A DNA stretch of 64,000 bases. Source: a virus. The stretch lies in IMG/VR virus record IMGVR_UViG_3300026521_000466, positions 32,001-96,000 of that record; one strand, 5' to 3'. Position 1 is the stretch's first letter. Each line of letters starts with the position of its first letter. The notes beneath the pieces are model-generated. The model saw nothing but the letters and a program-made list of their open reading frames with translations. It did not search any database and was not told the origin of the DNA. Made by a program: the position numbers and the translations under genes. Below, piece by piece: positions 1-64,000 of the stretch.

Positions 1-951
1 ATCTACTTCTCCTAATTTGATAGGCCCGCAGGATTCGGTTGTTGTAATGCCTGTATAAGCAGCGATATCCATGGCAGTGTCTTTTTTTCTTTCTCCGAAC
101 CCATCTAGTTTCACAAAGACAATATCCAAGCCCGACTGTCTAATTCTAAGTTGTCCAGCTACTAGATTTGGTACTATCTTGTCAGCTATATCTTTTACGA
201 AGATCACCAATCTTTTAGGCTTATTCTCTCCAAGACTTGCGATAATGTGTTCAATGTCTTCAGCACTACTGATCTCTTTATAATGAACCAATACTTTTGC
301 ATTAACCATTGTATGTTTCATATCTACATTCGTAAAGATATCTCTCGATATTGGATCATGCCTATATGTAAGCCCGCTTGTAGTATGGACTTTATCGATA
401 TGCGTCTGTCCTTCTTCTACTTTCACAACACCGTTCTCATCAGCTGCCCTATACGCATCCACTACAACTTTTGCGATGGTCTCATCTCTGTTTGATGATA
501 TCATGGCAATATCATATGTCAGAGGGCTGTGTATGTCTATAGTCTTTTTCATATTACCCAATTCAGCAATGATTGGATAAATTGCCTCCTTCATATCTCT
601 CGTCAGTTCGATAGGGGAAATGTTTTCATTCTCCATCATGGACCGACCAGCTATATATAGTCGTGTTGATAATAGTACACTTGTAGTTGTACCATCACCG
701 GCAGTAAGTGCTGTTTCTCTAGCTGCTTGCCGTACAAGCTTTATTGCCATATTTTCAATATGGTCACGTGACTCAACATGTTCTGCTACAGTAACGCCGT
801 CTTTTGTCAAATGGGGATCGCCTGCATAATCCTCGATAAGTACGTTTGCTCCACCAGGTCCCATTGTGGCTACCACAGCATCAAAGAGGGTTGTTAGCCC
901 GTTCTCGATTGTATTTGTTAAACCGCTATGGCTGAAATGTGTTTGTTTCAT
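1..951 (-). CDS. groEL: GroEL-like chaperonin, N-terminal part (runs off window start)
   Basis: Manual translation from ATG at 951 (AAGGAG RBS upstream): MKQTHFSHSG...ATMGPGGANVLI...TKDGVTVAEHV...AGDGTTTSVLL, canonical Cpn60 motifs. Absent from the ORF track because it is truncated. Confidence 0.93.
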   Translation of the reverse strand, partial: MKQTHFSHSGLTNTIENGLTTLFDAVVATMGPGGANVLIEDYAGDPHLTKDGVTVAEHVESRDHIENMAIKLVRQAARETALTAGDGTTTSVLLSTRLYIAGRSMMENENISPIELTRDMKEAIYPIIAELGNMKKTIDIHSPLTYDIAMISSNRDETIAKVVVDAYRAADENGVVKVEEGQTHIDKVHTTSGLTYRHDPISRDIFTNVDMKHTMVNAKVLVHYKEISSAEDIEHIIASLGENKPKRLVIFVKDIADKIVPNLVAGQLRIRQSGLDIVFVKLDGFGERKKDTAMDIAAYTGITTTESCGPIKLGEVD

Positions 952-1011
952 TTGATTACTCCTTATGTTTTTTAGTTAATGTCTATCGACACACCTAAAC
1001 CTATACACCAT

Positions 1012-1020
1012 AATAATATA
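1012..1020 (-). promoter_or_regulatory. Early-type promoter motif TATATTATT upstream of groEL
   Basis: One of 10 intergenic copies; resembles the phiKZ early promoter TATATTAC. Confidence 0.65.
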
Positions 1021-1070
1021 CATACATAAAATAATGCTCATCTTATTTTTTAAGAAAAAAAATATATACA

Positions 1071-1102
1071 GGTACAGGGACTAATCAAATAGTCCTTGTA
1101 CC
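1071..1102 (-). terminator. Stem-loop terminator
   Basis: ggtacagggacta/tagtccttgtacc arms, with a T-run just downstream on the minus strand. Confidence 0.65.
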
Positions 1103-1194
1103 CACTTTGAACGTGCCAGCAACAACGCCATTACTGTTGCTGGCACGCCGATGCCTACGAATGTAATCATCGTGATAGCCATATCTACAATCAT
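1081..1194 (-). CDS. 37-aa single-pass membrane peptide
   Basis: MIVDMAITMITFVGIGVPATVMALLLARSKWVQGLFD*; AAGGA RBS, own promoter motif at 1258-1266, and terminator overlapping the stop. Confidence 0.6.
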   Translation of the reverse strand: MIVDMAITMITFVGIGVPATVMALLLARSKWVQGLFD

Positions 1195-1257
1195 AATGTT
1201 CCTTTCTTTTTATTTAATTTTTAAGAACATGTAATGTATATGTCCTTAATCTACTAC

Positions 1258-1266
1258 AATAATATA
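1258..1266 (-). promoter_or_regulatory. Early-type promoter motif TATATTATT
   Basis: Intergenic copy upstream of the 1194 small ORF. Confidence 0.6.
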
Positions 1267-1340
1267 TAAACGACACTTGTTGGAAATTGATGTTTTGTCT
1301 ATCCTTATTATTAATTGAATTTATTGCATAAGGAGATATT

Positions 1341-1730
1341 ATGGCTAAAGTAGCGGTATTATCCGATGAAGAGAAAAAAATATTTGAACAGAATTTAGGC
1401 CGTATGGGAGATATAGTAGATGATCTTTTTAAAGACGGTACGCCCGATACAAATAGAGATAAGAGACTTGCATTGGAAGCAATGGAAAAACAGAACGATA
1501 GTGTTTTGAAGTTAGCGGAAATAAGAAGTAAAGCAGCGCAAGAAGAGGGTGATGAAGCAGTGAAAGGCATAGTCGTTGAGTTATTAAAGCAGGCACGACT
1601 AACTAAATCACAGCCATCAGAAAGAGAGTTTGTCGATATTGATGAGGCGGAGGTAGAACCTATTCTGCCTACGGCATTGTCAATGGAAAAAGAGGAACTT
1701 AATATTGAAGATTTCGTAGAAGAGGAATAA
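1341..1730 (+). CDS. Hypothetical acidic helical protein
   Basis: 129 aa, AAGGAG RBS, first gene of the ruvC operon. Confidence 0.8.
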   Translation: MAKVAVLSDEEKKIFEQNLGRMGDIVDDLFKDGTPDTNRDKRLALEAMEKQNDSVLKLAEIRSKAAQEEGDEAVKGIVVELLKQARLTKSQPSEREFVDIDEAEVEPILPTALSMEKEELNIEDFVEEE

Positions 1731-1734
1731 TGGT

Positions 1735-2529
1735 ATGATAGTAAATAAAACAAACACGACAATATATTCATCAATAGTAGATGCCGTAGTAAAAACAGGC
1801 ACAGGTATTTTAAATCCTATTATAGGATCGACGTTAAATGAGAAATACCATATCAATATTACTTCTGATGCATCTGACATACCTACACTGGGATACTATG
1901 GTGTCGGTCTTTCCCCAGAGAGTATAGTTTCAGAAAATGACCTTGACCTTTATAAATACAGACACTCGCCTACGTCAATAGACTTGTTCAGGCCTGTGCC
2001 ATTTATTGCAAGAGATGCTAATGTTGGATTGACAGATATAGAAGAGAACACATATCGAATTAAAGTGCGTAAAGAGATAGATAATAAAACATATATACTC
2101 TGTTATCTTAAAAAGATTGACTTTGTAGACACTGAACCGACAGTCGGCACATTTGAACTGAATGAAGATGGGAACTATGTAATGTCTGTATATGACCCAG
2201 AAATAGATGCTACTAAAGAGATGCCTGTTGATAACGATTCAAATTTCTTTATAGGCACGTCACAATCAATGACATTGACACTGACCGATATTGAAATAGC
2301 TAATATTAAAGATGCAGTAGCTTTACTCTATCCGGAATTAGCATCTGAGTTAGTAGGTCAATATATAGGAGAACTGGCTATTTACCACGGAGTAGAAAAA
2401 CCAGAGCAAAGAGATGAGGCCTCAAAAGTACAAGCTGCTTATTTTATACAAAGACATTTTTCGTTAGACTCTGAAAAGTTTAAATATATTCTGAATATAG
2501 GTGGTATGACACCTAGGATATTCGGATGA
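1735..2529 (+). CDS. Virion structural protein (phiKZ gp139-like, probably baseplate)
   Basis: PTLGYYGVG...HSP...LFRPVPF..R...YRIKVR...Y..CYLKKID pattern; adjacent to ruvC as recalled for phiKZ-like phages. Confidence 0.55.
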   Translation: MIVNKTNTTIYSSIVDAVVKTGTGILNPIIGSTLNEKYHINITSDASDIPTLGYYGVGLSPESIVSENDLDLYKYRHSPTSIDLFRPVPFIARDANVGLTDIEENTYRIKVRKEIDNKTYILCYLKKIDFVDTEPTVGTFELNEDGNYVMSVYDPEIDATKEMPVDNDSNFFIGTSQSMTLTLTDIEIANIKDAVALLYPELASELVGQYIGELAIYHGVEKPEQRDEASKVQAAYFIQRHFSLDSEKFKYILNIGGMTPRIFG

Positions 2530-3086
2530 GTACATATACAATTATGGGGATCGACCCTGGAACTTCGACAGTAGGAGTTGCAATATATCATTATGAAAAC
2601 AATAGGCTAACTAAAATAACAAGTGAGCTTATAGATGTATCCAAAGAGAACAACAGGCATAAGTTAAATACTCATCTTGATGTCAGGCTAACAGCTATTG
2701 CGACGGAGTTATCATTACTTTATAAAAAGTATAATCCTATTGCAGTGGCTATGGAGCATCCATTCATAAATGCTAGAAGACCAACGTCTATTATACCGCT
2801 AGCTAGGTCTATAGAGGCAATCATACACACTGCTTTATTGTTTAATCCCAATATATTCATATATAAACCAGCGCCTACAAAGATAAAAGCTTATGTAAAA
2901 GTAAAAGACTTCAAATCTAAAACTGCTGTCTTGAATGCCATGCTCGAACTTGATGAGATTAAAGGTATTATTGAAAATCCATTCTCAATATCAGAGCATG
3001 AGATAGATGGTGTAGTTATTGGATATCTTCTTCATAAACTAATAGAAGAGGCCCCGTTTATTCCATATATAGTAAGTGACAGGTAG
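2526..3086 (+). CDS. ruvC: Holliday junction resolvase RuvC
   Basis: IMGIDPGT, AVAMEHPF, P.KIK, HEIDGVVIG catalytic motifs. Confidence 0.9.
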   Translation: MSTYTIMGIDPGTSTVGVAIYHYENNRLTKITSELIDVSKENNRHKLNTHLDVRLTAIATELSLLYKKYNPIAVAMEHPFINARRPTSIIPLARSIEAIIHTALLFNPNIFIYKPAPTKIKAYVKVKDFKSKTAVLNAMLELDEIKGIIENPFSISEHEIDGVVIGYLLHKLIEEAPFIPYIVSDR

Positions 3087-3106
3087 TGGTGTATATACAC
3101 CACTAC
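3083..3106. terminator. Perfect 24-bp palindrome at convergent junction
   Basis: gtagtggtgtat|atacaccactac; contains both stop codons. Confidence 0.7.
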
Positions 3107-3252
3107 ACCGTCTTTGTTGTCATCATACTATCTTTAACTTTCTTAAACTTTGTGAGGATGTTCTTATCAGAACAATTTTTAATATGGTTATTTATTCTCT
3201 TCTCAGCCAACCGTAGTAAACGCATGATAAGAGATATGTCTTGTGTTTGCAT
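3103..3252 (-). CDS. 49-aa basic hypothetical protein
   Basis: MQTQDISLIMRLLRLAEKRINNHIKNCSDKNILTKFKKVKDSMMTTKTV*; AAAGGA RBS; its stop mirrors the ruvC stop in the palindrome. Confidence 0.5.
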   Translation of the reverse strand: MQTQDISLIMRLLRLAEKRINNHIKNCSDKNILTKFKKVKDSMMTTKTV

Positions 3253-3308
3253 TGTAATCCTTTTCATGGGTGAACATTACCATTTCATTAAAAAAAGAAA
3301 CTAAGACG

Positions 3309-4916
3309 TTACACATGCCGCATAACGTCTCTAGCTACTGTTTTTATAAAGTCGTACCCATCCTTTGTATTCTTTAAATTTGCATTCTGATTTGCCAACG
3401 TCTGTTTCTCGATTTCTAACATCTTGATTATTGTAGATTGATCATTTTCAGTCTCTATGATTTTCAGCATCTTTGTGATAAGATCTATTTTACTTTTCCT
3501 TTCTATTGTTATTTTAGATAACATTATCTGCTCATGTTTTCTTCTTAGCTCTTCCAGCTTTAGCATAAACATACGCTCTTCTATACTCTCCTTTTGACCT
3601 CCGTCTTCCAATGCCTTTTGGTAACTAACATAAATATTATGCTCTTTCATCAATCGCTCAGGAATCATTACTCTTTTAAGTTCATTATGGTGATTCTTAT
3701 AAGTGATGATTATCTCTGTTTTATTGTCCTTTATACATTCTACCTTATGAATAACGCCACACATAGGGATATAAACATAATCATATTTTTCAGAGAAGGC
3801 TTTTATTTTAATTCCCTCGACACTATTGATTATGTAAACATTATCTTTTATGTGTTTATACTCGTCAGGATTCTCTGTTATCAGATAGTAGTCTGATACA
3901 AACAGTGTTTTTCTGCGAATAATGTCCTCCATACTAATATGCTTTATAAGGTACATTGAATCGTTAATTATATTCTTTTCTATCTTGCCACTTTTTATCA
4001 TCCTCTCTTTTGTGTATTTAATAAGATTTTTTACAAGACTTACATCTATTCTGTTTAACCCTGTTTTTATTTGTGTTACTGGATCTGCAATATTGCCATA
4101 CTGATCAGTGGAGTCTTTTATGACATAACTTAACTCATCTATGAACTTCTTCTGCGTAAAGAGTTCACTTTGATTGAATGTTTTTCTATAGAGCTCAATC
4201 ATATCATTTATCTTCTCAGATATTGTAAGTAAACCCCCCACATCCTTTTTACATTCGTTCAGTATAAGTCTCTCAAAGTTACTCTCCTTTATCTCGTATA
4301 TACCAAACAGACTTTCAGGGATATCTTCTTCTCTAACCTGATTATAGAGATTTGTATTTTCCACATCAGCAGCATTCATTGTTTCAAACTCTATCCCTTT
4401 AGATGCAAGTAGTGCCTCTAATACTGTATTTCTTGTTATGCGAAATTTCCCCGTTGCGTCCTTATATATATTTGGATAGTATCTTGGTATCTCATTTACA
4501 AGCCCCTCGCTATTTACCAATTCTCTATTTATATCTCCAATATAGAACCTAAAATCAAAGTTTATTTTCATATTGTTGATAATGGTTTTTATCACAGGTT
4601 CTGTATATATCATATCCCCCACACTCAACTCTTTATTTTTGGCTATTGAAATAATATCATGCCAATCTATATTGAGTATGAAATTAATGATATCTGTTCT
4701 TTTCATAAATGAGAAAATTATATTTGGCGATCCAAATACTTTATCATTATTGATTTCATGTTTTTCTTCTTCACTGTTGTCTGTCTCTTCTATAACTCCT
4801 GTCTCTATTATATTATCGAGATACTTAGATATTTTAAGATACTCGTCTGTCTTTGGAATTTCAATATTATCGAATATCTCATTTTCCAATTCGTTCACTC
4901 TTTTGTTGATCTCCAT
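3309..4916 (-). CDS. Hypothetical protein with C-terminal coiled coil
   Basis: 535-aa ORF, AAGGAG RBS. Confidence 0.85.
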   Translation of the reverse strand: MEINKRVNELENEIFDNIEIPKTDEYLKISKYLDNIIETGVIEETDNSEEEKHEINNDKVFGSPNIIFSFMKRTDIINFILNIDWHDIISIAKNKELSVGDMIYTEPVIKTIINNMKINFDFRFYIGDINRELVNSEGLVNEIPRYYPNIYKDATGKFRITRNTVLEALLASKGIEFETMNAADVENTNLYNQVREEDIPESLFGIYEIKESNFERLILNECKKDVGGLLTISEKINDMIELYRKTFNQSELFTQKKFIDELSYVIKDSTDQYGNIADPVTQIKTGLNRIDVSLVKNLIKYTKERMIKSGKIEKNIINDSMYLIKHISMEDIIRRKTLFVSDYYLITENPDEYKHIKDNVYIINSVEGIKIKAFSEKYDYVYIPMCGVIHKVECIKDNKTEIIITYKNHHNELKRVMIPERLMKEHNIYVSYQKALEDGGQKESIEERMFMLKLEELRRKHEQIMLSKITIERKSKIDLITKMLKIIETENDQSTIIKMLEIEKQTLANQNANLKNTKDGYDFIKTVARDVMRHV

Positions 4917-4961
4917 CTCAGCTCCTTAAAGAAACCGCGGACCCTCAGGCCTGCGGTCTCA

Positions 4962-5345
4962 TTATGTCTTTTTATTATCAAATGTTTGTGATAGCATTTT
5001 AGAATCTATAGGGAGTTCGGCTGAAGCAATGTTGCCGTTCCTCATAGTCACCTCTATTCTAAACACTATCTTTTTTGTTTTAAGTATTTTTACCAGTAAG
5101 AGGACAAATGTTTTCATTGTCATCTTTTCTCCATATATATACTCCCTCAGGTTTGTGCTGTTCAATTTCTTTTCTGACTCTGGATCGTATGATCTATTTA
5201 TATAGTCCAGAATCATGGCATCCACATTATCCACCAGACCTGCGTCCACTAAAAGTTTACGCCACAGTGTTGTTAATATCCCCCCTGCATTTTTTTCGGT
5301 AGATGGATTTAATAGGTTTTTTCTATCGTATTTTGCCATAGTCAC
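4962..5345 (-). CDS. Conserved-type hypothetical early protein
   Basis: 127 aa, AAGGAG RBS, promoter motif at 5375-5383, hairpin at about 4934-4957. Confidence 0.75.
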   Translation of the reverse strand: MTMAKYDRKNLLNPSTEKNAGGILTTLWRKLLVDAGLVDNVDAMILDYINRSYDPESEKKLNSTNLREYIYGEKMTMKTFVLLLVKILKTKKIVFRIEVTMRNGNIASAELPIDSKMLSQTFDNKKT

Positions 5346-5374
5346 TCCTTTATTATTTACTATGTAACTACTAT

Positions 5375-5383
5375 AATAATATA
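5375..5383 (-). promoter_or_regulatory. Early-type promoter motif TATATTATT
   Basis: Intergenic copy. Confidence 0.6.
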
Positions 5384-5391
5384 TAAATGTA

Positions 5392-5766
5392 TTATTCTAC
5401 TATATCAGAAAATGATTTTTTCAACTCTTCTAATATATGATGTATCCTTGTTAATGCATCAATATCTTTTATTGTCTTTCCTTTCTTATATTTTTTACTT
5501 AAACTCTCTATTTTAGAATAGAGATCATCAACCACCTCTTCTATATTATTAATAACATTCCCATTATAGTCTGTAAAGAACATATGTCTTTTAATATAAC
5601 GTTTGTTAAAATTTGTATAGTATATTTGCTGTAAATCATTCTCTATATTATTGAGATTATTGTGAAGTTCAAATATGTTTACGGAGTGATACTCTTTTAC
5701 AACGTTAGGGAGTGTATATGGGTTTATGATTTTTCTTTTCTTCTTTCTAAATAGTCCAAACATCAA
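5392..5766 (-). CDS. Hypothetical protein
   Basis: 124 aa, GGAGG RBS. Confidence 0.75.
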   Translation of the reverse strand: MMFGLFRKKKRKIINPYTLPNVVKEYHSVNIFELHNNLNNIENDLQQIYYTNFNKRYIKRHMFFTDYNGNVINNIEEVVDDLYSKIESLSKKYKKGKTIKDIDALTRIHHILEELKKSFSDIVE

Positions 5767-5840
5767 CCCTCCTTTAAATTATCAACTAATAGAAATATAA
5801 AAATAAATATAATTAACACCATTCGGAAGACCGAATGGCA

Positions 5841-6011
5841 TTAAAGATATCCTAGAATTGCCCCAATGGGAGGGACTAACATACCAACTCCGCGCAGTAT
5901 ATAACAACCTGTTGAGCAGTATTCGTCTAGCATCAGTACTATATTATATATGTATCCTATAGAGAGAAATATACCAGATAATATATTTAATATTTTTAAT
6001 GTTTTTTTCAT
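5841..6011 (-). CDS. 56-aa membrane protein
   Basis: MKKTLKILNILSGIFLSIGYIYNIVLMLDEYCSTGCYILRGVGMLVPPIGAILGYL*; starts 1 nt after the upstream stop; resembles the small phage membrane protein pattern G..NI...LR.VG...P.GAILGY. Confidence 0.65.
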   Translation of the reverse strand: MKKTLKILNILSGIFLSIGYIYNIVLMLDEYCSTGCYILRGVGMLVPPIGAILGYL

Positions 6012-6012
6012 C

Positions 6013-8046
6013 TTACTGGTTTATTGTTTTACGCGCTACTTCATTTAGGAAGTAATTTTTTAATCTGTCATACTCAACCACATTTTTAGTCATTGCTAGT
6101 ACAGCACCGACGCCTACACTGATGTTAGTCTTTACATCACCTTCTGTAGTGTTTTTTCCAGCTTTCATATAGGAGAGCATAATAGGTGATCCACTGATAC
6201 CATTGCTTATTGCATTAAAGCTTTTTTCTACATCACTAATACTTTTGATATAGGCAGCTACTTTTTTATTTGTGAATTGGTCGTCTCTGATAAGTATCAA
6301 TATTTTGTTAACAACCATATTAAGTATGCCTTTTGTAACTACAGTGGTCTTTAACTCTTTTGATATCAATGCATTTTTCAACACTACGCCATCGATATCT
6401 ATGAGCTGCACCAATAGGGTAATATATGGAACATAAGTCATTCTTCCATGTTTTGCACTTTGTATACTTATATTGTAGTTTACCATAACAGCATCAATCT
6501 TTACACTCTTCCCATCATATAGACCAAGTTTATGATCGTATTTCGGTATCTTCTTATAATCAGCAGGATCAAGTATATTTATTAACTTTTGTCCGTAGTT
6601 TGTTTTTATTGCTGCTTTTGCGTCACCATTTATGTAGGACGCCAGTGTACTATTAATGCCTTGATAACCAATCATTATATCAGACAAACGTATTCCGTAG
6701 TCTTTACTAAGCACCCACAGGAAATGTAATTTAGCCAGCTCTTTATTCAATCTTAGCGGCACATCTCTTTTACCTATTTGCTCAAACAGCAATCTTGCTT
6801 TAAGTTGTGTATTTGCGGCTGTCTTTACATTGATTTGACCTATACTCTTAAGATACTTCCATGTATCATTATATTGCGATGGGGCGTAAGTACCACTCTC
6901 AAGGTTAAACAATTCTTGTAGTAGCATTGACTCTTTTTCATTATCTACGACCGGAGAGAAATCAACTGATGTGTCTGATTCCATGTTTGCATTATCAACA
7001 GAGAGAGTGTCCATAAGACTCAACGCCTTTTTGTTATAGCTATGTAATATAGAATAATAAGTTGGTGTTGCCGATAAATAGTTTCCTATAGCACGCATAT
7101 ATACATCATGATCGAGTACAGATATTTTTTTATTTTTATACCTGTCTACTATTTTGTCCATAGTCTTTTTATCTTTTATCTTTTTATTCAATTTGATAAG
7201 TTTATCTTTGAAAGATTCCATATTATCTTGCATTTTCTTATCATAATAGAATTTGAGTATTTGATGTTTCAAATCATCTTCGCTATACTCATCTGTTATT
7301 GTTATGTTATAATCTACACTCACTTTTTTAATGTAGACCAATGTGTTGTTCAGGTATTGTAGATTTAACAGATAGTATTTTATCTTATTCTCTTTCACTT
7401 TCCATGAATAGAGGACATAACGGTGAACTATCTTCTCTCCAGCGAACTCTTTTGGTATTTTTGTAATATGGATAGCTTTACTAAGAAGATCGCCCTTAAC
7501 ATTAGATTCGATCACCTTATCATCTTTCCCATCTACAATATTATTGATTTCATCATACATATCCAGTATAGTACTATCTACACCGTCTATTCCAAGACTA
7601 TCCATGTGTTTCCCAATAGCAACAATATATTTAGGAACATCTTTATCTTTTAACTTTTTGAATGCGTCTGCATTAAAGTGCTTTTCAAAACTCTCCTGTT
7701 TCTTCTCTTTGCTCTTTGGTGTTTTTTCATTACTGTTTCCGCCAAACAATTTGACGATGAAATCAATAATACTATTGATAATTTTACCGATCATTTCGGA
7801 TATAGTGCTGAATACTTCGAGGTTGCATCCGCTTAATTTCAATACCTCTTCTTTGTTAAGCTGGTATTCAAGTGATATTCTCTTGATGAGTTGTTCTGTA
7901 AATAAGGTACCGTCATTTTCCAGATTTATCACTCCTGCATTATATTTATTTTCCAAGTAATGCACTGCGTTGTCATACTTGGATATAATTGACTCTATAT
8001 CGATTGGTCGTTTTTTGGCTGCTTCTCTTAACTTTTTCATATTCAT
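6013..8046 (-). CDS. Probable internal head protein (proteolytically processed)
   Basis: 677 aa with five N-[LM]-E motifs and an amphipathic helix after CNLE. Confidence 0.55.
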   Translation of the reverse strand: MNMKKLREAAKKRPIDIESIISKYDNAVHYLENKYNAGVINLENDGTLFTEQLIKRISLEYQLNKEEVLKLSGCNLEVFSTISEMIGKIINSIIDFIVKLFGGNSNEKTPKSKEKKQESFEKHFNADAFKKLKDKDVPKYIVAIGKHMDSLGIDGVDSTILDMYDEINNIVDGKDDKVIESNVKGDLLSKAIHITKIPKEFAGEKIVHRYVLYSWKVKENKIKYYLLNLQYLNNTLVYIKKVSVDYNITITDEYSEDDLKHQILKFYYDKKMQDNMESFKDKLIKLNKKIKDKKTMDKIVDRYKNKKISVLDHDVYMRAIGNYLSATPTYYSILHSYNKKALSLMDTLSVDNANMESDTSVDFSPVVDNEKESMLLQELFNLESGTYAPSQYNDTWKYLKSIGQINVKTAANTQLKARLLFEQIGKRDVPLRLNKELAKLHFLWVLSKDYGIRLSDIMIGYQGINSTLASYINGDAKAAIKTNYGQKLINILDPADYKKIPKYDHKLGLYDGKSVKIDAVMVNYNISIQSAKHGRMTYVPYITLLVQLIDIDGVVLKNALISKELKTTVVTKGILNMVVNKILILIRDDQFTNKKVAAYIKSISDVEKSFNAISNGISGSPIMLSYMKAGKNTTEGDVKTNISVGVGAVLAMTKNVVEYDRLKNYFLNEVARKTINQ

Positions 8047-8058
8047 AATTGTCCTTTT

Positions 8059-8883
8059 TTAATATAGTTTATGTTCATCATTCATTGTTTTGCTTTTGCC
8101 ATTAAACCTGCAAGCTGCTAAATGATTGCAGAGTTTCATAAATTTAGTCATAGCATCCACCATAAATCCACTGGCTTTTAGTGATATGGTGCCTGTGACC
8201 ATTTTGATCACTGATCTTGCATTGATGGTAAAGTTGCTTCCAGTAAAATTTACAGTGGTGATATTTACATCAAGCTTCTTATTAGCTGGGTCCCAGATTA
8301 TCTTTTCTCCATTCCCGGCATCAAATGTAACACTGCCTTTAGACATATCCATAGTAAAGTTAAATCCAATGGGCTCTCCATTGTTGGTAGGAGTTTTTAA
8401 TTGTATTCTATTTTCTAATGTAGATACAGTTAATAGGATAGATGTCTTAGAATCAAAATGTTTGCCAAAGTTCTTTTTTTTACTTTGGTCTGTATTAGAG
8501 AATGCGTATGTGACAACCTCTTTACCTTGTAAGTCAGGTTCAATATGCATGGGTTCGTAAAAGTATCTGTCCGTATCGAGTTTCTTAAACACTTCAACAG
8601 TTACACCTGCATATAACACAGGAGGAGTTATTCTATTGCTCCCTCTATTCATCCATCTTGCAGAGACTATCATGTCAGGCTCTTTTGCCGTAGCAAGAAT
8701 AATGTTGCCTTGACCATCTATTGCAGTGTCCGCTGCAATAGGGTCTTGACCTTCTTTCTTTTTCTTATACTCTTTATCCAGTGTTACATGTTCATATAAC
8801 GCTATCTCTATCTCACGCATGTCCGGTTTTGTGTCATGTATAACAACACCATGACCAACACTTATAAATTGCGGAGTCATCAT
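8059..8883 (-). CDS. Baseplate central spike / gp5-GpV-like protein
   Basis: N-terminal OB-like region (ARW...NRITPP....G..V), beta-strand repeats at the C-terminus. Confidence 0.55.
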   Translation of the reverse strand: MMTPQFISVGHGVVIHDTKPDMREIEIALYEHVTLDKEYKKKKEGQDPIAADTAIDGQGNIILATAKEPDMIVSARWMNRGSNRITPPVLYAGVTVEVFKKLDTDRYFYEPMHIEPDLQGKEVVTYAFSNTDQSKKKNFGKHFDSKTSILLTVSTLENRIQLKTPTNNGEPIGFNFTMDMSKGSVTFDAGNGEKIIWDPANKKLDVNITTVNFTGSNFTINARSVIKMVTGTISLKASGFMVDAMTKFMKLCNHLAACRFNGKSKTMNDEHKLY

Positions 8884-9947
8884 TTATGTACCATATTGGC
8901 CATTATACGGTTATCCCCTTTGACCTTTTTAAACAATATTTTTATAGTGCTGCCGATCATACTTACCATATCTTTGACATCAACATTATATCCAATCTCA
9001 TGTAACGCCTTCCATAATGCAGAGTCCTCTTCCTCTTTTTCAAGTTTAGCAAGTGCTTTTTCTACTTTGGCCATTGCATTCATCGAGTTTTCCATATCAC
9101 TGAGTATATCTTTCACAATAGCTGGGTGTTTTTTAACATACTCTTCCACACCTTTTATTACATTCTCTTTTGATACTTCTATATCAAGATTATATTCTAT
9201 CGGAGCTAAGGACACGATATTGTCTTTAGTGTCTCTAATTACCGCTATAAGAGATAACTTGGCTGTTCCTGATAGCGCGTTATCCTTCTCTGTAATGTTA
9301 GTTACATCAATCATAAGTAATGCTAATTCATAAGATACTTCAAGTTTCTTTTTGAAAAGAATCATTCTTTTTTCATCGGGAATGTATCGTTTAATAGCCT
9401 GTTTAAAATCCTCTGTTTTAGTTGCCCATGATAAGTCAGCGGTATCTTTAAGAGGCGTTTTCAATTTACCTTGCAGTAAAGATAGAAGCATATCAGAAAG
9501 CGCATCATCAAATCTAACGCCCATCTTGTTAAGTAGATAAAGTTCTATTTGTGTTTTTGGACGCTTTTTCACTTTTTCAATAATTGCTTCAGGAGTACAT
9601 TTGTTTAAGCTCTTTTTAATATCTTGTTTTTTCCAGAAAAAGATAGCTCTTTTTATGTACCCGAATACCCCAGTAAAGAATTTCTTTATACCATCCAGTA
9701 TTTTTGTAAATTTTCCACTTTCAAGATTTGCGACTGCAAGCACTGTATCTTTGTCTACCTGATAAGCAGACATAAGTCCACCTATCTCTTTCTCAACATT
9801 TGTCTCTTTAAAGCCGAATGTCTGTTTTGTTTTAAGGTCTAACTCTATAAACTTTGGAATGCTATGGTCTTCCAAATTGGCCTCTTCCATGGCCAATTCA
9901 TACCCTTCTAACATATTATCCATCTTATATCCTTTTATATTACTCAT
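8880..9947 (-). CDS. Probable internal head protein
   Basis: ANLED and ANLES motifs followed by an amphipathic helix; adjacent to portal. Confidence 0.5.
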   Translation of the reverse strand: MSNIKGYKMDNMLEGYELAMEEANLEDHSIPKFIELDLKTKQTFGFKETNVEKEIGGLMSAYQVDKDTVLAVANLESGKFTKILDGIKKFFTGVFGYIKRAIFFWKKQDIKKSLNKCTPEAIIEKVKKRPKTQIELYLLNKMGVRFDDALSDMLLSLLQGKLKTPLKDTADLSWATKTEDFKQAIKRYIPDEKRMILFKKKLEVSYELALLMIDVTNITEKDNALSGTAKLSLIAVIRDTKDNIVSLAPIEYNLDIEVSKENVIKGVEEYVKKHPAIVKDILSDMENSMNAMAKVEKALAKLEKEEEDSALWKALHEIGYNVDVKDMVSMIGSTIKILFKKVKGDNRIMANMVHK

Positions 9948-9978
9948 TCATTAAAAATCTGTGGATGTCATTGCCTAT

Positions 9979-12399
9979 TTACACCTCTTCATCCATTTCA
10001 TCATTTTTGTTACCTGTTCCCTCACTAGGTTTTTCTCCAGGAGTACTGTTATCTTCGTTTTCCTCAGGCAATTCATACTCATCCAGTTCATCTAGTTTCT
10101 TATCTGTCTTTTTTACATCTTTGACAGTTTTCTTTTTATAGTTTATAAATGCCTCTTTAGCATTCTCTACAAAGAGTTTATAATCCTCTAATGGTGTACT
10201 GCTTACACCGTCTTCTGTTTTGGTAAACAGAGTAAATAGTTCAGGCATATAGTTGTTCTCAGCCATCCATTGTCTTAGTAGAGCTGCCTTCATGGCATCT
10301 TTGATATCTTCAAGTTTTTCACCTATTGAACCACTTAACTCTTCAGAGATAACATCCGAAGAAAGATGAAGATCGATAACTTTCTCAATATTATCAAGTC
10401 TTGCTTCAAACTGTTTATCCAGCGCATTGTCTTCAAAGTTTTCTATCTTAGGCAATGATATTTTAAATATCTTGATAAACTCATTGATTAGGTATTCCAT
10501 TATGGCGTCGTCATCGATATTATTGTCTTTAAAGAATTGAATTAAAGAATCATCAAGTCTTCCAAGCAACTGTTTGAATCTTTTTTCTAAGATGTCGATT
10601 ACTTTGTTTCGTAGTGTGAAATCATGCTTGATTATTATCTCTGAAAATTCTTTCAGTGCTTTATTGTATGGTTTTTGTTTACGAATATTGTCTCTCGCAA
10701 ACATTAAGTTTTGCGTGTTTATAGTTCCTGCAAAATCAGCATCACTCAATGCACTCTCTGCAATCTCCGGTGCAATCCCTATTTTCATATAGGTAGCTCG
10801 TCTAAGTTCTTCATCGATATCGCTGTCTGGTATTTTAATGTCCATATCCATGACACTTCCTTCGATATCAAAGGTAGGTACATCTTTATGAGTGATGTTT
10901 AAAACCACACCACTATTATGCAACCAATCAGTTACATCAGTTGAGCTAACTAAACCATTTGGCATAGTCATTGATCTGTTTCTATTAATAAAGTTTCTTG
11001 CCTTTGCAATTACTTTATCTATACCTTTAACATCGTCATCAATAGTAATGTCATATTTCTCAAGAGGCAGGACACTTCTTAGATTACCGAATACCCTAGC
11101 GTGTCTAAGTAGAGATCGCAGTGAACTGATACTTGCCAAATCCTCTAGTACTGTTTTACCTGTTCCGTTATCTCTATAGTTTGCAGCCACATACCACAAA
11201 TATTCTTTTGGAATGAATAGTATTTTTGTTTTCTGTTTCTTCAAAGCTCTATTCAGCATAACCAGATAAATACTGTTTAACATTTCTGTATCTACAAGTT
11301 CAGAGAGCTTATTTCCAACTACCATATTTTTCAATTTGTTATCGATGATTGTTGAGGCGATATCATCAAGTTCATTAATGCGGGGCTCTTTTTTTTCATT
11401 TTCTGCCGATTTCTCTTTAGCTTTCTCTATAATAGATCTAGTTAATACTAATGCGTTAGACAAATCATCATTTTCATCTTTTTTCATTCCGTTCATTCTT
11501 GTATAGCTACTACCACTGATAGGCATGTAGTTTTCATCCAAGGTGATCACATACCCTAAATGTTTTTTTGGATCATGTTTATACGATATTGGGGTTACGG
11601 CCTCTGCTGGGATTTGCATTCTAAACGGCCTGCCTTGTGATTTATTCACTTTGGTGGAAAGAGCAAATAGATTTTTTACAGTATCCGTATCAGTTACTCC
11701 ATCTTTAAAGACTGCGTCTAGTATTTTTTTACTCTTTGCCTTGGAAATAGTGTTACTTAGATCATCACCTTCCAAATTTGCATCTAGTGATAGTTCACCT
11801 AGCTTCATTACAGACGGGTCATTAATTGGAGTTATATAATCCCCTACATAATTAAAAAACTCTCGATCGTCGTTGTCTGTTTCTATTTGGTAGTTTTCAG
11901 CAGTTCTATTTATTACCGCACTTTCAAGGTTAGCTGAGCCAGTAGTAAACATTATTTGATCTATCATCTGTTCTGGTAATATTAATTCGCAATATGCTCC
12001 GTCTGTCACCATTGCTGTTTTGATAATATCATAAATTCTCTCTTCTATTTTATAATAGTTTAGAATATCATCTTTAAATGTTTTTAATAGCTCTGTTCTT
12101 GTTTCAGCGTCAAACAGATTTGTATTTTCTGTAGACATCGCTATAGTATCTGTTATTACATCAGTAGGCGCTGTCATACTACTAATAATAATATTAAGTA
12201 TAAACTCTAATTCAGGGAATGTTTCCAATATTTCTCTGCTTATACGTTTTTTATCTCTAGTGAATCTACCGACGATGTTATAATCTATTTTATCTAGGTC
12301 TATTCCATGAGAATTGTCATCTCCATCAGAGATTATTTTATTACTGATATAGTCATGTGTGCCATTCTCAGGCTTTTTTAACGTCTTATCCATTTTCAT
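9979..12399 (-). CDS. Portal protein (phiKZ gp129-like)
   Basis: 806 aa; FPELE..LNIIISS..AP, PKKHLGYVITLDE, YRDNGTGKTVLE, ALLRQWMAENNYMPEL; divergent from the gp128-like gene. Confidence 0.75.
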   Translation of the reverse strand: MKMDKTLKKPENGTHDYISNKIISDGDDNSHGIDLDKIDYNIVGRFTRDKKRISREILETFPELEFILNIIISSMTAPTDVITDTIAMSTENTNLFDAETRTELLKTFKDDILNYYKIEERIYDIIKTAMVTDGAYCELILPEQMIDQIMFTTGSANLESAVINRTAENYQIETDNDDREFFNYVGDYITPINDPSVMKLGELSLDANLEGDDLSNTISKAKSKKILDAVFKDGVTDTDTVKNLFALSTKVNKSQGRPFRMQIPAEAVTPISYKHDPKKHLGYVITLDENYMPISGSSYTRMNGMKKDENDDLSNALVLTRSIIEKAKEKSAENEKKEPRINELDDIASTIIDNKLKNMVVGNKLSELVDTEMLNSIYLVMLNRALKKQKTKILFIPKEYLWYVAANYRDNGTGKTVLEDLASISSLRSLLRHARVFGNLRSVLPLEKYDITIDDDVKGIDKVIAKARNFINRNRSMTMPNGLVSSTDVTDWLHNSGVVLNITHKDVPTFDIEGSVMDMDIKIPDSDIDEELRRATYMKIGIAPEIAESALSDADFAGTINTQNLMFARDNIRKQKPYNKALKEFSEIIIKHDFTLRNKVIDILEKRFKQLLGRLDDSLIQFFKDNNIDDDAIMEYLINEFIKIFKISLPKIENFEDNALDKQFEARLDNIEKVIDLHLSSDVISEELSGSIGEKLEDIKDAMKAALLRQWMAENNYMPELFTLFTKTEDGVSSTPLEDYKLFVENAKEAFINYKKKTVKDVKKTDKKLDELDEYELPEENEDNSTPGEKPSEGTGNKNDEMDEEV

Positions 12400-12419
12400 T
12401 ACCTTTAAGGAGTATAATT

Positions 12420-14390
12420 ATGTATTATATTACATCAAATAATAACGTCGGTCAGATATTTAATCTGGCAAATTCATTAATAATAAAATCTCATGTCATG
12501 GCCGTACACATGAATATTCAACTAGAGAGTAAGATGGGTGTCCAATATGACAGCAATGACTTAAGTACATGGCCATATTATAGAAATTTAGCGGGATTGC
12601 CACATAATGCCAATACAGAAATTGTTGTGAGTTCGATTGATACTGGCACTAATGTTGTTATGGATAATACTTTCAAAAATACACATCCTAAAACATACGC
12701 TAAGTTAATGACGTATGACGTATTCTACGACGCATTAATTAACAAGTATGTTGGTCAAGAGTTATATATAATAGGTATGTTAAACCCAACAGACATCGAT
12801 GTTATTATATCGTCTGAAGATGGGACAATACTGTATTATAATAGAGACTATGTGGAGTATAATGAGCAGTCCCTTATACCAACATTAGAAGTTAATATTA
12901 AAGGGTATATGGCGAGGTGGTTATTTGAAGAGTATATATTGACAGATAATTTATACCTCCCAGGTTTTTGGAAAACTATGGTTGGTTTTATTGTTAAAAA
13001 GATATACAATATACGCCATAGGAACATTATTACCTATGAAGTAAATGAGTATTATAAAACAGTCATTCTAAATTCACATATGAATTTAGGTTTGTTTGCT
13101 TCTGTACTTTCAAAAGATGTAAAGTTATGGCTTGTTAAAAACATTGAATATATTAATTATAATATTGGTAAACACGAGATACTTAAATTAATAGTTGATA
13201 AAATATTTAGGCCTTCTAATATATATGTCGATGAAATAGTGTTGGAAAGAGTAAGGACAGAAAACGTAGAGGGATTGCCAGAGACTGTTACTGATCAGGT
13301 CTATATACGTGATTTTGAAACTGATAAGTCTATAAAATATAATATAGATGATTTAGCATCCATGTATCACAAAGCATATCTTATGAATTCCGATATAGAT
13401 TTAAAAAACATAATTAATGTAGAGGATAAGAGGTTAAGCGAGATAAGAGATATTGAAACGAAAACCAAATATCTGATATTAACTAACCGGTATACAGATA
13501 TTATGTCTCTTATTTACAATGTTGAATTACTCTTTGGCATTATTGTAGTTTCACTGGATACAGATGAGTCTATAAGATTTACTCTAAAGTGTGGCAAAAC
13601 TATATACACTACAAAAAAAGAGTTACTACGCACATTCATCTATCTGCTGTTGAAGTATCATGGTGATTCTGATTTTCATATTGAGAATGTTATTATACAT
13701 AGTATAATTTCTAATACTGCATCTGAATATGGGATAAATTACACACCTATCAGCGATTACCTCAATGTAGTAAAGTCAAATATAGATACAATACTTCAAG
13801 AAGAGAGTGATTTTGTAAAGCAACAACATGAAATATATAAATACTTACAAACAGAGAGAAGTAACTTACCAGATGATTTTTTTAGATTTGAATTTGATAG
13901 GTTTGTACATAGTATAAGAGATGAAAGTATTATTAATATCGATGTGAATAATAACCTAAGTAATGATTTATTATCAACTGTTATTACATTTGAACAACTA
14001 TTTGAAGCTATATGTGAGATAATGAATATCAGTATTCCCGATAATGATCGAGCAGATATGTTCAAAAATATAATGGATAGATTAACATCGTATACAATTA
14101 ATGCGGTGGTAGCAAATAATACATCTGATGCATTTATACCAGATCATACAATGAAATTAGAAGGACCAACTATAGCTACTATAGATGGGGCTACATTAGA
14201 TTGTAGAGGAGCTGTCGCAGAGCCTACTCCTATGGCTGATACTAGGAAGGCAGTAATAAGAAGAGGCAATAACGATATATTGTTTATAGAAGATATGGAA
14301 GCCCCTATATTCTTTACAAGGGCAGTAAAGGGAAGTACTCGCATAGTAAAAGATAGAATGCTAATAGACATAATAGATGCAGGGGATTAA
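12420..14390 (+). CDS. Virion structural protein (phiKZ gp128-like)
   Basis: TWPYYRNLAG..H, V.SIDT, NIGK, LTSYTI motifs; start moved to the ATG at 12420 behind AAGGAG. Confidence 0.65.
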   Translation: MYYITSNNNVGQIFNLANSLIIKSHVMAVHMNIQLESKMGVQYDSNDLSTWPYYRNLAGLPHNANTEIVVSSIDTGTNVVMDNTFKNTHPKTYAKLMTYDVFYDALINKYVGQELYIIGMLNPTDIDVIISSEDGTILYYNRDYVEYNEQSLIPTLEVNIKGYMARWLFEEYILTDNLYLPGFWKTMVGFIVKKIYNIRHRNIITYEVNEYYKTVILNSHMNLGLFASVLSKDVKLWLVKNIEYINYNIGKHEILKLIVDKIFRPSNIYVDEIVLERVRTENVEGLPETVTDQVYIRDFETDKSIKYNIDDLASMYHKAYLMNSDIDLKNIINVEDKRLSEIRDIETKTKYLILTNRYTDIMSLIYNVELLFGIIVVSLDTDESIRFTLKCGKTIYTTKKELLRTFIYLLLKYHGDSDFHIENVIIHSIISNTASEYGINYTPISDYLNVVKSNIDTILQEESDFVKQQHEIYKYLQTERSNLPDDFFRFEFDRFVHSIRDESIINIDVNNNLSNDLLSTVITFEQLFEAICEIMNISIPDNDRADMFKNIMDRLTSYTINAVVANNTSDAFIPDHTMKLEGPTIATIDGATLDCRGAVAEPTPMADTRKAVIRRGNNDILFIEDMEAPIFFTRAVKGSTRIVKDRMLIDIIDAGD

Positions 14391-14404
14391 ACCCCGGCAT
14401 CTAT
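14373..14404. terminator. Inverted repeat at convergent junction
   Basis: atagatgcagggg/ccccggcatctat (one mismatch), with overlapping stops in the loop. Confidence 0.6.
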
Positions 14405-15046
14405 ATGTATTGCTTTCATGTATGCTTTTAACGTTTTCCCTATTTGGGTTTTATCCATAAACGGTTTCAGTTCTTGTTGGTTGACTTTGCCTTTTTTCAT
14501 AAGCATTCCTTTGAATGCATTTGAAGCACTTACATCACCGCCTCTAATTCCGAGTAGTTCTTTTAGAGAAACATCCATACCAATAGATTTCAGTATTTGC
14601 GTCTCCATATTTGAAAGTTCCCCACTTTTGCTATCACCTGCCACTTGGCCGGTGATGGTATTTCTTACCTTAGTGTTTTTATGCACTGTAAAGTTCTTCA
14701 TAATGTGTTGAGCAGCTAATCTTACCGGGAGTTCCAATATCTGATATTTGATATCAGGGGTAAATACATTTTCACCATCAGTAATGGTTAGTTTTTGATA
14801 TATATCTATTTTTAACTCTTTCAGTATCTTTCTGTTTCTGTTGGCATCTAACTTTATTTTAGGATGACCTTCTGGAGCGATTATGGTTAATGTACTTTTA
14901 CCATCTTTAATATCTTGTCTAAGTTGTTCAAACTCTTTATTGGAGAGTCCTTTAAAGAACTCTTCATATATTTTTTTATTTTCTCCGCTCGGGTCTATCT
15001 TTTGTATATATTTAAGAATAAACGACTCTGCTTTTTTTCTATCCAT
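14387..15046 (-). CDS. Virion RNA polymerase beta-subunit C-terminal fragment (phiKZ gp149-like)
   Basis: TGQVAGDSKSGELSNMETQIL...ELLGIRGGD corresponds to the RNAP beta C-terminal conserved region. Confidence 0.8.
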   Translation of the reverse strand: MDRKKAESFILKYIQKIDPSGENKKIYEEFFKGLSNKEFEQLRQDIKDGKSTLTIIAPEGHPKIKLDANRNRKILKELKIDIYQKLTITDGENVFTPDIKYQILELPVRLAAQHIMKNFTVHKNTKVRNTITGQVAGDSKSGELSNMETQILKSIGMDVSLKELLGIRGGDVSASNAFKGMLMKKGKVNQQELKPFMDKTQIGKTLKAYMKAIHIDAGV

Positions 15047-15312
15047 TATAAGTCCTTTAGGATATCATCCACCTCTTTTTCTGCTAATGCTATGTCTCTG
15101 TCAGCTTCTGCTACGGCTTGTTCTGTCTCTTCATCAATGCGGTCATTCACTCGCTGTGAATTAAATGTGGCGACTACATTGGTTTTTATACCTATGTAGT
15201 CTGTAATGGTTGTGTGTTTAGGCTGTTCTTTATACATTGGTTGTTTTACACATGCGGTAAATAGAGAAACAGTAAAAACAGCTATTGTAGATTTTACACT
15301 ATTCATTCTCAT
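15046..15312 (-). CDS. Small putative lipoprotein
   Basis: Signal peptide ending in a lipobox-like LFTAC. Confidence 0.55.
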   Translation of the reverse strand: MRMNSVKSTIAVFTVSLFTACVKQPMYKEQPKHTTITDYIGIKTNVVATFNSQRVNDRIDEETEQAVAEADRDIALAEKEVDDILKDL

Positions 15313-15321
15313 TAAGCACTC

Positions 15322-16032
15322 CTAGAAAATGAGTGGTATAAGTAATTCATCTGGAGACCCTGACTTAAGCGAACTTACTTTTTTTGTATCAATGCCTGTA
15401 GTAACAATCGTTACGTAGTTAATATCGTCTCCGAAACTCAGTGCATCTGAGATAACAGCCCACTCAATGATCTGTGAGTGTGTTGCATTTACATTCAGTG
15501 TGTCACTGATCATCATCTCGTAATTATATCCATTTCCTGCACTCAAGCCTCTGGAGATCATTGTTACTGTTGTAACTGGGTCATCTGTAGTGTCTGGTTC
15601 TGGTAAATCATATGCTGTAGATTCAGTGTTGCCATAGAGTGAGTCAGACACTCTTAATCCAAGTATATACCCTGTTACAGACACTCCATCTTCAAACATA
15701 TTTGGATCAGGGAGCATGAACAGTGCTTTATTTGTTTTATCGTAATAAATATATGCTTCTGCTTTTTTGATATATGATGCTACTACAGTAATGAATGTAA
15801 ATCTATCTGAATCATCTTCACCAACTACCGTTAATATTGGCACCACAATAGAATTTAATTTATTTTTATCGTAAAGTTCTTCGGATAGAGCGTAATCTCT
15901 ATCTGCGTTGTCATTTCTTTTCTGCGCACCAAATGATTTAGGTACGTGAACTAAGGGCATCCCTCCGTCTAAGTTTAATGTGACGTTGCTTGTCACATTG
16001 CCGTCAATGTCTACATTCAATATGAGTTCCAT
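15322..16032 (-). CDS. Hypothetical, possibly virion, protein
   Basis: 236 aa, translationally coupled. Confidence 0.75.
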   Translation of the reverse strand: MELILNVDIDGNVTSNVTLNLDGGMPLVHVPKSFGAQKRNDNADRDYALSEELYDKNKLNSIVVPILTVVGEDDSDRFTFITVVASYIKKAEAYIYYDKTNKALFMLPDPNMFEDGVSVTGYILGLRVSDSLYGNTESTAYDLPEPDTTDDPVTTVTMISRGLSAGNGYNYEMMISDTLNVNATHSQIIEWAVISDALSFGDDINYVTIVTTGIDTKKVSSLKSGSPDELLIPLIF

Positions 16033-16340
16033 TAGAATCCTTTGCTTATAAGTATTTGAATAATCTCATCTAATCTCCGTTTAAACATATCTATTCCGAC
16101 ATCGTCCATTAGTAATAGAGATAATCTGCTATCAATAGTAGCATTATGGATATTCAGCAGGCAATGGAATGCATAAGTGATTGATACAATACCAACCTGT
16201 TCCTGTATGCTAAATATCATGTCCTCTTTTTTTATTATGTAATTAAGTCTGGTAGACTCTTTTTCATATTGCTTGTTGATAATAGTCTTGCTCTCCTCGC
16301 TAAGTGGAGAACAATCTATCAATGATAAAATCTCATCCAT
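16032..16340 (-). CDS. Hypothetical protein
   Basis: 102 aa, coupled between uvsX and the next gene. Confidence 0.7.
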   Translation of the reverse strand: MDEILSLIDCSPLSEESKTIINKQYEKESTRLNYIIKKEDMIFSIQEQVGIVSITYAFHCLLNIHNATIDSRLSLLLMDDVGIDMFKRRLDEIIQILISKGF

Positions 16341-16341
16341 G

Positions 16342-17781
16342 TCATTTTCCTCTCTTTCTATCTTTTAAAAATTCTTCTTGTTTCCAGTAAGGTGTATATT
16401 TACCATGGTACATATTGAACAGATCTATGACAGACAATACATTAGGTGTATCGTCATCATACATACGAATTGTGTAATCATTCTCTGTAGTGAGTATTTC
16501 ATCCCAATCATACCCTTTTGCAATCAATCCTTCATAAAGCTCTTTAGGCTCTACATAGAGTCCTGTTTTAACAACAAATGGGTGATACTGTTTAACTTGT
16601 AGTATGTCGTGTCCTATCTCCAATGCCCTGTGTAGTTTTTTGTTTTTAGCTACTAAGTCACGGACTGTATTTTTACTCATCTTTACACCTGGTAAAAAAA
16701 CACTTTCATGGAAACGATCATTTCCTTCCATAGAGAATTTACCCTCTTCTTTCAAATTTAAGTAGTAACTAAATCCTTCCAAGACACCTTCAGATTGTGA
16801 TACCGCAACATCAATCTTGCAACCTGTAGGACCTGTCTTGTTTCGTAGAGCTTCTAATGTTACCAAGTTCAGGTCAGTTTCTGATTTTGAACCGAATTCA
16901 CTTGCATATTCAGGCTCTTTATCTTTGTTCTTTAATACTTTCAGTCTCACTACTTTCCAAAGCACTTTTGTTAAGTAGTAGAATTCAGGACCTACTTTTT
17001 TTAACTCCTCATTTTCTTTTAATGCAGATAGTTTCTTCATAGGTTTGCTGTATTTATTTTCATCCATAGTGCTTCGCACGCCTATATGGGCAGTAGTAAA
17101 GAAATACATGTTGTATTTTTGTGCCAGTACAGTGATACGACTCAACGCTTTTGTTTTAAACCCTCCAGCTTTCATAAATATCATATTGGTGGAGCCGTCT
17201 TCGCCTTTAGCCTTATCCATCATCTCTTCTGTAACTAATGGTTCAAACTTACTATATGAATCTATTATAGACATTGTTGGCGGGTAGTGTTGGTATACTT
17301 TACCATTCTTTTGAAACATGGGATATTTTATCTTTGGACTCTTGGCGATCTCTTTAGTATAATCCGTTACTATTTTCCACCATTGATCTCCAGCCATCAT
17401 AGATTTATCTGTTAATGACACTATACCTTCATCCTCCTCATCTTCATCAATGAATGGTTGAGGTAAATGCGGATACTTTTCCGCCAGTGAATTCAGTCTG
17501 GGAACACTGACGTTGTTTTCACTATCATAGTAGATGCAGTATGGCATAGTTGATGTTGCTATGGTATCCATGGCTTTCATTGCCAAATGTTGTATGATTA
17601 CAGATTTAAACGAGTTTCCTGGACCAGTCACTGCTGTTAAGGTATTGACTCCGCCGTTTAGAATAGTTTCGTCATATGGTCCTTTTACCCATACTCCTGT
17701 AGGTATATCGAACCCTGTTGACACATTGATAGAATATACTTTCTTAGGTTTTTCCAAATTTAACTTAGGTCTTCCTGACAT
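16342..17781 (-). CDS. uvsX: UvsX/RecA-like recombinase (phiKZ gp152-like)
   Basis: Walker A GPGNSFKS, YDSE, Walker B SIIDS, LRNKTGPTG, VSQSEGV. Confidence 0.85.
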   Translation of the reverse strand: MSGRPKLNLEKPKKVYSINVSTGFDIPTGVWVKGPYDETILNGGVNTLTAVTGPGNSFKSVIIQHLAMKAMDTIATSTMPYCIYYDSENNVSVPRLNSLAEKYPHLPQPFIDEDEEDEGIVSLTDKSMMAGDQWWKIVTDYTKEIAKSPKIKYPMFQKNGKVYQHYPPTMSIIDSYSKFEPLVTEEMMDKAKGEDGSTNMIFMKAGGFKTKALSRITVLAQKYNMYFFTTAHIGVRSTMDENKYSKPMKKLSALKENEELKKVGPEFYYLTKVLWKVVRLKVLKNKDKEPEYASEFGSKSETDLNLVTLEALRNKTGPTGCKIDVAVSQSEGVLEGFSYYLNLKEEGKFSMEGNDRFHESVFLPGVKMSKNTVRDLVAKNKKLHRALEIGHDILQVKQYHPFVVKTGLYVEPKELYEGLIAKGYDWDEILTTENDYTIRMYDDDTPNVLSVIDLFNMYHGKYTPYWKQEEFLKDRKRGK

Positions 17782-17888
17782 ATTACTTCCTTTTAATTGT
17801 TCTCATTATAAAAACATCATTGATAAATATTTGATTTTTTGTTACTCGTATATTGCGAATTATATACTCTTAAACATTTAAAATGTGG

Positions 17889-17918
17889 TAGTCTGTATGG
17901 CATATGCCATACAGACTA
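17889..17918 (-). terminator. Perfect 30-bp palindrome overlapping the dUTPase stop
   Basis: tagtctgtatggcat|atgccatacagacta. Confidence 0.65.
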
Positions 17919-18665
17919 TACTACCATGTCATGATAAGTATCATGCAATGCATTATACATATTATCAAATGTCAACTCATCATGTAGTAACAAGTGTTCT
18001 TTAATTTCATTCATTACTACATTATCTTCTACTTCACCCCATTGTTTTACATATGTTCCATCTTGATATCCATTATTAAGCCTCAAGTAGTTCAATGCAT
18101 TCTTTGAAATGTATAACTCATATATTTCGTTCCATTCCATATTGAGGTATGACATCATCACCATTAATACAGACATACTATTTCGAGCTGCCTCAGCCTG
18201 ACTATGTTGTATTACTGCATTGTTAAGAGCTAGAATATGAAATATAAAATTATTTAGTAGCACCCGTACTTTAAAGATATCGAATTCTTTACCCTCTATC
18301 ACATACTCATCATTCTTAGTCTCACCATTGTACTTAAAGGTTACAACTATGTCATCAAACAAACCGGTCAGTGTTTCATGCTTGAAATCTCTTATTTTCA
18401 TAACATATATGATAAGAGAGATGACAAAGTGTAGTAGATCAATTAGTTCCACCTTAGCGTTTTCAAAATCATCACCGCTGTATTTCCAATGTTTCCAGTC
18501 AAAGCTATCTATGAATTCGGCTGCCTCTACAAGGATGGCAGTATCATATGCGATAGGTTTGCCTGTTTTACATATCCCTTTTAACCAATCTTCTCCGCAA
18601 GTTGCGGCATTCAGTTTACTCTGCACTTCAAACAACGAATAGAGCTGTTTCTTGTTTATTCTCAT
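17916..18665 (-). CDS. dut: Dimeric (all-alpha) dUTPase, Campylobacter type
   Basis: EAAEFIDSFDWKHWK, KVELIDLLHF, KNALNYLRLNNGYQDGTYVKQWGEVEDN motifs. Confidence 0.9.
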   Translation of the reverse strand: MRINKKQLYSLFEVQSKLNAATCGEDWLKGICKTGKPIAYDTAILVEAAEFIDSFDWKHWKYSGDDFENAKVELIDLLHFVISLIIYVMKIRDFKHETLTGLFDDIVVTFKYNGETKNDEYVIEGKEFDIFKVRVLLNNFIFHILALNNAVIQHSQAEAARNSMSVLMVMMSYLNMEWNEIYELYISKNALNYLRLNNGYQDGTYVKQWGEVEDNVVMNEIKEHLLLHDELTFDNMYNALHDTYHDMVV

Positions 18666-18751
18666 ATTGATCCTTTACTATTTGATTCTTTAAATTATAT
18701 CAGAATAAAAAAATAGACCTATTAACTGAACTAAATTTCAAAGGTTATGTT

Positions 18752-19327
18752 ATGGCAATATTTAGAATTTTATACCATGAGGATATAAATATTCTTCATA
18801 AGAGTTTTAAAAACTCCAAAGTAAGAGTATATCCTATATCCTACAATGGCGAAGTTATATCGAAGGTCCTAGGCGACCTCCTAAAAGATAAAGTTTATAA
18901 GTCTATTTATAAAGAGACTACTATCTCTCATAGGGTCACTAGGAAGAAAGAGCGAGAAGAGGCATTGGAAAAAACCACTATTATACAGTTGCAGGATGGT
19001 GGGATACATACATATTATAATAATGTGCGGTATACAGTATTTCTTCCTATACATAAAAAGAGCACACGACTATCTTATTTAAAAGCTCCATTGATGCATC
19101 TGTTAACTAAAGCAAAAGAATATAATTCAATAGCTATATCCTTCCCTCTTTATGGAGACGCATTCAGTACGATAAAGATAAAAGATATATTGGACTTGTT
19201 GATTACTTATAGAGATAGATATCCTGCATTTTTTAATCTCTTTATCTTAAAGAAAGAGTTGCCTAAAGTCCAGAAGATATTGAAAAAACATAATATTATA
19301 TTTGATCTAAAAGAGATAAAACCGTAG
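18752..19327 (+). CDS. Basic hypothetical protein (weakly macrodomain-like)
   Basis: 191 aa; SIAISFPLYG resembles a macrodomain motif. Confidence 0.6.
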   Translation: MAIFRILYHEDINILHKSFKNSKVRVYPISYNGEVISKVLGDLLKDKVYKSIYKETTISHRVTRKKEREEALEKTTIIQLQDGGIHTYYNNVRYTVFLPIHKKSTRLSYLKAPLMHLLTKAKEYNSIAISFPLYGDAFSTIKIKDILDLLITYRDRYPAFFNLFILKKELPKVQKILKKHNIIFDLKEIKP

Positions 19328-19354
19328 ACTACAGTGGAGTTCCACTGTAGTCTA
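19325..19354. terminator. Inverted repeat at convergent junction
   Basis: tagactacagtgga-gt-tccactgtagtcta; the arms begin and end with the two stop codons. Confidence 0.7.
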
Positions 19355-21424
19355 TTCAAATAGTCTGGTAATAGATTTGTTGCTGTTATTAAATTTTATA
19401 AAATCACCTACTATAGTATCGCCCATGAATGCTGCGTATTTAGCAGGATTTGTGCTATCAATAATGTTCTTTTTAGCTATGGCCAATTTATATTTAATGC
19501 TCTTACTTACATACCTTGTATTCGTATAAGATCTGCCACCAATCCCTCTGATGTATTTTGATAATACATCATACTCATTTGTATAGCCACCAAATATACC
19601 AAGTAAGCCGTCATTTACAGAGGCTGTTGCTATATCTGAGAAATCAGTTATGCCAAACTTTAAATCTATATATAAAGGTGCGCCATACACATTCTTTTCA
19701 GAACTTGATGTTAATGAGACGGAAGTGATCATTCCGAAGTCTATATTCAGTACGCCGCGTATAAAAGCTTTACATAAATATGGCGAAGTATATGCTGTAT
19801 CACCTATGCTTAATGGTAAAGACCCGCCTAGTATAAGTGAGAGTATTACATCAATATCCATGGTGTTACTTATTGGGTTGGAATATGGCCCGCCTAACCT
19901 CATACTAAAACTATGGCTTGGTAAGGATACGCTACTATCACTCCACATTTTTGGAAATGATAGGTAGCCGCCACTAACTAATCCCGCAATAACATTAGTT
20001 AGTCCAAAAGTAGTTTTACTTAATGTTCCTGCTACTACGTCTCTTCCTGCTTTTATAAAGCTATCCACAGTATCACCTAGAAATTTACCATCTCCAAAAT
20101 TAAATCTAATATCTCTACTAGCAGATCCTATAGAGTTTATCATAGATTTGGCAGGTATATCTTTCACCTCGTTTGAGAATGATATGGTAGACCCTCCATC
20201 ATAAGTTACATAGAGAGCAATATATTCCATGCCGTAATTCTCTACTCCTTGTTTATATTTATGAAAGTTCTCTGTCCAAATATCAAAGTCACCAATAAGT
20301 CTTTTAAATAGTCCCGTCTCTTTATCTTTCTCTTTGTACTCATTTGGGTCTATGTTTGCTGTAGTAGCCTCTGGCCGTGATTTGTTCTGCGGGTTGGTGT
20401 GGCCCTCATTATCTTTATCAGAAGAGACCAGTTCTTTAGCAGACTGCATTATGTTGGCTACAGCATCTTTAAACTCTGCCAATACAGGTACGTTGATATA
20501 GAGTTTATCTACAATACCTTCTTCTAATGCAAGTCTATTCTTTTGTATGAGTTCATTGACCATCAACTGTGGTCGCGCAATAATATTGTAAATATTAAAT
20601 CCATATTTAGGATGCATAATATCTGGATATTCGGACTGTAGTTCTTTTAATAGTGATGCATCTACTTCTACAGGAACACCATATCTATCAGATTTACCAC
20701 TGCCTGTCTCCAACACCTTAAATTTTATTAAACCCCTTTCAGTTTGTAGTTGTGTTAATATATTGTTAGCTGTCTGTAGATAGTTGTGCATGTCTGGTTT
20801 AAAGCTGTAATATCTAAAGTCATCTCCGCCCACTAAGGTTTTAGTTACGGAATATATTTCATAAGCCGCTGTTATCCCTGGCATAATTGCCCATCTGGCC
20901 GCTTCCCCAGCTCCCTGGCCTAATGTATAAAAGAATGTAGTCCTACCCTCGTTAGCAATTATGGCCTTGCCATAATCTACAGCATTTGCAAAATTAGAGA
21001 ATATATTTCTATGCTTCGGTTTTCCAAATTCAAGATATAGTATGTTTGGCTGGCTTCGTAATTGTACCTCATCCCCCCACATAGTTCCCATACCCATATT
21101 CTTAGCATAAATATTATCTTCAAAATCCTCCCTGCCTTGTAACACGCCTTTTCTTGGCGGATCTGCCAATGGTGTATTTGCATAAGGAACACCCAAGGCG
21201 ATGTGACCACCTAATGAGGTATTCATAAATTCATTATTAGCAGTGCATCGGAATTGTGCACCATTATATTCATCTGGTATTTTCACAGAGGTTGTGATTA
21301 AATAATTGTTTGTAAAATAGACGTCATCTAGTATCACTACATCCTTTTTCGGTGCGACATATTCTGTTAATGGGTCGTATTCGATTTGAGGTAATTTATA
21401 TTCTATTGGTTGTTGTGCGGACAT
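19352..21424 (-). CDS. Virion structural/tail protein (phiKZ gp164-like)
   Basis: TSLGG, ADPP, GMG, FKPDMHNY, FPKMWSDSS, YTSPYLC motifs. Confidence 0.7.
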   Translation of the reverse strand: MSAQQPIEYKLPQIEYDPLTEYVAPKKDVVILDDVYFTNNYLITTSVKIPDEYNGAQFRCTANNEFMNTSLGGHIALGVPYANTPLADPPRKGVLQGREDFEDNIYAKNMGMGTMWGDEVQLRSQPNILYLEFGKPKHRNIFSNFANAVDYGKAIIANEGRTTFFYTLGQGAGEAARWAIMPGITAAYEIYSVTKTLVGGDDFRYYSFKPDMHNYLQTANNILTQLQTERGLIKFKVLETGSGKSDRYGVPVEVDASLLKELQSEYPDIMHPKYGFNIYNIIARPQLMVNELIQKNRLALEEGIVDKLYINVPVLAEFKDAVANIMQSAKELVSSDKDNEGHTNPQNKSRPEATTANIDPNEYKEKDKETGLFKRLIGDFDIWTENFHKYKQGVENYGMEYIALYVTYDGGSTISFSNEVKDIPAKSMINSIGSASRDIRFNFGDGKFLGDTVDSFIKAGRDVVAGTLSKTTFGLTNVIAGLVSGGYLSFPKMWSDSSVSLPSHSFSMRLGGPYSNPISNTMDIDVILSLILGGSLPLSIGDTAYTSPYLCKAFIRGVLNIDFGMITSVSLTSSSEKNVYGAPLYIDLKFGITDFSDIATASVNDGLLGIFGGYTNEYDVLSKYIRGIGGRSYTNTRYVSKSIKYKLAIAKKNIIDSTNPAKYAAFMGDTIVGDFIKFNNSNKSITRLFE

Positions 21425-21487
21425 AAAACTCTCCTTTTCCTTATAATCAAGTAAAAAACTGAAAAAGAAAAGGGTGACAGTATGGCA

Positions 21488-21613
21488 TTACCACCATACT
21501 GTTGTATTTGTTTTTGATAATATTTTTTTGTCTCTGTAGATAATACGTAATTTTTTACCTTGTATCTCTATATTCAGTACCCTTAAGTTACTCTTCTTCT
21601 GACTTTTGCTCAT
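21488..21613 (-). CDS. Possible 41-aa basic peptide
   Basis: MSKSQKKSNLRVLNIEIQGKKLRIIYRDKKILSKTNTTVWW*; AAGGA RBS; stop lies in the loop of the 21477-21502 hairpin. Confidence 0.35.
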   Translation of the reverse strand: MSKSQKKSNLRVLNIEIQGKKLRIIYRDKKILSKTNTTVWW

Positions 21614-22163
21614 CACGTTCCTTTTTGCGCTTTTTATCAATGACAATAATTTGGTGTGTGTGTATATTTGAAACTAATTGTTTCATTGCATCAATGTATG
21701 CATTTGCTGTTAAGTAATACATCTGTTTATCAACATTAGTTCCATTGATATAGAAATTGAAGAATTTGGCATCCAGTAATACAGGAAAATCAAGATTATA
21801 CTCACCATGCGCGATGTTAAGTATCAGTGCACCAGACACAGCATCTACCCGTGTTGTTATTTTACCGACAGAGACAATATCGTCAGATTTGACGTTGTTC
21901 TCATAGTTATAGTTCTTGCTGTCAATTGTGATGGGTTCGCCACCATCTAACACGTTCTTCATTGCTGTGAACAGTGTCATAATACCAAGTAATGTGAATG
22001 TTACTTTTACATCAGGGTATTTTTTATTGCTCTCCCTTACTGTAAATCTTGGATATCCATCCATAAATTCTACTCCCAGGAAATACTCTTTGCCGTCCTT
22101 AATTGTTCTCAGGTTCATATGATAGAGTGAGAAGTACATTTTTTTTATATCGTTCATTGTCAA
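21588..22163 (-). CDS. chmC: ChmC-like (Whirly-fold) RNA-binding phage-nucleus protein (phiKZ gp67-like)
   Basis: GYPRFTV, VGKI..RVD..G..I, F.F..NG......ANAY pattern; lies downstream of the SbcD and gp66-like genes as in phiKZ. Confidence 0.55.
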   Translation of the reverse strand: MTMNDIKKMYFSLYHMNLRTIKDGKEYFLGVEFMDGYPRFTVRESNKKYPDVKVTFTLLGIMTLFTAMKNVLDGGEPITIDSKNYNYENNVKSDDIVSVGKITTRVDAVSGALILNIAHGEYNLDFPVLLDAKFFNFYINGTNVDKQMYYLTANAYIDAMKQLVSNIHTHQIIVIDKKRKKERDEQKSEEE

Positions 22164-22381
22164 CTCCTTATTTTATTATGTATCCAATATGGACAGTTTG
22201 CTCCGTCGTTATATACATGACTCGGTATGTTATGCCAGCATTTCTTTTTCATTGCTGAACTATCATATATACGAGCAGCACAGTTTAAACAAGATTTTCT
22301 CTCATCACCTTTTTCTTTTAGCAGTATGACAACTATAAGCACTACTGCAATTATGATAACTACCGCTATTATCTTTTCCAT
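22160..22381 (-). CDS. Small membrane-anchored Cys-rich protein
   Basis: N-terminal TM helix followed by CxxC...C...C. Confidence 0.65.
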   Translation of the reverse strand: MEKIIAVVIIIAVVLIVVILLKEKGDERKSCLNCAARIYDSSAMKKKCWHNIPSHVYNDGANCPYWIHNKIRS

Positions 22382-22390
22382 ATATACCTC

Positions 22391-23212
22391 CTAGTATGGA
22401 TTGTTAAATGTTTTAATAAAGTCAGACGCATATTTACTACGCATAAGTATAGTTCTTACTCTACTGTATGTTGTAGTTTGCGTCACTGCGTTTTTAGCCA
22501 ATGTTTCAATGGCGTCTTTCCTAGCATTTCTATCTATTAGTTTAAGTAATCCCGTATCATCCGCCAGAAGATATAGTAACAGACTATTAAAGGGTAAGAA
22601 TGACGTATCCATTGATGTCTTTCTATACTTCTTATTATACATATGTTTAGGAAGTATCTCTCCTGTATGACTTTGAAGTATATCCACTTTGCTTTTGTTA
22701 ATAAGTAGATCAAACGGCATATGTGTAAGTAGTAACATATTACCATATTTCGGATTATGGTTGTCTTCATAATCATATTTGATTCTGTCTATAGATGTCA
22801 ACGCAATATACATTGTATCCGTTTTTTGTGTCAGCTTGTCGTTAAATACAAACGGTTTCAGTTTTTTATAATTTGGGGCCAATACTACTAGTTCAATATC
22901 TTCATTTGCACATAGGTGTGCAATAGTCTCTATCTCCATATTAGCAACGGCGATCAAATCATCTTTAATATTGCCAGACCCTTTGAATACTTTATGCTTT
23001 GTGTCTTTATCTAAGGACTCTATGACGTTCCTGATAATGGTATACCAGTTTACTGCGAATACATCATATTTTTCCAGAGCTATTCTTTTTGGTTTATGAT
23101 CCGTATCATAGACCTCATGTGTAGCATTGAACACTGCCTCTAACGCCATTCCTGTTCCTATAGACAGATCAAAACCACTCTTAGTTCTGTCTTGCATTTT
23201 TCGTAGGCTCAT
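22391..23212 (-). CDS. phiKZ gp66-like protein, 5'-3' exonuclease/PIN-like fold
   Basis: SIGT.MALE, N.YTIIRN, LLTH.P.DLL, L.SHTG, LPFN motifs. Confidence 0.6.
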   Translation of the reverse strand: MSLRKMQDRTKSGFDLSIGTGMALEAVFNATHEVYDTDHKPKRIALEKYDVFAVNWYTIIRNVIESLDKDTKHKVFKGSGNIKDDLIAVANMEIETIAHLCANEDIELVVLAPNYKKLKPFVFNDKLTQKTDTMYIALTSIDRIKYDYEDNHNPKYGNMLLLTHMPFDLLINKSKVDILQSHTGEILPKHMYNKKYRKTSMDTSFLPFNSLLLYLLADDTGLLKLIDRNARKDAIETLAKNAVTQTTTYSRVRTILMRSKYASDFIKTFNNPY

Positions 23213-23239
23213 TACTCCTCCTTATTTTGATTTCTATAT

Positions 23240-23248
23240 AATAATATA
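23240..23248 (-). promoter_or_regulatory. Early-type promoter motif TATATTATT
   Basis: Upstream of the gp66-like/chmC-like operon. Confidence 0.6.
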
Positions 23249-23251
23249 CCA

Positions 23252-24328
23252 TTATAAAATATCTAATAGCAACTTATCATGCCTCTCTGTCAACGGAAGT
23301 CTTTTCTCTATATTCTCCCGTATGTTGTTTTTATCTATTTGATATGGTATGTATGTAACGACTATTTCTGTATCAATTACCTCAGAGTCTTTTCTCTCTA
23401 TCTTTAGATTGACGTCGTTCTCTTTTATCATGTTTGCTATCGGTGTGTAGTCTATATTGCTTCTAATTATTAGACGCACATGTTTAGGCTTATGTTCATT
23501 AATATATTTTTCAATCTGTGTTGTCCAGTAATGCACATCCTCATCATTAATATCAAATGTTTTAAATAACATAGCGTGTTTATTTTCTATAAAGTTAAAA
23601 GATTTATTTCCAGTCCCTGATAGATTAAATAGAACAAATCCTTTACTCTCTTCTTCATTAAATGCCATCCTATCAAAACTGCCAGGGGCTATGATGTTGT
23701 TCATGACACTAAACTTATGAATATGGTTTATTATTATATAGTATTTAACATAACTAAATTGAGAGACATCAAAACTATGCTCTAGTTTTATGGGTAGTTG
23801 ATAATCAAACATACCGTGAATGAATAGTAGATCCAGTGTATCAATTCCATACTTATCCATCTTCTCTCTCAATATCCGTTCTATCTCAATAGGAGAATAT
23901 CCAGTATCATCAGGTATAAATCCAATATGTAATCCTAACTCTTTATTATATACTATATCAATCTTTTCTATATATTTAAACAACTTCGAGTCATTATAGA
24001 GAGTTAATGTTTTTATTTGGTTATAGTCATGTGTAAATGTACCTTTTAAATAATATAGATACACATTGTGTTTTATAGCTAAATCATTTAGATACTTATC
24101 AAATTCAGCTATCATTAACGCATCTTCACTGCCTAATAATATATCTCTGTCATATAGATCGCCGTTAACTACAAAGATATCTATATTTCTAAATAGGTCA
24201 GGAGTGACATATCTATATAGATTAGCTATTATATATTTCGTTTCGTTTCTAGTATTGCCAAGATGGATATCTCCTATGGTGGCTCCTCTTACTTTAAACA
24301 TATCGACCCCCGTATTAAATTCAGACAA
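23252..24328 (-). CDS. sbcD: SbcD/Mre11-like metallophosphoesterase nuclease
   Basis: GDIHLG, NGDLYD, GTFTHD, HG, HIH, PGSFDR motifs. Confidence 0.9.
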   Translation of the reverse strand: MSEFNTGVDMFKVRGATIGDIHLGNTRNETKYIIANLYRYVTPDLFRNIDIFVVNGDLYDRDILLGSEDALMIAEFDKYLNDLAIKHNVYLYYLKGTFTHDYNQIKTLTLYNDSKLFKYIEKIDIVYNKELGLHIGFIPDDTGYSPIEIERILREKMDKYGIDTLDLLFIHGMFDYQLPIKLEHSFDVSQFSYVKYYIIINHIHKFSVMNNIIAPGSFDRMAFNEEESKGFVLFNLSGTGNKSFNFIENKHAMLFKTFDINDEDVHYWTTQIEKYINEHKPKHVRLIIRSNIDYTPIANMIKENDVNLKIERKDSEVIDTEIVVTYIPYQIDKNNIRENIEKRLPLTERHDKLLLDIL

Positions 24329-24375
24329 AAAGCTCCTTTAAACTTTTTTATTGATATAAAACGAAAGGGGCTACA

Positions 24376-24765
24376 ATGGTTACGCTCAACATACATAGTG
24401 AATTAACGGATTCATTAGCTGTAAAAAAACTCATGGATTATTTCTTAATATCTGATTTTTCCCAAACCTATTTCTATACAGGGCATGTATCATCTTTAAA
24501 ATATTTACTACAAGAGAAAGAAGAAAATAAGGTACGTACTGTAATAGATAGGATAGAGGAGAGTTTACATGCGTTATATAGTACATACTATCCATCAGTG
24601 AAGGTTTCTGTATCTCCTATATATGAAAAAGATAGTAATGTATATAATATTGCAGTAAATGTTATTGTAAAAAATAAAGAGGGAAATACTTTTGAATTAT
24701 CCGATAGGGTAGCTATTGATAATCCGTATAACAACAAATATATAGCAGAGCTAAAGAAAAGATAA
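24376..24765 (+). CDS. Conserved phiKZ-like protein (possibly gp25-like baseplate wedge)
   Basis: DYFL.SDFSQT.FY.G.VSSL.YL pattern. Confidence 0.55.
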   Translation: MVTLNIHSELTDSLAVKKLMDYFLISDFSQTYFYTGHVSSLKYLLQEKEENKVRTVIDRIEESLHALYSTYYPSVKVSVSPIYEKDSNVYNIAVNVIVKNKEGNTFELSDRVAIDNPYNNKYIAELKKR

Positions 24766-24819
24766 AAAATAGTTTAACATTATATAGTGAATATATAACA
24801 ATTTAGAAAAGGATATACA

Positions 24820-25323
24820 ATGAGTAATTTTTTGGAAAAGATGGCAGATGACTTAGATAGTCTTGATTATGGAGGTACAGTTAAACTGAATGAAGATGCA
24901 TTTAAGAGACTTTACCTTCCATATATGATAGGTGAAAAACATAATGAGAATCTTGTAGCGAAATGGATAGAGTTGTCAGGCTCGCCGTTAAAAGAGGTAC
25001 AGCTTGTAAATGAGCAGGGTGAGGTAGTAAATACACTTCCGCCACTAATACAGCCAAATATTGACGCTAATGAAAATGGCGAACTGGATAACATGGCAAA
25101 CAGTTTGACAGAAGGAAAACTTCAAGAAGATATGTATGGTGCAAGCCCTATTATATCTAGTAAAATGACCGCCATTGCAAATTGTTTCGATAAACAATCT
25201 ATGTCTGATGAGTGGGTGTCAGCGTTGAAGCCGTATATCTCAGAGACGAAAGATGGTGAAGAAGAGGTGGGTGTGCATTCATCTAACCTAGACAACGAAG
25301 ATGAAATCGAATTAGAGTTTTAG
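24820..25323 (+). CDS. Conserved phiKZ-like hypothetical protein
   Basis: E..F...YLP, WI..SG.P..EV......GE....LPPL. Confidence 0.65.
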   Translation: MSNFLEKMADDLDSLDYGGTVKLNEDAFKRLYLPYMIGEKHNENLVAKWIELSGSPLKEVQLVNEQGEVVNTLPPLIQPNIDANENGELDNMANSLTEGKLQEDMYGASPIISSKMTAIANCFDKQSMSDEWVSALKPYISETKDGEEEVGVHSSNLDNEDEIELEF

Positions 25324-25348
25324 TAGAGTGGGTCTATGCCCACTCTAC
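25323..25348. terminator. Inverted repeat at convergent junction
   Basis: gtagagtggg/cccactctac. Confidence 0.6.
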
Positions 25349-25647
25349 AATATTTTAGCGCTATGTGTTATTCCACCTAACTCTTTAGAATCTTTTATAT
25401 AGATTTCCATGTTATATTTGCCCTTAACAGTAATTAGGATGCCCGCGCGTACATCATGCTGATTAATAAACTTATCTACTATAAATGCTTCAATAGCCAT
25501 ATACTCCCATGTCAAGTTTTTCACTGGCGCATACTGCTTTCTGTTTTTTGTAATCATTGCAGTAAAAGCCATAAATGATTTTACATACTCTATATCCTCA
25601 TCCATTATAGTGTATTCATATTTGTTGTTCTCAATATGATTAAACAT
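25345..25647 (-). CDS. Hypothetical protein
   Basis: 100 aa, AAGGAG RBS, overlaps the upstream stop. Confidence 0.7.
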   Translation of the reverse strand: MFNHIENNKYEYTIMDEDIEYVKSFMAFTAMITKNRKQYAPVKNLTWEYMAIEAFIVDKFINQHDVRAGILITVKGKYNMEIYIKDSKELGGITHSAKIL

Positions 25648-26950
25648 TTAACTCTCCTTTTTTGTTAAAGAATACTGATAGTTTTGAATTTTCTGTATTT
25701 GTCGCACTATCAATTACGGTATCTGTTCTTTGTAGCAGGCCCTCATGTCTGAATATAGCATTGTCGCTTTCATAAACATATACAACAGGCATCATTGGAT
25801 AGAGTAATTTAAAGTCGCTGTGGTGCCAATCGAATTGCACTACCATTCCATCATTTGCTAATACTTCTGTTCTATCTTGATAAAGGTTATTTGTTTTTCC
25901 TTTATTTTTATAATCAACTACTCCTGATTTTATCTCTTTATGTTGACTCTTTTCTATTAGATAGTCTCTTTTGACCTCTAGTTTATCTTTTGAAACACGG
26001 AATGGTCTACTCAATAGTGCGTCTGTGTTTAAAGATATTGTGCCGACACCCTCGCTTTTGAGTTTACTGTCATCGTCGAAGAATTTCTCTGTTTTCATAA
26101 CCACGATCTTCAACATATCATTACTCATTGCATATGTAGCCTTCACTCCAATGAGTGTAGTGGAGTCTACTCCGATTATATACAGTATCTTTTTATTAAA
26201 AGTTATAAGGTTAGGTCGGTATTTTGGAAAAATATACATATTGTTTTTAGAGTCAAAACTTTGTAGGTAAATATTAACATCTCCATTATATATACCAAAA
26301 CTTCCTTCCTGTAATGTTTTTGGGACATCTAGGAGAGGCGTATTGTTTGGTATATCAATATGCTTATATTTCCGTGTATTGTCAGGCGATATAATAACCA
26401 GATGACCTGGCATCTCACCAACTTCATAAGATGCTGATCGTAAATATTTTGCCATAGTGAGTATCAATGCATTTTCTACAGTTGTCTCTCTGAATATATT
26501 CTGTGTCTTCTCTTTTTTCAAAGATAGGAATAATTTACTTGTACATTCTGCTTTTATTGTAGCTAAATGATTATTCAAGTCATCCTGCTTCATATTCATA
26601 TATTTATTGGAGCGAATATCTTTATCATAATCCCCTAACACAACATGGTATTGTCGCGTAGTTAAATCACCTAACGAATAGTATGAGATAGATATAGAAA
26701 TATCGTCTCTCTCCGGATAAATATGGAATACAAAATCTCCGAGAGGTATTTGAAAAGTGATCTCTACAAAGTCACTTCTATAATTCAAATAGTCTCTTTT
26801 TACATATAGTGATGAAATCATGTTGAGATAATAGTTATCCTTCCCAACATGCAAGATCGCTTTGACATATGACTCTCTTTCTACTTCAGGATCTACCGTA
26901 ATGACACTCAAAACTTCACTTGTTATTTTATCCTCTGATGACAGAACCAT
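25640..26950 (-). CDS. Baseplate hub-like virion protein (phiKZ gp101-like)
   Basis: RDY....D, LQ....GIY, W.......LYP.MPV pattern. Confidence 0.6.
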   Translation of the reverse strand: MVLSSEDKITSEVLSVITVDPEVERESYVKAILHVGKDNYYLNMISSLYVKRDYLNYRSDFVEITFQIPLGDFVFHIYPERDDISISISYYSLGDLTTRQYHVVLGDYDKDIRSNKYMNMKQDDLNNHLATIKAECTSKLFLSLKKEKTQNIFRETTVENALILTMAKYLRSASYEVGEMPGHLVIISPDNTRKYKHIDIPNNTPLLDVPKTLQEGSFGIYNGDVNIYLQSFDSKNNMYIFPKYRPNLITFNKKILYIIGVDSTTLIGVKATYAMSNDMLKIVVMKTEKFFDDDSKLKSEGVGTISLNTDALLSRPFRVSKDKLEVKRDYLIEKSQHKEIKSGVVDYKNKGKTNNLYQDRTEVLANDGMVVQFDWHHSDFKLLYPMMPVVYVYESDNAIFRHEGLLQRTDTVIDSATNTENSKLSVFFNKKGELNV

Positions 26951-27797
26951 AATTAACTACTTTCAGTATCTTACTCACATGATCAATATGTGTTTCAGCT
27001 ACCTGTACGTATGAACCAACATCCAGCAACTTATCTATTGTACGCAGATGAATCTCTTTAAATTCAATATCCTCCATAACACTTGCAATAGTCTCCAAAG
27101 AATCCATCGCTTTCTCATAGTCAAACGCAATCAATAGTTTGAGTTGTGTGAGTATTTCGATATATATAGATTGTTTTGTATAATCACTTGAATTGTCAAT
27201 GTCATCTTCACAATGCACTTTATCACTTAGAAAGTTGATCGTTTTCCACTCTTCATCTTTTGCCAGTTGAGGATATTGTATGTTATACATGATTTGTCTC
27301 ATATACAGGTTATGATTGAATATAGCTCTATTGTTGATATTCAACATTTTAAGTATCTTTAAAAAAGAGTCTTTTTCAAACCCTGCTTCAGCGATAGCTT
27401 TATCCACCATATTCATAAACGTCGCATGCTCTGTAAAGTCTCCCTCATTAGCTCTTCTTAAGAGTTCATTTATATCATCTTCAGTTCTTTTAGAGAAATC
27501 ATTTTTTGTATCGCTGAAATATTTTAGTAACATCTTTGATTTACTCTTCAGCTCTTCAGTCATCTTCTCTTTCTGTTCTTCTAGTTGTTCTCTAAACTGT
27601 CGAATCGTGTACTCTTCCAGTTTTCTGTTTACACTACAAGAATCAACCAGTCCTTTCATATCTGTTATAAAATCAGACTGATAACTGTGTTTCATTTCGT
27701 CCAGTATATTTGAGAGTTGACCACAATCCTCAATATTTGTGTATTTTGCTTTTGTTATAACTGCAATAGCGAGCAGTGTTGTATTTATATGTATCAT
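26928..27797 (-). CDS. Hypothetical helical protein
   Basis: 289-aa ORF, GGAG RBS. Confidence 0.75.
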   Translation of the reverse strand: MIHINTTLLAIAVITKAKYTNIEDCGQLSNILDEMKHSYQSDFITDMKGLVDSCSVNRKLEEYTIRQFREQLEEQKEKMTEELKSKSKMLLKYFSDTKNDFSKRTEDDINELLRRANEGDFTEHATFMNMVDKAIAEAGFEKDSFLKILKMLNINNRAIFNHNLYMRQIMYNIQYPQLAKDEEWKTINFLSDKVHCEDDIDNSSDYTKQSIYIEILTQLKLLIAFDYEKAMDSLETIASVMEDIEFKEIHLRTIDKLLDVGSYVQVAETHIDHVSKILKVVNYGSVIRG

Positions 27798-27888
27798 AGT
27801 TTAATCTCCATAAAAAGTTATGTGGGTTTCCCCGTATTGTTAGTACATAGTACACCTGAAACACCAATGCTATAGTCGCAATGATTGA

Positions 27889-28401
27889 TTACCAACTTAC
27901 TTTGGTTGCTCTCTTTGTTATATTAATAGGTTTATTGGACTTAGTATCCGGAATTACCATATTTATATCTTTGCTCATCTTCTTAAATTGGAACATAATA
28001 TTTGGAAGACTATTTTTATTCAACTCAAACACTTCTTCTGCAAATGCAAACATTAACTCCTTTTCTTCCACGGAGCGTGTTGATGTATTGACCTCATACT
28101 CAGATGCGCCAACGGCATATTCCTTATACTTTTTCAGTAGTCGATAAATTGTATCAAAGTCCTCTTTCTTATATAATGATATCCCAAACCCGTCCATGGC
28201 ATGCTTGGCAATATTGTATAGGGTCATGCCATAAACTTCCAGATCCATTGAAGTATCTACTTCAGCGCCATCGATTACCGAAGTACATACAGGAAACTCT
28301 TTTCTTTCATATTCACTATATTTCAATATAGCAGGTGCATTAACGATAAACATTTTATTATGTATTTCATCCATCACCCTGTCATAATTACGATCAAACA
28401 T
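27889..28401 (-). CDS. Hypothetical protein (phiKZ gp100-like position)
   Basis: 170 aa, coupled within the structural operon. Confidence 0.7.
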   Translation of the reverse strand: MFDRNYDRVMDEIHNKMFIVNAPAILKYSEYERKEFPVCTSVIDGAEVDTSMDLEVYGMTLYNIAKHAMDGFGISLYKKEDFDTIYRLLKKYKEYAVGASEYEVNTSTRSVEEKELMFAFAEEVFELNKNSLPNIMFQFKKMSKDINMVIPDTKSNKPINITKRATKVSW

Positions 28402-29551
28402 TTGTCCAGTACTCCCTTAATAGAATCATTATGATTGGTCCATAATGGTATTTATCCATATCATCCATTGTGTAATAATCTTCAACTAGAGAGAAAAGAA
28501 GATCTCCATCCAATGCATTATATTCAATATAATCCATTACCAATTTCTCAATCCCATCGACCGCATCCCCGTTGTAGAATGCTTCGCTAAACAGATATTT
28601 TTCCGTATCAATGTATGAAGATGTATATTCCCCATCTGCTCGTATGATTTTATTCGGCATTCTATCAATTACAGTCATGAGCCTTACTGCATATGGATTT
28701 GAATTGTATGGATTATTATCTATATACCCAACACTCTCCATAGAGTTGAATAGGTGTATATCCCTCTCTTCTATTAAAGAAATTGGTGTTATATAGTTAA
28801 CCTCTTTATTTCTATATAGATGAAAATACTCCCCTGCTATAGAACCAAAAAGATTATTGATCTCATAGTTGAAATAAATATTGTCTTCAAAAGTCACCCA
28901 TAGGTAGTTTTCTTCAGATTTAAATCTTCTTATAAAATCTCTTTTTATATTATGAAATGTCTTTTTGGCATCGAATATTGAAGCCTGTTCTTCTGTAGTG
29001 ATGATTGGTTTTTCACCAAGAGTATCTACGTTATTATAGACAAACTCTTTTACCACTCTATTTTCTAATACTTCAAATTTTACAGGGTCCAGCACTTGAT
29101 ATGTATCAAGATGGTAAACTATCTCATATATAGTATTACTTACGTATGTTCTTTTTGTATGTTCTGTTATTACGAACATCGCACGTTTGCCTTCTGCAAT
29201 ATCTACAATGAAAACATCTCCGATATTTGGTATAACATGAAGTAAGTTTGCTGCACCATTTATATTGTCTGGAGAATCCATATTAATAGGTGTGGTTACC
29301 TTTATCTCTAAATCACTGTATTTGTAATACTGCTGCTCGCCATCAGGTAGTGATGGATCGAGGTTATGGGCTTGGTCATTACTGGTCAATACTTGACGAT
29401 AATAATCCACGGTCCAGTTTTTTCCTTCGATGTACTGTACACCGTTTACATTTATCTCTTGTTCCTCTGTCACAACCTGTCTTTCCAAATCTTCTTCAGG
29501 TTGGTGATCAGGAATTTCGAGATTAGAGCCTATGTCTGTTGCTAACATCAT
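28394..29551 (-). CDS. Virion structural/neck protein (phiKZ gp99-like)
   Basis: YIEGKNWTVDYYRQ, PNIGDVFIVDI, YLFSEAFY, YHYGPI. Confidence 0.7.
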   Translation of the reverse strand: MMLATDIGSNLEIPDHQPEEDLERQVVTEEQEINVNGVQYIEGKNWTVDYYRQVLTSNDQAHNLDPSLPDGEQQYYKYSDLEIKVTTPINMDSPDNINGAANLLHVIPNIGDVFIVDIAEGKRAMFVITEHTKRTYVSNTIYEIVYHLDTYQVLDPVKFEVLENRVVKEFVYNNVDTLGEKPIITTEEQASIFDAKKTFHNIKRDFIRRFKSEENYLWVTFEDNIYFNYEINNLFGSIAGEYFHLYRNKEVNYITPISLIEERDIHLFNSMESVGYIDNNPYNSNPYAVRLMTVIDRMPNKIIRADGEYTSSYIDTEKYLFSEAFYNGDAVDGIEKLVMDYIEYNALDGDLLFSLVEDYYTMDDMDKYHYGPIIMILLREYWTNV

Positions 29552-31026
29552 TTATCCTTTAACATGGCCAGTATATGACTGGTCAATACTGTTTTCATTA
29601 TCGGAGTATTTTTAAATATACACTCTGAATATATATCATATATAAAGAAACTATCCAAGATCATCAGATGCCCCTCTTCATATACTATGTTTGGTCTATC
29701 GCTGTTAATAAGTTTTTTCATTACATCTACTCTGAAAGCTTTATACCGTTCATAAGCAGGTCGTTTAAGAAACCCTATATCTGTAACTAGACCTATGCCT
29801 ATTCTATAGATAGCATTTAAATCTAAATCATCTACCGCAGACACTATTAGATCATCATTTATCTCTAGTGGAATGCCTGACAGACGATTGTCTTTAAATA
29901 ACATTACCTGTATAATAGATTCACCTTCATTTACTATGGCATTTCCTTCTCCCCTAATGAATTCAAGCACATCATCTGTAAACTGAATATCTCCCAGATT
30001 TTTCAAGTCTATCAGAGATTTACTGTCACTTGGACTCAACAAGGTAAGTCCGCACAGTATAGTGTTTATAAACGGATGTCTTTCAACATTACTGTCAACA
30101 TCATTTTCAGGCAATCTTATATATTTATTTGCCATAATATTATTGATCACTCTATTGAATAGAGATTCACTAATATTAAACCGTGACATTTCACTAATCA
30201 TTGTGCCAGGGCTATCTTTTTCATAAGATGTGTCTTCTGGTATCAATGCTTTTGGCAAGAATTGGTTTGCAATAACGTAATTATAGAATATATCAACATA
30301 CATAAGTTTACTATACTCTATCTCATATGAGAAATCAATAGTGTAGTAACCAGTCTCCTTATTAAACTCTATCTTCGGTTCTCTTATGTCTTTAAAAATA
30401 CCATTGATATTATTTATAGTTGTTGAATATGTCACGTTTACAGGGCGACCACTATTATCATATGTTAATTCCAAACCATTATCGGATATAGATGAAAGGA
30501 ATTCTAATAGCTCCATATTAATCAAATTATAATTTGTTCTGTATTTATGGATAAATAGTATCAGGTAGGAGATGGTGTTGTTTAAGTAATAGATATACTT
30601 TGAATGGTGGGTCAATCTGAATCCCTCCATGGCTACACGATATAACCTATCTGCTATTTCATTTATTACGGTTCGTGATTTTGAAATCACTTTAAAATTT
30701 AACTCCATTTTATACTGTATATAGACAGGTTTTACAGTTAAATCCCTATCTTGTATAAACGGTTTGTTTGTATTATAGGCAGGCATAAAATATAATGGGT
30801 CTTCAGAAGGACTTTCCTCATAGTAGACATCTATTTTATTTGCTCGTATTTCGTTATCTTTTTTATATTTCAATAGATACTTTTCATTTTTAAAATCACT
30901 ATTGTCATATACTAAGTCTACTGCATTAGTGAAATGCAGTAGCTCTCGTACATTATCCATTACTCCTAGAGCAATGGTGTGACTAATAGTTTTATCAGTT
31001 GCGGGTAGTGTTTCACGTATTATCAT
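29548..31026 (-). CDS. Virion structural protein (phiKZ gp98-like)
   Basis: 492 aa; F.D.D..VKPVY, IANQ.LP; synteny. Confidence 0.6.
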   Translation of the reverse strand: MIIRETLPATDKTISHTIALGVMDNVRELLHFTNAVDLVYDNSDFKNEKYLLKYKKDNEIRANKIDVYYEESPSEDPLYFMPAYNTNKPFIQDRDLTVKPVYIQYKMELNFKVISKSRTVINEIADRLYRVAMEGFRLTHHSKYIYYLNNTISYLILFIHKYRTNYNLINMELLEFLSSISDNGLELTYDNSGRPVNVTYSTTINNINGIFKDIREPKIEFNKETGYYTIDFSYEIEYSKLMYVDIFYNYVIANQFLPKALIPEDTSYEKDSPGTMISEMSRFNISESLFNRVINNIMANKYIRLPENDVDSNVERHPFINTILCGLTLLSPSDSKSLIDLKNLGDIQFTDDVLEFIRGEGNAIVNEGESIIQVMLFKDNRLSGIPLEINDDLIVSAVDDLDLNAIYRIGIGLVTDIGFLKRPAYERYKAFRVDVMKKLINSDRPNIVYEEGHLMILDSFFIYDIYSECIFKNTPIMKTVLTSHILAMLKDK

Positions 31027-31283
31027 ACAGCCACTCCCTCATTGACAAAGGCTAATGAGTGGCCATACAACATTTCATAAATATTGATGTCATCTTTATT
31101 AGTGGTCAATTTATTGGTATCAGGAACATAAGTTATATCATTTGAAAGATTTAAGATTGTGTCTCTACCCATTCCCATAGAGACAAGCTCAAATGCATTA
31201 TTTTTAATATGGAATAGATTTAAATCCACACCTAAGGAAAATGATATCTTTTTCATTGTTGACTCTATTGTTACACTTTTCAT
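31023..31283 (-). CDS. Hypothetical protein
   Basis: 86 aa, AGGAG RBS. Confidence 0.7.
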   Translation of the reverse strand: MKSVTIESTMKKISFSLGVDLNLFHIKNNAFELVSMGMGRDTILNLSNDITYVPDTNKLTTNKDDINIYEMLYGHSLAFVNEGVAV

Positions 31284-31361
31284 ATATTGCTCCTGTTAGT
31301 AAAATCATTAAATTAAAGGTGTTTATTTTTTATTGATACTTATATATAAAAGGAAAAACCT

Positions 31362-32180
31362 ATGTTAAAACTACATATCGATGCCTATACTGATATGAAT
31401 CTTGAAGATTCCATGTTTATCGACATAAAACGACTCTCAAAAATGAATAACCATATATTCCAATCTTTATCTGCTAAGTTATATAAATTGTTCAATTTCA
31501 AAGAACATTTGGATAACCTGATAAAAGATGATATGCTCATCGGACTTATGACTGCGGCCAAGAATGAAAAGCTGTTTATTGCTAAGTATGACGAAATAAA
31601 AGATGAAAGTATCCCTGTCCCTATGGGATTCAACGGTAACTTAATTGGAATTACCGGAGTAATTGATAAATACTTCAGAGATTATCTCACTATGTATGAA
31701 GAGAGAATGACTACTTTCAATCAGGAACTTTCTGAATTTATCAACAGCAAAGATGCAAGAACAAAATTGGTATTCAGCTATGATAATACTGATCTAAAGA
31801 AACATTTAATTAAGATGGATAAAGAGATACATGACCAGCTGACAAAATATAAAAGTCCAGTGGCCACTGTAGGTGATCTTTTTGTAAGTAAAAAAGGGTT
31901 TGGAGAAGTAGTAAAAAACCTAACACCATCTATGAGGTATATTAACAGTAAACGTATGAAAGAGTATGTTGGTATGGTACGTGCATTGAATGTAAAGTTG
32001 AAAGCATTGCAAGATATGGTAGAGGTGGAGAAGGACACTGTAAGTAAGAAAGCTCTGGTGCATATGATAGAAGAGATAGAGCTGGCAGCTAACATGGCTA
32101 CTCTACTAGGCAAATATGCTTTGGCTGCTTATGAGACTGTCAATATTATGAAGAGTGTGAATACAATGATAACAAAATAG
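31362..32180 (+). CDS. Probable internal head protein (phiKZ gp162/163-like)
   Basis: N-terminal MNLE site, VPMGFNG motif, helical. Confidence 0.5.
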   Translation: MLKLHIDAYTDMNLEDSMFIDIKRLSKMNNHIFQSLSAKLYKLFNFKEHLDNLIKDDMLIGLMTAAKNEKLFIAKYDEIKDESIPVPMGFNGNLIGITGVIDKYFRDYLTMYEERMTTFNQELSEFINSKDARTKLVFSYDNTDLKKHLIKMDKEIHDQLTKYKSPVATVGDLFVSKKGFGEVVKNLTPSMRYINSKRMKEYVGMVRALNVKLKALQDMVEVEKDTVSKKALVHMIEEIELAANMATLLGKYALAAYETVNIMKSVNTMITK

Positions 32181-32183
32181 TAG

Positions 32184-32203
32184 GTAGTCTCATATGAGAC
32201 TAC
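32184..32203. terminator. Perfect 20-bp palindrome at convergent junction
   Basis: gtagtctcat|atgagactac. Confidence 0.65.
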
Positions 32204-33405
32204 TTTACTATTAAGTTATTATGCGGCGCATACGATATATGGTTTCTACCCTCATGAGAAAGTATTGTATAGTAACGAATCATCTTCTCTGTTTCGTATA
32301 TATACATATAGAGTTTAGCCCCCTTCAATAGCATACCAAGCCTGTTCCTATTAAATGTATCGACATTGGTCTTTATCGGCACTTTATATTTTCCATACGG
32401 TATTTTTACAAGGAAATCGCCTTTCTCCTTTAGAGCACCATCAACTACAAAATGCTCAGTTATATCTATCCACTTATCTTTCTCTTCCATTATTTTATTT
32501 CTGATAGAGGTCACCTCATCTTTTATTTTATATAAGAGTGCGGGCGGTGTATAGAGGAAAGCCACAGTAGTGGAATCCATAACACTGTACTGCATCATGT
32601 TATAGAATCCCTCTATCTTTAACTTTGGATAGGATCTTAATGCACGTATCACTCTAGGTGAGTATATGGTAGATGCCTTGAACAGTACGGGTATACCCAT
32701 TCTGTTATGTGGTTTCACATATTTATAGAGTTCATTTACTCTCTCCATAGGAGTCCCTTTATCCAATAGGGTATAGTTTATCTCAGTGATCACTCTACCT
32801 ATCTCATTCGGTTTAATGTACTCTTTTTCATCTATCCCATTACTTACACATAGAAACTCCTCTTCTGAATCATCTGTTTCAGGGTAATAGACTATTGTAT
32901 TGCCTGTTACATATCTTGGCCTATCTGTCTTTATCCTCCAAAAGTTTTTATCTTCATCTATGTGCATGATATTAAGCGTATCATCATCTACCAGTTTTGC
33001 GTAGGTCTTTAACTCTTCAATGTACTCTTCCATAAATCTCATAGGGCACGGCTCTGTTATACTTGCCAAACCTTTTATTTTATCAGGATCTTTAAACTGC
33101 TCGTCGCTGTATGAGTTTATTCCCTGCCCATGCTTTATGTAGTTGAAGAGCTTGATTGCATTGGCTAAAATAAATAGTTTCTTAATTTCTACTCCATTAA
33201 ATATCTCCTCTATATGTTCCGGTGTATTCATATAGATGCCAAAAAAGTAATATTCTGGTATAGTAGGGTTTATGGGCTTAACATTGTATCCATTCATAGT
33301 AGCGAAGGATTTCTTAGGGCCTGTCTCATTTAGTTTCTTTTCGATGCCTGTTTTATATCCATACACCAATAGTTTATTATCAACAGCATCTATATACATT
33401 ATCAT
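32200..33405 (-). CDS. Hypothetical protein, possibly a diverged phiKZ gp155 (RNase H-like) homologue
   Basis: About 400 aa; VYGY, PPAL.Y and NRN.L resemble the family but no clear RNase H catalytic motif; start set at the ATG behind AAAGGA. Confidence 0.45.
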   Translation of the reverse strand: MIMYIDAVDNKLLVYGYKTGIEKKLNETGPKKSFATMNGYNVKPINPTIPEYYFFGIYMNTPEHIEEIFNGVEIKKLFILANAIKLFNYIKHGQGINSYSDEQFKDPDKIKGLASITEPCPMRFMEEYIEELKTYAKLVDDDTLNIMHIDEDKNFWRIKTDRPRYVTGNTIVYYPETDDSEEEFLCVSNGIDEKEYIKPNEIGRVITEINYTLLDKGTPMERVNELYKYVKPHNRMGIPVLFKASTIYSPRVIRALRSYPKLKIEGFYNMMQYSVMDSTTVAFLYTPPALLYKIKDEVTSIRNKIMEEKDKWIDITEHFVVDGALKEKGDFLVKIPYGKYKVPIKTNVDTFNRNRLGMLLKGAKLYMYIYETEKMIRYYTILSHEGRNHISYAPHNNLIVK

Positions 33406-33484
33406 AGTACATCCTTTTAGTTTTATTCTTTTCACTAAATGACCAGATAATGATTTTTACATCGTTTTTAATGATTAAAATAGA

Positions 33485-34096
33485 ATGGAGACCACCATGA
33501 TAATAGATAATATAAAAAGAGTATATATTTTTAACCCACCATTTGATGTTCACAATAAGAAAGAGAATATACTGCTTGTCTCTAAAAAAGATATTCAGGA
33601 GTTAATATCCTCAAAATTGGATATATTCACACTAATATATAAGCCTGTAGGTTTAACCAACAGTGATATGCTTTCTGATATGAACAGTAATGTGAAGATA
33701 TTAACCTTTAGAACAGACAGCGGAGATTATATTGACATTCCTGAAAAATATGTACTTATTGATGAGAGCACATTTACTGGCGTAGAGTATCAAAGTAACA
33801 TTATGGCATTCAAACTACCTGCATTGCCGTCAAATGAAGATTTGGATACCTTAAGAGCAGAACTTGAAGAGTATGTTAATAACCGTTTGGGGATTGAGTG
33901 TAGTTCCACAATTATGGAAACATCTGCAAAGACAGTGATCTCCAGAGATCAACATGAGTTAAACATGATTGATAGAAACCAAAAAAAAGAAGATGTGGGT
34001 CTATATAACAAATATATCACATGTATGGCAGAAAATTCTAAACTGAAAACATTTATCGATAAACTATTAAATTACTACAAAAATAATTGTAACTGA
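33485..34096 (+). CDS. Virion structural protein (phiKZ gp157-like)
   Basis: IP..Y......V.Y......L.ALP pattern with C-terminal coiled coil. Confidence 0.55.
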   Translation: METTMIIDNIKRVYIFNPPFDVHNKKENILLVSKKDIQELISSKLDIFTLIYKPVGLTNSDMLSDMNSNVKILTFRTDSGDYIDIPEKYVLIDESTFTGVEYQSNIMAFKLPALPSNEDLDTLRAELEEYVNNRLGIECSSTIMETSAKTVISRDQHELNMIDRNQKKEDVGLYNKYITCMAENSKLKTFIDKLLNYYKNNCN

Positions 34097-34119
34097 CGTA
34101 GAGGATTATTCCTCTACGT
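34096..34119. terminator. Inverted repeat at convergent junction
   Basis: acgtagagga/tcctctacgt. Confidence 0.6.
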
Positions 34120-35185
34120 GCAGTATTCTTAATCTGTTGTTGTCAACGACATATGTTTTGTCATTGACTTTTAGATAGTTTATTCCGCCCGCCTCTTTGC
34201 TTATATCGTGTAGGTATGATGTGGATGGGATGTCTACCCAGTCGAGAGTGTCAAATGACGTAGTCTCCTCTACCATATACTCGATATTGGATAGGAGCAG
34301 TTTCTTCTCCAATAGCACAGAGAGCTTATCACCTGCTTTATATCCTTTATCCTCGAACATCTCCTTGAAAAGAACCTCTATCTTGTTCACCGCTTCTTTA
34401 TCGGTTTCTTCCAACTCCATATTTTTCAAGGATTGGAAATCCGTAATGAAATTTGTAAAGTTGGTAAAAGTGATATTTACCAAATAAGAATTTGCCAAAT
34501 GGTATAAGAACTTGTTGAACTCATCAGGCAGCTCTTTTGGAGCTATGTTTGATTTGTTCAACAAGGCGTTTATTACCGTGGGCGCGATATCCTCTTTCAG
34601 AATATACTTTTCTTCTGCTTGGAAGAAGACCAACTTCTCCATCTCCCCGCCTGCTAGTTTGACAGACCATGGATGTATAACCTTATTGAGGTTGATGCTT
34701 TCCGGCACGCTCACCTCTTTGGCGAATTTGTATGGATGGTATATTTTATGTGCATCTTCCTGCACCGGTTCTTTCCCCGGCGTTTTTGACTGGACTGTCT
34801 CATTCTGTACATCGTCAAATAGACCGCTGCTGTTACAAATTGTCGATGGAGAAGTGAACATATCATCCCCTTCCAATCCTGTTTTTGATTCATCGAACAG
34901 AGAGTCGTTATCCCAGAGCCCGCCGCCGCTAGTATCCCAAAGACCGCCTCCTTGACCGCCCCATCCACTATCTGACGAACCCCAACTGCCCGATGAGTCC
35001 CATCCACTATCAGACCCATCCCATCCGCCTGAGCCTCCCCAGCTGCTTGAACGACTCTTTATTCTCTTTACCAGTTTTGGTTCTCTATAGAGTTTTTTCT
35101 CTCCAAACTCATTGGTGATACCTATTAAGTAAATACCGTCTCCCCTACGTGTGTAGAGTTTATTGCCTCTCCTGATTACTTTCAT
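34106..35185 (-). CDS. Early protein with a Gly/Ser/Trp low-complexity repeat region
   Basis: 359 aa; SSWGGSGGWDGSDSGWDSSGSWGSSDSGWGGQGGGLWDTSGGGLWD; AAAGGA RBS and promoter at 35239-35247. Confidence 0.85.
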   Translation of the reverse strand: MKVIRRGNKLYTRRGDGIYLIGITNEFGEKKLYREPKLVKRIKSRSSSWGGSGGWDGSDSGWDSSGSWGSSDSGWGGQGGGLWDTSGGGLWDNDSLFDESKTGLEGDDMFTSPSTICNSSGLFDDVQNETVQSKTPGKEPVQEDAHKIYHPYKFAKEVSVPESINLNKVIHPWSVKLAGGEMEKLVFFQAEEKYILKEDIAPTVINALLNKSNIAPKELPDEFNKFLYHLANSYLVNITFTNFTNFITDFQSLKNMELEETDKEAVNKIEVLFKEMFEDKGYKAGDKLSVLLEKKLLLSNIEYMVEETTSFDTLDWVDIPSTSYLHDISKEAGGINYLKVNDKTYVVDNNRLRILHVEE

Positions 35186-35238
35186 ATCTATCCTTTATTT
35201 TTTGTGTTAGTGGATTTAGCTACTATCCACTACATATA

Positions 35239-35247
35239 AATAATATA
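35239..35247 (-). promoter_or_regulatory. Early-type promoter motif TATATTATT
   Basis: Part of a 23-nt block identical to 55162-55184. Confidence 0.7.
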
Positions 35248-35260
35248 CATATAAAAAACC

Positions 35261-35282
35261 GTCATAGGCATGTGCCTATGAC
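35261..35282 (-). terminator. Intrinsic terminator
   Basis: gtcataggca/tgcctatgac followed by GGTTTTTT on the minus strand. Confidence 0.7.
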
Positions 35283-35362
35283 AGGGTTCTAAACAGTGTG
35301 TCGATAGCTAACCAAAACATTATAACGGTTGCATAAGTTTTAACTCTTGCTTGTATTAACAT
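35276..35362 (-). CDS. Possible 28-aa hydrophobic peptide
   Basis: MLIQARVKTYATVIMFWLAIDTLFRTLS*; starts 2 nt after the holin-like stop and ends in the terminator. Confidence 0.4.
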   Translation of the reverse strand: MLIQARVKTYATVIMFWLAIDTLFRTLS

Positions 35363-35364
35363 TT

Positions 35365-35706
35365 TTACTTATCCTTTCCTTTCAAGTATGTTAATCCTAT
35401 CATCTCTTCTATACGCTTACGAATAATATCAGGCATAATAATCAATATGATCTGTACCAACTCTGCACCCATCAGTGTAGAGATTCCGTAAATCAGTGAC
35501 TCCAACCCACTTCCCTTTTTGATATTGAAGTACTCAAATATGAATGGGTCGATATACATGATTGTAAATGTACCACTTAGTACTATGGTCATGATGATCC
35601 TGACATTTGCAGTGTTCAGGAATAACGCTTGTAGGAATGCTGTCATAATAACAGTAAATCCGTTTTGTAAATCTTTAAGAATATTGAATGTGTTGTTCAA
35701 ATCCAT
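35365..35706 (-). CDS. Holin-like membrane protein
   Basis: 113 aa, about three hydrophobic segments, basic C-terminus. Confidence 0.5.
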   Translation of the reverse strand: MDLNNTFNILKDLQNGFTVIMTAFLQALFLNTANVRIIMTIVLSGTFTIMYIDPFIFEYFNIKKGSGLESLIYGISTLMGAELVQIILIIMPDIIRKRIEEMIGLTYLKGKDK

Positions 35707-36269
35707 TATTTGCCTTTCTCTATTTTTAACTCTGTGGTATAAGTAACTTTATATTTGTTAACATTGTCTTCATTGTCTGTCTCTATGATAAACACTATTG
35801 ACCCTGGTTCCATCATAATGATAGGTGCATCGCACACATAGCTTTTGTTATTGACGATTGATATATCTGTGGCAACTGAAAGTATGGTACAACTTCCTCT
35901 GTACTCATATGTTAATTTCTTAACATTTATTGCGGGCACATTTATAAATAGGAGTACACTATGACTGCTTTTATCAACGTTTACAGAGAGGTAGTATTTT
36001 TCAAATCCTTTTGAATCTTTTAATAACTCTTTTGTGTATTTGTTAAATATAGGTTTTACGGAGTAGTAATCCTCTATAAGCGGCACAACAGCATCTCTGT
36101 TTACTATATTCTTTTTTACTATCTTATCATCAATTCCTATTTTTATTTCCCATGTACTTTTTGATTTCTGTCCATGGTTTACATTATAGTGTCTTCCATC
36201 GTCTGTTAATGTAGCTGAGACAGGAGCAATGTCCTCTTCTCTGTAATCTACTAACCTTAATAATCTCAT
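35706..36269 (-). CDS. Hypothetical protein
   Basis: 187-aa ORF. Confidence 0.75.
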   Translation of the reverse strand: MRLLRLVDYREEDIAPVSATLTDDGRHYNVNHGQKSKSTWEIKIGIDDKIVKKNIVNRDAVVPLIEDYYSVKPIFNKYTKELLKDSKGFEKYYLSVNVDKSSHSVLLFINVPAINVKKLTYEYRGSCTILSVATDISIVNNKSYVCDAPIIMMEPGSIVFIIETDNEDNVNKYKVTYTTELKIEKGK

Positions 36270-36412
36270 AACATTTGCCTTTTTATATAAAATAAGTCAT
36301 TAAATATAAGTATAGCTTAACAACATATTAAGCCTATACTATAAATATTAATTTCATTGATGTTTAAGCTTAGCATAATTAGCTTTACACACTAGATTAA
36401 AAAAGGATAACG

Positions 36413-37624
36413 ATGTTAAAGGATTTTTTTGAAAAACTGAAAAGTGGAGAACTTATTGTTGTAAACCCACAAAATATTGATCGTAAATGTAGGCCGTCCA
36501 GCGCGATGCTTGATATGTGTATTGATGAAATGGCGGACTCTTTAGTGGAACATAATGAGTTCTCACCTGTTGAAGGAACTTATGTTGTTGACAACGGGTA
36601 TCGTCTTGGAAGATATACAGATGACTCTATATGCCAAAGACCATTCCGCCTTGACAAAGATGGGGATTATATTGTATCTGCCGATCATGACCGCCATGCT
36701 ATATTCTACTACGATAAAGAGTTTAACTTACAGAAAAAATATTATCTTGGCGATGTCAGTGATAACAGATATCCAAAATGTGTTGCTATTTCAGAAACTA
36801 AACTTTTTGTAGGTACTGACTATAACAGAATCATTTGTATTGATAAAGTTACCGGTGACGTGGATTGGGCATTTGGTACCTATGGGCATAGAGGAAAATG
36901 TTCAGAGGGGTATATCGGTGAAGTTATGCAGATACAACTACTATCTACAGGCAATCTCCTTGTAGCCACATATGAAGGAGCCGGTGATTTAAATAAATAC
37001 TATGGTACACTGGAAGAGTTTGCGCCTGACGGAACGTGGGTAAAAACACATCTTCAGTATAACAGATCAGGCCAGGGTGTAGATGGTGAAACAAGATACC
37101 CTCAATCACTACGTATTTATGACGATATTGTTTATGTTGGTAAAAGTAACGAAATTGATGTGTTCAGTTATGCTGATGGTGAACTTACATATGCGCAAAC
37201 TATTAGAAAGCCGTCTAACAGTGGCGTTGATGATCTTTCACTAAGAGATTTTGTTATTGAGGATGGTATTCTCTATATCACTTCTCCTGGATTGAAAAAG
37301 GTAGTTGGATTTGATCTGAATACCCATACACTGACATTTAGTGCTGGTATATATTCATATGAAGCTTCAGGTGGAATTAAACATACTGGAAATGGTATGA
37401 ATTACCCGGACGGAATTGTTATTGTTGATGGTCATATCTATATTGCAGATACATCGAACTATAATATTACTGAGGTATTTAAAGATAACTTCATCTATCC
37501 TGAGTATGATATTCCAGAAAATATCAGCGAGGTAATTTATAGCTCTCTTGAAATGGATGGTAGAAAAGGAATTGTCCCTGTTGGTGAAGAGCCACCAAAA
37601 CTTACCATGTTCTACAGATCTTAA
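36413..37624 (+). CDS. NHL-repeat beta-propeller protein
   Basis: RYPKCVAI, RYPQSLRI, NYPDGIVIVDGHIYIADTSNYNI repeats. Confidence 0.75.
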   Translation: MLKDFFEKLKSGELIVVNPQNIDRKCRPSSAMLDMCIDEMADSLVEHNEFSPVEGTYVVDNGYRLGRYTDDSICQRPFRLDKDGDYIVSADHDRHAIFYYDKEFNLQKKYYLGDVSDNRYPKCVAISETKLFVGTDYNRIICIDKVTGDVDWAFGTYGHRGKCSEGYIGEVMQIQLLSTGNLLVATYEGAGDLNKYYGTLEEFAPDGTWVKTHLQYNRSGQGVDGETRYPQSLRIYDDIVYVGKSNEIDVFSYADGELTYAQTIRKPSNSGVDDLSLRDFVIEDGILYITSPGLKKVVGFDLNTHTLTFSAGIYSYEASGGIKHTGNGMNYPDGIVIVDGHIYIADTSNYNITEVFKDNFIYPEYDIPENISEVIYSSLEMDGRKGIVPVGEEPPKLTMFYRS

Positions 37625-37658
37625 ACTGCGTGTGTGCGGATGTCCGCACACACGCAGT
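37625..37658 (+). terminator. 16-bp perfect stem immediately after the stop
   Basis: actgcgtgtgtgcgga-tg-tccgcacacacgcagt. Confidence 0.65.
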
Positions 37659-37750
37659 CCTCTTCGCATATTTTGTGAATATACTATTATAAAGGGTTTA
37701 TTTCAAAAAACTCAAATATGTGTATGGAAACATAACAACAAAGGAAAAAT

Positions 37751-40120
37751 ATGAGCTTAGATATACTTAGACGTGTGGATTATGCTTCTGGGCCAGAGGG
37801 TATTGTAAATGCTGAACTGGTGAACATTATGGCATTTAACATTGCCAACGCTGTAGATTACGAGGGCTTTGACGATATCGGTGAAGAGTTGCAACTCCGT
37901 ACTGTGTTTGAACACCTGATTAATTTTAACCATTTTACAGTGGGAGGAACAGCAAATGACGTGGAGATCACCAACCTTGCAGCGGTATCAACCTATGTTG
38001 ATGGCATGTATATAAAGTTCACCGCAAAGCACACGAATACCGGCAGCATGACGTTGAAGGTAAACAGCGGTAATGCTTTAGCTATGAAAATGATGGGTGG
38101 TGACGAAGTACCTGCTGGGTTTATTCGTGCCGGTGAAGATGTAATTGCTATTTTCAATGGAACAGACTTTACTGTCCTTTCCATTAGTGACAGAAAAATT
38201 ATTGGTAATCTTAATAATCAAGTTGAGATACTGCCTACTGGCGTACAATGGATTAAGTCAGGCGCTGGTAAATATAACGCTATAGTGTCAGATGATGGTA
38301 GCGATATGTCTATTGGTTATAAAGGAGATGAAGATGAAGCATTTACTAAGCTGTTATCATTTCAATCAGATGGTGAAGTGCTACTGCATAAAGCAGGTAC
38401 AACAGGCGCTAGCCTAATTAACAAATTTCAACTTGATGGATCTATTAGCGCCATTTATGATACAATGAACACATATCAAGGTATCTTATACCCTGAAGTA
38501 TATGATGGTCCGTCATTAATATCAGCCACTGACGTTAATTCTTTTGTGGCTGCCGCGAATAGTCTGAACTATAAAAGATTAGAATATGATGTAACTATTG
38601 AGTTGGCCGAAGGCACATATGCATTAAATAATGATGGTGGATATGGTGTGAAATTCACCCATATAAATGATAATGGAGACACAAATCAAAAATTTAATAG
38701 ACTAACTATTAAAGCAGCTGATAATGCAGAGGTGATAATAGAAGGAACATGCCGAGATTGTGGAGATGGCTTGAATGAGGATACTGTATTTGGTATTTCT
38801 GCGTCTAATAATATAGCGATTAAAGATATTAAATTTTCAAATGCAACACGTTGGTTAATGAATATAATTATGTCCACAGATATTAGGATGTCTAATATAA
38901 GTACTGTCGAAGATGATAATTGGTGTAATACATGGCTGTATATAAGTGGTCATTCAACTGTATACATGTCACACTGTACTATACATAATGCTTATCAGGG
39001 GATACAAGGCATGCGTTCCACTATTACATATGATCACATATCATTTACAGCGGATGATGAGGACCACGGCGAACCAGCGATCGGAATGGCAGCCTCTTTT
39101 TGGGGATGTGATTTAATAGATTATGGCTATGGGTTCATGAATATGAATAATTACGAAGTAGGAATCTCAGTAAGTAAATGCACCGGAACAATACATGTTG
39201 CTTTTGATAGTGTTGTAGATAGACCTTTAAAGATAACTGACTCAAGTATTAAGTCAGTTCAAGTTAACGGCGGGTCCTGTAACAACACCGCAGTAGAGAT
39301 TCAAAATTCAACAATTGATATACTTAATGTTGCAGATATTGATAATTCAGTTTATGCGGTATATATAAAAGATTCAGAAATCGGCAGTGGTTACATATCA
39401 GACCTTTACCGTAATTTATATCCTGTATATATTGAAAACAGCCTACTAAAAAATTTCCAAGACATCACCGTTGCAGGAGACACAGAAGATGATCGTGGAA
39501 TTCGGGCCATTAACTCGACTATACATGTTGACGATATAATTGCAAACAATGTAAAATGGGGATGTCAATTTGAACGATGTGAATTATTTATCAATGGTGA
39601 TATTACTTTAACAGGTAGGGATGATACAAGAGGAGACGACGATTCGTTTGGGATTATTTTGAATAAGTCTTCCCTCATTAGATATTTAGGAATTACAAAT
39701 ATCAATATCGATAAATTTCACTATGGCGTTAGATGTTATAATAATGCATTATTTAATAACTCCAATTTAACAATTAATGATGTATCGGTAGGGTTATATG
39801 CCATCTATAGTTCCAAGATATATGCTAATTATGCAACTATTCAGAATTGTAGCTCGGTAGCGGTATATGCAAGTGATTTGTCTATATGTAAAATTAATTA
39901 TTCTGATATAACTATGGTAAATGATGAAGGTGTTATTTTTAAGGCAGAAAGAAAGGCAAGTATAGATGGTTGGGATGCTACTATAAATAATCCAAATACA
40001 GATATGCTTATTTATTCTAGTAAAGGAGCGTATATAGACATGCACGGAAATGCAGATGACTATACATTGAATATTGAGCCAAACACTGTTACTATTGACG
40101 GAACAATACGAATATCATAA
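37751..40120 (+). CDS. Tail fibre/tailspike with right-handed beta-helix
   Basis: Fibre domain GGTAND...YVDGMYIKFTAKHTNTGSMTLKVN, then TIELAEGTY and long Ile/Asn/Ser/Gly beta-helix repeats. Confidence 0.75.
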   Translation: MSLDILRRVDYASGPEGIVNAELVNIMAFNIANAVDYEGFDDIGEELQLRTVFEHLINFNHFTVGGTANDVEITNLAAVSTYVDGMYIKFTAKHTNTGSMTLKVNSGNALAMKMMGGDEVPAGFIRAGEDVIAIFNGTDFTVLSISDRKIIGNLNNQVEILPTGVQWIKSGAGKYNAIVSDDGSDMSIGYKGDEDEAFTKLLSFQSDGEVLLHKAGTTGASLINKFQLDGSISAIYDTMNTYQGILYPEVYDGPSLISATDVNSFVAAANSLNYKRLEYDVTIELAEGTYALNNDGGYGVKFTHINDNGDTNQKFNRLTIKAADNAEVIIEGTCRDCGDGLNEDTVFGISASNNIAIKDIKFSNATRWLMNIIMSTDIRMSNISTVEDDNWCNTWLYISGHSTVYMSHCTIHNAYQGIQGMRSTITYDHISFTADDEDHGEPAIGMAASFWGCDLIDYGYGFMNMNNYEVGISVSKCTGTIHVAFDSVVDRPLKITDSSIKSVQVNGGSCNNTAVEIQNSTIDILNVADIDNSVYAVYIKDSEIGSGYISDLYRNLYPVYIENSLLKNFQDITVAGDTEDDRGIRAINSTIHVDDIIANNVKWGCQFERCELFINGDITLTGRDDTRGDDDSFGIILNKSSLIRYLGITNINIDKFHYGVRCYNNALFNNSNLTINDVSVGLYAIYSSKIYANYATIQNCSSVAVYASDLSICKINYSDITMVNDEGVIFKAERKASIDGWDATINNPNTDMLIYSSKGAYIDMHGNADDYTLNIEPNTVTIDGTIRIS

Positions 40121-40138
40121 GAAACTAAAGGACCACAA

Positions 40139-40609
40139 ATGACTAGATTTGAAGAACAAGCAATAAAAAGAGCAGAACATATGCTTAGGATAATGAAAAA
40201 AGAAGATCCGAACACTCCATACACACTTGAAGATTTTATAATAAAAAAACCAAAGGCGCTAGAGCAAGCGCCTTCTCTTCAAATAGAAAGTATTGAAGAG
40301 AAGCCCGGTTTTACAGAAGACTTTTTTATAGGACAAATTGAAAGATTTATCCAAAATGAAGTGAAGAGATTAAACAAAGCAAAGAAGATCAAACTTCAGA
40401 ATAAAATATCATGTAAACTCTATGGTGAAACAGAGGGATATATTTATCAGCAAGAGTGTATTGATATCTGGAACTGGTCCGTAAAAGATGTTTATGAGCC
40501 TATGAGAGTCTGGAAAGATACACTCACAGAGATTCCCACATTGGAAGAGTTTGAAGCAGAACTTAACAAACATAAGTATACAGTAGTATACCCTGAAGAG
40601 GAGGAGTAA
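40139..40609 (+). CDS. Hypothetical protein, possible tail-fibre assembly factor
   Basis: Directly after the fibre gene; W...VY...IPTLEEF.AEL C-terminus. Confidence 0.55.
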   Translation: MTRFEEQAIKRAEHMLRIMKKEDPNTPYTLEDFIIKKPKALEQAPSLQIESIEEKPGFTEDFFIGQIERFIQNEVKRLNKAKKIKLQNKISCKLYGETEGYIYQQECIDIWNWSVKDVYEPMRVWKDTLTEIPTLEEFEAELNKHKYTVVYPEEEE

Positions 40610-40612
40610 TTT

Positions 40613-41032
40613 ATGTTTGAAGTGTTATTCCTTATATTTTCAAATGCGGTAATATTTACTATTATCGTGTTCTCATTCATGATAATAGTTCCTATCAATA
40701 TGTTGAGACATATCGTGCTCTCTTTTGATATAAGTGAGTATCTCTATACACTCCTTAAAGGATTGGACCAACTGGGGGGTAGTATCATATATGGTACGGA
40801 GGATTATACTATTTCATCATGGACGTACTACCTCTATAAAAAGAAAGGAAATATCTATGCAAAATACTTTATGGCCTTAATAGACGGCTTAGCAATGGGT
40901 ATGTCATATATACTGTATAAACTAGGTACTCTTAGTGAAGAGGATTATCTTTGGAACAAGAACCATTGCCAAAACAGTTTTATCGACGAAACAAAAACGC
41001 TATACGAAAAAGGAAAGAGTCACATGGAGTAG
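40613..41032 (+). CDS. Membrane protein
   Basis: N-terminal TM; LDQLG...G.ED.TISS...ID...HC..S motif typical of small tail-module proteins. Confidence 0.65.
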   Translation: MFEVLFLIFSNAVIFTIIVFSFMIIVPINMLRHIVLSFDISEYLYTLLKGLDQLGGSIIYGTEDYTISSWTYYLYKKKGNIYAKYFMALIDGLAMGMSYILYKLGTLSEEDYLWNKNHCQNSFIDETKTLYEKGKSHME

Positions 41033-41048
41033 CGATCGCTACTCCATG
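41023..41048. terminator. Perfect 26-bp palindrome at convergent junction
   Basis: catggagtagcga|tcgctactccatg; both proteins end in M-E-stop. Confidence 0.7.
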
Positions 41049-42259
41049 ACTTTCTGTTCTTTTAGTTCTTTATGTATAAGTTCCAGTAATTCAGTGGTCT
41101 CTTTCTGAGTCCAGTTTTTATTACTAGGATCAATCACATTACGCTCTTTCAGCATTTGCTCCATAGCATAAGTATTTCCATCTCTCCAGACAATCTCTAT
41201 CCTATGCATAGTGGCGAAGTTAGGATAACGGTTGTATATCTCTTTACTATAACCTAACTGTTTCATAAACATACGGACCTTCTTAAACTCCCCCTTCCGA
41301 ATCAATGACATAGCATAATCCACATCCTTCACTTCCATTTCAGAAGGGAACCAAATCTTATTCTTATCCTCCATAATATCCACTACAACTTCAGTATGTG
41401 TGAACAGATGATAGATGACAAATAGTGGAGCGTCTATCTCGATAAAATTTAAGTTGTTATATCCAGTCTGCATATCAAGTGCACTTATATTTCGATCCCA
41501 TCTATACTCATTATAGTTTAAATTTGCATTATATTTATCATTATAGAATGAAACATTTCCAAATGATTGTGTTGGTTTATATACTAAATAATCAGTTATG
41601 CATTTAAACGGCCCTGTTGAAATATACGTTGAACCAACGAATACCTCATGCGCTTCTTTCACTTCTTTAATGCTCAGCATTTTATTTACAAGAGCTATCA
41701 ACTCTATGGTGGAATTACTTCGATCCATAGAGACCATCTTTTGTATTATGTCTGCTTGAAATGCTATATCTTCTGCATAACCGCCTATGGTCATAGTAAC
41801 CTCTTCTTCACATAAGGAGTCGCTGGAGACATCAACTACTCTGGCTGAGACACTGACAATAGTAGCTATCGATTTTATAACCACTGTCGCCCACATATGT
41901 TTTGGAAGCGTTACTCTGAATACATAGTATGGTGCATCTGATACAATATATTCACTTTCAGGAACATTAGCAATCATCACAGCTCTTAGGTTAGTGTGGA
42001 GATGCCCATTCTTTACATGTCCATACCTCATCAATTCAAAGTGCTCATCATCGATCATGGATGCTGGCTTTACTAACTTAACAGGGTAATATTCCACCGG
42101 ACGAGAAGGTCGATTGCCCGCTCCCTCTTTCAACAGTGCTTCAAACCTCTTTTCTGGATAGTTCGCTTTATCTTTTCCTCTGGATACTGCCGCAAATTGA
42201 GTAACCCACTCATGGACTACATCTTTCTCAGGGTCAAATTTAAAGACCTCTATATTCAT
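41039..42259 (-). CDS. thyX: Diverged ThyX-like flavin-dependent thymidylate synthase
   Basis: AAVSRGK, SRPVEY, TNLR, F.EI.APLFV..HLFTHT, KEIYNR, ER......TQKET; the canonical RHRx7S is degenerate. Confidence 0.55.
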   Translation of the reverse strand: MNIEVFKFDPEKDVVHEWVTQFAAVSRGKDKANYPEKRFEALLKEGAGNRPSRPVEYYPVKLVKPASMIDDEHFELMRYGHVKNGHLHTNLRAVMIANVPESEYIVSDAPYYVFRVTLPKHMWATVVIKSIATIVSVSARVVDVSSDSLCEEEVTMTIGGYAEDIAFQADIIQKMVSMDRSNSTIELIALVNKMLSIKEVKEAHEVFVGSTYISTGPFKCITDYLVYKPTQSFGNVSFYNDKYNANLNYNEYRWDRNISALDMQTGYNNLNFIEIDAPLFVIYHLFTHTEVVVDIMEDKNKIWFPSEMEVKDVDYAMSLIRKGEFKKVRMFMKQLGYSKEIYNRYPNFATMHRIEIVWRDGNTYAMEQMLKERNVIDPSNKNWTQKETTELLELIHKELKEQKVME

Positions 42260-42702
42260 TTTCTCTCCTTCAACTGTTTTCTTGCTTCCTCTTCTGTTCC
42301 CCCAAAAGAGTAATTGCCTTCATTGTTTTGGTCTTTTACAAGATACCCTGGTATAGAGAATGACTCCGATAGTGTGCAGTAAAGAATCACTTCAAATAGA
42401 TCGTTGTTTTTATTCAGTATCTTGAATAGATAATCAGATATGATCAAATGTACTCCTTCACTAACTTCACCATTTAGATACCATTTATCGTCTATCTCCT
42501 CTAAATACCCAGGCACTCCATATGGACACCATTGAATGGTTTGATTTGTTAGATACACATGTTCTATATTAGGCATGTCATAGCGCATTGCCAGTACATC
42601 ACTGCCATGGGTTGTAACTATATCGTTTGACTTACCAACACATGAACTACCAGAAAATACCATCACACCTTTATCGTTATTGATTACTACCGATGAACCC
42701 AT
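42256..42702 (-). CDS. Hypothetical protein
   Basis: Start moved to the ATG at 42702 behind AAGGA. Confidence 0.65.
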   Translation of the reverse strand: MGSSVVINNDKGVMVFSGSSCVGKSNDIVTTHGSDVLAMRYDMPNIEHVYLTNQTIQWCPYGVPGYLEEIDDKWYLNGEVSEGVHLIISDYLFKILNKNNDLFEVILYCTLSESFSIPGYLVKDQNNEGNYSFGGTEEEARKQLKERK

Positions 42703-42754
42703 CTCTTTTTTCCTTTTTAAAAAAAGATAGATGTGGGGAGACCCCACACCATGC

Positions 42755-43339
42755 TTAAACGTGTTCCTCTACGCCATCATCTTCCGGCTCCGCATCCACC
42801 GGATCAGTTTTTGCAGCTTCTGCTTTTTCTGCATCACTGATTGCACGTAACTCATCGGTGGCTTCTTTGATGTGTTGATATGCTGTATCGATGAACTCTT
42901 TCTCCACACCCTCACGCGATGCGCGGATCTCGTTTGTATCCATATTAATGAGGAGTGTGATCCCATCTTTTCCATATTCCATGTTATTTGTCATTGGAAC
43001 ATATCTAAGAGCGAATCCTTTATCTTCACAAATGGTTTTAAGTTTACCATTTGTAATAAGGAACAACTTGATCTCTTCCATCGTATTTGATGTTTCAACC
43101 ATAATTGATCCGATGATATCACTTACCTTATCCGTGCCTTCTTGCACGGTAATAGACTCCACGATAGTTGCTTGGAGCAATTTAATCAACTCATTGATAT
43201 CTTCAATGTTTGGTTCCATAGCAATAATTGCGGCGTATAGTTCCGCGCTCATATTTGATACTTGTGTGTTTCCACAAGTCTCCTCCGTTACTTCCTTAGC
43301 AGTTTCTGCCATTTCAACATTCTCATTTTCGTTAGCCAT
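42755..43339 (-). CDS. Acidic early hypothetical protein
   Basis: 194 aa; AAGGA RBS; promoter at 43383-43391. Confidence 0.8.
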   Translation of the reverse strand: MANENENVEMAETAKEVTEETCGNTQVSNMSAELYAAIIAMEPNIEDINELIKLLQATIVESITVQEGTDKVSDIIGSIMVETSNTMEEIKLFLITNGKLKTICEDKGFALRYVPMTNNMEYGKDGITLLINMDTNEIRASREGVEKEFIDTAYQHIKEATDELRAISDAEKAEAAKTDPVDAEPEDDGVEEHV

Positions 43340-43382
43340 GTTTTTTTCCTTTTTTTAGTATACTACATCTGTAGTTCACCAT

Positions 43383-43391
43383 AATAATATA
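43383..43391 (-). promoter_or_regulatory. Early-type promoter motif TATATTATT
   Basis: Intergenic copy. Confidence 0.6.
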
Positions 43392-43405
43392 CAAAAGAAA
43401 AAATA

Positions 43406-43429
43406 CTATGGTGGATCTCTCCACCATAG
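43406..43429 (-). terminator. Intrinsic terminator
   Basis: ctatggtgga/tccaccatag plus T-run on the minus strand. Confidence 0.65.
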
Positions 43430-43435
43430 ATAAAG

Positions 43436-44320
43436 TTATAGTTGTGTAGGTAATTTAAATGGCAACCTGTTCGTGTTTCTTACTGAATATCTGTATACAT
43501 AGTTCCATATATCACTGCCTGTCTCTCTTACTCTAACAAACAATATAGTTGATAAAGTAACTCCATAGTCCGGTATATTGATGTGATCACCGCTATCAGT
43601 ACCTTCATAGACTTTATTTGAATTCATATCATATATCTCTATATCAAAACTATCGACTGGGTTTATATCAAATGATAAAGGACTTCCCAGAGAATACTCT
43701 ATACTTTCATCAATAATCAACACATTCGAGATATGTGTTCTAAAGACGAAGGATGCAAAATCACTGGTAGTATTTGTTATCGTTGTTATTGAAGCTTTTA
43801 ACACATAGACTTGATTCATCTCTAACTCTTTATGTATGTAGATATAATCAAGTGTACTGCTCTCATTACTTAAATCATAAACAAGATTATTATCCATATC
43901 AAATAGAAACCAATCTACTTTCCGTATTTTATCTTCACTGTCTTTGCTTATCCCCAAGTTAAATCTTAAATATTTGATTGGGTAGAAATCCCCACTATCT
44001 ATAGAGGATACGATCTCCGGTATATCAGCATAGATGGGCGGTATGATAAATAGCTCCATATCATTACTATCTTCCACTTCAAAGATTATTGTATCGCTCC
44101 ATGCCTGATACCCGCCAGGTTCAAGATAGAATCTAACACGCGCATAATATTTTGTGCCTGTAGCTAGTGAAATATTATAATCTCTTGCCAGTAACTCAAC
44201 TTCTTTTTCGTCATCTATCAGCATATCGGAGAAATCTTCATTCTCAGATATTTGTACCCATGTCTTTGTATGTACTTCGTCGTTCTCCAGAGTAGGAGGC
44301 ATTATCTTTACATATAGCAT
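43436..44320 (-). CDS. FN3/Ig-like domain protein, probably virion
   Basis: QISENEDFS, L..GTKYYARVRF....YQAWSD FN3 pattern. Confidence 0.6.
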   Translation of the reverse strand: MLYVKIMPPTLENDEVHTKTWVQISENEDFSDMLIDDEKEVELLARDYNISLATGTKYYARVRFYLEPGGYQAWSDTIIFEVEDSNDMELFIIPPIYADIPEIVSSIDSGDFYPIKYLRFNLGISKDSEDKIRKVDWFLFDMDNNLVYDLSNESSTLDYIYIHKELEMNQVYVLKASITTITNTTSDFASFVFRTHISNVLIIDESIEYSLGSPLSFDINPVDSFDIEIYDMNSNKVYEGTDSGDHINIPDYGVTLSTILFVRVRETGSDIWNYVYRYSVRNTNRLPFKLPTQL

Positions 44321-44437
44321 ATTTATCCTTTATTGAATATCATCATCTAATAGAAACAAAAAAGAAAGAGTACAGGTCTGAGCTTTTACCTCGCATCCTA
44401 CTGTCCCTTAGAAATTGAAAAAAGAATCACTCCATGC

Positions 44438-45928
44438 TTATGCATAGAGTGTATTCGGGTATGTAGATTCTGTTATTGTCTTAACTCTCTGCAAGAGATA
44501 CTTTTTATTTCTTCTTACATATTTAGCATGTTGCGGAACTACTGTGGATACTAATTGTGTAAATATTACCTGTACCTCATTTTCTCTCAATCTTCCTATC
44601 ATTTGGAACAGGGCAGATATACTATCCATATTAATAGTATTTAGCGTGTAGATAAGCCCTTTAATGTCAATAGCTGCACCCAATGATTGTGAGTGTGATA
44701 CTCTGATGTCAGGCTCTAAGGCATTCTCATATTTTGAACCGCCTATATATTTCCTTACATCTAAGTCTTTATAGTGTTTCTTCAAACTCTCTGTTAGAAA
44801 ATCTATCATATCAAGAGATGATGCATAAACCAAACACTTATGGCCATCCTCTCTCTTTGACATATAATGTTTATCAATATAGAAAACTACCATGCGGAAG
44901 AACTCTTTTCTCAATCTCTTATTTTGCAATATGAATTTTTCAAATCGCTTATGTGAGTAGCCGTATCCGTATGAGAAGTTCATGCGTTTAGCAGAATGGA
45001 TATGATAGTTTGCATTCTCTATGATAGTAAATCGTTTATATGCCTCCAGCGCTAATCTTGACTCTTTAGGAAACAGTTGTTTATGGAACTTTTCCAATGA
45101 ACTATCCTTCGTGATCAGGGTAGCGCTCAACGCAATCATTCTTTTTGGATCTAGCATCATAGTTGCTATGAATATGTTATTAAACGATTGATGTGTTTCA
45201 TCTGAAAGCATAATGCCTAGATTCTTTTTCTCCATAAACTCATCAGGCTGTAGTGCATATCCATCATTCACTATAGCGGAGTTTGACGTATTTTCAAAAT
45301 AGACCCTCATAGTATCAGCAGACGCGATAACTATTTTGTACTGTTTGCTGTCATCCATAAACTCCTTTAAGGAATCACTCCCCTGTATTACACATATCTC
45401 GTCCTTAGTTACTTTTAGATAGGTTTCGATATCCTCTATCCATTTATCTATATAGCGAGGAAGGATATATATTAGTACACCTTTGTTTATTTTTGATATA
45501 GCCTCTGCAAACATATATGTTTTACCATATCCTGTCTCAGCTTCAACTATGACTCTGTGATGTGATTTATCAGAAACCATACCGTCGATAAAGAACGGTT
45601 GCTCATCACGCGGTGTAAATGATACATTCATCTCAAACGGCACAGTGTCAGTATCAGTCTCTCTTACCGATACGGCGACATCCCGTTTACTAATACCATT
45701 ACTGAATATATGGTAAAAGAACTCTTTCATTAATGTATCGATTATTACATATTCATGTTTATAATTTATATAGTAGTAGTAGCGATCAGACTTTTCATAC
45801 TTGGTAATACCTTTAGATCTTACTGGTTTATAGGTATATGAATTTCTGAGAAATCCTTTTACTACCCTATCCTCTTTGTCATCTGAGGGCAGTACCCTGA
45901 TTGTTTGGTTGTAGCGTATAACTTTCAT
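44438..45928 (-). CDS. SF2 DExH helicase (phiKZ gp75-like)
   Basis: AETGYGKT, DETH, LSAT, QMIGRLR. Confidence 0.9.
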   Translation of the reverse strand: MKVIRYNQTIRVLPSDDKEDRVVKGFLRNSYTYKPVRSKGITKYEKSDRYYYYINYKHEYVIIDTLMKEFFYHIFSNGISKRDVAVSVRETDTDTVPFEMNVSFTPRDEQPFFIDGMVSDKSHHRVIVEAETGYGKTYMFAEAISKINKGVLIYILPRYIDKWIEDIETYLKVTKDEICVIQGSDSLKEFMDDSKQYKIVIASADTMRVYFENTSNSAIVNDGYALQPDEFMEKKNLGIMLSDETHQSFNNIFIATMMLDPKRMIALSATLITKDSSLEKFHKQLFPKESRLALEAYKRFTIIENANYHIHSAKRMNFSYGYGYSHKRFEKFILQNKRLRKEFFRMVVFYIDKHYMSKREDGHKCLVYASSLDMIDFLTESLKKHYKDLDVRKYIGGSKYENALEPDIRVSHSQSLGAAIDIKGLIYTLNTINMDSISALFQMIGRLRENEVQVIFTQLVSTVVPQHAKYVRRNKKYLLQRVKTITESTYPNTLYA

Positions 45929-45981
45929 ACCCTCTCCTTATAGTAGTTAAGACATTATCATAGAAACATCTTATGTACAAT

Positions 45982-45990
45982 AATAATATA
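45982..45990 (-). promoter_or_regulatory. Early-type promoter motif TATATTATT for the helicase
   Basis: Intergenic copy. Confidence 0.65.
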
Positions 45991-46011
45991 TAAAGAAAAA
46001 AAACTAACCCA

Positions 46012-46044
46012 CGACATCATATGGTTTGCGGCCATATGATGTCG
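46012..46044 (-). terminator. Terminator closing the putative ncRNA
   Basis: 13-bp stem cgacatcatatgg/ccatatgatgtcg followed by a T-run on the minus strand. Confidence 0.75.
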
Positions 46045-46478
46045 GTTACATACTCACTCAACTGTGCACTGTCGAGGGCTGCTTGCATTTGTACCTTTTC
46101 TGGGTAAAGGCGTCTCCTTCAGGTCAACTCCGGAGATCTTACTTCATAAACTGGGGCTGGTCCCCATTAACGACAGGAGTTACCGATGACCCGGCTATCC
46201 CCACGGCGTTTTACGACATACACGCTCTGCCGGAGCAGGTCAGACTACCCCACTCACTTTTACGAGGCCACAATGCCTCTTCCATATAGCGATATAGTGC
46301 CATGTCCGTTTAGCACTTCAGTCATTTGTTTCGCGCAATGACATTACCCGCCGCGAGAACAGTGTTTGCAAGTCACTGTTCATTTATGGTCCTTTCGGAC
46401 GTGCTTTGGCCGTCGCCGCGATAATCATATCACCAAGTATAACTACCGCAAATACAGAATTTCCTATCCTATACTCAC
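46045..46478 (-). ncRNA. Putative large structured ncRNA (~430 nt), family unrecognised
   Basis: Bounded by a promoter motif and a terminator; GC far above genome background; no credible ORF; many nested helices with G-U pairs and a GAAA tetraloop on the minus strand. Confidence 0.7.
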
Positions 46479-46481
46479 AAT

Positions 46482-46490
46482 AATAATATA
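46482..46490 (-). promoter_or_regulatory. Early-type promoter motif TATATTATT for the putative ncRNA
   Basis: Intergenic copy with no protein gene downstream before the next terminator. Confidence 0.65.
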
Positions 46491-46529
46491 TAAACATAGT
46501 ATCTTGGAAATTGAAAAAAGATAATGTCA

Positions 46530-46553
46530 CCTAGGTGGAATTAACCACCTAGG
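46530..46553 (-). terminator. Stem-loop overlapping the nvRNAP beta' stop
   Basis: cctaggtgg/ccacctagg, T-run about 10 nt downstream. Confidence 0.6.
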
Positions 46554-48438
46554 AGAGTAACTCTTTTGGACAATGCACAACATCCAGCGGATGCGGAGTT
46601 TTATCTTCATAAAAGTTCATTATGTTAAGGAACGTATCTTTCTCACCCATGTTCAGTGCAGTGGTAAGACATCTATTCCTATATATCTGTTTGGTTTTAC
46701 CTATTTGTGCATTCACTCCTCTCACTAATCTGAAATCATAAGTAGCAGGATTCCTAGAGGTATATGCATAGGCCACCAGTGCAGCATGACTAATATGGAG
46801 ATAGAGTTTACTGTTATAGAGAGTGAATAGATTTAACAGTAGTTCACCTGCCGTTTCTATTGTTTCTCCATTGGGTGTCTTGGATGAATCCAGTATTGAC
46901 CTAATATTCTTATTCAGTATATTATAATCAAACACCTCTTCCGGTAGGAACATGATCCCATCTCTCTTATTCCATCCGCTCATATCTATCATATAGTTAC
47001 CATAGTCATCTATTGAGTAACCATGCTTCACTACATAGAGTAGGAACTTGTTTGTAAAGACAGCTGTCTTATTACCGCTTTTCACTTTCAAACTAATGGT
47101 CTCTACACCTTTGCGTGTGTTGTTCTCAATAACAAATCCACTTACATTTGATATCCGTGTAGGATCTGCAAGTTTCGCCATATCCACAGTTTTCAAATCT
47201 TTCAGTCCGTAGAACTGTTCAGAGCTGATTCTCAGTATTGGCTTCTTACCGATAGGCTCTTTAAAGTAGAGCGTATTGTCTTTCACCTTTATATACTTAG
47301 ATACATCACTTTCCAATACATAGACAGTGCCATCCGCAGATACAATATAGTGTTTTGTACTAAGCAGAGACTGCGTAGCTGGCTCATTGATCTTCGTACA
47401 TGCCCAGTGTCCCAGGTTGAACTTCATGAGTTTCTCATACCCCTGCACGCCATAACAATGGACACAGACAGTATCTTCTCGCTCATGCTTACAGGAGATT
47501 GCTGTTCGTATATAGATATACTTCCCAATGATCTCTTTTGTATCTTTGGTAATTAGTCTCCACTCATCCTCTTTGTTATACTTAAAGTATTGGCCTACCA
47601 CACCTTTGAATGTTCCGGGTGTTATATTGGATTTAGGTTCAATGTATATCAGAGTCCCTTCATCTGTACCACAATCATCATATGATAGATACTTTACCAC
47701 TTCAGATATTGTTTGTGTATGTTTGGCAAATGTCTCCGCATCCTGAATAGATGTCTTGGAGAAGACCAATGAAGTAACTGCACCGCGTGATTCCCCGGCA
47801 TACTCTACAATATCAGTAATACCTTCAATATATCCTGTAGTGACAGGCTTCTTGAATATTTGACTGTCAAAGTCTGATGGGTATCCCCTTAACACACATT
47901 GGTCAAACTGTCTGGCAGATACACTCTTGTTTATATAGGTATGAGCCACTTGGTTGTCTGCCAATTTTGCAGAGTTGAATATCACATCTCTTACTGCGGC
48001 ATAGACATCCTGCACACCCTCTTTGGTAGGGTGTTCTCTAAACTCTTTTAGCTTAGCCTGTACTTCATCCATATAGACTATCTCCAAGACATCATCAAAG
48101 TCGGAGAAGATAACGGATTCCATATTCTCATAGGCTAATTTATTATAGATAAAACTGATAGTGTCGAATACATGTTTTGACAACAACTCCAACTTGTTAA
48201 CCAGAGTATGGTCGTTGATAGATTTAAATAGTATATCCGTAACTATATGGTCAAACACTGATGTTACAGACGATTTTTCAAATCTGCCATCTACATAGTG
48301 TGATGTAATACTATACTCCTGTTTCAGCGGAAGACGGAAGACAGAGAGTACTTCCCATATCTTCATGTTTATCTCATAGACCAATGGTACTTGAGACTCC
48401 ACTACACCATTCGTAAACTTTACCTTTTCAATCTTCAT
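46549..48438 (-). CDS. Non-virion RNA polymerase beta' subunit C-terminal part (phiKZ gp74-like)
   Basis: DDCGT, R....C......VC.HCYG zinc site, EPATQSLLSTKH trigger-loop region. Confidence 0.9.
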   Translation of the reverse strand: MKIEKVKFTNGVVESQVPLVYEINMKIWEVLSVFRLPLKQEYSITSHYVDGRFEKSSVTSVFDHIVTDILFKSINDHTLVNKLELLSKHVFDTISFIYNKLAYENMESVIFSDFDDVLEIVYMDEVQAKLKEFREHPTKEGVQDVYAAVRDVIFNSAKLADNQVAHTYINKSVSARQFDQCVLRGYPSDFDSQIFKKPVTTGYIEGITDIVEYAGESRGAVTSLVFSKTSIQDAETFAKHTQTISEVVKYLSYDDCGTDEGTLIYIEPKSNITPGTFKGVVGQYFKYNKEDEWRLITKDTKEIIGKYIYIRTAISCKHEREDTVCVHCYGVQGYEKLMKFNLGHWACTKINEPATQSLLSTKHYIVSADGTVYVLESDVSKYIKVKDNTLYFKEPIGKKPILRISSEQFYGLKDLKTVDMAKLADPTRISNVSGFVIENNTRKGVETISLKVKSGNKTAVFTNKFLLYVVKHGYSIDDYGNYMIDMSGWNKRDGIMFLPEEVFDYNILNKNIRSILDSSKTPNGETIETAGELLLNLFTLYNSKLYLHISHAALVAYAYTSRNPATYDFRLVRGVNAQIGKTKQIYRNRCLTTALNMGEKDTFLNIMNFYEDKTPHPLDVVHCPKELLS

Positions 48439-50509
48439 TGTTTTCCCTTAACTCTAAACCATAGCCAAATGTATTGGTTATTGATTTGTGGATATTCACC
48501 ACAGTCTCATTTCCGAACGGCACTTTATCTCTTGGCGTAATGTCATCTATATCGGTTGGCTTATCGGTAGTCAATATGACATCACACATATGCAATAGTG
48601 TAGGAACAGAGAGATTTCTATCCCTAAACTCAGCCAAGGCCTCTTCACCTGCATACGCTGCAAAGAATCTCAAGTCTGTTTCGGAACCTATCTTTACAGG
48701 CGTTGCATTATAGAGCATCATACTCTTCAATGTTTTTGACGGTGATACAGGCAAGGTAAACGGATTCAGTCTGGCAGTAGATACGGCCAACCAGTCATCT
48801 CCTGTCTTATTGAGCATGAACATATACTGTCTTGATATATATGTTTTATTTACAGTATACTCATTCTTACCATTGAATCTTAGTAGAACCTTATCTTTCT
48901 TCGGACTATAGCCTTTTGCCTTTAATCTCTTGATAACAATATTGTCATCCATATTATCTTCAGAGATATTCTGATCTACATGGAATTTGATATAGAGGTT
49001 GTCTTCCACTATATCTAACAATACAACCTTTCTCTGTTTCTCTGTGAGTTTCTTATATCCCTTATACTGTACTTCATCGATACAGGATATGAAATCCAAC
49101 AGTTGCTCATATATGGTTGAAGTATCATTATGGATTATCTTCTCTTTCACAGTTTCACCAGGAAGTTTCTTAATCTCTTCGATCAGCTTCTTCCTAAATA
49201 TAGTAACTGTAGTCAAAACAAATCCTTCCGCCGGATTACCCATGTTCATACGACGATTTGAGCTAGATGGATCAAACATCATATCTGCCACTAATCCATT
49301 GGCATCTACAGGCATCTCCTCTTTAGGAAGTACCATACTGACAATACCTTTACTACCGTGTGTGGTAGTGAGTTTAATACCGTTATGCGGCACTTTATCA
49401 TACTTCACAACAATATCTATCTCAAACTCATTGGCTGGGTCTTGCATATATTTGTTCTTCACTTTAGGGTGCTCTAATGCCTGTAACCTTACAAGAGTTA
49501 CATGTAGTGTGTTCCCAAACTCTACATTGGTAAATTGCCGCTTCAACTCTTTACAAGTCTCTATGAAGTTTTTGTTATACGCATGTTTATGTTCAGCGAG
49601 TTCTCTCAAGTGATCAAATGCTTTAGTTACATGAGCTTTATTTTTTGTTTGTGGTGTATAGATAATATTTATATCTTCTATTACACCTGATGCAGAACCT
49701 ATTCGGTAAACATCATCGTATAGAGGAGATATCTCTTTCAGTTGATCCTTTGACATCAGCACATGAGCAAACATAGGATCTACTTCGCGGATAGCCATAA
49801 CTACACCATTCTCCTTTACTTTCTCACCGTAATCAGGAAGAATTTTATATGCATCATCGTCTCCAAAGATATTCAGTGGTATTCTATCATTACCGGCATT
49901 GGTATGTATATGTGAAAACAGTGGATATTTCAATCTCTTCATCAACTCATCAGATACCACCATCGCATCTTCTCCTACCTCTCCGATAGAGATAGGCAGA
50001 ATATTAACTTCAACCCCATGACTATAGACACCGTCTTTATCTGAGTTTGTACTGGTCAGCTTTGTATTCGCAGGCAGCACATCCTCTTCTTCCATAAGCA
50101 GTGTCACATCTTCAAGAGTTTGAACGTATCCAAACTTCTTGTCTTTCTTTCCCCATTTAAAGACTCTTTCCAAGTCTATTGTGTTTAATTCATAGTCGTA
50201 ATAGATAATGTCTATGAACATAGCTTTTGAATAATCATCAGTATACTGATCCACATTCGGGGGATAGTACGGCATGATCTTCAATATCTTTGATTTGTTC
50301 TCCAACTTGTGGTTGAAGTTACATTTAGCCATCTCTCGCTCCAACCCCGTTATTAATGTGGGTGTGTCTGGCTCGTATGGCAGCAAAAGGTTCCCCATTT
50401 GCGAGTTAGTCATAAATCCCCTGGCAGAGGAGTCTTTTAACTGAAATCTGTTAAAGGCACTGATCCCCAAATGCCTCATCCTTACCGGTATTCTTTTTTT
50501 ATGTGACAT
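48428..50509 (-). CDS. Non-virion RNA polymerase beta subunit C-terminal part (phiKZ gp71-73-like)
   Basis: DSSARGFM, EDAMVVS, GIKLTTTHGSKGIV, RRMNMG, KIGSETDLR. Confidence 0.9.
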   Translation of the reverse strand: MSHKKRIPVRMRHLGISAFNRFQLKDSSARGFMTNSQMGNLLLPYEPDTPTLITGLEREMAKCNFNHKLENKSKILKIMPYYPPNVDQYTDDYSKAMFIDIIYYDYELNTIDLERVFKWGKKDKKFGYVQTLEDVTLLMEEEDVLPANTKLTSTNSDKDGVYSHGVEVNILPISIGEVGEDAMVVSDELMKRLKYPLFSHIHTNAGNDRIPLNIFGDDDAYKILPDYGEKVKENGVVMAIREVDPMFAHVLMSKDQLKEISPLYDDVYRIGSASGVIEDINIIYTPQTKNKAHVTKAFDHLRELAEHKHAYNKNFIETCKELKRQFTNVEFGNTLHVTLVRLQALEHPKVKNKYMQDPANEFEIDIVVKYDKVPHNGIKLTTTHGSKGIVSMVLPKEEMPVDANGLVADMMFDPSSSNRRMNMGNPAEGFVLTTVTIFRKKLIEEIKKLPGETVKEKIIHNDTSTIYEQLLDFISCIDEVQYKGYKKLTEKQRKVVLLDIVEDNLYIKFHVDQNISEDNMDDNIVIKRLKAKGYSPKKDKVLLRFNGKNEYTVNKTYISRQYMFMLNKTGDDWLAVSTARLNPFTLPVSPSKTLKSMMLYNATPVKIGSETDLRFFAAYAGEEALAEFRDRNLSVPTLLHMCDVILTTDKPTDIDDITPRDKVPFGNETVVNIHKSITNTFGYGLELRENNED

Positions 50510-50543
50510 GCTTTTCTCCTTTTTTATTATCTTATTGCTATTT

Positions 50544-50552
50544 AATAATATA
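50544..50552 (-). promoter_or_regulatory. Early-type promoter motif TATATTATT for nvRNAP beta/beta'
   Basis: Intergenic copy. Confidence 0.65.
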
Positions 50553-50583
50553 CAAAAGAAAAAATACTAACGAAAGGTCAGAT

Positions 50584-50898
50584 ATGTTAGATAACATGCT
50601 TACTATTACAAACAAATACCCATACACAAAAGATACGATACGCAAGATAAACGCAGTAACCCAATGGCTGGAAGAGAAAGACTTCTTTATTATAGAAATT
50701 GACTTTACTACTTCTAAAAAGTTTTATGGAGATTTCAGTGGTTTATTAAATAGTTTAAATGTCCCATTGGTACTTCATCCATATATCATGTCTATAAATA
50801 ATATAGACTCCTCTGATATGCATATGACAGATATCAAAGAGTTAAAATTGGTAAATGAAGACAAAATAAAAAGTATACTGGACTACACACTGGGATAA
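50584..50898 (+). CDS. Small conserved phiKZ-like protein (LysM/tail-X-like)
   Basis: KFYGDF.GLL.....P...H..IM.IN pattern; ATG at 50584 behind GAAAGG. Confidence 0.55.
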   Translation: MLDNMLTITNKYPYTKDTIRKINAVTQWLEEKDFFIIEIDFTTSKKFYGDFSGLLNSLNVPLVLHPYIMSINNIDSSDMHMTDIKELKLVNEDKIKSILDYTLG

Positions 50899-50912
50899 TC
50901 CAGTGTGTAGTC
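50881..50912. terminator. Inverted repeat at convergent junction
   Basis: gactacacactgg/ccagtgtgtagtc. Confidence 0.65.
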
Positions 50913-50914
50913 TA

Positions 50915-52186
50915 TCAATACCATGGAAGGTCGTCATCTATAAATTCCGATTCGCCAAAACCATAGTCGTCCCTGCGTCTTCTCTGCGGCCTGAAGAAGT
51001 CATCTACCCCATCATCCACATATGAGATTCTTCTTTTTCGTCTACTCGGTCTGAAGAAATCATCTACATCATCATCCTCTATAAACTCATCCCTTCTTCT
51101 TTTAACAGGTCTTCGCTTTTTCCTTTTTGGAGTATAATATTCATCATCATAAACATCGTCCTCCACAAAATCATCCCTGTATCTATTAGATACGTTATGT
51201 AACTTTGAAACCAGCTCTTTAGCAGATACATACTCTCCACTATCGTCACTCTTTGATGTCCTGCGTTCTTTTGACTTTGTCCTAACGTCCGCTGTTTTAA
51301 CTACTTGAACTTTATCCTCATCTACAATTACTGTAGGCATGAACTCAGCTTCTTTTCTAAGCTTCTGTGCAATAGAAATATCCTTCACTGTCAACTCACC
51401 ACTGAACTCGTTGAAGAAAGTATCGCTGTCTTCTACCAACACCCAGTATTTCTTAATAAACTCATCCACATGAATAATAGCTTTCATAAGTGCTGTGGTG
51501 TCAGATATACCATCTACATTAGAAACTCCGAGAATATTTCCAAGTTCTTCTGCGAAGAATGAGAAAATGGCTTTATATACTCTTAAATCCGTTTTCCTCA
51601 TCTTACTATTGCCAAGCTTAGTATTCTCCTCTAAGGCCTCTTTAAGCTCGTTTAAAACAGGGTACTGAACCACTACGCCTGATGCAAACTCTTCACCCTC
51701 ATATGTAACTTTATGTCTTTCGATAACTTTGACAATATCAAGGTCGGTATTTTGCATAATGGATTTGTAGAAATTTTCCAGTGTAAGATCATCAATCTTT
51801 GATTTTGACCTAATCGTAGCCTGCTCCAACTCTTTATAGAGTGACTCCATCATAAAGAGCACTGAAGAGGGATATTCATAATCTGTATGCAATCTCTCCA
51901 GAAACACTAATGCCATACTCTTCAACATCATATTCAACTGTATCTCAAACACACCTATCACTTTCAGCAGTGGCTTTGAAATACCATCAAGAACATTCTC
52001 ACTCAATACATTGAACGGAATTCCTTTATGATCTAGTATTACATTATCATTTTTCCCCTCCATATATACATACAGCGGTAACTTGTTAACCAATAGAGGA
52101 GTCTCCCCCATCAGCACCTTGCCTTTCTTATCTACCGTGAGCCCTACAGAGCCCAACAGTTTCTTATAGAATTTCACTAGCGTCAT
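50915..52186 (-). CDS. phiKZ gp70-like protein with charged disordered tail
   Basis: FY..LL.SVG...D..G, F..LSE....G.S, K.RK.D; synteny between PicA-like and RNAP beta. Confidence 0.6.
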   Translation of the reverse strand: MTLVKFYKKLLGSVGLTVDKKGKVLMGETPLLVNKLPLYVYMEGKNDNVILDHKGIPFNVLSENVLDGISKPLLKVIGVFEIQLNMMLKSMALVFLERLHTDYEYPSSVLFMMESLYKELEQATIRSKSKIDDLTLENFYKSIMQNTDLDIVKVIERHKVTYEGEEFASGVVVQYPVLNELKEALEENTKLGNSKMRKTDLRVYKAIFSFFAEELGNILGVSNVDGISDTTALMKAIIHVDEFIKKYWVLVEDSDTFFNEFSGELTVKDISIAQKLRKEAEFMPTVIVDEDKVQVVKTADVRTKSKERRTSKSDDSGEYVSAKELVSKLHNVSNRYRDDFVEDDVYDDEYYTPKRKKRRPVKRRRDEFIEDDDVDDFFRPSRRKRRISYVDDGVDDFFRPQRRRRDDYGFGESEFIDDDLPWY

Positions 52187-52200
52187 AGCTATCCTTTCAT

Positions 52201-53610
52201 TTATAATAATTCACCAATCATACCACTTAGAGTTTTTGTAGCCATATCCAAATCTCTCTCATCGCCTACCACACCACCTGTCAATGATGATGTAAACATC
52301 GTGATATTATAACTCTCAACAGGTCTGTTGTAAAGTTTTACTCTAATGTTTGTTACTACAGGAGTAATATTTACAGCAATATCAAGATCCACTTCACCAT
52401 TTTTAGATACCACTGGGAATACCATAGTATTAATAGCTTCCAGAAATAGCGATACAAACGCCATTGGATTAGCTACATTAATACGGAGTGTTGCAGTGTC
52501 CCTTAATGGTTTTGTTATTACCTCTCCTGTCTTGGTCATATTCGTAGATTTGAATATCAGAGTCTCTATTTTAAACTTGCTATAGTACTCCATCATTAAG
52601 TCTACAAATTTCTCTGCTATCCTAGCCTCGGGCTTAAGTGTCTTTGTACTGGTTCCATCAAATACCCGTTCGCCATTAACACTGCCTGTTTGGAAAAGAT
52701 TTACTATTTTACCATAGTTTCTTTTCATTGTCGGCAATATTTCTACTAATGTACGAAACGAGAACGACGCGTGTGTCTCCAGTTCACCTCTATTAATAAG
52801 TGCGAATAGAGGATTTAGCTGCAATGAATCTTCCTGAACAAATGCCGATGCAGTCATTCCTATATCGAATGCATCATCTGTTATCTCAGATGCGTGCTTT
52901 GACACCATTTGTGCTTTCATAGACTTTGACAATATTGAGTATGGGTTATTTGATACAGATGATGTAACGTCATCTATCAATTCATTTGACATAAATATCC
53001 CATGTTCTGACTCACCTACAGAATGGGTGATGTTTAAATCCTCCGGTCTCATAGAGTATAGATTTACTTTATCGACAAACTCAGTGTCATTTTCAAGAAC
53101 ACTGCCTGTTGGAGTATGTAGAACATTATACGCACCCACAAGTTTTGCAGGTCCGTTTAAATCATACTGCTTTAACTTCAATACTGAGTTTACATAGAAC
53201 ATCGTATCAGGATCTATGATTCCTTTATGGTTTACCTCTGCTCTATCGGTATATCCTTCATAAATATATGTGTATATTGTATCGGGACTACCCTCTATAT
53301 ATGAAGCCTCTTTTGTTTTTAGCTCCAACTCAAAAGCAAACCTTCTACTGCCCCATCCTGATTCAATAGGTACATCCGCAAGATCAGATGTATACTCCAC
53401 CAATTCAGGCAGTTCTTTCATAACCTTTTTATCGTCTAACCAATTTGGTCCATATTTATCTATGGATCTCTCCATGTGATCTAACATATTGTGTGTTGCC
53501 CGATAGACCTTTCTACTTCTTGAGCGTTTATCCTTTGGATTTACCTCACGTAGTGTTAGTTTAAATGGACGCAGGTTAGCCAATGCCTCGTCCAATAGAT
53601 TGAATCCCAT
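52201..53610 (-). CDS. picA: PicA/Imp1-like phage-nucleus import protein (phiKZ gp69-like)
   Basis: I..GW...RF.F.L, .GYTD.......IDP...FYVNS, .RPED motifs; lies directly after the gp68-like gene. Confidence 0.6.
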   Translation of the reverse strand: MGFNLLDEALANLRPFKLTLREVNPKDKRSRSRKVYRATHNMLDHMERSIDKYGPNWLDDKKVMKELPELVEYTSDLADVPIESGWGSRRFAFELELKTKEASYIEGSPDTIYTYIYEGYTDRAEVNHKGIIDPDTMFYVNSVLKLKQYDLNGPAKLVGAYNVLHTPTGSVLENDTEFVDKVNLYSMRPEDLNITHSVGESEHGIFMSNELIDDVTSSVSNNPYSILSKSMKAQMVSKHASEITDDAFDIGMTASAFVQEDSLQLNPLFALINRGELETHASFSFRTLVEILPTMKRNYGKIVNLFQTGSVNGERVFDGTSTKTLKPEARIAEKFVDLMMEYYSKFKIETLIFKSTNMTKTGEVITKPLRDTATLRINVANPMAFVSLFLEAINTMVFPVVSKNGEVDLDIAVNITPVVTNIRVKLYNRPVESYNITMFTSSLTGGVVGDERDLDMATKTLSGMIGELL

Positions 53611-53629
53611 TTTTGTCTCCTTTTATTAT

Positions 53630-55120
53630 TTAAAATGCTAGCATATACTCTACTAATAGAGTCTTTATATTATCAGGTAGTATTACATTTTCATCTTCGC
53701 TATCTGTGTATTTAGTAGGAAGTATGAATTTATAATCATCCTCTTCAAAGTAATTTATTACCTTATCGATAGTGGCATCTATAGCATATGTTACTATCTC
53801 TTTATTTTTTAGTCTTGTTATAGCTTTTACTGGATACTTCTCCTCAATGCGCTCAAGCAGCTCGCTCTTTACAGGGGCTTTAAGATTGATAGAACTTAAT
53901 GAAAAGTCCAAAGATGTCTTTGGCTCAATGGCAAGATACTTTGCAATGTGAGAATATCCGTTCTCTATCAGATATGTGATAGTCACTACCAATAGATTTA
54001 CTAAACCATCACGGTACATTGATTCTATAGACCTACTATCTATAATCTTATGTGTTATTAATGCCATTAGTATTACAGATCCATTGTTTATAGAATATAT
54101 TGGTGTTCTCATCCGAGAAAGTGCTACATTTATCTCATTAAGTAACTCTATGTCTTTAACACCAATGTCATTTGCGAGTCTATCAATATTACCAGTTACC
54201 ATCTTAATAATGGATAGCTCTCCTATAGGCAATCTTGTAGACTGCCTGTACCCTTCAGTAACAGACTCACTATCATCATCCCCTGAATCATTCTTGAAAG
54301 TCTTCTTCTGCTTTACTGCATCTGTTAACTTCTCTTGTCCTGTGACTACACCTGTTGCATATTTGAATATTGATGCCACTATATTACCGCTTGATGGGTA
54401 GTTCATAGTCACCAATGCAATAGGGAACTTATTGAAGAGTTCAATGGCCAATACATAGTCGGTTAAATCATCAGCGGCAATACCTAGATTTAGAACACGT
54501 CTGTTCTTTGCATCGTCAGTTCTGGCAGCTTGATTAATATGCGCGTCTATGTAATCTACCAATCTCATCATCTGTGGTGTGTCAAACAAAGGATGATCCA
54601 TCATCATAGTTAATAATGAGATAACCATATACTTATCCTTAGTGATTGCTCTAATAGGAATAAGTGCCTTTGATATCATTACAATAGCCATTAGCCCGTA
54701 GAATTCAGGTTTTGTATATGTCTGTCTTCTAGTCTTCTTCATATCTTTCTCATCGTTGATGTCAAATTCATCAACTAATGAGTCTGGCGGTTTAATGCCA
54801 ATGTCCCTAAGATACTGTTCGACACTCTTAATATCCATAATGTCAAGTATGTCATTAATATACTTCTTCATTGTGGCATCACTATAGTTGTTTGTTGGGT
54901 CAAGTGAACCATACATCTCTTTATATAGAGTGAACAAAGCCTTATCCCTACCTGTTGATCTTACAAAGTCGTTAAATATCTTGAACTGAAAAGAGTCTCT
55001 TAATACTACCTTAGCTACTTTATAAGTAACATTGGAAGCTGATAACTCTAAGGTATCCCCTTTATATTCAATCATCAATTCGACTTGTGAGACCTTGTTT
55101 AAGGAGAATTCCATAAACAT
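53630..55120 (-). CDS. Non-virion RNAP promoter-specificity subunit (phiKZ gp68-like)
   Basis: I.PP..L...F, R.QTY...E...L......K...PI, S..EGYR; synteny. Confidence 0.65.
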   Translation of the reverse strand: MFMEFSLNKVSQVELMIEYKGDTLELSASNVTYKVAKVVLRDSFQFKIFNDFVRSTGRDKALFTLYKEMYGSLDPTNNYSDATMKKYINDILDIMDIKSVEQYLRDIGIKPPDSLVDEFDINDEKDMKKTRRQTYTKPEFYGLMAIVMISKALIPIRAITKDKYMVISLLTMMMDHPLFDTPQMMRLVDYIDAHINQAARTDDAKNRRVLNLGIAADDLTDYVLAIELFNKFPIALVTMNYPSSGNIVASIFKYATGVVTGQEKLTDAVKQKKTFKNDSGDDDSESVTEGYRQSTRLPIGELSIIKMVTGNIDRLANDIGVKDIELLNEINVALSRMRTPIYSINNGSVILMALITHKIIDSRSIESMYRDGLVNLLVVTITYLIENGYSHIAKYLAIEPKTSLDFSLSSINLKAPVKSELLERIEEKYPVKAITRLKNKEIVTYAIDATIDKVINYFEEDDYKFILPTKYTDSEDENVILPDNIKTLLVEYMLAF

Positions 55121-55172
55121 CCGTGCTCCTTTTTGTAGTGTTAGTGTATTCGATCGTTATACACTACATATA

Positions 55173-55181
55173 AATAATATA
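55173..55181 (-). promoter_or_regulatory. Early-type promoter motif TATATTATT for the gp68/69/70-like operon
   Basis: Part of a 23-nt block identical to 35228-35250. Confidence 0.7.
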
Positions 55182-55215
55182 CATTCATTTTAATCCCGTT
55201 AATAAAAGAAAGCAC

Positions 55216-55237
55216 CACCCTGGAATGATCCAGGGTG
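55216..55237 (-). terminator. Major capsid gene terminator
   Basis: caccctgga/tccagggtg plus T-rich tail. Confidence 0.7.
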
Positions 55238-55247
55238 ATAATCAGTA

Positions 55248-57245
55248 TTACTGAGATACGTTTACAGTAAGCTTTTTGATCGCTAGGTCAAGACCTCTAA
55301 TTCTAACTTCTGTCAGTACTGGGTTTGTAATAATGTGTTCAAAGATTGGGTTCACAAGTAGAACTGCAACTTCTGTACCATCAACAGTTCTTGTTGATTC
55401 ACTTACTACAGATGGAGTAAAGTCGAATGCACCAAAGCAGAACGGATCATGCTCTTCTTTGTTAATAGTTGCGCCTCTGTATCCAAGTAGGATAGAGTCT
55501 CTTAGAGCTTTTTCATTTGTATACTCTACTTTTGCAACGCGCCCATTGATTTCAACTTCAGATCCAAGGAATCTTTTGAATTTACTACCAGCATTTACAA
55601 CAACTTCATATGCATAGTCAGATGCTTCAATAAAGTTCTCGAAACCAGAAGAGATAGTCATTTCGTCAAATTCAAGTTCAAGAAGATCAACAATAGCAGC
55701 TTTGATACTTGTTTTTCTGCCTTCATTTTGAAGTGAGTCAAGATAATCTACCATATTCATATCAATTGGTTTGTAGTATGGTTTTACAATTGTTTGCACC
55801 GGACCATCAAATACAACAGACAGAGGATTGTTTGTTTTTGCATATGTCTCTTTCGCTTCTTTCAGGAAATTGATCAGTGTCATATATCCAGAGTGTCTGT
55901 TTTGAGTTTTTTGTCCAGCAATAAGACCTTTCATAAAGTCGGCATCTGTATTTTCAAGTGTGCCGTTAAGACCACCGATAGGAGCTTTTGTATAGAAAGG
56001 TGTTTTTGCTCTTATTCCATATGTAGAACCAACACCCTGCGATGTGAGGTAGAGACCTTTGATTCTTCTGTTGTCATTTTTGAATCTTGTGTCGATCAGA
56101 TACCCATTCTCTGCCGGCTTATACTTAGCAAATGCATCTTTAAGATTGGAGTATACTCGGCTTGACTCATCAACTGGACCAGCTGCGGTAGTTGCGCCTG
56201 CAAGTGTAAATTCTGTTACTTTAACATCAAACTCTTTTGTTCTAAGGTTACCAGAACCGATAACTTGAACATCGACGAGTGCATTCAGTGAGTTTGCAAA
56301 ACCTGCAAAAATATTGTTGTCATCACCTGTAATAAGTTTCCATTGTTTTACAGGGATACTTACTCTCTTGTTAAAGATAACTTCAACATCATGCTCGTCA
56401 CCAGTTGCAGTGCCACGCCATTTAACGCCCTGGTAGTCTTTAACGCTGTATTCAAATCTGTCTGTATTATCAGCGTCAGAGAATGTCAAGTACAGTTTAT
56501 CAAGAACAACTGTGTCATCAAGAATATCTGTGTTGTTAAGCACGCCTTTTGAAAGCAGCACTTGATCTTGTGCAACATATCCGAGAGGAATCTTCTTACC
56601 TGCTTTGAATGGAGAAGTTGTTACTTCCTTACCGTTAAGTGGGCTTTTCACAGTAATAGTATAGTTTGCTGCAAGGAACTCTTCTGTATCCGAAGTTTTT
56701 ACTGGGATCAATCTGAGTTTATCTTCACCGAACGGAGAGCTCTCTGCATCGTTCATGAACTCGATGATAGATCTTTTGTTCTCTTTGATAGATTCAAATG
56801 TTGTATCTGTTACTTTATAGTCATCGATAACATAGATTGTTCTTACAACGACTCTGATTGTTCTGTATTTAGGGTTGTTCACATATGTAGGGAACAATGC
56901 TTCAAGGTATGCATCTTGCTTTGAACCGAATGTATTGAATGCAAGAGTTGTAGCCACTTCAACATCTGTTCTTGGCATAGTGAAATGCTCAAGGTTAAAA
57001 TTAGATGCTTTAGTGCCTTGGAGCTGTACTTCTTTAACACCTGTTGGAAGCTCTGCATCTTTTGAATAACATGCTGAACCTAGAAGTACTGGGGCGAGTG
57101 CGTTATTAACTGTGTCGCTTTCGAGGTTCGCATCCATTCTTGCGATGTCTGTAACCAATCTTTCACCTTCTGATGCGGTGATGCCTTTTGCAAAATCAAT
57201 ACCTGAATCGGCAACAGCTTTTGCTATGTTTAGTAAATGGGACAT
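55248..57245 (-). CDS. Major capsid protein (phiKZ gp120-like)
   Basis: FN..GSKQDAYLEALFPT, N.NRR..G, FG, V.P...HI...PVL; divergent from DnaB as in phiKZ; N-terminal NLE sites. Confidence 0.8.
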   Translation of the reverse strand: MSHLLNIAKAVADSGIDFAKGITASEGERLVTDIARMDANLESDTVNNALAPVLLGSACYSKDAELPTGVKEVQLQGTKASNFNLEHFTMPRTDVEVATTLAFNTFGSKQDAYLEALFPTYVNNPKYRTIRVVVRTIYVIDDYKVTDTTFESIKENKRSIIEFMNDAESSPFGEDKLRLIPVKTSDTEEFLAANYTITVKSPLNGKEVTTSPFKAGKKIPLGYVAQDQVLLSKGVLNNTDILDDTVVLDKLYLTFSDADNTDRFEYSVKDYQGVKWRGTATGDEHDVEVIFNKRVSIPVKQWKLITGDDNNIFAGFANSLNALVDVQVIGSGNLRTKEFDVKVTEFTLAGATTAAGPVDESSRVYSNLKDAFAKYKPAENGYLIDTRFKNDNRRIKGLYLTSQGVGSTYGIRAKTPFYTKAPIGGLNGTLENTDADFMKGLIAGQKTQNRHSGYMTLINFLKEAKETYAKTNNPLSVVFDGPVQTIVKPYYKPIDMNMVDYLDSLQNEGRKTSIKAAIVDLLELEFDEMTISSGFENFIEASDYAYEVVVNAGSKFKRFLGSEVEINGRVAKVEYTNEKALRDSILLGYRGATINKEEHDPFCFGAFDFTPSVVSESTRTVDGTEVAVLLVNPIFEHIITNPVLTEVRIRGLDLAIKKLTVNVSQ

Positions 57246-57338
57246 TATATTCCTTTGTATAAATTTTGTCGTAAACTTTTTTAAACTTGACTAACTTTTA
57301 TAAACAAGCACGTCTTGTTCATTAAATAGTTAAAATGA

Positions 57339-57785
57339 TTAATAGTACGCTTTCGATTTCGGTTGTCTATAAACCGCAGCGGCTTTCATAGAGATATAGT
57401 TTGAGAGCAGTGTAGAGTCTAATATTTCCGGGTCAGAGTGTTCTCCATAAAAGTCTACATATGCTTTAAGTATGCTGTATATTGATGCTAACGATTTGTT
57501 TTTCAAAATATCAACATCCTCATCCGGAATAACTACGACTTCTCCATCGTATTTATACCCAGCGCCTTTACTTGGAAGTCCTTCCATATAGATAGGATTA
57601 TTGTTCGTAACAATCATGGTTCTCGTCATTTGTGTGGTAAACATAGTTTTCAAAGTATCCATTATCTCTTTATCATGTTTGGAGATATGTCTTTCCAAAT
57701 CTGACAGGTCAACATCCAGTTGACCTTTTACTTCAAATATCGATTTTGGCATTATATATTGTATATTCATAGCGATCCTTTTCAT
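57339..57785 (-). CDS. Hypothetical protein (phiKZ gp119 position)
   Basis: 148 aa between MCP and DnaB. Confidence 0.65.
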   Translation of the reverse strand: MKRIAMNIQYIMPKSIFEVKGQLDVDLSDLERHISKHDKEIMDTLKTMFTTQMTRTMIVTNNNPIYMEGLPSKGAGYKYDGEVVVIPDEDVDILKNKSLASIYSILKAYVDFYGEHSDPEILDSTLLSNYISMKAAAVYRQPKSKAYY

Positions 57786-57854
57786 AGTGATTTTTAGTTC
57801 ATATAAAATTAATCATTGAGTGCTATTTATCTGAAATCAGAGAAGGAGAAAAAT

Positions 57855-59393
57855 ATGCCAATCACTATATTGATAGATGCAATTCTACTATTATTAAAAG
57901 AATCTAAAGTACATATGGAGAATAGTAGTGTAAATAAAATAAGAAATCTATTGGGGCTAAAAACGAATAAAAATGATAAATGGGTTTTAGGGGATGAAGA
58001 TGTAACATCAAAATTGATAAATATAATTAACGAACTATTAGACAATATTGAACATGAAGAACCCATTAATGTAGATAGTGTCTTAAGACGCATACGATTG
58101 GAGATAGTAGAAGATGATGAGCTGACTGGCGATGATTCTCTAAAAGAAACTATCGTCGGTATGCTTGAGTCTGCAAAGATACAAAAAAGCTTTGACGAGG
58201 AGATGAACGACATCAATACATTGAGTAGATCATTGACTATTTTCTTTACAAGAGAAAAACTAAAGAATGTCTGCAAAAATGTGAATTTAGAATTAACAAG
58301 AAATAAAACAAGAAATCCTTATAAAACAATGACGTCTCTATTAACAGAACTGGATAATTTATCTACAACAGCAACTGATATTGATGAGGAGATATTGGAG
58401 TTTAGTTCAGAAGATGTACATGACGATAAAAAAATGAATGAATTGACAAACACAATTAAGAAGAAACATATATTCAGAACAGGGTATATAGATTATAACT
58501 TAATGTTACAAGGCGGCATAAGAGTACCTGAAGCAAAAATCAATGCGGCACTAACACATAACTATAAAACAGGGTGGATACTATCAGTATGGGTATCTAT
58601 ATTATTATATAATAAACCCAAACCCACAGAAAAGAAACCATTGGCAGTATGGTTCAGTATGGAAGATGAAGTAATTGATATTATGGCATTTATCTATAGA
58701 CAAATAATGGTAACAGAAACAGGCAAAGTTGTAGATTATCCTGATATGGACCCGAAAGAGCTATTAAGATGGGTTAACAAAAGACTAACTGCCAATGGAT
58801 GGAATGTAAAAATAGTAAGAATAAAAAATCCATCAGATTATACATATAGAGATTTAATAAACAAAGTTAAAAAATATAGAGCCGCAGGGTATGATATACA
58901 GGCATGTGTAACTGATTATGCAGATAAGTTATCGACCGAAGGAATTAAATCAACAGGGCCTGTAGGTAGCGATAAGAAAGAGTTAGTGAGAAGATTGAGA
59001 AACTTTTTCTCTTCAATAGATTGTTGGTGGGACACACCTTGGCAGCTGAACCCTGCCGCCGGGGATCTTAGAAAAAGTGGAGTGGAGGATTCAGATTTCC
59101 TAAACTATGTTCATAATAGAGGATATTATCAGGGGGTAACAACTCTTGGTAATGAGATGGACCTTGAAATATTCACACATATAGTAAAAACAAAAAACAA
59201 TGGTGATTGGCTACACATAAGAAGAGGAAAGCATAAGATACCATCAATAGTAAATAAAAAATACCAATCTATGTATTTGCCATTTCCTTCTGATGGACCA
59301 ATTCCATTTGATTTACAGAGAGGGGAACCTATAAGCAGAAACAGCGTTAAAGAGGATAATGTATTTTACTCAATGACATCGGACCTAGTCTAA
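57855..59393 (+). CDS. dnaB: DnaB-like replicative helicase (phiKZ gp118-like)
   Basis: N.MLQGG.R, ALTHNYKTG (Walker A variant), SMED, DY, TPWQL, E.DLE, RGKH; ATG at 57855 behind AAGGAG. Confidence 0.88.
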   Translation: MPITILIDAILLLLKESKVHMENSSVNKIRNLLGLKTNKNDKWVLGDEDVTSKLINIINELLDNIEHEEPINVDSVLRRIRLEIVEDDELTGDDSLKETIVGMLESAKIQKSFDEEMNDINTLSRSLTIFFTREKLKNVCKNVNLELTRNKTRNPYKTMTSLLTELDNLSTTATDIDEEILEFSSEDVHDDKKMNELTNTIKKKHIFRTGYIDYNLMLQGGIRVPEAKINAALTHNYKTGWILSVWVSILLYNKPKPTEKKPLAVWFSMEDEVIDIMAFIYRQIMVTETGKVVDYPDMDPKELLRWVNKRLTANGWNVKIVRIKNPSDYTYRDLINKVKKYRAAGYDIQACVTDYADKLSTEGIKSTGPVGSDKKELVRRLRNFFSSIDCWWDTPWQLNPAAGDLRKSGVEDSDFLNYVHNRGYYQGVTTLGNEMDLEIFTHIVKTKNNGDWLHIRRGKHKIPSIVNKKYQSMYLPFPSDGPIPFDLQRGEPISRNSVKEDNVFYSMTSDLV

Positions 59394-59406
59394 GCTAGGT
59401 CCGATG
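59377..59406. terminator. Inverted repeat at convergent junction
   Basis: catcggacctag/ctaggtccgatg, with overlapping stops in the loop. Confidence 0.65.
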
Positions 59407-60544
59407 CTCTGTCTAACACGATTAACGCGTCTTTTAAAAGTGCATATCTATCAATGATTGAAGTCATTGCAAGATCATGTAGATCAAGATAAACGCTCTT
59501 ATATTTTTTATAGTTCGGGGATGCGAAGTTTGCCATGCTGTACTTTTGCATTTTTGTCAAATCTTTAGTAAGTTTATCCAACTCTTTAGTTATCTCAGAA
59601 GTGAGGTCCTTTGCTACAGATATAGAGAGTATGTTTTTAAACTCTACCGGCTCTTCAAACTTAAGTATTCGTTTGCCAGTTACTCTCTTCAGCTTAAAGA
59701 CGTTATCTACTATAGTAGCGTCAACCGCACCTACCATTAAAACAAGCACGCCATCTTTATAGGGGCTTGATATAAATGTTTTTATGGACCGGTCTTTAAT
59801 GCTATTTATTTCTGTTTTTGAAAAATCAGATTCTTTATAGATAAAATCAATGACTGAAACATCAGCTTTATTTTGCTCAAGATTCTTCCATAGCAAATCA
59901 CGGATATCTCTAAGTGTACTCTCAGTAACATCCTCGCTGTTTAATATATCATAACATTTCATCACATCATCAATATGACCGCTATCTCTCTTCAAGGAGG
60001 ATATTAGTGCAGTTATACTGTCTATCTTATTGATAGCGATATATGATCTAAACGAACGCTCGACAAAATCATAATCGGATTGTTTAAGTTCAATATTGTG
60101 TCTTATGGAATTCTTAAATATATTTTTCAAAGTATCTATCTGGCTTTTACCTTTTACAGATTGAGTCAATCTCTTACTGAAATCAAATACTGAGTTTGTC
60201 GTTTTGGTTATTTTGGCAGCCAGTGCGTCTTTTATCTTTTTCATAGCCGATACACCCTCCATATTTAACATAGAGATAGCTACATCTTTGTCCTGATACT
60301 CTTTTGATAAAAGGGAAGTATCTACATTAGCAACTTCACCAAGCATAATTATTGTACTTGACAATACATTAAGTGTATCTAGCTGAACTCCCTCGGACTC
60401 AAGATTTGAATCCATAAAATCTTTAACTGCCGCACACTTATCAAACAACTGCACACTGACCTGATGATCTTTTGCAGCGTCCAATACAGAACCAATGTCT
60501 ATATTATATACTTCATCTTTACTTATTAGACTAGAAAGTCTCAT
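59390..60544 (-). CDS. Probable internal head protein
   Basis: SNLES and LNMEG motifs followed by an amphipathic helix. Confidence 0.5.
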   Translation of the reverse strand: MRLSSLISKDEVYNIDIGSVLDAAKDHQVSVQLFDKCAAVKDFMDSNLESEGVQLDTLNVLSSTIIMLGEVANVDTSLLSKEYQDKDVAISMLNMEGVSAMKKIKDALAAKITKTTNSVFDFSKRLTQSVKGKSQIDTLKNIFKNSIRHNIELKQSDYDFVERSFRSYIAINKIDSITALISSLKRDSGHIDDVMKCYDILNSEDVTESTLRDIRDLLWKNLEQNKADVSVIDFIYKESDFSKTEINSIKDRSIKTFISSPYKDGVLVLMVGAVDATIVDNVFKLKRVTGKRILKFEEPVEFKNILSISVAKDLTSEITKELDKLTKDLTKMQKYSMANFASPNYKKYKSVYLDLHDLAMTSIIDRYALLKDALIVLDRASDLA

Positions 60545-60545
60545 A

Positions 60546-60965
60546 TTATCTCCTATCTAACGAACGCACATACTGAGTCAGTACGAGAAGAGTAGCTCTT
60601 GACGCTATGTGCTTTGTAGTAAACCCTCGCAGGTATTTATATAGGGAGATTGCACTATACTCTTTTAGTACATTGATATACTCTCCTCTAAAACTTTCAG
60701 TGTCGTCAGAAACAGCAACCTCTTCTCTACTAAGTGCATCTGTTACAAACACTTCAAGACCCATGTCAACTCCCTCTTTAATAGTGTTCAAGACAGATTT
60801 GACAGCATATTTTTGAGTGCCATACATATTGAATGTTACACCGTTCTCTATTTCCGAAAATGGACTATGTGGATTCAGATTTGTATTCTTGAAGAACTCG
60901 GAAAGCGTATCGAGAAAATCCATAGAGGTAGTTTTCTCACTGTATAAATATTCATATACGTCCAT
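60546..60965 (-). CDS. Hypothetical protein
   Basis: 139 aa, GGAGG RBS, coupled. Confidence 0.7.
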   Translation of the reverse strand: MDVYEYLYSEKTTSMDFLDTLSEFFKNTNLNPHSPFSEIENGVTFNMYGTQKYAVKSVLNTIKEGVDMGLEVFVTDALSREEVAVSDDTESFRGEYINVLKEYSAISLYKYLRGFTTKHIASRATLLVLTQYVRSLDRR

Positions 60966-61847
60966 CTATTCCTCCAGTTTTCTTATTTTTGCATCGTACT
61001 TCTTCACTCTCTCTTCGTAGTACTCGATCTGCTTATCTATAGTGGTAGACACATCACCTCTCTCCTGCTTCTCTTTAAGCTGGATAAGCTTATACTCGGT
61101 GATACGTTTCATATCTCTATATCTAGCTGCTCTTTTAAGTTCAAAGTCCACCCACCATTTACCGAGGAAATAAAATGGATTTCCGTTAAATGAATTTGAT
61201 GGAAGACTAAAAGACAGATCATAGTCACTTGCCACTTCTCTTAATACTGTTTTATCAACATTGATTTGGACGTCGGATAGATCAGCTATCCTTCCATAGA
61301 TGCCTTTCCCGACACTGAGAGACTTCATAATAGTATCAAAATTACTACCACCGCCCAATACTCTTTTTGTGAAATTAGGATAAATTACATTCTTTTCACC
61401 ATTTAACTCATATACAATAAATGTCATAAGATCGGAGAGATAACCTATAGCGCCGTCCAACTGAGATGCTAGCGTGAGAATGGCAGACTGTCTAATCGTG
61501 ATATTATCTGTAACCAATACATTTGGCATAAATTCATCAATTAGTGTCTTTGCATCTTCCACTCCGACAGACAACCTTGTTGCATATTCTTTCATAGAGG
61601 AGATGAAATCCTCTTTGTTTCTTGCTTTAAAATGCACAAGCTTCAATACTTTCATAAGAGTCTTTTCATCGATCGTGCCGTCTTTTACATACACTTCCAT
61701 TTTCTCGATGGTCGGAAATATATTCTCTTTCAGTGTTGTTGAAAGATTCTCCATACCAAGTAATAACTCACTCTTCTTAATAACATCCACATCTTTCCCA
61801 TTAATGGCATCTTTAAACCATTGCATTACGCCTGTTAGCATATTCAT
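60966..61847 (-). CDS. Virion (head) structural protein, phiKZ-like conserved
   Basis: GNPFY..GKW.......R......EYKL.QL......QIEYYE.R coiled-coil C-terminus. Confidence 0.6.
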   Translation of the reverse strand: MNMLTGVMQWFKDAINGKDVDVIKKSELLLGMENLSTTLKENIFPTIEKMEVYVKDGTIDEKTLMKVLKLVHFKARNKEDFISSMKEYATRLSVGVEDAKTLIDEFMPNVLVTDNITIRQSAILTLASQLDGAIGYLSDLMTFIVYELNGEKNVIYPNFTKRVLGGGSNFDTIMKSLSVGKGIYGRIADLSDVQINVDKTVLREVASDYDLSFSLPSNSFNGNPFYFLGKWWVDFELKRAARYRDMKRITEYKLIQLKEKQERGDVSTTIDKQIEYYEERVKKYDAKIRKLEE

Positions 61848-61853
61848 TCCTTC

Positions 61854-62918
61854 TTAGTAGTTTTTGCTTAGCAAGAATTCAAGTATCTCACTATTTTTAT
61901 CTCCACCCGTTGAGAGTGATTTATAGGTTACAGTAATAGAATCAGTAAAGTCATGTAGATAGAACTCAGCTAGACTAAAATCATCATTCATCACAACTAG
62001 GGTAGATGATTTTGAATTTTCCAATACTTTATCTCTGTATTTTTGTTTATCAAGGGAGCCACCAATGATCTTTTCGATATCTTCTCTGTCTCTTTCTGTA
62101 ATAACCATCATCTGATAATAACGTGCAAAGCCGAGTGCTTGATTTGTAACTAACTTCATAGTACTGGTTCGCTGTCTATCTTCAAGAGCCTTGAGTATTT
62201 CATCTTTATCTTTCAATCTGTTCTTTTTGTAGTTACGTACCATGTCTCTTGCAAATATAAAATTACCTATTGATACAGCACCTGCCATCATATCATCCAC
62301 TCTACTCCAGAACCCATATTTATCGGACCCTGTTTCTATCAATTTAATAATATTTACACTAGAGACATATTTCACACCCATAGCGACCAGCACTTTAATA
62401 GTTACCACTTCATCTTTTTTCTTTCCTACTTTAGCAGTAAGTTCCAGTTGTCTAAAGACTCTTTCGATGCCTTTCTTTGAATTTTCCATGTTATGGCTTT
62501 TGAAAGGATGGATAAGGGAGTCATCTTGTAATTTCACCATCATATCAGATACTACTACTTTCACACCATCTTCAGACTCCATATTCAACGCTTTGGAGTA
62601 AAAATCTTTACTGGATATCATCTTCATAGCAAATGAAGCATCAAATCCATATACTGAAAGCAATACATCGAAAACCTGTTTTGTAGTGGATGCGAATATT
62701 TCAGCAAGTGCAGTCTCAACATCTTTTATATGGCTATTTCCCTTAAGCGATTCGCTAATAACTACTTGTGGTTCCAGTACATACTGTGATAAAAATTTAT
62801 TGGCGGAGCCTTTAGACAGAATCAAGTCTATCTCTCTCTTGTTTTTCGGGTCATCTGTTTCATAATCTGTCATTACTTTTGCTACACTCAGTAGCGCATT
62901 TGTAATAGTGCTGAACAT
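61854..62918 (-). CDS. Virion (head) structural protein (phiKZ gp89-like)
   Basis: S...F.....LEP.V.IS..L, R.....AG.......IFA.D.V..Y; LNMES and HNMEN sites. Confidence 0.6.
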   Translation of the reverse strand: MFSTITNALLSVAKVMTDYETDDPKNKREIDLILSKGSANKFLSQYVLEPQVVISESLKGNSHIKDVETALAEIFASTTKQVFDVLLSVYGFDASFAMKMISSKDFYSKALNMESEDGVKVVVSDMMVKLQDDSLIHPFKSHNMENSKKGIERVFRQLELTAKVGKKKDEVVTIKVLVAMGVKYVSSVNIIKLIETGSDKYGFWSRVDDMMAGAVSIGNFIFARDMVRNYKKNRLKDKDEILKALEDRQRTSTMKLVTNQALGFARYYQMMVITERDREDIEKIIGGSLDKQKYRDKVLENSKSSTLVVMNDDFSLAEFYLHDFTDSITVTYKSLSTGGDKNSEILEFLLSKNY

Positions 62919-63001
62919 TTATTATCCTTTTGTCTCAGTTTAAGTATTTCATAAAATTATGTTTTTACCGCAATTCAATGATTATTTAAACGGAGATGAA
63001 C

Positions 63002-64000
63002 ATGATAGACAGTAAAATTAATGACGCGTATCAAGACGCACTTAGAGTTCATACGATATATAAAGAGGAAGATTTACGATTTACAAATATAGTTAAAGGT
63101 ATCTCAAATACACAACAAGTCATCATGCCTGAAGCGGACAGTGATGACATGACCTTTTATTTTTTTACCAGGCCTATGATGAATCTAACTGACTATAATT
63201 TGTATCGAGATAGACTGACAGTTGCATACCAAGATACATCCAACATGGGAGTAAATAATTATATTAGAAGATTGTTAGATCCAAAATATGATAAAGAAGC
63301 AAAAGACAAAAATCCGTTAATGGATTCCAATAGTCCATTCATTAATGTATTTTCAAATACTCTACTGACTGCAAGTGGATGGCCTGACCAGGTAATTGAT
63401 TCCTGGGTTTCTCCTGATGGTCAGAATAAAATAAAATGGGGATACTCTGTAGGTTCAAACAGAGTACATAGAGAGTTTGAAATGGATTTAAAGTTTTTTA
63501 ATATCAAAGAGGAAATAGTAACTAGAATCATAGATATAATGGGCACATACCAATCAAACGTTTCCACTGGAGTATTCTATCCATCAAACAATGCAATGAT
63601 GAATAGATATATAGACTATCAAATAGGAGTATACGTTATAGTTACAACTTATAACTATAAGATAAAGAAGATTGCTAAAACTATTGGTCATTTTATTGCA
63701 AACTCCAAAGGTGTCTATTTTGACTACGATAGAAAACAGTTAAAAACACAACAAAACCCTACATTTTCTACACGATTAAAATGTTTTAACGCATGGTATA
63801 ATGATCCTATACTACTGATGGATTTCAATAGAACAGTAATGGCAATGAACCCTGCCGTAAAAGCTATGGTAAAAGACGGGAGCAAAGAGGTGGTAGAAGT
63901 TCCAAAAAATCTGAGGACTGTATTTCAAAATGAAGGTGTCCCGTTCATTGATATGAAGTACAACACTTTGGAATGGCTAATACCAAAAACAAAATATGAC
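63002..64000 (+). CDS. Virion structural protein (phiKZ gp88-like), truncated at window end
   Basis: Manual translation MIDSKINDAY...FFTRPMMNL...LLDP...SGWPD...; GGAG RBS; no stop seen before 64000. Confidence 0.7.
   Translation, partial: MIDSKINDAYQDALRVHTIYKEEDLRFTNIVKGISNTQQVIMPEADSDDMTFYFFTRPMMNLTDYNLYRDRLTVAYQDTSNMGVNNYIRRLLDPKYDKEAKDKNPLMDSNSPFINVFSNTLLTASGWPDQVIDSWVSPDGQNKIKWGYSVGSNRVHREFEMDLKFFNIKEEIVTRIIDIMGTYQSNVSTGVFYPSNNAMMNRYIDYQIGVYVIVTTYNYKIKKIAKTIGHFIANSKGVYFDYDRKQLKTQQNPTFSTRLKCFNAWYNDPILLMDFNRTVMAMNPAVKAMVKDGSKEVVEVPKNLRTVFQNEGVPFIDMKYNTLEWLIPKTKYD

Follow-up and report, generated by a model that had tools for sequence, protein, structure and literature searches.

A candidate early non-coding RNA gene between the RNA polymerase beta'-like and helicase genes of an uncultured jumbo phage

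What does a GC-rich stretch with no credible open reading frame (ORF) do between two core genes of an otherwise tightly packed phage genome? The window analysed here, a stretch of 64,000 nucleotides, runs from base 32001 to base 96000 of an IMG/VR virus record of 164,797 bp (estimated completeness 61%) that comes from an uncultured jumbo phage. Within it, the genes for an RNA polymerase beta'-like subunit and an SF2 helicase are separated by 620 nt (45929-46548) lacking any credible ORF. A preliminary description had called this the only long non-coding stretch of the window, and it is indeed the longest ORF-free gap there, the others measuring at most 335 nt; it is also the only non-coding GC island in the whole 165-kb record. 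The core of the gap has a GC content of 0.49-0.53, against 0.349 for the genome and 58% for the phage tRNA, so that the earlier figure of roughly 50% stands while the background quoted beside it, about 30%, was slightly low. In AT-rich genomes, long intergenic regions of high GC content are a well-established predictor of structured RNAs (PMC6429828). On balance, and with confidence somewhat above even, we favour the reading that the gap carries an independently transcribed, early and stable structured RNA gene which was acquired as a cassette. From its signals, an orphan and self-contained early non-coding RNA gene of approximately 465-480 nt on the minus strand is plausible. The features discussed below are collected in Table 1.

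Table 1. Genes, predicted signals and predicted RNA domains at the locus (window coordinates).
Feature	Position	Strand	Remarks
RNA polymerase beta'-like subunit gene, 629 aa	46549-48438	minus	upstream neighbour; phrog_3015, E 7.7e-107
Hairpin across the beta' stop codon, with UCUUUUUUC behind it	46530-46553	minus	inverted repeat with 12-nt arms, 92% complementary
Early-type promoter copy 1, TTTATATATTATTATTGT	46477-46494	minus	perfect 18-nt direct repeat; core TATATATTAT at 46492-46483
Predicted transcription start, G	46476	minus	by analogy only with AR9, phiKZ and phiR1-37
5'-terminal hairpin, 13 bp including 5 G-U	46448-46478	minus	ensemble probability 0.90; at or next to the predicted +1
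Central domain (predicted)	46195-46362	minus	14-bp long-range helix 46362-46349/46208-46195, probability 0.97; three inner hairpins, 0.96-0.98
Long irregular hairpin domain with UGGGG/CCCCA tip (predicted)	46120-46193	minus	helix probabilities 0.80-0.97
Perfect 13-bp hairpin with 7-nt loop	46012-46044	minus	inverted repeat, 100% complementary; ensemble probability 1.00; presumed RNA 3' end/terminator
U8 run	45996-46003	minus	8 nt past the 13-bp stem; also the T-rich tract common before promoters of this class
Early-type promoter copy 2, same sequence as copy 1	45977-45994	minus	serves the helicase gene
SF2 helicase gene, 496 aa	44438-45928	minus	downstream neighbour; Pfam ResIII and DEAD, phrog_16

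A further GC island of the window (34628-35215) was considered as a sister RNA and discarded, being coding. It corresponds to a low-complexity segment rich in Gly, Ser and Trp (SSWGGSGGWDGSDSGWD...) within a 359-aa ORF at 34106-35185 on the minus strand.

The genes around the gap belong to a well-conserved block. Just upstream of the beta'-like gene stands a beta-like one, which has an Rpb2_6 domain, and the resulting order of beta, beta' and helicase is the same as in the described phiKZ-, AR9- and RSL2-like jumbo phages, even if identity between the flanking proteins and their counterparts there is only about 25%. Both neighbours appear intact: an alignment with four relatives shows that the beta'-like protein reaches the conserved HPLDV..PKE motif at its C-terminus, and the helicase gene is complete from its start, with an invariant Met1 in the alignment. 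As the two flanking genes are complete, the element is not an intron, and no Rfam intron family, group I or group II, matches it.

Comparison with relatives indicates how the gap arose. Helicase relatives with 36-43% identity were found on long metagenomic contigs, and in six loci (within L002-L008) from four related phages the beta' and helicase genes overlap or lie at most 14 nt apart; nor do the records of these relatives contain a GC-rich ORF-free gap. Because the flanking genes abut or overlap in the relatives' loci, the unit is evidently a lineage-specific insertion. It is present as a single copy in the genome, and no donor could be identified. Its absence from the closest relatives evidently makes the RNA dispensable for the core module of replication and transcription; the same comparison is an argument against obligatory cooperation with the helicase or the polymerase, a link that the preliminary description had raised as possible. 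The helicases of three of the related phages (P0002, P0004 and P0005, e.g. L004:5001-7334) are larger proteins of 777-786 aa, which align with the 496-aa helicase only from its residue ~137 onwards and have a different and much longer N-terminal part.

How would such an insert be expressed? Two perfect copies of the 18-nt motif TTTATATATTATTATTGT occur at a spacing of exactly 500 nt, one before the putative RNA and one before the helicase gene, the latter copy being followed within ~50 nt by an AAGGAG Shine-Dalgarno sequence and the helicase ATG. A promoter for the RNA had been placed at 46482-46490, and the string found there, TATATTATT, is part of this motif; the separate helicase promoter that had also been proposed finds its counterpart in the second perfect copy, between the 3' hairpin and the helicase gene. 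Both copies belong to a class of 21 sites in the genome (17-mer, up to 3 mismatches) with the consensus TT(A/G)TATATTATTAT(A/T)GT, all of them on the minus strand and 19 intergenic; those of the window start (5' base, minus strand) at 1023, 1269, 5386, 33510, 43394, 45993 and 46493. The base after the 17-mer is a purine at every one of the 21 sites (13 G, 8 A), and AGGAG follows within 45 nt at 10 of them. Typically, a site is preceded by a hairpin and a TTTTTTCTT tract and followed by a gene; many of the sites have TTAGGTG in the leader, and upstream hairpins are enriched at the class (52%, against 23% of controls). The combination of hairpin, TTTTTTCTT and motif looks like a terminator-promoter cassette system, reminiscent of the promoter-early stem-loops (PeSLs) of T4.

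The early consensus of the virion RNA polymerase (vRNAP) of jumbo phage AR9, mapped experimentally, is AAATATATATTAT-(6N)-G+1, with transcription starting 6 nt after the conserved element in AR9, phiKZ and phiR1-37 (PMC5312081); more generally, in phages related to phiKZ a vRNAP promoter is an extended AT-rich element, and transcription begins 6 nt downstream of it (PMC5312081, PMC7598289). At our locus, TATATATTAT-(6N)-G fits the AR9 consensus, as expected in sequence for an early vRNAP promoter of the phiKZ/AR9 type, and a related promoter core is present in two of the relatives' loci (L004 and L008). Judged by this agreement, the promoter is probably real and of the vRNAP early class. Since the motif fits the 6-nt rule, the +1 would be placed at G46476. 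The preliminary description had taken the RNA to be early-expressed, and the match to the AR9 early consensus agrees with that at the level of sequence.

The unit is bounded by hairpins on both sides. Upstream, the hairpin reported at the end of the beta' gene (46530-46553) exists and overlaps the beta' stop codon, and it is likely to be the 3'-end signal of the beta'-like gene. Downstream, the element had been said to end in a 13-bp terminator at 46012-46044. The hairpin itself is perfect, but it does not have the form of a canonical intrinsic terminator: 8 nt separate the stem from the U8 run, and for want of a U run directly at the stem a strict scan for intrinsic terminators did not call it. 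The layout of hairpin, TTTTTTCTT and promoter recurs across the genome. In addition, a perfect 9-nt inverted repeat, GACATTATC / GATAATGTC (46520-46528 and 45951-45959), encloses the cassette with both promoter copies; we estimate that ~0.7 such pairs would be expected by chance in the region, and the repeat may mean nothing.

Next to its signals, the folding of the element was compared with shuffled sequence, with the opposite strand and with the rest of the genome. The core on the minus strand has a z-score of -3.11 and none of 100 shuffles folded as well, whereas the plus strand gives +0.75. As a measure of folding energy against shuffles the first value is weak evidence when taken alone, since 3 of 25 random 434-nt minus-strand windows of the same genome reach -3.1 or lower (mean -1.1 +/- 1.4). 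The difference between strands, on the other hand, is more specific for RNA, because G-U pairs work on one strand only, and such pairs account for 25 of the 143 pairs of the minimum free energy (MFE) structure. Here the element stands apart: its delta-z of -3.86 and its delta-MFE of -39 kcal/mol both lie beyond all 29 control windows, in which delta-z was 0.17 +/- 1.38 with a minimum of -3.33. The preference for the minus strand noted in the preliminary description is thus borne out, and we take the strand-specific folding as moderate support for pairing at the level of a minus-strand RNA.

The particular structure proposed before fares less well. Every helix string quoted for it occurs at its coordinates, yet enforcing these helices together gives -141.1 kcal/mol, which equals the shuffle mean (-141.7 kcal/mol) and costs 22 kcal/mol relative to the MFE of -163.3 kcal/mol. 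Individually, GUCC-GAAA-GGAC, GAGGC/GCCUC, GGGG/CCCC and the 3' hairpin are retained with probabilities above 0.96, while the long-range helices and the three-hairpin junction fall to ~0. The suggestion that the RNA is probably pseudoknotted is not sustained either, all the quoted helices being nested. In the fold predicted instead (Table 1), the 5'-terminal hairpin has -9.3 kcal/mol, the strongest hairpin at the +1 of any of the 21 promoter sites, and is not followed by an ORF. The central domain and the long irregular hairpin domain beside it are thermodynamic predictions.

Could the gap encode a protein after all? Each minus-strand frame contains 7-11 stops of all three kinds, and a gene hidden by stop-codon reassignment was discarded, no single reassignment opening any of these frames. 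The short ORFs of the gap have no Pfam match. An 87-aa ORF on the plus strand reached a nominal E of 3e-9 in a search of 1.84 billion proteins; this match is an artefact, in which the same 45-aa stretch aligns to four near-identical repeats of one protein at 30-35 bits each, and for a single copy the E value is ~450.

Neither does the element correspond to a known RNA. The preliminary description could not match it to tmRNA, RNase P, 6S, SRP or group I/II introns, and the searches made here agree: Rfam 15 cmscan of positions 45800-46700 with E values up to 10 gave no match inside the element, and at gathering thresholds the whole window gave 0 matches. The families covered include GOLLD, ROOL, OLE, raiA, HEARO, RNase P, tmRNA, 6S and SRP, as well as group I/II introns, small ribozymes and riboswitches. 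An ARAGORN scan for tRNA and tmRNA reported 0 genes in the window and likewise none in L001. At the level of motifs, a CsrA-type GGA sponge, a Shine-Dalgarno mimic and a complement of the TTAGGTG leader were each rejected for lack of enrichment; internal repeats and motifs (GGA, Shine-Dalgarno-like, palindromes) are at chance level, with one 8-nt palindrome. Internal direct repeats, including the end repeat GUGAGUAU, were likewise set aside, their number being about that expected by chance in 470 nt by our estimate.

Searches for homologues were equally negative. No homologue was found by blastn against 50,697 phage records plus plasmids, nor by BLAST of five related IMG/VR records or nhmmer on two complete relative records; scans of IMG/VR, JGI metagenome contigs and species genomes with words from the core returned chance matches only, and a covariance model of the central domain (R1) recovered nothing but the element itself. 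The element is thus a singleton in every collection searched, although near-identical records may have been excluded from these. In one of the chance matches, 23 nt of the RNA (46194-46172) are exactly identical to part of an FKBP-type isomerase coding sequence (L054:1788-1810) on a 3.3-kb contig of a Dehalococcoidales MAG; no similarity extends beyond them, and the identity was judged a coincidence.

Outside the window, the same genome contains another ORF-free stretch on the minus strand, of 1.14 kb (L009:1340-2476, genome 155340-156476). It comprises, in order, an early-type promoter at genome position 156452, a candidate RNA of ~530 nt, a tRNA-Met (L009 1830-1906) and a second candidate of ~340 nt. 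The former has a z-score of -2.75 (plus strand, -2.20), and the latter folds very well, at -5.37 (plus strand, -3.32). Apart from the tRNA, the stretch has no convincing Rfam match, only sub-threshold ones with E values of 0.015-0.59. Paralogy of the element with these two candidates was rejected, as they share no words with it, align at shuffle level by Smith-Waterman and give no covariance-model match.

Placing the element among known systems helps to define what it may be. Large ornate RNAs of bacteria and the phages that carry them, such as GOLLD, ROOL and OLE, have been resolved by cryo-EM (PMC12286853). Like them, the element is several hundred nucleotides long, GC-rich, predicted to form many helices and devoid of ORFs, in this case on a phage; moreover, such RNAs were found as long GC-rich intergenic regions. 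Unlike them, it has no match in sequence or structure at E values up to 10, is a singleton where they form widespread families, and its sequence gives no sign of homo-oligomerisation, the one 8-nt palindrome being at chance level. ROOL and GOLLD are roughly 500-800 nt in length, and the element is shorter. A stand-alone analogy is phi29 pRNA, a 174-nt RNA with a defined role in the packaging motor: the element too is a predicted structured early RNA with an early promoter of its own, as are other stand-alone phage RNAs, but it shows no similarity to pRNA and no link to packaging genes. Stand-alone phage RNAs can diverge too fast for word-based searches.

The ncRNA candidates of phiKZ, identified by ONT-cappable-seq (PMC10914365), also come from a jumbo phage with its own multisubunit RNA polymerases, are likewise defined by a phage promoter and a downstream hairpin, and also lie upstream of a gene on the same strand. 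They measure ~90-200 nt and arise by premature termination or processing in the 5' or 3' UTR of a gene (PMC10914365), whereas the element would have ~470 nt and has a further complete promoter behind it, which makes it a separate unit. The layout of the insertion recalls the PeSL cassettes of T4-type phages (PMC2839356, PMC4122927), in which modules of early promoter and stem-loop terminator flank a variable insert that is absent from relatives. Reading along the minus strand, we find the same succession of hairpin (46553-46530), promoter, insert, hairpin (46044-46012) and promoter, and identical flanking promoters are the expected product of cassette recombination or of mini-circle integration. 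The differences are that the promoter of the element is of the AT-rich vRNAP type (phiKZ/AR9-like) and not sigma-70-like, that the cargo is a putative non-coding RNA in place of a small ORF, and that the insertion lies inside a conserved core block where PeSLs occupy a hyperplastic region.

These observations have to be weighed against other explanations. The insert might be passenger DNA, that is, a decayed, GC-richer acquired gene or element trapped between promoter/hairpin cassettes and transcribed by promoter happenstance. Such an origin is compatible with an insertion that is specific to this lineage and missing from all relatives, has no counterpart in any collection searched, and shows a foreign-looking GC content and a z-score within the genomic tail; the shuffling of cassettes is also known to carry along accessory DNA whose function is unknown (PMC2839356). 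However, the stops in all frames and the lack of any real protein similarity leave no trace of a decayed ORF, the folding advantage is specific to the transcribed direction (beyond 29/29 controls), a perfect consensus promoter is combined with a perfect 13-bp hairpin and a 5' hairpin at the +1, and the genome is otherwise tightly packed, with other gaps of the window no longer than 335 nt; we therefore find this origin doubtful, while taking it seriously. The RNA could alternatively act in cis, as a long 5' UTR of the helicase gene whose hairpin would be a conditional terminator, attenuator- or riboswitch-like, yielding a 5'UTR-derived RNA. It does immediately precede the helicase gene, in the same orientation, the offset of the U run from the stem means that termination may be leaky, and phiKZ makes many terminator-bounded 5'UTR-derived RNAs, at 17 loci (PMC10914365). 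In the phiKZ-type arrangement, though, the sole promoter is shared with the downstream gene, and this is not what is found here: a second perfect promoter between hairpin and helicase gene removes any dependence on read-through. No riboswitch or leader family of Rfam matches at E values up to 10, inspection reveals no convincing anti-terminator alternative to the 13-bp stem, and the relatives express the helicase gene without any leader, all of which makes a cis-acting leader quite unlikely.

Two further readings would dispense with a functional RNA. One holds that the locus works as DNA, for instance to initiate replication, to serve recombination or packaging, or to bind proteins, its RNA product being irrelevant. 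An island of distinct composition that is bracketed by repeats, lies beside a helicase gene and is enclosed by the 9-nt perfect inverted repeat (46528-46520 / 45959-45951) could be read in this sense, but a folding advantage on one strand through G-U pairs would not be expected from the symmetry of DNA, there are no iterons and no AT-rich unwinding element, the internal repeats are at chance level, the cumulative GC skew has no turning point at the gap, and the region is absent from relatives; we regard a DNA-level role as very improbable. The other holds that the gap encodes one or more small proteins, from the 87-aa plus-strand ORF or from minus-strand ORFs of 23-30 aa. ORFs of 30-87 aa do exist, and the largest has its nominal E of 3e-9 against a repetitive protein; that match, however, dissolves into four near-identical repeats with a single-copy E of ~450, there is no Pfam match, and the ORF is antisense to all its neighbours, with a TTG start inside the terminator hairpin and no Shine-Dalgarno sequence. 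The mini-ORFs of the minus strand lack Shine-Dalgarno sequences as well, and longer chance ORFs are expected in GC-rich sequence, so that a coding function is barely credible.

Returning to the early structured RNA gene that we favour, the signals of the locus suggest the following course. The virion-type RNA polymerase would start at about G46476 from the canonical early promoter, and the transcript would fold from its first bases into the 5' hairpin and then a GC-rich multi-helix body, ending at the 13-bp hairpin (46044-46012) and the U8 run. Transcription of the helicase gene would restart at the second, identical promoter. As to its origin, the insertion may have come about by recombination between promoter/stem-loop cassettes, in a layout like that of T4-type phages. 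The product would be an early, trans-acting stable RNA capped by hairpins at its 5' and 3' ends, possibly a decoy or scaffold, for example for a host RNA-binding or RNA-degrading factor. We guess at a protein decoy or scaffold acting in trans, in preference to a ribozyme or a cis-regulator, on three grounds: the RNA has a predicted promoter and 3' end of its own, it has hairpins at both ends, and the neighbouring genes of relatives run without it. In a bolder version, which we think unlikely, the element would be the first member of a new class of large structured RNAs, made by the vRNAP of phiKZ/AR9-type phages during the first minutes after infection and spread by cassettes, which would target a host factor, for instance as an anti-defence or RNase decoy, or assemble into a particle by itself. 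Should that version be true, the two structured ORF-free stretches beside the tRNA would help to mark this phage as one with an unusual wealth of RNA-based functions.

What is known of giant phages that have their own RNA polymerases concerns mainly their proteins. To our knowledge, few of their non-coding RNAs have been mapped, and we know of no large one with a known function. The present value of the element is limited by its being a singleton from an uncultured phage without a known host; still, at ~470 nt and with a predicted +1 and 3' end, it is a compact substrate for structure probing and for searches for binding partners. If the RNA gene is real, it shows that a mobile promoter/terminator cassette can bring a complete RNA gene into the most conserved gene block of such a giant phage, which would express it at the very start of infection, the stage that decides host takeover and escape from defence.
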